Origin: Candidatus Atabeyarchaeum deiterrae
GTDB lineage: Archaea > Asgardarchaeota > Atabeyarchaeia > Atabeyarchaeales > Atabeyarchaeaceae
Reading direction: 5' to 3'
Assembly: GCA_037310415.1 (NCBI GenBank)
Contig: CP147780.1
Location: 773,066 to 793,065 of the forward strand
Length of the DNA: 20,000 nucleotides
A model generated the notes under the pieces. That model saw nothing but the letters and a program-made list of their open reading frames with translations, made no database searches and was not told where the DNA came from. The translations under genes and the position numbers were made by a program. This document shows, in pieces, positions 1 through 20,000 of this stretch. Position 1 is the first letter of the stretch, and every line of letters begins with the position of its first letter.

Positions 1-1493
1 GATATCCGACTTGCGTCTCCTACGAGTCCAGCAACTAAAGCTGTAAGCACAGACTTGATCTCTGCGAAACTGGCTGCAGAATGTGCGGTGGTGGCGGCAA
101 AATGCAGTTCTTGCCCCACACCTACTTCAGATTCGACCTTTGAGTGAATCACTTCCCCCACCTCGAACAATCTCTGAGGCAGTTTTTCATGTTTATTTAT
201 TTTCAGAGTTCTCATTAGACCAGGCAGAAGTGACTCTCTCAGAATACTGTACTCCGAACTGACTGGGTTTTGGAGTTTTGCCAACGGCTTACCTTTCACC
301 CTCATGTAATCATATTGTTCGACTTCGTTTGTCAATGTGAAATTCACGATCTCTTGATATCCCATTCCGATCATGAGTCGTCTGGCAGATGATTCATGCT
401 TTCCGATGATGTGGAGCTTTCCCATTGTAAGGCACGAAGGAATCTTGGGTTGAATGTTATAGTACCCATAACCAACTGCAACCTCTTCTACCAGATCTAC
501 TTCATGTAGTATGTCAACTCTATAGGGTGGAACCAGTACGCTCAGTCTGCCTTCCTTGATGACTTCTGCGTCAAATCGCTCCTTTCTCAGGCAGTGCGCG
601 ATTTCGGTGGTCTTGAGTTGCAGACCTAGAATTCTGTTGACGTATTCGGTTGAGAGGGAAAGCTTTGCAGGTTTGAGAACTGGTGTCACCGTCCTCTTCT
701 CACCCTCAACTAGAGTTATAGATTCGATTTTACCACCCATCTCAGCAAGTTGGGTGACAATCAAGTTGAGTGCGTTGTTAACAGATATGAACGATGTGCC
801 GGTGACATCTATGAACAAATTACTCGTGTTATTGTTAACCTGAGTTCTCATGCCATTAATTATTGGTGGAAAGGAAAGCACTCGACCATCCTTATCAACT
901 ATTATTGGGTATTTTGGAAAACCGTCAACGAGATGTCTGTAAGCTATACCTTTGGAATGTGTGGTTAGAATTTCTTCCATGTCTAGTTCAGTGTTTGATC
1001 CGAGAGGAGTGAACTTGATCGATTTCGGACCAACAGCCTTGTAGGTGAAAGGTGGCGTGACTGTGTCAAGGTTGTGGAGTCCTATTGAGGCCTTGCGTCG
1101 ATCTCTTCCGACAGCCCAGTGTATGTCCTCTTGAGCAGCCATCAATCCCTCAATATCAGAATCCGACAGTTTGATGTTTTTGCAGACGGCGCCAACGATA
1201 AATGGTCTAACTCGCTTCACTGATTCGTCAACAACTAATAATATCTTCCCTTTAGTGACAACGTACTTAGGAAGACCCGTTTCTATCTCCTGCAATCCTC
1301 TAAGCGCTCTAGCGATTCCCTCTTGGCTAGACAGATCGGGTCTGTTGGGGTTGTACTCTATTTTAATCCAATCTTCGCCTCTCTCTTCGATTTCGACACC
1401 TATCCAAGGGATTCTCTCCTCAAGTTGTTCCAACGTTATGCTCTTATGTAACAGTGCGGCCATTTTTTCGAGATTTAACTTAACTAGAGGCAT
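1..1493 (-). CDS. pheT: phenylalanyl-tRNA synthetase beta subunit, partial (C-terminus off window)
   Basis: Hand translation of the minus strand from ATG at 1493: MPLVKLNLEKMAALLHKSITLEQLEERIPWIGVEIEERGEDWIKIEYNPNRPDLSSQEGIARALRG..., typical archaeal PheT N-terminus (EYNPNRPDLxSxEGIARALRG); directly follows pheS. Confidence 0.93.
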   Translation of the reverse strand, partial: MPLVKLNLEKMAALLHKSITLEQLEERIPWIGVEIEERGEDWIKIEYNPNRPDLSSQEGIARALRGLQEIETGLPKYVVTKGKILLVVDESVKRVRPFIVGAVCKNIKLSDSDIEGLMAAQEDIHWAVGRDRRKASIGLHNLDTVTPPFTYKAVGPKSIKFTPLGSNTELDMEEILTTHSKGIAYRHLVDGFPKYPIIVDKDGRVLSFPPIINGMRTQVNNNTSNLFIDVTGTSFISVNNALNLIVTQLAEMGGKIESITLVEGEKRTVTPVLKPAKLSLSTEYVNRILGLQLKTTEIAHCLRKERFDAEVIKEGRLSVLVPPYRVDILHEVDLVEEVAVGYGYYNIQPKIPSCLTMGKLHIIGKHESSARRLMIGMGYQEIVNFTLTNEVEQYDYMRVKGKPLAKLQNPVSSEYSILRESLLPGLMRTLKINKHEKLPQRLFEVGEVIHSKVESEVGVGQELHFAATTAHSAASFAEIKSVLTALVAGLVGDASRI

Positions 1494-1507
1494 TGATCTG
1501 CACCACT

Positions 1508-3073
1508 CTACTGCTTCTGAGGATTGCTCCTTAACCAAGTCAACTCATTTCTATACGGGATTCTGATGTCACCCAACTCTAATCGTATCATAAGCAGTCT
1601 TTCGAGGCCTAAACCCCATGCCAGCACAGGATATTTGATATCTAGTGGTTTAGTGACCTCGGGTCTGAAGATTCCCATACCCCCCAGCTCTAGCCACCTT
1701 CCTGAGCTCGTTACTTTTCCATCTTGGTCAACAGCCTTTTTTTCGATGTACACAATTGCCTCTGCGCTCGGCTCGGTATAGGGGAAATACGAGGGCCAGA
1801 ATTGGACTCTCCTGAAACCTAGACGACCATAGAATTCTTTGATAATACCCATCAAGTCTCTTAAAGAGACATCCCTGTCCATGACTATTCCTTCAACCTG
1901 ATGGAATTCTGCCAAGTGTTTGTAGTTTACCTTTTCATTTCTATATACGCGATCGACCGAGAACACTTTAAGGGGGGGATTGGGATGAGAAGCAAGGTAT
2001 CTTATGGTAGTAGCAGTCGTGTGAGTTCTAAGGATCACCTTTTGGGCTACCTCTGGACTCCATTTGTACCCCCAACCAGTTGATCCAGTCTCCCATCCAT
2101 CCTCGTGGGTCTGTGCAATTCTTCTTACTATGCTTTGGTCTGGAAGCTTGGCCTTGGAAGGGGTGGACAGATAGAATGTGTCATGCATTTCCCTTGCAGG
2201 ATGATCCTGCGGCTGGAATAGAACATCAAAGTTCCAAAAAGCAGATTCGACTAGATTTCCTTTGATCTCTTCAAAACCCAGTTCAAGGAAGATCTCTCTT
2301 ACCTCTTCGATCAGTTCCACTATTGGGTGGTATCGGGCAACGAAGACCGGTTCGACGGATGCCGAGACGTCGAAGGTCTTGAAGTTGGCTGTCCTCCAGT
2401 CGCCAGATCTGATCATTTCAGGAGTGAGTTGTGTCACCTCATCAAATACGGTGATACCGTGGCGCGACAATTCCAATCCATTATTTGTTATCTCCAACGA
2501 TCTTGATCTGCGTTCGACGATGTCGACCAGCTTACGTTTTTGAAGGGAACTAATGATGTCCCTGTACTCTTTTTTGAGAGAGGATATTGGCACTTCTTTC
2601 GATGTTGACAACTCGGTGATGAGTGCCTCGTCAGAACCTATGCTGGGTTTTGTCGACGATCTGAGGTAGAGTCTTCCTCCATCCTTTGCCGCGGAGGCCC
2701 AGTTTTTCCTCTTCAGCCAACCTAGCGCTATGGCCGCCTCTTCTTCTGAGAGCGACAGATCTCTCTTAAGTGATTCAAATTCAGCGGTTCCATGTCCCTT
2801 TTCCACAATGTAGTCTATTATGATTCTTTCGGGGAGACCGAACTTGAAGCATCTTACCCCTTCACTGGTTAATCGAATATTGGAACCCGCTGACTCATAG
2901 ATCTTTAGAAACCCTCTCTGTGACAGCATCGTAGCTGCGCCGATTATTGTAGCTTGGTCGAGCTTCAGGTCTTCTACAAGTTCGTTTAAATCGATCCTTG
3001 TTCTAGTTGTGGCCAAGGTCTGCAGAATCAATGCTTCAACTCGGTCTAATCTTGTTGAATTGCTCAATGACAT
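1508..3073 (-). CDS. pheS: phenylalanyl-tRNA synthetase alpha subunit, with N-terminal winged-helix region
   Basis: ORF contains class II aaRS motifs (HPxxxMHDTFYL, HTTATTIRYL, KVFSVDRVYRNE, HQVEG, GLGLERLLMI). Confidence 0.97.
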   Translation of the reverse strand: MSLSNSTRLDRVEALILQTLATTRTRIDLNELVEDLKLDQATIIGAATMLSQRGFLKIYESAGSNIRLTSEGVRCFKFGLPERIIIDYIVEKGHGTAEFESLKRDLSLSEEEAAIALGWLKRKNWASAAKDGGRLYLRSSTKPSIGSDEALITELSTSKEVPISSLKKEYRDIISSLQKRKLVDIVERRSRSLEITNNGLELSRHGITVFDEVTQLTPEMIRSGDWRTANFKTFDVSASVEPVFVARYHPIVELIEEVREIFLELGFEEIKGNLVESAFWNFDVLFQPQDHPAREMHDTFYLSTPSKAKLPDQSIVRRIAQTHEDGWETGSTGWGYKWSPEVAQKVILRTHTTATTIRYLASHPNPPLKVFSVDRVYRNEKVNYKHLAEFHQVEGIVMDRDVSLRDLMGIIKEFYGRLGFRRVQFWPSYFPYTEPSAEAIVYIEKKAVDQDGKVTSSGRWLELGGMGIFRPEVTKPLDIKYPVLAWGLGLERLLMIRLELGDIRIPYRNELTWLRSNPQKQ

Positions 3074-3226
3074 GCACCCTTTTGCATTCGACTGTGGATT
3101 CTGGCGGAAGATGCCTCAAGATCGTCAACAATATAGATCATACATTGGGCTTTTATGACAGATTTGCTCGAAGCCCATTAAAACTCTTTGGTCAAGGTCC
3201 CTACTGGTTCATTGTTGATCCAGGGT

Positions 3227-3691
3227 CTAACTATTCCTGAGCGAAGAAGATAGTTTTTCCCTGATTTTGCTTGACCTAATGATCTCTCCATCCTTGCCAA
3301 AAATCATCTTGACTACTATAGGCTGAAGATGAGTTAATCCCTCTTTGCTTCTAGCTGAGTTTATTTCTCGAACCACGCTTGAAGTTTCTTGGCTAACGAC
3401 AACCGCTTCCATTTGAGGGTCATCCACTGCCGTGCCAAACCTACTAGAAATAGGCACTAACTCTGCTCGATCAAGTTTACCTTCGTTGGCCAGAAACTTC
3501 TTTATATCGTCAACCCTGCGCTTGTAGGGATATATCAATTTTCTCATAGTTTTCCCTCCCAGTAGTCTACCTTTGGTTACGCCTATGATCACCTTCTCAC
3601 CCACTTCGAATGCCTTGCGGAGCAATGCCTTGTGTCCGTCATGTAAATGGTCAAATGTTCCCCCGACACCAACACGTCTGAACTTATGCAA
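3227..3691 (-). CDS. coaD: phosphopantetheine adenylyltransferase, archaeal type
   Basis: Nucleotidyltransferase motif VGVGGTFDHLHDGHKALL and IIRSSKIR near the C-terminus. Confidence 0.9.
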   Translation of the reverse strand: MHKFRRVGVGGTFDHLHDGHKALLRKAFEVGEKVIIGVTKGRLLGGKTMRKLIYPYKRRVDDIKKFLANEGKLDRAELVPISSRFGTAVDDPQMEAVVVSQETSSVVREINSARSKEGLTHLQPIVVKMIFGKDGEIIRSSKIREKLSSSLRNS

Positions 3692-3790
3692 AGTGATTCA
3701 GACCTTCGTAACGCTCGGTTAAGCTAATAACTTAAATGTACTCTAGGTGATAAAAACATATTCTCAAAATGAATGCCCAGTCTGAGGTGA

Positions 3791-4705
3791 GTGAGAATTA
3801 CTACGCCAAGTAGTGCGGAATTGAAGCTTTACAGAAAGGCTGGACAAATTGCATCAACTGTAATGAAAGGGATTAGACCTCTTGTCCAGCCCGGGAAAGA
3901 GATCATAAAGATCTGCGAAGAAGCAGAGAGCAAGATCAGAAAGAATGGTGGTAAGCCAGCTTTCCCATTGAATGTCTCCGTGAATAATGTGGCAGCTCAC
4001 TATACTTCACCTCTCGATGACCGAAGCACAATTCCAGAAAAGGGACTTGTGAAAGTAGATCTTGGAGTTTCAATCAATGGTTATCTAGTCGACACCGCAA
4101 CAACTATTGATCTAAGCTATGAGAGGACTAGACTTGTAGAAACCGCTGAACAGGCCCTTAAAGCAGCAATATCCTCCATCAGAGCTGGTACTAGTGTAGG
4201 CGATGTTGGCAAAACGATAAACTCCATAATCGGACGCGCGGAACTGAAACCAATTTCGAATCTTACAGGGCACAGCATAGCACGATACGAGCTTCACTCT
4301 GGAACATCCGTTCCTAATATCTCAATGCATTTTACTCATGTAATGAGGGAAGGCGAGATCTACGCTATCGAGCCATTTGTCACCGAAAAAAACGGGAAAG
4401 GTTTCGTTAAGGAAACCAGAGATGCGTACATCTTTAGCTGCAAAGTAGACAGGTCCCCAAATGATGTGAGAGACAGCGCTGATGCAGAAGTATTAAACAA
4501 ATTGAGAAGAGAATTCGACAAACTTCCATTCGCACTCCGATGGCTGAACGGCGACATTATTGATCTGAAAGGAATTGAGAAGCTTGTGAAAAAAGGGAAT
4601 CTCGTTTCGTATCCTGTCTTGGTAGAAGCAGGCAATAAACTCGTTGCACAAGCAGAGCACACGCTGGTTGTCTCAAAGTCAGGCTGTGAAGTATTGACTG
4701 CATAG
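3791..4705 (+). CDS. map: methionine aminopeptidase, type II archaeal
   Basis: FPLNVSVNNVAAHYTSP, KVDLGVSINGYLVDTATT, GHSIARYELHSG, AIEPF motifs. Confidence 0.96.
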   Translation: MRITTPSSAELKLYRKAGQIASTVMKGIRPLVQPGKEIIKICEEAESKIRKNGGKPAFPLNVSVNNVAAHYTSPLDDRSTIPEKGLVKVDLGVSINGYLVDTATTIDLSYERTRLVETAEQALKAAISSIRAGTSVGDVGKTINSIIGRAELKPISNLTGHSIARYELHSGTSVPNISMHFTHVMREGEIYAIEPFVTEKNGKGFVKETRDAYIFSCKVDRSPNDVRDSADAEVLNKLRREFDKLPFALRWLNGDIIDLKGIEKLVKKGNLVSYPVLVEAGNKLVAQAEHTLVVSKSGCEVLTA

Positions 4706-4717
4706 TTTGCTTGAGTG

Positions 4718-5110
4718 TCAAGATGCTGAAAGCTGAGTCTTCTGCAGAGGAATAGTGTATATAGTCTTTACGTAAGTCTCTCCATCGCATTCTTTACATT
4801 TGCCAAGGGTTTTGTAGACGTAATCTCCTCTCTGGAAATCTCTCACCTCAGTGTAGCTACACTTGTTGCATTTTGTCACTGTTACTGTTCTATTTACCTG
4901 GGCCTGCACTGGTGGTCTCCATGCTGCACCAGTAGTCGAGAAGAAAAAGGAGAATACCAAGACACCTATTATGATTATCCACCAATTATCGCTTTGAACA
5001 CCTATCATAACAAGGTAGATCCCAGCTACAAAGAAAAGCAGACCTATTATCACAACAAGCGCCCGTGCTCCCGACCCTGGTTTTTTTTGCGGCTGCTCTG
5101 GATTGCTCAA
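4718..5110 (-). CDS. small membrane protein with C-terminal zinc-ribbon-like motif, unknown function
   Basis: 130-aa ORF with two hydrophobic segments (ALVVIIGLLFFVAGIYLVMIGV, WWIIIIGVLVFSFFF) and CNKC...CKEC pairs. Confidence 0.7.
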   Translation of the reverse strand: MSNPEQPQKKPGSGARALVVIIGLLFFVAGIYLVMIGVQSDNWWIIIIGVLVFSFFFSTTGAAWRPPVQAQVNRTVTVTKCNKCSYTEVRDFQRGDYVYKTLGKCKECDGETYVKTIYTIPLQKTQLSAS

Positions 5111-5132
5111 AGGAATCCCCTCTGCTTTCGGG

Positions 5133-6272
5133 CTACCCTACTCCCACCGTGTTTCCTATGCCAGCTATGAGTACCGTAGATCCAAGTTCTGTTCGATCCC
5201 TGATAATCTGTTTGACTCTTTCAACAACTTTGTCTGCTGCGTCAGCGATTTCCTTTTTCATCGGCATCACTGCTTCCTCAATGGCTTCCTTCACAAGTAT
5301 CGCGTCCAATGGGATGTCGTACTTTACAGCAGACTCTTCAATCTTATACTTCTCAGGACCTGGGTCGCCAATTGCGGCACCGACGCCTTCAACTACGTCG
5401 CCAGTAGTCTCCCCCTCAAGTTTGCCAGCAGCGTCAATCATTATAATCCTTGAGATGTGCCCCTTATGATCCTCGACTATCCTCTCAATAGCCTCTCCAG
5501 GTTTACCAACTCGGCTGCCTGGTCCCTTGGCCCTGACAAGGAGAACTTTTCTCTTCTCAAGCTGAATCTCTGCAACCGTAACTTCCTTGGCCACGTCTTC
5601 CGTTATGATTGGGCTTTCTCCATTTTTCTTATATTCATCCGCCAGGCGAGCTATGACAAGCGGTCCCAGTCCATCACCTATCGGTTTGCCCAGTGAGAAC
5701 GCTTTCAATGCTTCAAGATAAGCTTTGGCGATTTGCATGATTTGCGCTAGCTGCATTTGTATTTGCAGAGAAATATACATGTTCTTCGTCTTTTTCCCCA
5801 GTAGGTAGTAGTGCCTGACTACTTTGAAGATGAAGTACACGGCACCTGCCGCTTCGAGTGTTCCCTCAAGATTTGAAGCCTCATCCTTGCTGGCGTTTGG
5901 AGCCATTCTTGTGACAGCATCTTCCCACCTTGACTTCCTGACATCTAAGACGTGATCCAGCCTCTGAATCACGCCAGCCGGATCAATATTGACTGGTTCT
6001 ATGGTCACAAATTCTAGCATCGATTCCACAGATTTAGTAGGATCTTCGCTCGTTTTGCCGAGGTCCTTTATCGCCTTAGTAGTTATCTCTTTTCCTTCAT
6101 CTGACATCCGGTTCAATCGGATCATAGCGGCCTCTATCTGTTTGTTCCACCTCCAAACCTGAAGAGATTGCGCATAGAACACACTGATGAATATCATGAC
6201 AAACCACAGTATCTGAATAATCAGATTGAAGTCCACGCCAAATATGGTGAACTGCAAAGGCAAACTAGTCAT
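5133..6272 (-). CDS. DUF1512-like conserved archaeal membrane-anchored protein (start reassigned to MTSLPLQFTIFG)
   Basis: Long ORF 5133..6404; internal Met at 6272 begins a hydrophobic N-terminus, and a TATA-like box (ctttttataaac, about 6346-6357) lies upstream of it. The sequence resembles the archaeal DUF1512 family from memory. Confidence 0.72.
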   Translation of the reverse strand: MTSLPLQFTIFGVDFNLIIQILWFVMIFISVFYAQSLQVWRWNKQIEAAMIRLNRMSDEGKEITTKAIKDLGKTSEDPTKSVESMLEFVTIEPVNIDPAGVIQRLDHVLDVRKSRWEDAVTRMAPNASKDEASNLEGTLEAAGAVYFIFKVVRHYYLLGKKTKNMYISLQIQMQLAQIMQIAKAYLEALKAFSLGKPIGDGLGPLVIARLADEYKKNGESPIITEDVAKEVTVAEIQLEKRKVLLVRAKGPGSRVGKPGEAIERIVEDHKGHISRIIMIDAAGKLEGETTGDVVEGVGAAIGDPGPEKYKIEESAVKYDIPLDAILVKEAIEEAVMPMKKEIADAADKVVERVKQIIRDRTELGSTVLIAGIGNTVGVG

Positions 6273-6482
6273 TCCAAAGTCATCTCCTGCTGGTCTCTCG
6301 AAGTCTTCGCGACTTTCAGACAATAACGGGTAATGAACCAGCTTTTTATAAACTTGTGTATTTAGGCAAACGATGAATAAAGAGAAATCGAGCGGGACTC
6401 CCAAAAGGATTTTAGGGAGTTGAGAGAATATCCGTTATGACAGTTTAATCATGGCTCCGCATCGGGGCTTTTGAGTTTTAGT

Positions 6483-6659
6483 GTGGCAACAATCCGTGGT
6501 CGGAACGGGAACGGGTGTTACACCCCGCCTATGACCGGCGGCGAACCGCCAGCCGTCCAAGCTTCCCGAAGGGTCTCCCACTTCAGTACAACAAGGATCG
6601 CGCGAGGGCTTAACTCTCACGGCCCAGGTAGGTACCTGATGGCTTTCACGTGTTGCCAC
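6483..6659 (-). rRNA. 5S ribosomal RNA, circularly permuted gene order (3' portion, UUCG linker, 5' portion)
   Basis: Minus strand: GTGGCAACA-[leader hairpin]-GAGAGTTAAGCCCTCGCG...TTGTACTGAAGTGGGAGACCCTTCGGGAAG...GGACGGCTGGCGG-TTCG-CCGCCGGTCATAGGCGGGGTGTAACACCCGTTCCCGTTCCGACCACGGAT-TGTTGCCAC. All 5S landmarks are present but in permuted order; helix I (6554-6546 / 6541-6533) is closed by UUCG. Confidence 0.9.
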
Positions 6660-6691
6660 CAAATCTGTGTCTATTACCAGAAGATAGATTT

Positions 6692-6700
6692 CTTATAAAC
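6692..6700 (-). promoter_or_regulatory. TATA-like box for the permuted 5S rRNA gene
   Basis: Minus strand GCTAAGTTTATAAGAAATC; centred about 26 nt upstream of an expected start near 6670, just before the terminal helix. Confidence 0.6.
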
Positions 6701-6776
6701 TTAGCGATGGCAGACAGTTCGACGAAGTTTTCCGCAGAAACATTTAACTATACGAATCAAGGCATCTCATAATCTA

Positions 6777-7007
6777 GGGGCCGTAGCCCAGTAGCTGCGA
6801 AGCAACACAGTTGGGTAACTCGGTAAGGCGACGGGCTCCAGAGAATTGAGACTGCTCAAGTAGGACCGTTAAGGGATGACGAATTTCTGGAGCGGCCTAG
6901 AAGAAACCCGTAGAGTGAACAACCGAAGTGCAAATTCACGCGAAAATCAGGAGTTCAAATCTCCGCGCGACTCGATGCGAGGCGTGAGAATCTCCTCGGC
7001 CCCACCA
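6777..7007 (+). tRNA. tRNA-Trp(CCA) with four introns; CCA tail encoded
   Basis: Acceptor GGGGCCG (6777-6783)/CGGCCCC (6997-7003); A73 then CCA; anticodon stem ACGGG (6831-6835)/CCCGT (6907-6911); loop CTCCAG...A; T arm AGGAG-TTCAAAT (6949-6960) and CTCCT (6992-6996). Introns about 6792-6818, 6842-6905, ~32 nt in 6912-6948, and ~6960-6991. Removing them leaves about 77 nt. Confidence 0.87.
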
Positions 7008-7075
7008 ACCAAATAGCAACACGAGGAATTGAGCCTAGGTTTTTAGTTTGTTCTCATCACGGGCATCCGTAAAAA

Positions 7076-7176
7076 TGGTGGGCGAGAGGGGATTTGAACC
7101 CCTGACCACGTGGTCCCGAGCCACGTATCATACCAGTCTAGGGTCTTCCTTAACTCCCTATCTAGACTACCCGCCC
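7076..7176 (-). tRNA. tRNA-Pro(CGG) with D-loop intron; CCA encoded
   Basis: Acceptor GGGCGGG/CTCGCCC, anticodon arm CGTGG-CTCGGGA-CCACG, T arm AGGGG-TTCAAAT-CCCCT, ACCA end; about 24 extra nt in the D loop between repeated TAGA sequences. Confidence 0.88.
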
Positions 7177-7334
7177 AGTGAACAGTATTCTACTACTGAC
7201 ATTTTGCCAATTGTGGCTACCGGGATAGTATGACTTGACTTAATATTACCAAAAGAGTAATATAAAAACAAGTTGGGATAACCTCTTGATAGATTCCTTC
7301 ATCAGTTTTTCTGTTCGAGGGAGTTCGTGAAGTC

Positions 7335-8054
7335 ATGGAGTCGTCGCTTGACAAGGGAAGGCTGGGAAGACTTGCTCGCAGGATAGCAGGAGAAATATCA
7401 CTCTCAGATGATCCTGGGAAAACAATGCGCAAGTGGAGAGAGATATTCCATGTGAATCAAGCTGACTTATCCCAATGTCTCAAGATCTCTCCCTCCGTAA
7501 TAAGTGACTATGAGAGTGGTCGAAGAAAGTCTCCAGGAACTAGGGCGATCAAAAGGTTCGTTGAGGCGTTGCTCCACATCGATGAAAAGAGTGGCGGCGG
7601 AGTCAAAGCCGCATTTGAGCGATTGCTCAGCGTTGAGGTTCCGACCGACATAATTCTGGACATTAAGGAATTCAATTTACCTGTTAGAGCTCAAAAAGTC
7701 TGCGATGCATTGCAGGCGAATGTTGCGGCTCGCGAAGACTTACTCGACAGAGAATTACTAGGATATACAGTTGTCGATGGCTTGGGAGCGCTGAACGAGC
7801 TTTCTGGAGAGGCTTTTGCAAAGCTGTTTGCGACAATGGATCAAAGAGCACTTATTTTTACTCAGATTAGTACTGGCAGATCTCCTTTGGTGGCAGTTAA
7901 GGTTGGGGAAGTCAAGCCGAGTCTCGTGGTTCTACACGGTCGAGGAGAGGTGGAATACCTTGCGGTGGAGATGGCTCAACGCGAAGGAATTCCACTATTG
8001 GTCTCTCAGATAGAGTCGGTAAGTGAACTAATAAGACGGCTTCGCGAGCTTTGA
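7335..8054 (+). CDS. XRE-like helix-turn-helix transcriptional regulator with C-terminal archaeal domain
   Basis: MRKWREIFHVNQADLSQCLKISPSVISDYESGRRKSPGTRAIKRFVEAL is a clear HTH_3-type motif. Confidence 0.88.
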   Translation: MESSLDKGRLGRLARRIAGEISLSDDPGKTMRKWREIFHVNQADLSQCLKISPSVISDYESGRRKSPGTRAIKRFVEALLHIDEKSGGGVKAAFERLLSVEVPTDIILDIKEFNLPVRAQKVCDALQANVAAREDLLDRELLGYTVVDGLGALNELSGEAFAKLFATMDQRALIFTQISTGRSPLVAVKVGEVKPSLVVLHGRGEVEYLAVEMAQREGIPLLVSQIESVSELIRRLREL

Positions 8055-8314
8055 TTCGTCTTCATCTCATATCCATTTATGCCATAGAAATTTGCAAATA
8101 GTCGAATCAGAGCGAGTGTTACAATGAAAAAGTTTAAGAATTGCAGATGCTCCCTTCGTAAACAAAACCTCACATCGTTCATCTATCCATTTCTATCATG
8201 GTCGCTTTATGACATCGTTTTCTGATTTCGTGGATATCTGGTGCAACACGGTGTCTCCTCGGTTTGAGATGTAGGTGCGCATGTGGAATTGTTTCGAATT
8301 AGAGGGATCTATCA

Positions 8315-9385
8315 ATGGTAATGAAGCCAGTAAATCCGGTGGGTTTTGTAGGATGGGGTGGATATGTCCCGCGGTACAGGATTTCGGTCGAAGAGATTGC
8401 CAGAATCTGGGGGAAGGACCCAAGAAGATACAAAGGAGGTCTCCTCGTAGAGGAAAAAGCGGTTGGAGGGCCTGATGAGGATTCGGCAACAATAGCGATC
8501 GAAGCTGCTAGAAACGCTCTACTGAGGTGCGACATCAACGTCGGGAGTATCGGTGCGGTTTTCGTTGGCTCCGAATCAAAACCCTACGCCGTAAAGCCTT
8601 CTGGCACCGTTGTGGCTGAAGCGATAGGCGCCACTCCTATGGTTCTTGCGGCCGATTTTGAGTTTGCGTGCAAGGCTGGAACCGAGGCTATCCAATGTGG
8701 AATGGGACTAGTTGGCTCTGGTATGATTAAGTATGCGCTAGGAATCGGATCAGATGTATCTCAAGGTGCACCCGGAGATGATCTGGAATTTACTGCTGCT
8801 GCTGGCGGCGCTGCCTACGTAATAGGCAGAGCGGGGGAGGAAACAATCGCAGATGTTGAGTGTTCATGTTCATTCGTGACTGATACGCCTGATTTCTGGA
8901 GAAGGCAGGGCCAGCCATACCCAAGACATGGCGAGTCTTTCACAGGACAGCCCGCTTATTTTAGGCATGTGACTTCAGCGGCTAAAACGCTCATGGATGA
9001 ACTTGGCGTTAAGGCGAATGACTACAATTATGCCGTATTTCATCAGCCGAATGGTAAGTTCCCAGTAAGAGCTGCAAACAGCCTTGGTTTTACTATGGAC
9101 AAGATCAAGCCTGGGCTTCTCGTTACTCGAATTGGTAATACTTATTCTGGTTCTTCTCCGTTGGGCCTTGCTGCGACACTTGACATTGCCAAGCCGGGAG
9201 ATAGGATACTTGTTGTGTCCTACGGCTCGGGTGCTGGTAGCGATGCGTTTTCAATAGTGGTGAAGGATGGAATTGAAGAAAAAAAGAAACTGGCTCCATC
9301 GATAAAGGACTACATCGAGAGGAAGTCCAACATAGACTATTCGACTTACATGAAATGGTATAAGATGATTTTGACGCTAACGTAG
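8315..9385 (+). CDS. hydroxymethylglutaryl-CoA synthase, archaeal type
   Basis: [70 protein letters not shown]. Confidence 0.95.
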
Positions 9386-10564
9386 TTGAATAAGGGTGAT
9401 CTTGATTTGAAGAGAGTCGTTGTCATGGGAATCGGAATGACGAAGGTTGATCAACATTTTGAGAAAGGAATTGAGGAGTTGTTTGAAGAGGCTGTAATGA
9501 AAGCTCTGGAAGACGCTGGAAATCCAAGATTAGATCACGTTTACCTGTCGAATGCCTATGCTGATTTAATGTGCGATCAAGCGGATTTAGGGCCAATTCT
9601 ATTGGACTATGCAGGAATGAGGTCTCTCCCAGTCACTCAAGTGACAGGAGCGTGTGGTGCGGGCGGCTGCGCATTTGCAGAAGGTTTCAATGCAGTGGCC
9701 TCAGGTTCTAGGGACATTGTCATGGTGGTAGGAGCAGAGAAAGTAAGTGACGTTGTCACAAAAGATGCAAATGCGATCACTTCTCTATGTGAGAACCAAG
9801 GGTATGAAGCTAGCCAAGGTCTAACGCTAGCGGGGATCAATGCCATGGCTGCTCGTAGCTACATGCAGAAGTATTCTGCCACTCGTGAGCAATTGGCTAT
9901 GTTCGCCGTGCAGATGCATAAGAATGCAGTCAAAAACCCTTATGCCTCTCTCCCGTTCGAAATAACAACGGAGAAAGTGATTGAGTCGTTTCCTGTGGCT
10001 GACCCATTGACTTTCCTTGATTCATCGCCATTGAATGATGGTTCCGCTGCAGTAGTGATGGCCTCGCTAGACACGGCACGCAAGTTTGGCGACGACCTCG
10101 TCGAGGTTTCTGCGGTCGAACAGTCTGTTGACAACGTCAGCATACACGAGCGTGATTCCCTTTTAACCATGAGGTCTACAGTCGAGGCTGCTGAGAAAGC
10201 TTACAAACAGGCGAAGGTGAATCCTACTGAAATCAATGTCTGTGAGATTCACGATGCTTTCACAATTACAGGTTTTATTGCATTGGAGGATTTGTCATTT
10301 GTAGAAAGAGGGAAGGCTGGAATAGCAGTAGAAGACGGGACCATCGCCAAGGATGGAAAGATTCCAACCAACCCAAGTGGCGGATTGAAGGCTCGCGGTA
10401 ACCCAGTAGGAGCCACGGGCGTATATCAAGTTGCCGAAGTTGTCCTCCAGCTCAGAGGAGAAGCTGAGGGAATGCAAGTCGAGGGATCTGAATTGGGGTT
10501 GACGCACAACATTAGCGGCTTTGGCTCAATGGCTACCGTGGGAATACTGAAAAGACTGAAATGA
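9386..10564 (+). CDS. acetyl-CoA C-acetyltransferase (archaeal thiolase)
   Basis: VTGACGAGGCAFAEGFNAVASG, VMVVGAEKVSD, EIHDAFTITGFIALEDL, NPSGGLKARGNPVGATGVYQ; start codon uncertain (TTG at 9386 or slightly downstream). Confidence 0.94.
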   Translation: MNKGDLDLKRVVVMGIGMTKVDQHFEKGIEELFEEAVMKALEDAGNPRLDHVYLSNAYADLMCDQADLGPILLDYAGMRSLPVTQVTGACGAGGCAFAEGFNAVASGSRDIVMVVGAEKVSDVVTKDANAITSLCENQGYEASQGLTLAGINAMAARSYMQKYSATREQLAMFAVQMHKNAVKNPYASLPFEITTEKVIESFPVADPLTFLDSSPLNDGSAAVVMASLDTARKFGDDLVEVSAVEQSVDNVSIHERDSLLTMRSTVEAAEKAYKQAKVNPTEINVCEIHDAFTITGFIALEDLSFVERGKAGIAVEDGTIAKDGKIPTNPSGGLKARGNPVGATGVYQVAEVVLQLRGEAEGMQVEGSELGLTHNISGFGSMATVGILKRLK

Positions 10565-10583
10565 AAGAGGGGTTCGAGAAATA

Positions 10584-10985
10584 ATGAGTTCACCGAGAAT
10601 TTGGAGAGAAATAGTTCAACGCTACAGACTTGAGGGATCTAAGTGCGAAAAGTGTGGAACCGTGACTTTTCCTCCTAGATCAACTTGCCCAAAGTGCAAA
10701 TCGCATAATCTGAATCCATATTCTTTGCCACGGGTGGGTAAGTTACTTACGTTTACAATGATACATTCAGCTCCCACAGGATTTGAGGCAAACGTTCCAT
10801 ATCCGATAGCTTTGATTGAACTCGAGGATGGCACCAAAATAACAGCTCAACTTACTGATTGTGACAGTTCGGAAATAACTATAGGTATGCCTGTAGAAAT
10901 GGCTTTGAGGCGAATAAAGGAAGAAAGTCCTTCGGCGCAAATCGTCTATGGTTATAAGTTCAGACCTTTGGTCAAGAGGAAATAA
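10584..10985 (+). CDS. DUF35 OB-fold / zinc-ribbon protein, partner of thiolase-HMGCS complex
   Basis: CEKCGTVTFPPRSTCPKCKS zinc ribbon followed by OB-like region; located between thiolase and HMG-CoA reductase genes. Confidence 0.93.
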   Translation: MSSPRIWREIVQRYRLEGSKCEKCGTVTFPPRSTCPKCKSHNLNPYSLPRVGKLLTFTMIHSAPTGFEANVPYPIALIELEDGTKITAQLTDCDSSEITIGMPVEMALRRIKEESPSAQIVYGYKFRPLVKRK

Positions 10986-11022
10986 GGTGAGTTGCGTTTA
11001 CAGGTCAGGCTCTAGGTGAGGA

Positions 11023-12306
11023 ATGGGAGTGCTAGAATTGAAAAGTTCACGTATCCCCAACTTTCACAAGTTGGCTATTGATGAAAGATTAAAGATCGTG
11101 AAAACCTCATGTGGTCTCTCTGAGGAAGAGGTCAATATCCTCAAGGATTCGGGCGGTCTCAAGCTAGAAGAGGCTGACAGGATGATCGAGAACTTGGTTG
11201 GAGCATTCTCGATCCCAGTTGGAATTGCTGTTAATTTCTTGATTAATGGGAAAGACTACCTCATTCCCATGGCTATAGAAGAGCCTTCGGTTGTTGCCGC
11301 AGCATCTAATGCTGCGAGGATAGCTAGGGATGGAGGAGGATTTCACGCGACCAGCACGGAGCCAATTATGATAGCTCAAGTTCAATTAGTTGGGGTTGGA
11401 GATCCATTTAGAGCCAAAGTTGCGATCCTTTCGAAGAAAGAAGAGATACTAAAGATTGCCAACGAGCAAGATCCGATGCTAGTAGGTCTGGGTGGGGGTG
11501 CCAAGGATATTGAAGTTAGAGTTCTGGACTCCATAATGGGTCAGATGGTAATTGTCCATATATTGGTTGACACGAAAGACGCAATGGGGGCAAACGTCGT
11601 AAATACGATGGCTGAAGCAGTTTCTCAGCGAATCCGGGAGTTAGCTGGCGGAGGAACGGTCTACCTCAGAATCATCTCCAATCTAGCTGTACACCGAATT
11701 GCAAGAGCCTGGGCTTTGTTCCCATGCGAAGCTGTGGGCGGAGAAGATGCGGTGGAAGGGATATTGTATGCACATGCATTTGCATTAGCTGATCCATACC
11801 GATGCGCGACCCATAACAAAGGTATAATGAATGGCATTGCAGCCGTCGTCCAGGCCACTGGAAACGATACGAGAGCCATTGAGGCGGGGGCTCATACATA
11901 TGCTTCTATTAATGGGAAATACAGCCCACTAACTAGTTGGGAAAGGAACAATAATGGGGATCTTGTTGGAAGCATTGAAGTCCCAGTAGCCGTCGGAACC
12001 ATTGGTGGTGCCACGCGACATCCTCAGGCGAAGGTCAATCTCAAGATTCTTGGAGTGAGAAGCTCTAGGGAGTTGGGAGAAGTCTTAGCTGCGGTCGGAC
12101 TCGCACAGAACTTCGCAGCCATAAGAGCGCTGGCAACCGTAGGGATTCAGAAGGGTCACATGCGCCTACATGCCTGTAACATTGCCGCGATGGCGGGCGC
12201 AAAGGGCGCCTTAATCGACAAGGTGGCGGAAATAATCGTGAAAGAGAAGAAGATACGCGTTGATAGAGCACGTGAAGTTCTAGAGGAATTGACCGTGAGC
12301 AAATAG
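11023..12306 (+). CDS. mvaA: hydroxymethylglutaryl-CoA reductase, class II-like
   Basis: FHKLAIDERLKIV, EADRMIENLVGAFSIPVGIAVNFLINGKDYLIPMAIEEPSVVAAASNAARIARDGGGF, HNKGIMNG, AVGTIGGATRHPQAKVNLKILGV, GLAQNFAAIRALATVGIQKGHM. Confidence 0.93.
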   Translation: MGVLELKSSRIPNFHKLAIDERLKIVKTSCGLSEEEVNILKDSGGLKLEEADRMIENLVGAFSIPVGIAVNFLINGKDYLIPMAIEEPSVVAAASNAARIARDGGGFHATSTEPIMIAQVQLVGVGDPFRAKVAILSKKEEILKIANEQDPMLVGLGGGAKDIEVRVLDSIMGQMVIVHILVDTKDAMGANVVNTMAEAVSQRIRELAGGGTVYLRIISNLAVHRIARAWALFPCEAVGGEDAVEGILYAHAFALADPYRCATHNKGIMNGIAAVVQATGNDTRAIEAGAHTYASINGKYSPLTSWERNNNGDLVGSIEVPVAVGTIGGATRHPQAKVNLKILGVRSSRELGEVLAAVGLAQNFAAIRALATVGIQKGHMRLHACNIAAMAGAKGALIDKVAEIIVKEKKIRVDRAREVLEELTVSK

Positions 12307-12480
12307 GAGCCAGCTTCCTTTCACGCATATGTCTCCAGAGGACAAGGAGAATCTATTTTAGTGTGTTCGAGGAAATAAACTAAGCCTGATGCTGTCTGGA
12401 AAAAGCTCGATTCGAATACCGATTGTTAATTAAGTTCTTCTTCACTTACTGTTGTCTTATATCTTGGTAGAGGAAGCTGA

Positions 12481-14793
12481 TTGATGATGGAGAAGGACAA
12501 TCTTATCGCTTTAGTTCTCTCAGCTCTTTCCAGTCAGACGAGAGTTGATGTACTCAAACTTCTTAGTCGGAAAGGCAATGCTTCATTCACTGAGATAATG
12601 CAATCACTGGGACTCAATATTAGAACTGAAGCAGGGAAGTTTGCCTATCATTTGCGTGAGCTGACCAATGCAGAGCTGGTGGTTGGCTCCTCTAATGAGG
12701 GATACAGTCTGACTTCGCTTGGAGAGAGGGTTGTAGATTTCATCTATCTTCTAGAGGAGACCGCTTTAAAGAGCTCTAAAGAGATGTTTGTGAGGACATC
12801 CAGGTACTCGATAGATACCTTTGACAGAAGAAAAATCGCAAAATCCTTGATAAACGAAGCTGGTGTTCCAGAAGAGACTGCAGAGAATGTGTCAAAGGAA
12901 GTCGAGGAAAGGCTCCTCAAGATGAAAGTCAAGTACCTCACTGCTCCTCTTATCAGGGAGTTTGTTAACGCTATCCTGATTGAAAAAGGAATGGAGGATT
13001 ACAGACATACACTCACTCGACTCGGTCTACCTGTCTACGATGTGACCGAACTAATCGGGAAGCAGTCGAATCTATCCTACAATAGCCCAGAAGTCATTCA
13101 CTCAAGATCTGGCGACGCTGTACTCGAACAATACATGCTCCTTAAAGCACTACCCAGAAGGGTCAGTGACGCGCATCTCTCGGGCTTAATTCATATTCCA
13201 AATGCGAACTACTGGGTGTTAAGACCAAATAGCATTCAACATGACTTAAGACTAGTTCTATCAGGTCTCGGTCGTCAAACGACTATGTTTTCTCCCTACC
13301 TCCAAGGTAAAGTAAAAGACGCAGAATCAGCCGTCTCGAGAATCCTTCATTGTCTCCAGCTGTTTCACTCAAATGTCTCTGGAAACCAGTCGTTAGATCA
13401 CTTCAACGTTATTCTTTCTCCTTTTGTCAACAAATTGCCTCCAGAGGGCCTAAAACGATTAGCCAAGAGATTGATGATCGGGCTCAGAAGCATATCTGGC
13501 TTCAATATAGATATCTGCCATTCTATCACAACGATATTCGAACTTCATACGCCAAGATCGCTGAAGGAAACACCCGCAGTGAGCTCTTCGGGCGAAGTAA
13601 GAGGATCGTATGAAGAATATGAAGAAGCGGCCAAGGATCTCTTATCCGCAGTCATAGATGTTCTAATTGAAGGAGACGATGGCGGTCTCCCCTACTTGTC
13701 GCCCAACCCGATTATTAAGTTGTGTAAGGAGTGTCTTTCAGAAGATCAGATTCTCCCGAAAATACATGCGCTTTCTGAACTATGGGGAACGCCATTCTAC
13801 ATTAATGAGGCGCCCGAATGGCAGACTGAGAGTGTGAACTACGACGGCAACCTTATCAGACTTGACTCAAGATGGATGAGCGACTGGGATCTCGGAACCC
13901 TCAGAACAGGCAACCTAGACTGTGTCTACATCAATCTACCAAGAATAGCATATGAATCCAAAACCGATGACAACTTGTTTTTCGGAGGACTGAACGAAGC
14001 TCTTGAGATTTGCAAGACTGCGCTCGACGCCAAGAGCCAGGTGATTGAAAGCAGGATGTTCAAGGATAATGTCCTCTCAATGCTGGCCCATGAATCAGAA
14101 TCTGAGCCGTACTACAGAAACCAGAATTCAACTAGAGCTATTAGTTACGTAGGCTTGATCGAGGCATCTAGGTATCATACAGGTGCATCAGCAGACGAAC
14201 GGAAAGAAACAAACAAATTCTCCCTAAAAACAGTTGGTTGGATAAAGAAATACGTTGACACGTTGTCAAGAAACACAAACAAAAGGTGGGTGGTCGGCCA
14301 ATCACCGTTCGAATACTACTCAACACGATTAGCTGGGCTCGACATTGAGAGATTTGGGAGAGAAGAGGTTGTTCTCGACAACAAAGATGAGCCGTATTAC
14401 TCTACCGACAATACTTCCAAGAAACCAGAATCGCTATCCCTCGATGAAATGCTAAGCGAAGAGGCTGAATTCCATCGTTTACTTAGTGGAGGACACATGC
14501 TGACAATCGCACTTCCAGATGCGAAAGTCCCAGTTGAAGGCATCCTTGAAGTGACAAAAAGGATAGTAAACAGCTTTGAAGTGGGTATGTACGCATACGC
14601 CAGACCACTTACACACTGCCTCAACTGTCAGACAAACAGCAATAGTGCTCTGCAAAAGTGCAACTCTTGCGGTTCTTCAGGGGCCCAACTGCTTAATTTT
14701 GATAGGCTGAATGGTCCCATGAGAACAGTGAACAGCGTACTATCATCGCAAAAGAACAGACTGTCTCATCAGTGGATTCTGAACATCAAGTAG
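12481..14793 (+). CDS. HTH + ATP-cone + NrdD-like (anaerobic ribonucleotide reductase homolog) protein, apparently without glycyl-radical motif
   Basis: N-terminal winged-helix (SSQTRVDVLKLLSRKGNASFTEIMQSL), ATP-cone-like region (FVRTSRYSIDTFDRRKIAKSLINEAGVP...YRHTLTRLG), NrdD-like body (DAHLSGLIHIPN, GGHMLTIALPDAKVPVEGILEVTKRIVNSFEVGMYAYARPLTHCLNC) and CxxC...CxxC knuckles. Confidence 0.8.
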   Translation: MMMEKDNLIALVLSALSSQTRVDVLKLLSRKGNASFTEIMQSLGLNIRTEAGKFAYHLRELTNAELVVGSSNEGYSLTSLGERVVDFIYLLEETALKSSKEMFVRTSRYSIDTFDRRKIAKSLINEAGVPEETAENVSKEVEERLLKMKVKYLTAPLIREFVNAILIEKGMEDYRHTLTRLGLPVYDVTELIGKQSNLSYNSPEVIHSRSGDAVLEQYMLLKALPRRVSDAHLSGLIHIPNANYWVLRPNSIQHDLRLVLSGLGRQTTMFSPYLQGKVKDAESAVSRILHCLQLFHSNVSGNQSLDHFNVILSPFVNKLPPEGLKRLAKRLMIGLRSISGFNIDICHSITTIFELHTPRSLKETPAVSSSGEVRGSYEEYEEAAKDLLSAVIDVLIEGDDGGLPYLSPNPIIKLCKECLSEDQILPKIHALSELWGTPFYINEAPEWQTESVNYDGNLIRLDSRWMSDWDLGTLRTGNLDCVYINLPRIAYESKTDDNLFFGGLNEALEICKTALDAKSQVIESRMFKDNVLSMLAHESESEPYYRNQNSTRAISYVGLIEASRYHTGASADERKETNKFSLKTVGWIKKYVDTLSRNTNKRWVVGQSPFEYYSTRLAGLDIERFGREEVVLDNKDEPYYSTDNTSKKPESLSLDEMLSEEAEFHRLLSGGHMLTIALPDAKVPVEGILEVTKRIVNSFEVGMYAYARPLTHCLNCQTNSNSALQKCNSCGSSGAQLLNFDRLNGPMRTVNSVLSSQKNRLSHQWILNIK

Positions 14794-14863
14794 ACTAATG
14801 GCTGAATTATCGAGCCAGCTACCAGTTTACTCTGGGGAACTGTTCGTACCTGCATGACGAGTT

Positions 14864-15787
14864 TCATTCTACCGCCCCAAGTACTAACGCCAGCAGAGCC
14901 ATTCTGGTTACAAGTCCGTAGAAAGCTTGCTTGAAATATTTGGCATGAGGCGTCAAATCAACGTCGGCGTCGATCTCATCGACTCGGGGTAGAGGATGCA
15001 ATATGATCATGTTGCTCTTCACGTCTTTCAGTAGATCCGTCGTTATCCTATAGTACCCTCTGACCTTTTCATACTCCCCGAGGTCAGGAAAACGCTCTTT
15101 TTGAATTCGTGTGAGGTAGAGCACGTCAGCCTGTGCCAATACTTCTTTAATGTCAGTGGTCTCCTTGAATTTGATACCGAGCTTCTTCAGATCGCTTGAA
15201 ACCTCTTCCCTGATTCTCAGAGAAGGAGGTGAGACAAATGTGAGGTTCACATCGTATCTTGATAACAAGTATGCAAGGGAGTGCACCGTTCTTCCATATT
15301 TGAGATCTCCGACAAGTGCAATATTCAATCCCTCGACTTTCCCGAGCTCTCTTAAGACCGTATAGAAGTCAAGAAAGGCTTGAGTAGGATGCTCCTCACT
15401 TCCCGAACCAGCATTTATAACAGGTACATTAGAGTAATCAGCTGCTAGGCGGGATGAGCCTTCAAGCGGATGTCTTACAACTAGGACATCAGCGTAGTTT
15501 TCAACGACCCTTACTGTATCAGCTAGGGTTTCGCCCTTTGACATCGACGTAGCGCTGGGTTCTGCGAACCCAATAGTGGCTCCACCTAGTCTATGCATGG
15601 CAGTTTCAAAACTCAATCGGGTTCTCGTACTCGGTTCGAAGAACAAAGTGGCAAGGACTTTTCCTTTTAGGAGGTTTGTTCCTTCCTTCGCTAAAGGCTC
15701 AAGCCTCTGAGCGACTCTAAATATCTGATCGATTTCCTCATGTGAGAAGTCCAGTACTGAGACTACATCTCTACCTTTCAGGGTCAA
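14864..15787 (-). CDS. pyrB: aspartate carbamoyltransferase catalytic subunit
   Basis: FFEPSTRTRLSFETAMHRLGG, HPTQAFLDFYTV, LHPLPRVDEI. Confidence 0.97.
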   Translation of the reverse strand: MTLKGRDVVSVLDFSHEEIDQIFRVAQRLEPLAKEGTNLLKGKVLATLFFEPSTRTRLSFETAMHRLGGATIGFAEPSATSMSKGETLADTVRVVENYADVLVVRHPLEGSSRLAADYSNVPVINAGSGSEEHPTQAFLDFYTVLRELGKVEGLNIALVGDLKYGRTVHSLAYLLSRYDVNLTFVSPPSLRIREEVSSDLKKLGIKFKETTDIKEVLAQADVLYLTRIQKERFPDLGEYEKVRGYYRITTDLLKDVKSNMIILHPLPRVDEIDADVDLTPHAKYFKQAFYGLVTRMALLALVLGAVE

Positions 15788-15956
15788 GTAGTAGCTTCAC
15801 CGCCTCCAACACATAGACAACCATATTAGTCAGTTGTAATTTGTTATTATTAACCATCTACAACCATAATGGCTAATAACAATTCCTAGTTAATCAGGAT
15901 TATAAAGTCGGCAACTGTGGGCATTATCGTTCTAAGGCTGTTGTTGTATCGAGAGT

Positions 15957-16442
15957 GTGTTTGGCATGGAAAATACGTTGAGAGCGCGGAAGATTAAGGA
16001 TGGAACTGTAATAGATCATCTGAATGCTAACACAGCTTTTCATGTGCTAAGACTTCTAGGGTTGCTGGGTGAAACCGAGAATGTCTTAACTGTGCTCATA
16101 AACGTGGAAAGCCAGAAGCTAGGAAGGAAGGACCTTATTAAAATCGAGAATAGAGAACTCAATCCCCGGGAGGCTGATCTAATAAGTGTAATCTCACCTG
16201 ATGCAACGATTAATGTCATCAGGAATTTCACTGTTGTTGAGAAGAAGCGGGTGGGATTACCAAGTATACTTAGAGGTGTAAAGTGTCCAAATCCTACCTG
16301 CATAACAAACACAAATGAACCTGCGCCTGCAGAATTCGCCGTGACAAGGAACAAGGACACGGTTTTTAGGTGTAAATACTGTAATCGAGAATACGATATG
16401 GCTTCCATCAGGAAGGTCATTCTTGAGAAACAGTTCAAGTGA
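15957..16442 (+). CDS. pyrI: aspartate carbamoyltransferase regulatory subunit
   Basis: GTVIDHLNANTAFHVLRLLG, GRKDLIKIENREL, zinc domain CPNPTCITN...FRCKYCNREY. Confidence 0.96.
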   Translation: MFGMENTLRARKIKDGTVIDHLNANTAFHVLRLLGLLGETENVLTVLINVESQKLGRKDLIKIENRELNPREADLISVISPDATINVIRNFTVVEKKRVGLPSILRGVKCPNPTCITNTNEPAPAEFAVTRNKDTVFRCKYCNREYDMASIRKVILEKQFK

Positions 16443-16493
16443 GTCCAAAAAGGCACTAATGAGACAATTTACAACAAGGTGGTTTGTTAAGCC

Positions 16494-16811
16494 ATGAAAG
16501 TCGCTGCGATAGCAGACTCTGATACGATCATTGGGTTAAGACTGGCAGGAGTCAGAGATTCATACCTCGTCGAGAGCCCCCAGCAAGCCGAGGAGATGCT
16601 TCGCAAAGTGCTGCAAGATCAGGATGTTGGGCTCATTATCCTAACGGAAAAGATAGCAGACAAGGTAAGAGACATGATCAATGACTTTACTTCTCAAAGA
16701 ACCTTTCCCGTAATAGTTGAGATCCCTGATAAACGCGGGACAGAACAAGGCAGACGGGATCCACTTAAGGACATAATAAGACGTGCGGTAGGACTGGAGG
16801 TAAAAGTCTAA
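16494..16811 (+). CDS. atpF: A-type/V-type ATP synthase subunit F
   Basis: MKVAAIADSDTIIGLRLAGV...GLIILTEKIADKV...PVIVEIPDKRG typical of archaeal AtpF. Confidence 0.85.
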   Translation: MKVAAIADSDTIIGLRLAGVRDSYLVESPQQAEEMLRKVLQDQDVGLIILTEKIADKVRDMINDFTSQRTFPVIVEIPDKRGTEQGRRDPLKDIIRRAVGLEVKV

Positions 16812-16838
16812 TCTCAAACAGTTGGCAAGAGGTCTAGC

Positions 16839-17549
16839 ATGATGACTGATCCTGAGGCACTAAAGAAACTCGTAGCAAGGGAAGCAGTCAGAGAGGTCAA
16901 TGATGGCGACGTAATCGGTCTTGGCAGCGGGACCACTATCAAGCATTTCATCGAGGAGCTAGCGAAGAGGATCAGAGCTGAGAGAATAAGTGTGTTCGCA
17001 GTCCCAACTTCATACGACACATTGATGCTCGCATCGGAGAACGGAATTCGACTAACTTCACTCGAAGAGCATTCCAGCCTTTCCAAGTGCTTTGACGGAG
17101 CAGACAAAGTAGATAGAAACTTCAATATGATCAAAGGTGGTGGCGGTTGCCACACACGTGAGAAGATCGTCATTTCAGCATCAAAGCTTAGGTCCATACT
17201 CGTGGATCATACCAAACTTATGGATAGGATCACTGGAACGCAGCCTATTCCAGTTGAGATCATACCGTTCTCACACAAGTTTGTGGATAGAAAGCTTAAA
17301 GAAGAAGGCGGGGTCCTGAAACTCAGATACAGCAATTCTTCGAAAATGGGACCAGTTATTGGGGACAACTGCGGCTTTCTTGGTGACGTGAACTTTCCAG
17401 AAGATCTCGATCTAGATTACATAGACAGTCTTCTGAACTCCACTCCTGGGATAATCGAACATGGACTTTTTCTGAGGCTGGCTGACGTAATATATATAGC
17501 GAACGAGAATCGAGTCGAGCTATTGAAAAAGCCAAAGACTAAGGCTTGA
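16839..17549 (+). CDS. rpiA: ribose-5-phosphate isomerase A
   Basis: VIGLGSGTTIKHFIEEL, AVPTSYDTLMLASENGI, FDGADKVD, KGGGGCHTREKI. Confidence 0.95.
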   Translation: MMTDPEALKKLVAREAVREVNDGDVIGLGSGTTIKHFIEELAKRIRAERISVFAVPTSYDTLMLASENGIRLTSLEEHSSLSKCFDGADKVDRNFNMIKGGGGCHTREKIVISASKLRSILVDHTKLMDRITGTQPIPVEIIPFSHKFVDRKLKEEGGVLKLRYSNSSKMGPVIGDNCGFLGDVNFPEDLDLDYIDSLLNSTPGIIEHGLFLRLADVIYIANENRVELLKKPKTKA

Positions 17550-17610
17550 TTGCCTTGGCGCCTTGTCGCTAATCAAAGACCCTTGCGTTTTCTTGGAACT
17601 GGTGCTACGT

Positions 17611-18411
17611 TCATGCTCCTGCCCGTCCAATGAGCCGTTTCAGCCTGTTCAACTCATCCATCATCTCCCTCCTGAGATCAGAGATGCTGGCTGGACCAGA
17701 TGGAGCCGCCTTGGCCGCTGCAGTAACAGATTGTTGCGGAGGTATCTCGAGAGGCTTCGTGGCTGGTGGGACGGAGGGACGTACAGGTGGCTTGGCAAAT
17801 TCATCTTCCTTAGGCGCTTGACGGACAGTCGCAGGTGCTAAGGGTATTTCGGGAAGCCTTGTCGGGGCTTTTGTCACTGCTGGAGGTGCTACTCTTGGAG
17901 TCTGAGTAACGGGCTTCGTTGATACTGGGGCGGAGGCAATTGGTTTCACAGAAATTGCTTTCTTTGAGAGTTCCTTTAATTTATCCAGATATGACTGCCT
18001 GACTTTGTCTATTTCGCCTTCAAGCTTCGTTATTCCGACCTTACTTTTCTTTGAGAGTTCCGAATCGATTTTCGCTAGGCGTTCAGAGTACGTTGACTTG
18101 TACTTCTCAAAAGTCTCTTTAGTTATCGCTCCTTCCTTTAGCGCAGACTCAAGAGACTTCAAGGCACTTTCAGTAGCAGTCTTCTCAACCTTTAATCTGA
18201 CTACATCCTCATCCAGTTTCTCGGTTGGAGGCGCGGTGACCTTCTCAACTCTGACAGGTGCAGGAGCAGTTGTAGGAGCAGCTGGCTTGCGTCTACGGAA
18301 ACGCACAAGAACAACGGCAGCTACAACAGCAACAGCTACAACGATTACGATCATGAAGAGCATTATGTCATCAATGCCTGGTATGATTGAGAGAGGGATC
18401 AACACGTACAC
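17611..18411 (-). CDS. uncharacterised protein: N-terminal transmembrane helix, coiled coil, Pro/Ala-rich linker
   Basis: MLFMIVIVVAVAVVAAVVLVRFRRR hydrophobic segment, heptad-rich EKTATESALKSLESALKEGAITKETFEKYKSTYSERLAKIDSEL, then P/A/T-rich tail. Confidence 0.7.
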   Translation of the reverse strand: MYVLIPLSIIPGIDDIMLFMIVIVVAVAVVAAVVLVRFRRRKPAAPTTAPAPVRVEKVTAPPTEKLDEDVVRLKVEKTATESALKSLESALKEGAITKETFEKYKSTYSERLAKIDSELSKKSKVGITKLEGEIDKVRQSYLDKLKELSKKAISVKPIASAPVSTKPVTQTPRVAPPAVTKAPTRLPEIPLAPATVRQAPKEDEFAKPPVRPSVPPATKPLEIPPQQSVTAAAKAAPSGPASISDLRREMMDELNRLKRLIGRAGA

Positions 18412-18567
18412 CCCGAAATGCTACTTAAACCATCAACAATAACCTTCGGTTCCTTCTGACTAACATATCAGTCTATTTGCCCCTAAAAAAGGTTGCGATC
18501 TGATTGTGATCTTGCTCAGTCAGCTTCGTACTGATAGTCTGCAGGAAGGGGGGCAGATGGAGTTTGA

Positions 18568-18695
18568 AGCCCCAGGTGGGATTCGAACCCACGACCACCG
18601 CCTATTCGTACCCAAGATGGGTTTACCAAGGCGGTGCTCCACCAGGCTTTGCCGGCAAACCCGTCTTTGACCGGTTTACCATGAGCTACTGGGGC
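18568..18695 (-). tRNA. tRNA-Thr(GGT) with two introns (D loop and anticodon loop)
   Basis: Acceptor GCCCCAG/CTGGGGC, U73, T arm GTGGG-TTCGAAT-CCCAC, anticodon stem CCGCC/GGCGG with TTGGTA...A; about 34-nt D-loop intron and about 20-nt intron at 37/38. CCA not encoded. Confidence 0.86.
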
Positions 18696-19217
18696 TCTTA
18701 CTTGAGGTTCACCTCATGAGTACTCTTTGAAGAAGGGTTTTGAAAATAAAAGACTTTCCTAACCTTTCAGCTTAGTTGAATCCTGATTGGGAAAAGTAAT
18801 TAAGAGGCCACACAACCTCACTGAAATACTAACTAGACCCAATAGAAGGTTCTTCCCATGGATTACAAGTGGACTGCGCCATCAAACGCAACCTTGGGAG
18901 TACTTATGTCGGCAACATTGTCTTGATTGCATTACCGACTATTGCGAGGGAACTCCCCGGAACATCGCGCGCGCCCCATGGATTGGCGACTTTATCAACT
19001 CGATTCATTCGGTATACTTGCTCTCAACGATCTTCCTCATTATTGCGATTATACCTTCCCTAATGCGAGGATCAATCAAAGCAAATGATGGCTCCCAGAC
19101 TTTCCCAGTTGCGAGGAGAACAATCTAGCAGCAACAATTTTCAAACTTTGAAACGTTGATTACCGCCACCCGATTGGAGGCGATTCGACGTCAAGAGGCT
19201 TGCGAGTTACAAATCGG

Positions 19218-19399
19218 TGCGGGGGGTGGGATTTTCATTCGAGGCGGTTTTCTCCTCGGATTTCGAACCCACGAACTCCTTTTCGGAGTGCACACGACGG
19301 TTCCTTCATGCGTGGTCTGAGCCCCTCATTCGAGAGTGGATCTTAAGTCCACCGCCTTTGGACCAATCTGTCTTTTTGTCCAGTCTTGGCGACCCCCGC
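19218..19399 (-). tRNA. tRNA-Leu(TAA) with about three introns (D loop, variable arm, T loop)
   Basis: Acceptor GCGGGGG (19399-19393)/CCCCCGC (19225-19219); anticodon arm GTGGA-CTTAAGA-TCCAC; variable-arm stem CTCC-GAAAA-GGAG; T arm GTGGG-TTCGAA...T-CCCAC. 182 nt against an expected ~85. Confidence 0.8.
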
Positions 19400-19557
19400 A
19401 ACGCATTTTCTGGAATCGATATCACGAGATTCTCTCTCTTTAAAGTTATGTTCATATTACTCGGTGGTTCAACTGTTTTGAAAGCTGGGAAAATGATTTA
19501 TCTGCTCGTTAGTAAAGCTTATTAAAGACTCTCCAAGTGAGAAAGGAATTAGAGCGT

Positions 19558-19688
19558 GCCGAGGTAGCTCAGCTTGGTTAGAGCGCCGGATCGCGTTAAA
19601 TAAACAAGACGAAACTCATAATCGGCTGAAATCTGGGGTCAGATGAGAAATCCGGAGATCGCGCGTTCAAATCTCGCCCTCGGCACCA
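19558..19688 (+). tRNA. elongator tRNA-Met(CAT) with two introns flanking the anticodon loop; CCA encoded
   Basis: Acceptor GCCGAGG/CCTCGGC, D arm GCTC-AGCTTGGTTA-GAGC, CCGGA (19586-19590), CTCATAA (19615-19621), TCCGG (19651-19655), T loop TTCAAAT, ACCA end. Removing 24 and 29 nt gives 78 nt. Confidence 0.78.
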
Positions 19689-19823
19689 AACACTGTTCTG
19701 ACGGAATGCCCCATTCATACTGTCTGCAATTAAGCGTAAGACTTATCGCTCTGCGTCATCTTAGATATTCTTGTCCATTGAGACGCTGAAAGGGAATCCT
19801 GAGGGTGAGGAGAGAAGAGAATA

Positions 19824-20000
19824 ATGCCGTTTTCTCTATCAATCGAGGAGGGCCGATTCCTTGTTAAACTGGCTAGGGAAGCTGTGGAGGCGTTCGCTAC
19901 TCGTAAGATTAGAATGTCTGTTCCACCTGAGACCGATCCCAATCTAATGAATAAGTGCGGTGTTTTTGTCACACTAGAAAAGGTTGTCACCTCGACTTCC
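19824..20000 (+). CDS. AMMECR1-domain protein, 5' portion (continues past window)
   Basis: Hand translation: MPFSLSIEEGRFLVKLAREAVEAFATRKIRMSVPPETDPNLMNKCGVFVTLEKVVTSTS, typical AMMECR1 start. Confidence 0.87.
   Translation, partial: MPFSLSIEEGRFLVKLAREAVEAFATRKIRMSVPPETDPNLMNKCGVFVTLEKVVTSTS

Follow-up and report, generated by a model that had tools for sequence, protein, structure and literature searches.

A circularly permuted 5S rRNA gene flanked by a bulge-helix-bulge motif on an Asgard archaeal chromosome

Results

A permuted 5S rRNA gene in Candidatus Atabeyarchaeum deiterrae

The DNA analysed here, referred to as the window, is a stretch of 20,000 nt from Candidatus Atabeyarchaeum deiterrae (GCA_037310415.1, contig CP147780.1, positions 773,066 to 793,065 of the forward strand). 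On its minus strand lies a circularly permuted 5S rRNA gene, the parts of which are collected in Table 1. An initial reading of the letters alone (the sequence-only reading) had placed the two 5S parts in swapped order, with coordinates and sequences that proved exact. Folding bore out its description of helix I as an unbroken hairpin stem of 9 bp, two of them G-U, and the re-joined length is indeed 119 nt, from a 70-nt 3' part and a 49-nt 5' part, giving 123 nt in all with the UUCG loop. In the re-joined 119-mer the helix II/III arm, the IV/V arm and helix I form (MFE -51.4 kcal/mol), and joining the parts after the predicted cuts restores the canonical helix III/loop B sequence (CGGAAGUUAAG). 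Helices I-V, the three-way junction of a 5S and the motifs of loop C and loop B/E are all present in the re-joined molecule.

Both parts lie within one transcription unit, the 3' part upstream, and a conserved TATA box precedes them. The promoter block GTTTATAAGAA is unchanged in an alignment of four loci (A1) and is present in L007, L020 and L022 too, while the Baldrarchaeum version of the TATA block reads GTTTATATGG. The usual archaeal TATA-to-start spacing would put the start of transcription at about 6670.

Table 1. Features of the permuted 5S locus, in the order of the minus strand. A slash marks a predicted cut.
Feature	Position	Strand	Evidence
Archaeal promoter: TATA box TTTATAA (6699..6693) within the invariant block	6690..6700	-	
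Leader strand of outer BHB helix, GUGGCAACA, pairing with 6491..6483	6651..6659	-	Perfect 9-bp complement, in MFE fold
CGUG copy 1, possible 5' strand of 4-bp central BHB helix; AA/A next	6647..6650	-	Sequence
Insert, 29 nt, AGCCAUCAGGUACCUACCUGGGCCGUGAG, intron-like	6616..6644	-	Absent from relatives; motif in joined context
Insert hairpin	6643..6622	-	
CGUG copy 2, after the hairpin and before AG	6621..6618	-	
Predicted 5' cut	between 6616 and 6615	-	
3' part of 5S rRNA: rest of helix III/loop B, helix II 3' strand, helices IV and V, loops E and D, helix I 3' strand	6546..6615	-	RF00001 partial match, R1 match, structure and covariation
UUCG loop capping helix I, at the site of the free termini of a normal 5S	6542..6545	-	Folds
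5' part of 5S rRNA: helix I 5' strand, loop A, helix II 5' strand, helix III, loop C	6493..6541	-	RF00001 partial match, R1 match, BHB table
CACG, 3' strand of central BHB helix, also within the 5S 5' part	6498..6495	-	
Predicted 3' cut	between 6493 and 6492	-	
Trailer: U6492 (third, predicted discarded nucleotide of the 3' bulge GA/U), then UGUUGCCAC	6483..6492	-	
UGUUGCCAC, trailer strand of outer BHB helix	6491..6483	-	Helix covariation

Covariance-model searches

No 5S reaches the RF00001 gathering score (38 bits) anywhere in the 20-kb window, and no Rfam family matched the permuted locus at its gathering score. At a permissive threshold RF00001 gives two pieces, the split matches in swapped order that had been predicted: one at 6663..6544 (21.7 bits), in which the well-aligned stretch is the 3' part (about model positions 50 to 120), and one at 6518..6488 (16.5 bits, model positions 25-54). 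Likewise none of 14 permuted Asgard loci that were scanned (11 plus L023, L024 and L028) reaches gathering, and all five control loci (L011, L013, L025, L026 and L027) do; the low scores at permuted loci are due to the order of the gene, not to the RNA.

As a reciprocal test, a covariance model built from the re-joined Asgard sequences only (R1) was run against canonical 5S. Its best match is the canonical Haloterrigena 5S, spanned end to end at 81.5 bits (E 3.6e-16), which agrees with the expectation that the re-permuted sequence is a full-length 5S; bacterial 5S is matched at 45-47 bits. On the Asgard loci themselves R1 yields two adjacent half-matches in swapped order, which in the window fall at 6662..6546 (53.6 bits) and 6541..6437 (27.5 bits). 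Apart from the canonical-order, DUF1512-adjacent 5S of Thorarchaeia and Ranarchaeia described below, the Asgard sequences examined hold no canonical 5S copy. A published search of closed Heimdallarchaeum genomes found no 5S, and standard tools probably overlook the 5S genes of many Asgard lineages because this layout recurs in them. A C/D-box match downstream of the locus was weak (16.1 bits, E 1.7) and was treated as chance.

A bulge-helix-bulge motif brackets the gene

The outer limits drawn by the sequence-only reading, 6483 and 6659, turn out to be the exact ends of a leader/trailer helix, about which that reading says nothing. Pairing between the flanks 6659..6651 and 6491..6483 makes up, together with CGUG/CACG, a bulge-helix-bulge (BHB) splicing motif; in the MFE fold of a minimal leader/trailer construct it is CGUG copy 1 that pairs with CACG. 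The geometry is cleanest in relatives that lack the insert, whose flanks read GUGGCAACA-CGUG-AG/A-GUU ... GAC-CACG-GA/N-UGUUGCCAC, the canonical staggered arrangement of two 3-nt bulges on opposite strands, 4 bp apart. In the window the motif is relaxed or nested: with either CGUG copy, one of the two bulges is drawn into a three-way junction by the insert. The bulge nucleotide at the U6492 position is U, A or G among relatives, which fits a nucleotide that is discarded.

The outer helix occurs in several versions, each with its complement: GUGGCAACA, GGUGCAACGCCG, GAUAUUG, GAUCCUG, AGUCCAG and AAUAAUAU. Counted on alignment A4, which holds the first four of these, 8 of its 9 pairs show compensatory change and 95.6% of cells are paired, values equalled by none of 500 shuffles; those of Loki and Hel were taken directly from the sequences. 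MAFFT did not keep the Hod-type BHB, the whole of which is displaced by one nucleotide from the Njord type relative to the 5S body, in register with the latter; only the outer helix was counted formally and the rest was tabulated. A single rule suffices in 16 of 16 loci and in three registers (GGA/AGUU, GGAA/GUU and GGUAA/UUAAG): when the cut is placed 2 nt beyond the 3' end of each central-helix strand, the spacing CGG-NNNN-UAAG is restored.

Some departures from an ideal motif were also seen. The inner helix has only 3 bp (GUU/GAC, one G-U included), the MFE fold of the whole precursor contains the outer helix and lacks the central one, and the Hod/Heimdall motif is a relaxed BHB, since either its 5' bulge has 2 nt or its central helix an A-C mismatch.

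An intron-like insert at the junction

The 29-nt insert, which the sequence-only reading did not note, is absent from L003, L005, L006, L007 and L020, and Atabeyarchaeia-1 (L010) carries a diverged, 30-nt insert at the same site. The hairpin measures 22 nt in the window and 23 nt in Atabeyarchaeia-1, with differences in bulge and loop, and each of the two loci has retained two copies of CGUGA(A/G)A. We considered a repeated element with a target-site duplication and found no support for it: the insert is present at one place in the window and, beyond it, only at that same site in L010. Placed between ...CACGGA and AGUUAAG..., the insert folds into a full hBHBh' motif of -12.4 kcal/mol (the MFE is -14.1), and its removal gives CACGGA/AGUUAAG. 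Motif, absence from orthologues and restored sequence, the marks of an archaeal BHB intron, are all present.

Because the insert creates a three-way junction, processing would call for two rounds or for an endonuclease that tolerates it. The insert might be bypassed by a cut at CGUG copy 2 (route A), or, following an initial ligation, spliced out as a nested BHB intron (route B), and both routes would end in an identical 123-nt product. Nearest-neighbour energies do not separate them, the configuration with copy 1 having -25.3 kcal/mol and that with copy 2 -25.0. It is almost as likely as not that the insert is no intron but an insertion tolerated in the leader and lost with it by a single cut at copy 2, a configuration as stable as the other; one round of processing is simpler and would leave the final product unchanged. 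Such a reading must reckon with the retention of both CGUG copies in the window and Atabeyarchaeia-1 despite divergence of the hairpin between them, the complete intron motif in the joined context, the BHB introns known from Asgard 5S genes (in Ranarchaeia) and the patchy occurrence of the insert among close relatives.

Distribution, covariation and orthology

The sequence-only reading stood or fell with relatives retaining the arrangement, and they do: the BHB-flanked permuted layout was found at 14 further independent loci, 15 with that of the window. They come from Atabeyarchaeia, Njord-like MAGs, Baldrarchaeota, Hodarchaeota, Heimdallarchaeota, Lokiarchaeota and Helarchaeota, at least seven labelled lineages, so that the permuted 5S is spread over most of the Asgard classes sampled. 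A joint alignment of permuted and canonical 5S gives one structure of 34 pairs, 24 of them compensatory, with 95.3% of cells paired; none of 500 shuffles reached these values, and slid controls gave 31-44%. Compensatory changes occur in every 5S helix and in the flanks across the 15 loci, and the permuted arrangement is far beyond chance. For helix I, covariation around a conserved tetraloop had been expected. The covariation is there (L005, for example, has CUGAGCC-UGCG-GGCUCGG), but the loop is not conserved, running from 3 to 5 nt according to lineage (UUCG, UGCG, ACAU, GUU or AAUUA). Nor is the locus misassembled: two Logan assemblies from different runs, retrieved with the HMG-CoA reductase ORF of the window as the query that matched, agree with it with zero mismatches over 17.3 kb and 12.1 kb.

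Two pattern scans were made. The pattern used on the genome collection required GTTAAG, GTACTG and CCGA.C.CGGA, and it missed Loki and Hel because they have UUAAGC or UUAAAC and GGUAAUAUUG or CUUCUGUUG there; its three other matches were tandem canonical 5S pairs (Symbiobacteriaceae, Haloterrigena) and a chance match (Ruminococcus). An arrangement-neutral pattern for the 3' part, applied to metagenomes, returned three contigs, all three permuted, a small sample. In L017 a degenerate partial copy lies about 350 nt upstream of the intact permuted gene.

The position of the gene speaks for its ancestry. Beside DUF1512, Thorarchaeia, Bathyarchaeia and Ranarchaeia carry a canonical-order 5S that Rfam detects, whereas the window, the Njord-like MAGs, Baldrarchaeota, Lokiarchaeota and Helarchaeota carry the permuted gene and Rfam finds none there. 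As the permuted gene shares with the canonical 5S its place upstream of DUF1512, the two are orthologous, and the permuted gene has therefore replaced the canonical one in place. The Ranarchaeia 5S contains a BHB intron. We lean, by a modest measure, towards a scenario in which the 5S of Loki, Hel, Heimdall, Hod, Njord-like, Baldr and Atabey lineages was permuted at its original position, starting from a gene with an intron, and would be rebuilt only by tRNA-splicing endonuclease and ligase, with a nested intron at the junction in the lineage of the window that would call for two splicing rounds.

Discussion

We hold it highly probable that the permuted locus is the functional 5S gene of this organism, transcribed from its own TATA promoter and processed at the BHB into a closed circular 5S. 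The order of the parts, their identity as 5S, the BHB anatomy, the conservation and covariation, and the orthology with canonical 5S are all shown by the sequences, and for cleavage by the endonuclease, ligation and a circular mature RNA we infer the course from the precedent of the Thermoproteus SRP RNA. The precursor would run from leader through 5S 3' part, UUCG and 5S 5' part to trailer, with leader and trailer paired in the 9-bp outer helix. Cuts 2 nt 3' of the central helix on both strands would release a 123-nt piece whose ends, ...CACGGA and AGUUAAG..., should be kept adjacent and would be expected to be joined by the tRNA ligase RtcB. Ligation would restore the universal helix III/loop B and leave a covalently closed 5S rRNA with a tetraloop on helix I.

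The nearest parallel is the permuted SRP RNA gene of Thermoproteus, in which the tRNA splicing endonuclease cuts and ligation then yields a functional circle (PMC4731332). In Thermoproteus tenax, as here, the permuted gene lies on an archaeal chromosome and encodes an essential structured RNA, its canonical counterpart seemed to be missing to standard search tools, its termini fall at a functionally important internal site, and its flanks form a splicing-endonuclease motif, ligation into a circle restoring the product (Plagens et al. 2015, PMC4731332). The Asgard case differs in that the RNA is 5S rRNA, the hosts are Asgard archaea of many classes rather than Thermoproteales, there are three BHB registers, and the window adds a nested intron-like insert. 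Circularity of the T. tenax RNA was demonstrated by RNA-seq and enzyme assays, whereas that of the Asgard 5S is deduced by analogy.

Permuted tRNA genes (Cyanidioschyzon merolae; Thermofilum) are similar again (PMC3978253, PMC3218864): the 3' half precedes the 5' half, a BHB formed between leader and trailer is processed by endonuclease and ligase, and the junction sits at an intron site, which fits an intron-containing ancestor followed by tandem duplication and loss. They also supply an argument for a different end product, since their precursors form a circle that is later linearised (PMC3978253), RNase P and tRNase Z opening it at a linker of greater length. By that example the 5S circle might be only an intermediate, reopened in the helix-I loop so that an ordinary linear 5S enters the ribosome, an outcome we regard as unlikely. 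The Asgard linker is a hairpin loop of just 3-5 nt, it has no conserved sequence across lineages and nothing like a processing signal, and the circle therefore probably persists. In the window, the Njord/Atabey-like sequences, Loki and Hel the loop is moreover a stable tetraloop of UNCG type (UUCG/UGCG). The 5S has no equivalent of the site at which RNase P and tRNase Z remove tRNA linkers, a helix I that in the Hod type has only 7 bp to begin with would be shortened further by opening and trimming, and the SRP RNA precedent remains circular. A closed circle is most likely the working form of the RNA.

The mitochondrial 5S of stramenopiles, that of brown algae included, resembles the Asgard gene in having helix I closed as a hairpin and in escaping the standard model (Valach et al. 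2014, PMC4267664). It is organellar, only its alpha domain is rearranged and its ends lie at the three-way junction; neither a BHB nor ligation is involved, and the product is permuted and linear (PMC4267664). The Asgard break, in helix III/loop B and flanked by a BHB, sets the gene apart from that mtPerm-5S class. Should the algal example apply all the same, the Asgard transcript would be trimmed or cut at the BHB and never ligated, leaving a linear RNA with helix I closed and its ends in helix III/loop B, where a nick beside the helix III AA bulge might be tolerated. This we judge very improbable. A covarying BHB is found in every lineage, in three registers that each restore the exact canonical spacing, as expected from selection for endonuclease cutting and precise joining. 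BHB cleavage leaves a 2',3'-cyclic phosphate and a 5'-OH, the substrates of RtcB, and we know of no description of archaeal BHB products held together in this way that are not ligated.

That the locus is a rearranged pseudogene or an assembly artefact, with the real 5S elsewhere in the genome, is scarcely credible: decayed copies such as that in L017 exist and our 5S scan of this genome covers the 20-kb window, but against this stand the identical sequence in two independent assemblies, the 15 independent loci with compensatory changes in all helices and flanks, the conserved promoter, its occurrence exactly where Thor, Bathy and Ran have the canonical gene, the closed Heimdallarchaeum genomes reported to be without a findable 5S, and the uniformly permuted metagenome contigs.

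Circular rRNA as such has precedents in archaea. The 23S rRNA of Pyrococcus furiosus is cut at a BHB and ligated (PMC7758197), and circular 23S found in ribosomes indicates that circular rRNA can stay there when mature (PMC12918454). The genes of these large rRNAs are colinear, however, and the circle joins natural ends, whereas the Asgard 5S gene is permuted and ligation would rebuild an internal helix; the circular processing described covers 16S and 23S, with 5S rRNAs excluded (PMC12918454). In Sulfolobus and Halobacterium circular 5S-derived RNA has been seen, as we propose for the Asgard 5S, but from canonical genes, with variable junctions and at low abundance, and its authors read it as degradation or minor intermediates (PMC3326292, PMC12558985). 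As far as we have found, no permuted rRNA gene at the level of the chromosome has been described before in any cellular genome. Our literature search turned up no archaeal or other chromosomal permuted 5S, with most subscription journals outside its reach, and absence of an earlier report is unproven.

Among rRNA genes, that of the 5S is held to vary least and to be the easiest to find, and MIMAG 'high-quality' calls require it. A permuted gene offers a simple reason why 5S is reported missing in Asgard genomes, closed ones included, and thereby touches such calls. If the proposal is right, an essential ribosomal component depends on tRNA-splicing endonuclease and ligase, and a probably permanently circular RNA is added to the ribosome. 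At this one locus Thor and Bathy have the canonical gene, Ran an intron-bearing one, the window a permuted gene with a nested insert and other lineages permuted genes in three registers; such a series offers a test of the model in which an intron and then a tandem duplication lead to a permuted gene. Lokiarchaeia are in culture, and the predicted circular 5S is therefore directly testable. The window itself also contains an intron-containing tRNA, and 92-95% of tRNA genes in Atabeyarchaeia bear introns (PMC11291895).

Identity of the permuted 5S rRNA gene

On the minus strand of the window the 5S rRNA gene is written in swapped order, the 3' part running into a UUCG loop and then into the 5' part, just as the sequence-only reading had described it (see table). 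No 5S rRNA reached the Rfam gathering score across the whole 20 kb, and at a permissive threshold we obtained the two partial, order-swapped RF00001 matches which that reading had predicted. Opened in the UUCG loop and joined as GGA|AGUU, the 119-mer does fold as a 5S rRNA, at -51.4 kcal/mol; helix I has 9 bp and is accompanied by a II/III arm and a IV/V arm. Two Logan assemblies, each from a separate sequencing run, match the window without a single mismatch over 17,303 and 12,113 bases, and misassembly is therefore ruled out.

Positions of the permuted gene, its matches and comparison 5S genes (window positions unless a locus is named)
Feature	Location	Strand	Remarks
3' part of 5S	6615..6546	-	AGUUAAGCC...GGCUGGCGG, direct reading
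Loop UUCG	6545..6542	-	Direct reading, between 3' and 5' parts
5' part of 5S	6541..6493	-	CCGCCGGUCAUAGG...CCGACCACGGA, direct reading
RF00001 match 1	6663..6544		21.7 bits; good alignment in 3' portion only
RF00001 match 2	6518..6488		16.5 bits; model positions 25-54
Insert, 29 nt	6644..6616	-	Between outer helix and 5S start; hairpin 6643..6622 plus second CGUGAG
Canonical-order 5S, Thorarchaeota	L025 525-640		R1 and Rfam
Canonical-order 5S, Bathyarchaeota	L027 4819-4935		R1 and Rfam
Intron-bearing colinear 5S, Ranarchaeia MAG GCA_054387495.1	L026 4561-4726	+	R1 and Rfam

We built a covariance model (R1) from twelve re-joined Asgard sequences and no others. Among all sequences scanned it gave its top score to the canonical 5S of Haloterrigena (81.5 bits, E 3.6e-16, model positions 1-119); it also matched the 5S genes of two bacteria (45-47 bits) and returned two neighboring half-matches in swapped order at every permuted locus. 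When the re-joined permuted sequences were aligned with the canonical 5S of Thor, Bathy, Ran (spliced) and Haloterrigena, compensatory changes were seen in 24 of 34 consensus pairs and 95.3% of cells were paired, versus 71% in shuffles (0/500 reached the observed values; slid controls 31-44%). Helix I, which the permutation closes into a hairpin, was 99% paired with four of eight pairs covarying; the expected helix I covariation was thus borne out, while the conserved tetraloop proposed with it was not, the linker varying in sequence between loci. Haloterrigena salina (L013:1562-1816 (-)) and a Symbiobacteriaceae MAG (L011:157-385 (+)) have canonical 5S genes in tandem, which the permuted-order pattern also caught and which serve as positive controls; the second H. 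salina copy scores 54 vs 95 bits and includes an N.

Flanking motif, promoter and predicted cutting rule

The leader GUGGCAACA (6659..6651, -) and the trailer UGUUGCCAC (6491..6483, -) are perfectly complementary and pair in the MFE fold. In relatives the leader reads GUGGCAACA-CGUG-AG|A-GUUAAG and the trailer GAC-CACG-GA|N-UGUUGCCAC, a canonical bulge-helix-bulge (BHB) in which outer, central (4 bp) and short inner helices are set apart by two staggered 3-nt bulges, one on each strand. The third position of the 3' bulge varies freely among loci (U, A or G). Cutting each strand after two bulge nucleotides would discard this third one and leave ends ...CACGGA and AGUUAAG..., the joining of which would rebuild the universal 5S sequence.

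Leader helix strands differ wholly in sequence between lineages (GUGGCAACA, GGUGCAACGCCG, GAUAUUG, GAUCCUG, AGUCCAG and AAUAAUAU) and keep their complementarity. In the alignment used for the formal count (A4), which covers the first four leader types, eight of nine outer-helix pairs were compensatory and 95.6% of cells paired (0/500 shuffles as high; slid controls 26-65%); the Loki and Hel outer helices were read directly. The predicted cut falls after GGA in Njord, Baldr and Atabey, after GGAA in Hod and Heimdall, and after GGUAA in Loki and Hel, and a single rule, a cut 2 nt 3' of each strand of the central helix, gives back the four-nucleotide CGG-UAAG spacing in every case, the inner helix being short and the Hod-type motif relaxed. 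Selection on precise joining explains this common spacing; neither chance nor a dead gene does so.

An invariant GTTTATAAGAA precedes the leader helix by ~33 nt, which indicates that the permuted 5S has its own archaeal promoter. Hod/Heimdall loci L015, L016, L018 and L019 share a stem-loop, GUUUGU-AAUCUC-ACAAAC, ~45-65 nt upstream of the BHB, which may be a promoter-proximal or processing element; its counterpart at L017:3509-3525 has a stem altered on both sides (GGUG...CACC) and a similar loop (AAUCU).

Proposed maturation of the RNA

The 29-nt insert at the junction is missing from five close relatives, and Atabeyarchaeia-1, a relative with a complete chromosome, has a 30-nt version at the same place with a different hairpin. 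Atabeyarchaeia are reported to carry introns in 92-95% of tRNA genes (PMC11291895). With CACGGA on its 5' side and AGUUAAG on its 3' side, the insert folds into a complete hBHBh' motif of the intron type (-12.4 kcal/mol vs MFE -14.1). Either a single cut via CGUG copy 2 would let the hairpin depart with the leader, or CGUG copy 1 would serve for a first cut and ligation, after which the insert would be spliced out as an intron. Predicted stabilities are equal (-25.0 for copy 2, -25.3 kcal/mol for copy 1), with a 123-nt product either way; we lean slightly to the nested intron because both CGUG copies were kept while the hairpin diverged.

BHB cleavage leaves ends that RtcB can join, and the helix-I linker is only 3-5 nt, often a UNCG tetraloop, with no conserved sequence across loci. 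In Thermoproteus the tRNA splicing endonuclease cuts the permuted SRP RNA, which then stays circular and functional (PMC4731332). On these grounds the mature 5S is probably a persistent circle. Later reopening, as in permuted tRNAs, is unlikely, since a short and unconserved linker argues against it. That the ends stay unligated after cutting is highly improbable; the permuted 5S of stramenopile mitochondria, which does without ligation, is a different rearrangement (PMC4267664).

Locus and proposed origin

In Thorarchaeota, Bathyarchaeota and Ranarchaeia a 5S gene, full length by R1 and Rfam, lies directly upstream of DUF1512 on the same strand, which indicates that the permuted gene replaced the canonical one in place. 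Loop C of the Ranarchaeia gene is interrupted by 47-48 nt whose boundaries are BHB-like (UUCCG-AA|A ... CGGG-AA|C) and whose removal restores CCCAUUCCGAACUCGGAAG; BHB introns therefore do enter 5S genes in the Asgard group, and to our knowledge no intron of a 5S rRNA gene has been described. For permuted tRNA genes an origin from an intron-bearing gene by tandem duplication and loss of the outer halves has been proposed, a model which the canonical, intron-bearing and permuted 5S series fits; the intron's own helix would thereby become the leader/trailer helix. An RtcB gene lies in the same Ranarchaeia locus (7824-9269), ~1.7 kb beyond DUF1512.

The linkage is very old: 5S is immediately upstream of DUF1512 in Bathyarchaeota, Thor, Ran, Baldr and Njord/Atabey-like genomes (window 5133-6323 (-) and loci L014, L025, L026 and L027), often with a CTP_transf_like gene, M24 peptidase and PheRS. 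The window's DUF1512 protein is 73-78% identical to MAG proteins, one labelled Candidatus Njordarchaeota, and its HTH protein 81% identical to one on the Atabeyarchaeia-1 chromosome. The organism belongs to the Asgard archaea (kingdom Promethearchaeati), close to these lineages.

Distribution and novelty

The permuted arrangement recurs in relatives, as the sequence-only reading required. By synteny it was found upstream of DUF1512 in three Njord/Atabey-like metagenome contigs and, in a second round, in Lokiarchaeota and two Helarchaeota-like contigs, where it adjoins DUF1512 on the opposite strand. Scanning a genome collection with one permuted-order pattern added a Promethearchaeati MAG, Atabeyarchaeia-1, Baldrarchaeum yapensis, four loci in three Hodarchaeota MAGs, two Heimdallarchaeota MAGs and one further archaeon (lineage names as deposited); the remaining three matches were tandem canonical genes or chance. 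In a metagenome scan using an arrangement-neutral pattern for the 3' part, all three contigs were permuted. Rfam at gathering detected the control 5S genes and none of the permuted loci, and no Rfam 15 family caught the permuted gene in the window or these loci.

Hodarchaeota MAG YT1_021 has two permuted copies (L012:5-123 and L018:3052-3170, on 115-kb and 147-kb contigs), so the gene can be multi-copy. At L017:3165-3275 (+), ~350 nt upstream of an intact gene, a partial copy (R1 27.8 bits) with the leader and most of the 3' part followed by unrelated sequence has the look of a duplicate in decay.

Permuted RNA genes that depend on a BHB are already known, and the mechanism here is of that kind. 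Full-text literature, with most subscription journals outside its coverage, yielded no permuted 5S beyond stramenopile mitochondria; the paper on the Atabeyarchaeia genomes says nothing about 5S (PMC11291895), and a 2026 paper has circularizing processing take in 16S and 23S "but not 5S rRNAs" (PMC12918454). As far as can be told, BHB permutation of an rRNA gene, its spread across Asgard archaea and the nested insert are new.

Other RNA features nearby

ARAGORN called a 101-nt tRNA-Ser (7076-7176 (-)) that shares the strand of the 5S gene, lies upstream of its promoter and is not among the Rfam gathering matches, and a tRNA lies just upstream of the permuted 5S in relatives too, e.g., L003 9074-9188. 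The stretch from the 5S trailer to the start of DUF1512 holds a weak C/D-box snoRNA match (sn3071, 6390-6457 (-), 16.1 bits, E 1.7) that is probably chance. A further tRNA at 19558-19685 (+) (Rfam 50.3 bits; no ARAGORN call) is interrupted around the anticodon region by ~59 nt. These include the CUCAUAA loop sequence, which points to non-canonical or multiple introns such as those reported for Atabeyarchaeia.

Follow-up and report, generated by a model that had tools for sequence, protein, structure and literature searches.

The window analysed here, i.e., the whole stretch of 20,000 nucleotides, carries on its minus strand a 5S rRNA gene that is circularly permuted, as seen in a permissive Rfam scan by E-value. 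At the Rfam gathering threshold, no 5S rRNA was found in the 20-kb window, where the sole match was an intron-containing tRNA, nor in any of the eight relatives scanned. The permissive scan gave an RF00001 match at 6544-6663 (-), with a score of 21.7 bits that lies under the gathering score of 38, and a separate match of 16.5 bits at 6488-6518 (-), corresponding to model positions 25-54 (helix III/loop C). In the RNA, this helix III/loop C segment sits 3′ of the part that should follow it. The two partial matches jointly cover the whole model in rotated order; hence, the locus lacks a contiguous RF00001 match of at least 38 bits because the gene is permuted. Indeed, according to the order of the Rfam matches, the 3′ portion precedes the 5′ portion on one strand and under one promoter. 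As a consequence of being missed at the gathering threshold, in the window as in the eight relatives, such a gene makes genomes look devoid of 5S rRNA in completeness or quality assessments. The elements of the transcription unit are the following:

6693..6699, minus strand: TATA box TTTATAA, within the conserved block ATCGCTAAGTTTATAAGAA; invariant in alignments of relatives.
6651..6659, minus strand: 5′ strand of the 9-bp helix, GUGGCAACA in the RNA; outer BHB helix h, in the leader, predicted to be discarded.
6622..6650, minus strand: 29-nt insert CGUGAAAGCCAUCAGGUACCUACCUGGGC, found in the window genome only and absent from 13 of 13 relatives.
6646-6650, minus strand: second CGUG-A copy within the insert, read from the sequence.
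6622-6643, minus strand: hairpin within the 29-nt insert, obtained by folding.
6618..6621, minus strand: 5′ strand of the central BHB helix H, CGUG, which pairs with 6495-6498; invariant, and 100% paired in 12 distinct sequences.
6615..6617, minus strand: 5′ bulge AGA, with a predicted cut between 6616 and 6615; its first two nucleotides vary (AG/AA/UG) and would be discarded.
6615, minus strand: A6615, invariant, the predicted first residue of the 5S rRNA.
6493..6615, minus strand: predicted mature 5S rRNA, a 123-nt circle with ends 6493 and 6615 ligated, from the Rfam partial matches and the in-silico fold; its order is loop B 3′ side and helix II 3′ strand, helices V/IV, helix I 3′ strand, tetraloop, helix I 5′ strand, loop A, helix II 5′ strand, helix III/loop C.
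6533..6554, minus strand: helix I hairpin GGCUGGCGG-UUCG-CCGCCGGUC, with compensatory changes.
6542-6545, minus strand: helix I tetraloop, UUCG in the window and UGCG in relatives.
6499..6501, minus strand: 3′ strand of the inner BHB helix h′, GAC, which pairs with GUU at 6612-6614.
6495..6498, minus strand: 3′ strand of helix H, CACG, which pairs with CGUG at 6618..6621.
6492..6494, minus strand: 3′ bulge GAU, with a predicted cut between 6493 and 6492; GA is invariant and would be kept, while the third nucleotide varies (U/A/G) and would be discarded.
6483..6491, minus strand: 3′ strand of the 9-bp helix, UGUUGCCAC, in the trailer, predicted to be discarded.

Read from 5′ to 3′, the first part of the RNA consists of GUGGCAACA, the 29 extra nucleotides, CGUG-AGA, AGUUAAGCCCUCGC and helices V/IV. 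The second part is made of GGCUGGCGG-UUCG-CCGCCGGUC, AUAG, the helix II 5′ strand and helix III/loop C, which ends in ...CCACG-GAU and is followed by UGUUGCCAC. The AGUUAAGCCCUCGC segment corresponds to the loop B 3′ side and the helix II 3′ strand, its leading A being the third nucleotide of the 5′ bulge. The TATA block ATCGCTAAGTTTATAAGAA, conserved in relatives, lies 30-33 nt upstream of the stem and is the single promoter block of the unit, no second one being present inside the permuted region. From the usual archaeal spacing between TATA box and transcription start, the single-stranded leader before the stem would measure approximately 8-10 nt and the whole leader approximately 24 nt.

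In the window and in the relatives, the permuted 5S gene always lies approximately 80-200 nt upstream of a DUF1512 gene on the same strand (5133-6404 (-) in the window). No oligo-T run separates the two genes in the window, and only short T-runs do so in relatives; transcriptional read-through from the 5S into the DUF1512 gene is possible. The 5S locus is flanked by sub-threshold Rfam matches to C/D-box snoRNAs of 16-17 bits, at 6390-6457 (-) and 7031-7065 (-). C/D-box genes also adjoin the permuted SRP RNA gene in Thermoproteus (PMC4731332). The weak C/D-box and tmRNA matches obtained with Rfam near the locus were dismissed as a tRNA-Ser artefact or sub-threshold noise.

A repeat search found a 9-nt inverted repeat with arms at 6483-6491 (GTGGCAACA) and 6651-6659 (TGTTGCCAC), 100% complementary and separated by 159 nt. 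This confirms the original prediction that the two 9-mers are perfect reverse complements. The same prediction held that they bracket the permuted 5S exactly; they do bracket it, but the first 5S residue is separated from the stem, at the 5′ end of the RNA, by approximately 36 nucleotides foreign to 5S rRNA (6616..6650, i.e., the 29-nt insert plus CGUGAG), and 1 nt lies on the 3′ side. Its two other structural statements, namely that the helix is foreign to canonical 5S rRNA and that it is placed at the junction between loop B and helix III, were upheld. A perfect 9-nt inverted repeat was obtained by chance in 725 of 2000 shuffles (36%) of a 601-nt stretch; hence, the repeat alone is not significant and its significance comes from conservation.

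The genes neighbouring the 5S locus are archaeal, and the closest named homologue of the adjacent DUF1512 protein is found in Candidatus Njordarchaeota (Asgard). About 20 clusters are 73-78% identical to the DUF1512 protein of the window, the next ones dropping to 56%. Relatives were taken as the contigs coding eleven DUF1512 homologues, together with three further loci retrieved by DNA pattern, all within a single clade. The same permuted 5S gene, 88-94% identical to the window copy, was present just upstream of DUF1512 in every related locus, with gene order kept. Sources of the contigs include JGI 3300031604, 3300035643, 3300038663 and 3300051196 as well as SRR9661788 and SRR24099973. The stem was found in 13 of 13 related loci, which come from different metagenomes, with a mean pairwise identity of 98.1%, compared with 91.3% for the 5S body and with 58% and 40% for the sequences just outside the stem. 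Within the junction, the central helix H reached a mean pairwise identity of 100%. The three bulge nucleotides predicted to be kept were likewise 100% identical, and those predicted to be discarded were 54% identical.

In species-representative genomes, the permutation-specific pattern GTTAAGC..CATAG..ACACC returned 120 chance loci (L001-L120), none of them 5S-like by BLAST, the pattern being too loose. A tighter pattern applied to JGI metagenome contigs retrieved four loci, all from the same clade. A pattern scan of viral contigs gave no permuted 5S locus, and no 5S was found upstream of the next-closest DUF1512 homologue (P0021, 56% identity) within the 191 nt to the contig end.

Such a degree of conservation bears on whether the locus is functional at all. 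A decaying, rearranged 5S pseudogene, with the real 5S gene located elsewhere and an incidental repeat, would be in line with the score under the Rfam gathering threshold and with the frequency at which 9-nt inverted repeats occur by chance. We consider such a relic very improbable: the permuted gene is 88-94% conserved and has its own conserved promoter in 13 loci of different metagenomes, against 40-58% identity for the flanks, helices I and IV show compensatory substitutions, and all 5S elements are intact after reordering.

In all 13 relatives, the RNA reads GUGGCAACA-CGUG-NRA-GUU...GAY-CACG-GAN-UGUUGCCAC, the 5′ end continuing with GUUAAG after NRA. These segments form an outer helix h of 9-10 bp, a 4-bp helix H (CGUG/CACG), two 3-nt bulges on opposite strands and a 3-bp helix h′ (GUU/GAY). 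A BHB is defined as a 4-bp helix between two 3-nt bulges (PMC6379350). In the 13 relatives, CGUG/CACG is invariant and the bulges are NRA and GAN; besides, helices flank the motif on both sides, with 9-10 bp outside and the 3-bp GUU/GAY helix inside. From its sequence, the leader/trailer motif is a strict hBHBh′, the form recognised by the archaeal tRNA-splicing endonuclease, and a predicted substrate of this enzyme. Because the 29-nt insert breaks up the outer side in the window genome, the motif would there be either relaxed or used in two steps.

The pairing was specific to this register, as illustrated by 97.7% paired cells in the alignment vs. 29-54% when the partners were slid by 1-3 columns. 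Among 12 sequences, the h′ pairs were G-C (seven) or G.U (five), U-A (all 12) and U.G (all 12). When the 5S body was replaced by a GAAA loop, the MFE structure of this 52-nt mini-substrate was exactly the BHB shape (z = -2.9). Compensatory changes between the two 9-mers, proposed as a check in the original prediction, gave a weak signal: the nine core pairs are near invariant, and the outer 10th pair alone covaries: seven distinct sequences have G-C there, two have U-A and one has G.U. All changes in the core pairs are single-sided and none is compensatory (G.U, A.C and U.U). On the GUGGCAACA strand (6651..6659), an A>G change in L129 gives G.U and an A>U change in L138 gives a U.U mismatch; on the UGUUGCCAC strand (6483..6491), a U>C change in L133 and L135 gives an A.C mismatch. 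Folding of full-length precursors is neutral to mildly negative for the BHB reading under the energy model used. Indeed, the mature fold uses 6494-6497 (ACGG) as the helix III 3′ strand, which excludes the pairing of helix H, and the helix III conformer is favoured by 1-5 kcal/mol over the BHB conformer, the latter not being the MFE at 37°C.

An alternative is a linear permuted 5S rRNA, in which the bulges would not be cut and the mature molecule would keep the 9-bp helix as an additional arm where loop B meets helix III, holding the new ends together. The stem is present in the MFE structure of every full-length fold, and mitochondrial 5S rRNAs that are permuted in the final product exist in brown algae (PMC4267664). 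The stem is also more conserved (98%) than the 5S body (91%), as expected of an arm engaged in specific contacts; this is naively unexpected for a discarded element, and a retained, contacted helix would fit it as well. However, a linear product leaves unexplained the invariant non-5S CGUG that is complementary to the helix III strand, the linkers of exactly 3 nt each, and why the nucleotides at discarded positions alone vary. It also requires that, in one genome, the ribosome tolerate an extra 29-nt hairpin at a protein-binding junction. Moreover, accessible strict BHB motifs are normally cleaved in archaea, including those in rRNA and mRNA precursors (PMC6379350). We regard this linear form as unlikely. 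The original prediction had offered two options, a linear 5S with a new closing stem or a precursor brought into register for processing or ligation; the second is favoured by the BHB motif and by a predicted join that restores the consensus, and the first is less favoured. The BHB motif, the minus strand and the 29-nt insert specific to the window were not part of that prediction.

To locate the cuts, the rule of cleavage after the second bulge nucleotide on each strand was tested on the 37/38 intron of the tRNA-Met(CAU) gene of the window, where H is CUCA/UGAG. Applied to the 5S precursor, the same rule predicts cuts between 6616 and 6615 and between 6493 and 6492. The resulting join, ...CCACGGA to AGUUAAGC..., matches in silico the Rfam consensus CggAAguUAAG. 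The predicted ligation junction is GACCACGGA joined to AGUUAAGCC, also read as GGA/AGUUAAG, and the canonical 5S sequence is restored across it in silico. The 20-mer spanning it, GACCACGGAAGTTAAGCC(C/G/T), is not present in the DNA and would arise in the ligated product alone.

The rotated product measures 119 nt, or 123 nt with the tetraloop. Compared with the Rfam consensus, it is identical at 83 of 120 positions and at 32 of the 41 strongly conserved ones. After in-silico rotation, the MFE structure of the 119-nt sequences was the 5S three-way junction (helices I, II-III, IV-V) in nine of nine distinct variants, with the conserved loops in place. RNAalifold mis-predicts helix III on the rotated alignment, whereas the single-sequence MFE structures are correct. 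Seven compensatory pairs were counted in helices I and IV, four of them at the distal end of helix I, where GGCGG/CCGCC is exchanged for GAGCC/GGCUC. The UNCG tetraloop (UUCG/UGCG) sits directly on this covarying 9-bp helix I, with no spacer. Judged from sequence, this capped, covarying helix fits a permanent hairpin over a spacer.

The fate of the ligated molecule is open to two readings. In one of them, the circle would be an intermediate only and would be reopened in the helix I loop, giving a conventional linear 5S rRNA. Permuted tRNA genes behave in this way (PMC3978253, PMC3218864), and 16S and 23S circles are reopened in several archaea (PMC12918454). Nevertheless, what caps the covarying helix I (9 bp) is a conserved UNCG tetraloop of 4 nt and not a processable spacer, nothing at this locus implies a 5S-end nuclease analogous to RNase P or tRNase Z, and the SRP RNA of Thermoproteus remains circular (PMC4731332). 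Reopening seems quite unlikely to us. In the preferred reading, the circle would persist, because the UNCG cap is placed directly on the covarying helix I (9 bp), no spacer is left for trimming, and the closest precedent stays circular.

The explanation that we favour, and hold to be fairly probable, is that, in a permuted 5S precursor, leader and trailer pair into a BHB whose discarded outer stem is the 9-bp helix, and that an endonuclease and a ligase would convert this precursor into a circular 5S rRNA. Transcription would begin approximately 10 nt upstream of the stem, from the conserved TATA promoter, and leader and trailer would pair over 9-10 bp. The next leader nucleotides, CGUG, would then pair with the CACG borrowed from the helix III 3′ strand, leaving two opposite 3-nt bulges, each of which would be cut after its second nucleotide by the tRNA-splicing endonuclease. 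An RtcB-type ligase would join ...CCACGGA to AGUUAAGC..., with release of the stem and of a covalently closed 123-nt 5S rRNA, canonical except for helix I being capped by a UNCG tetraloop. The 29-nt insert of the window would either go together with the leader or be spliced out as a BHB intron in a second round. Among the parts of this scheme, cleavage and ligation appear likely to occur, while we lean, with less assurance, toward the circle being the final form. In line with this scheme, these 20 kb contain at least two tRNA genes with several introns, which indicates that BHB processing is heavily used in this lineage.

The insert of the window genome deserves separate consideration. CGUGAAAGCCAUCAGGUACCUACCUGGGC duplicates the CGUG-A element and adds a hairpin, with a layout of 24 nt plus a 5-nt CGTGA duplication. 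Two registers of the outer stem were obtained: in the first, supported by the MFE at 75°C and by the MFE of the mini-substrate, the first CGUG continues the 9-bp stem; in the second, given by the centroid, the second CGUG is used. In the ligated context, the insert folds as a complete hBHBh′ intron, GAC-CACG-GA/A-GCC...GGC-CGUG-AG/A-GUU (slashes marking the cuts), which uses the same H helix, and its predicted removal as an intron yields the same canonical junction. In these models, the insert may leave either with the discarded leader or as a BHB intron after a first ligation, and both predicted routes end in the same 123-nt circle. Its interpretation as a retained expansion hairpin was judged less likely, given the duplicated CGUG-A and the complete BHB intron in the ligated context. 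An insertion at the junction is easily tolerated at a splice site and hard to accommodate in a finished linear 5S rRNA.

Among known systems, the permuted SRP RNA of Thermoproteus comes closest. In T. tenax and T. uzoniensis, this RNA has a 23-nt leader, its leader/trailer BHB is cut by the endonuclease, and the mature RNA is circular (Plagens et al., 2015; PMC4731332). In both systems, a single unit has the 3′ part upstream of the 5′ part and starts from a TATA promoter with a short leader, of 23 nt in Thermoproteus and an estimated 24 nt or so here. They also share a leader/trailer BHB, a circle that restores a functionally important internal region, continuous sequence in place of the helix of the old termini, and a host lineage rich in non-canonical tRNA introns. 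Unlike the SRP RNA, the RNA described here is a 5S rRNA, i.e., a ribosome component, its host is an Asgard archaeon instead of a member of the Thermoproteales, it is known from sequence alone, and one of the 5S genomes has, at the junction, an insert that resembles an intron. Circularly permuted tRNA genes, known from Cyanidioschyzon merolae and Thermofilum pendens (PMC3978253, PMC3218864), likewise consist of a 3′ half, a short linker and a 5′ half, with a leader/trailer BHB and a circle formed after the action of endonuclease and ligase, a step that is predicted here. For tRNAs, the circle is opened again at the acceptor ends through the action of RNase P and tRNase Z, whereas a tight UNCG tetraloop occupies the corresponding site here; hence, the 5S circle probably persists. 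Mechanistically, the locus belongs with these BHB-repaired permuted genes, tRNAs and Thermoproteus SRP RNA, and its predicted product is unusual.

Other rRNAs provide further points of comparison. Archaeal 16S and 23S rRNAs possess long leader/trailer helices with BHB motifs that are cut by the endonuclease, leading to circularisation, and circular 23S rRNA can be the ribosomal form (PMC12918454; PMC7758197; PMC8339473). Their genes have in common with the present one the BHB processing stems but, in contrast to it, are not permuted in the DNA. In the species studied so far, 5S rRNA is stated not to take this 16S/23S circularisation route (PMC12918454). In Sulfolobus and Halobacterium, 5S circles have been noted at a low level, unvalidated (PMC3326292). 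The permuted 5S rRNAs known so far all come from the mitochondria of stramenopiles, brown algae and others (Valach et al., 2014; PMC4267664). As in the present case, helix I is there closed into a hairpin and the 5S domains follow one another in a rearranged order; the stramenopile ends, however, lie at the three-way junction (domains alpha/gamma), in a linear permuted product with neither BHB nor ligation, whereas here the break lies in the 5S beta domain and is predicted to be resealed. An engineered Escherichia coli strain, reported to have a circularly permuted 5S linked to the 23S rRNA (PMC7283268), indicates that relocated 5S termini can support ribosome function; this grafted 5S is artificial, bacterial and not circular. 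In our full-text literature searches, no archaeal 5S rRNA was found described as permuted or as a circle encoded by its gene.

If the preferred explanation is true, no permuted 5S gene would have been known before from a cellular (non-organelle) genome, nor any 5S rRNA that matures as a circle. 5S rRNA is regarded as being among the most uniform RNA genes of cellular life, and Asgard archaea are the group closest to eukaryotes. The same explanation, if right, predicts a circular 5S within a ribosome, and in the Asgard archaea. We incline slightly to the view that the 5S rRNA in the ribosomes of this Asgard clade is a covalent circle, produced from a permuted gene by the tRNA-splicing endonuclease and a ligase. 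An rRNA would in this case join the short list of scrambled archaeal genes (tRNAs, SRP RNA) that are repaired by the tRNA-splicing machinery, and the BHB-intron-like insert of the window at the circularisation junction would be direct evidence for an evolutionary link between BHB introns and gene permutation. The ancestral state predicted from this is a 5S gene in canonical order with a BHB intron separating GGA and AGUUAAG.

Intron-containing tRNA genes lie in the same window. At 19558-19685 (+), the removal of a 24-nt intron (31/32) and a 29-nt intron (37/38) yields a perfect tRNA-Met(CAU). Rfam reports a tRNA with a 59-nt insertion at 19558-19688 (+), where the ARAGORN scan of the window was silent. 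A one-intron tRNA-Leu(GAG) at 19558-19688, given by ARAGORN as an alternative, has a distorted shape and lacks a long variable arm, and tRNA-Met was preferred. A tRNA-like gene of approximately 231 nt was also observed at 6777-7007 (+), between the 5S promoter and a tRNA-Ser. It was missed by ARAGORN, and by Rfam even at E<=10; it is 77-87% conserved in relatives, its acceptor stem pairs perfectly over 7 bp (GGGGCCG/CGGCCCC), and it contains a T arm GGAGUUCAAAUCUCC, an encoded CCA and approximately 150 nt of internal insertions. It is probably a tRNA gene with several introns. The window copy has 31 extra nucleotides after the T arm (6965-6995 (+)) that are not found in relatives, consisting of 24 nt and a 7-nt duplication, the end of which repeats the preceding AATCTCC. 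By hand, no register of this 31-nt insert gave a canonical BHB. Its layout, 24 nt plus a duplication, is the same as that of the 29-nt 5S insert, a similarity that may reflect a common insertion mechanism in the window genome. Besides, a second partial copy of the tRNA-like element was observed in a relative (L125:872-1012, GCA_019058495.1), approximately 1.4 kb from the syntenic one and 87% identical over 141 nt.
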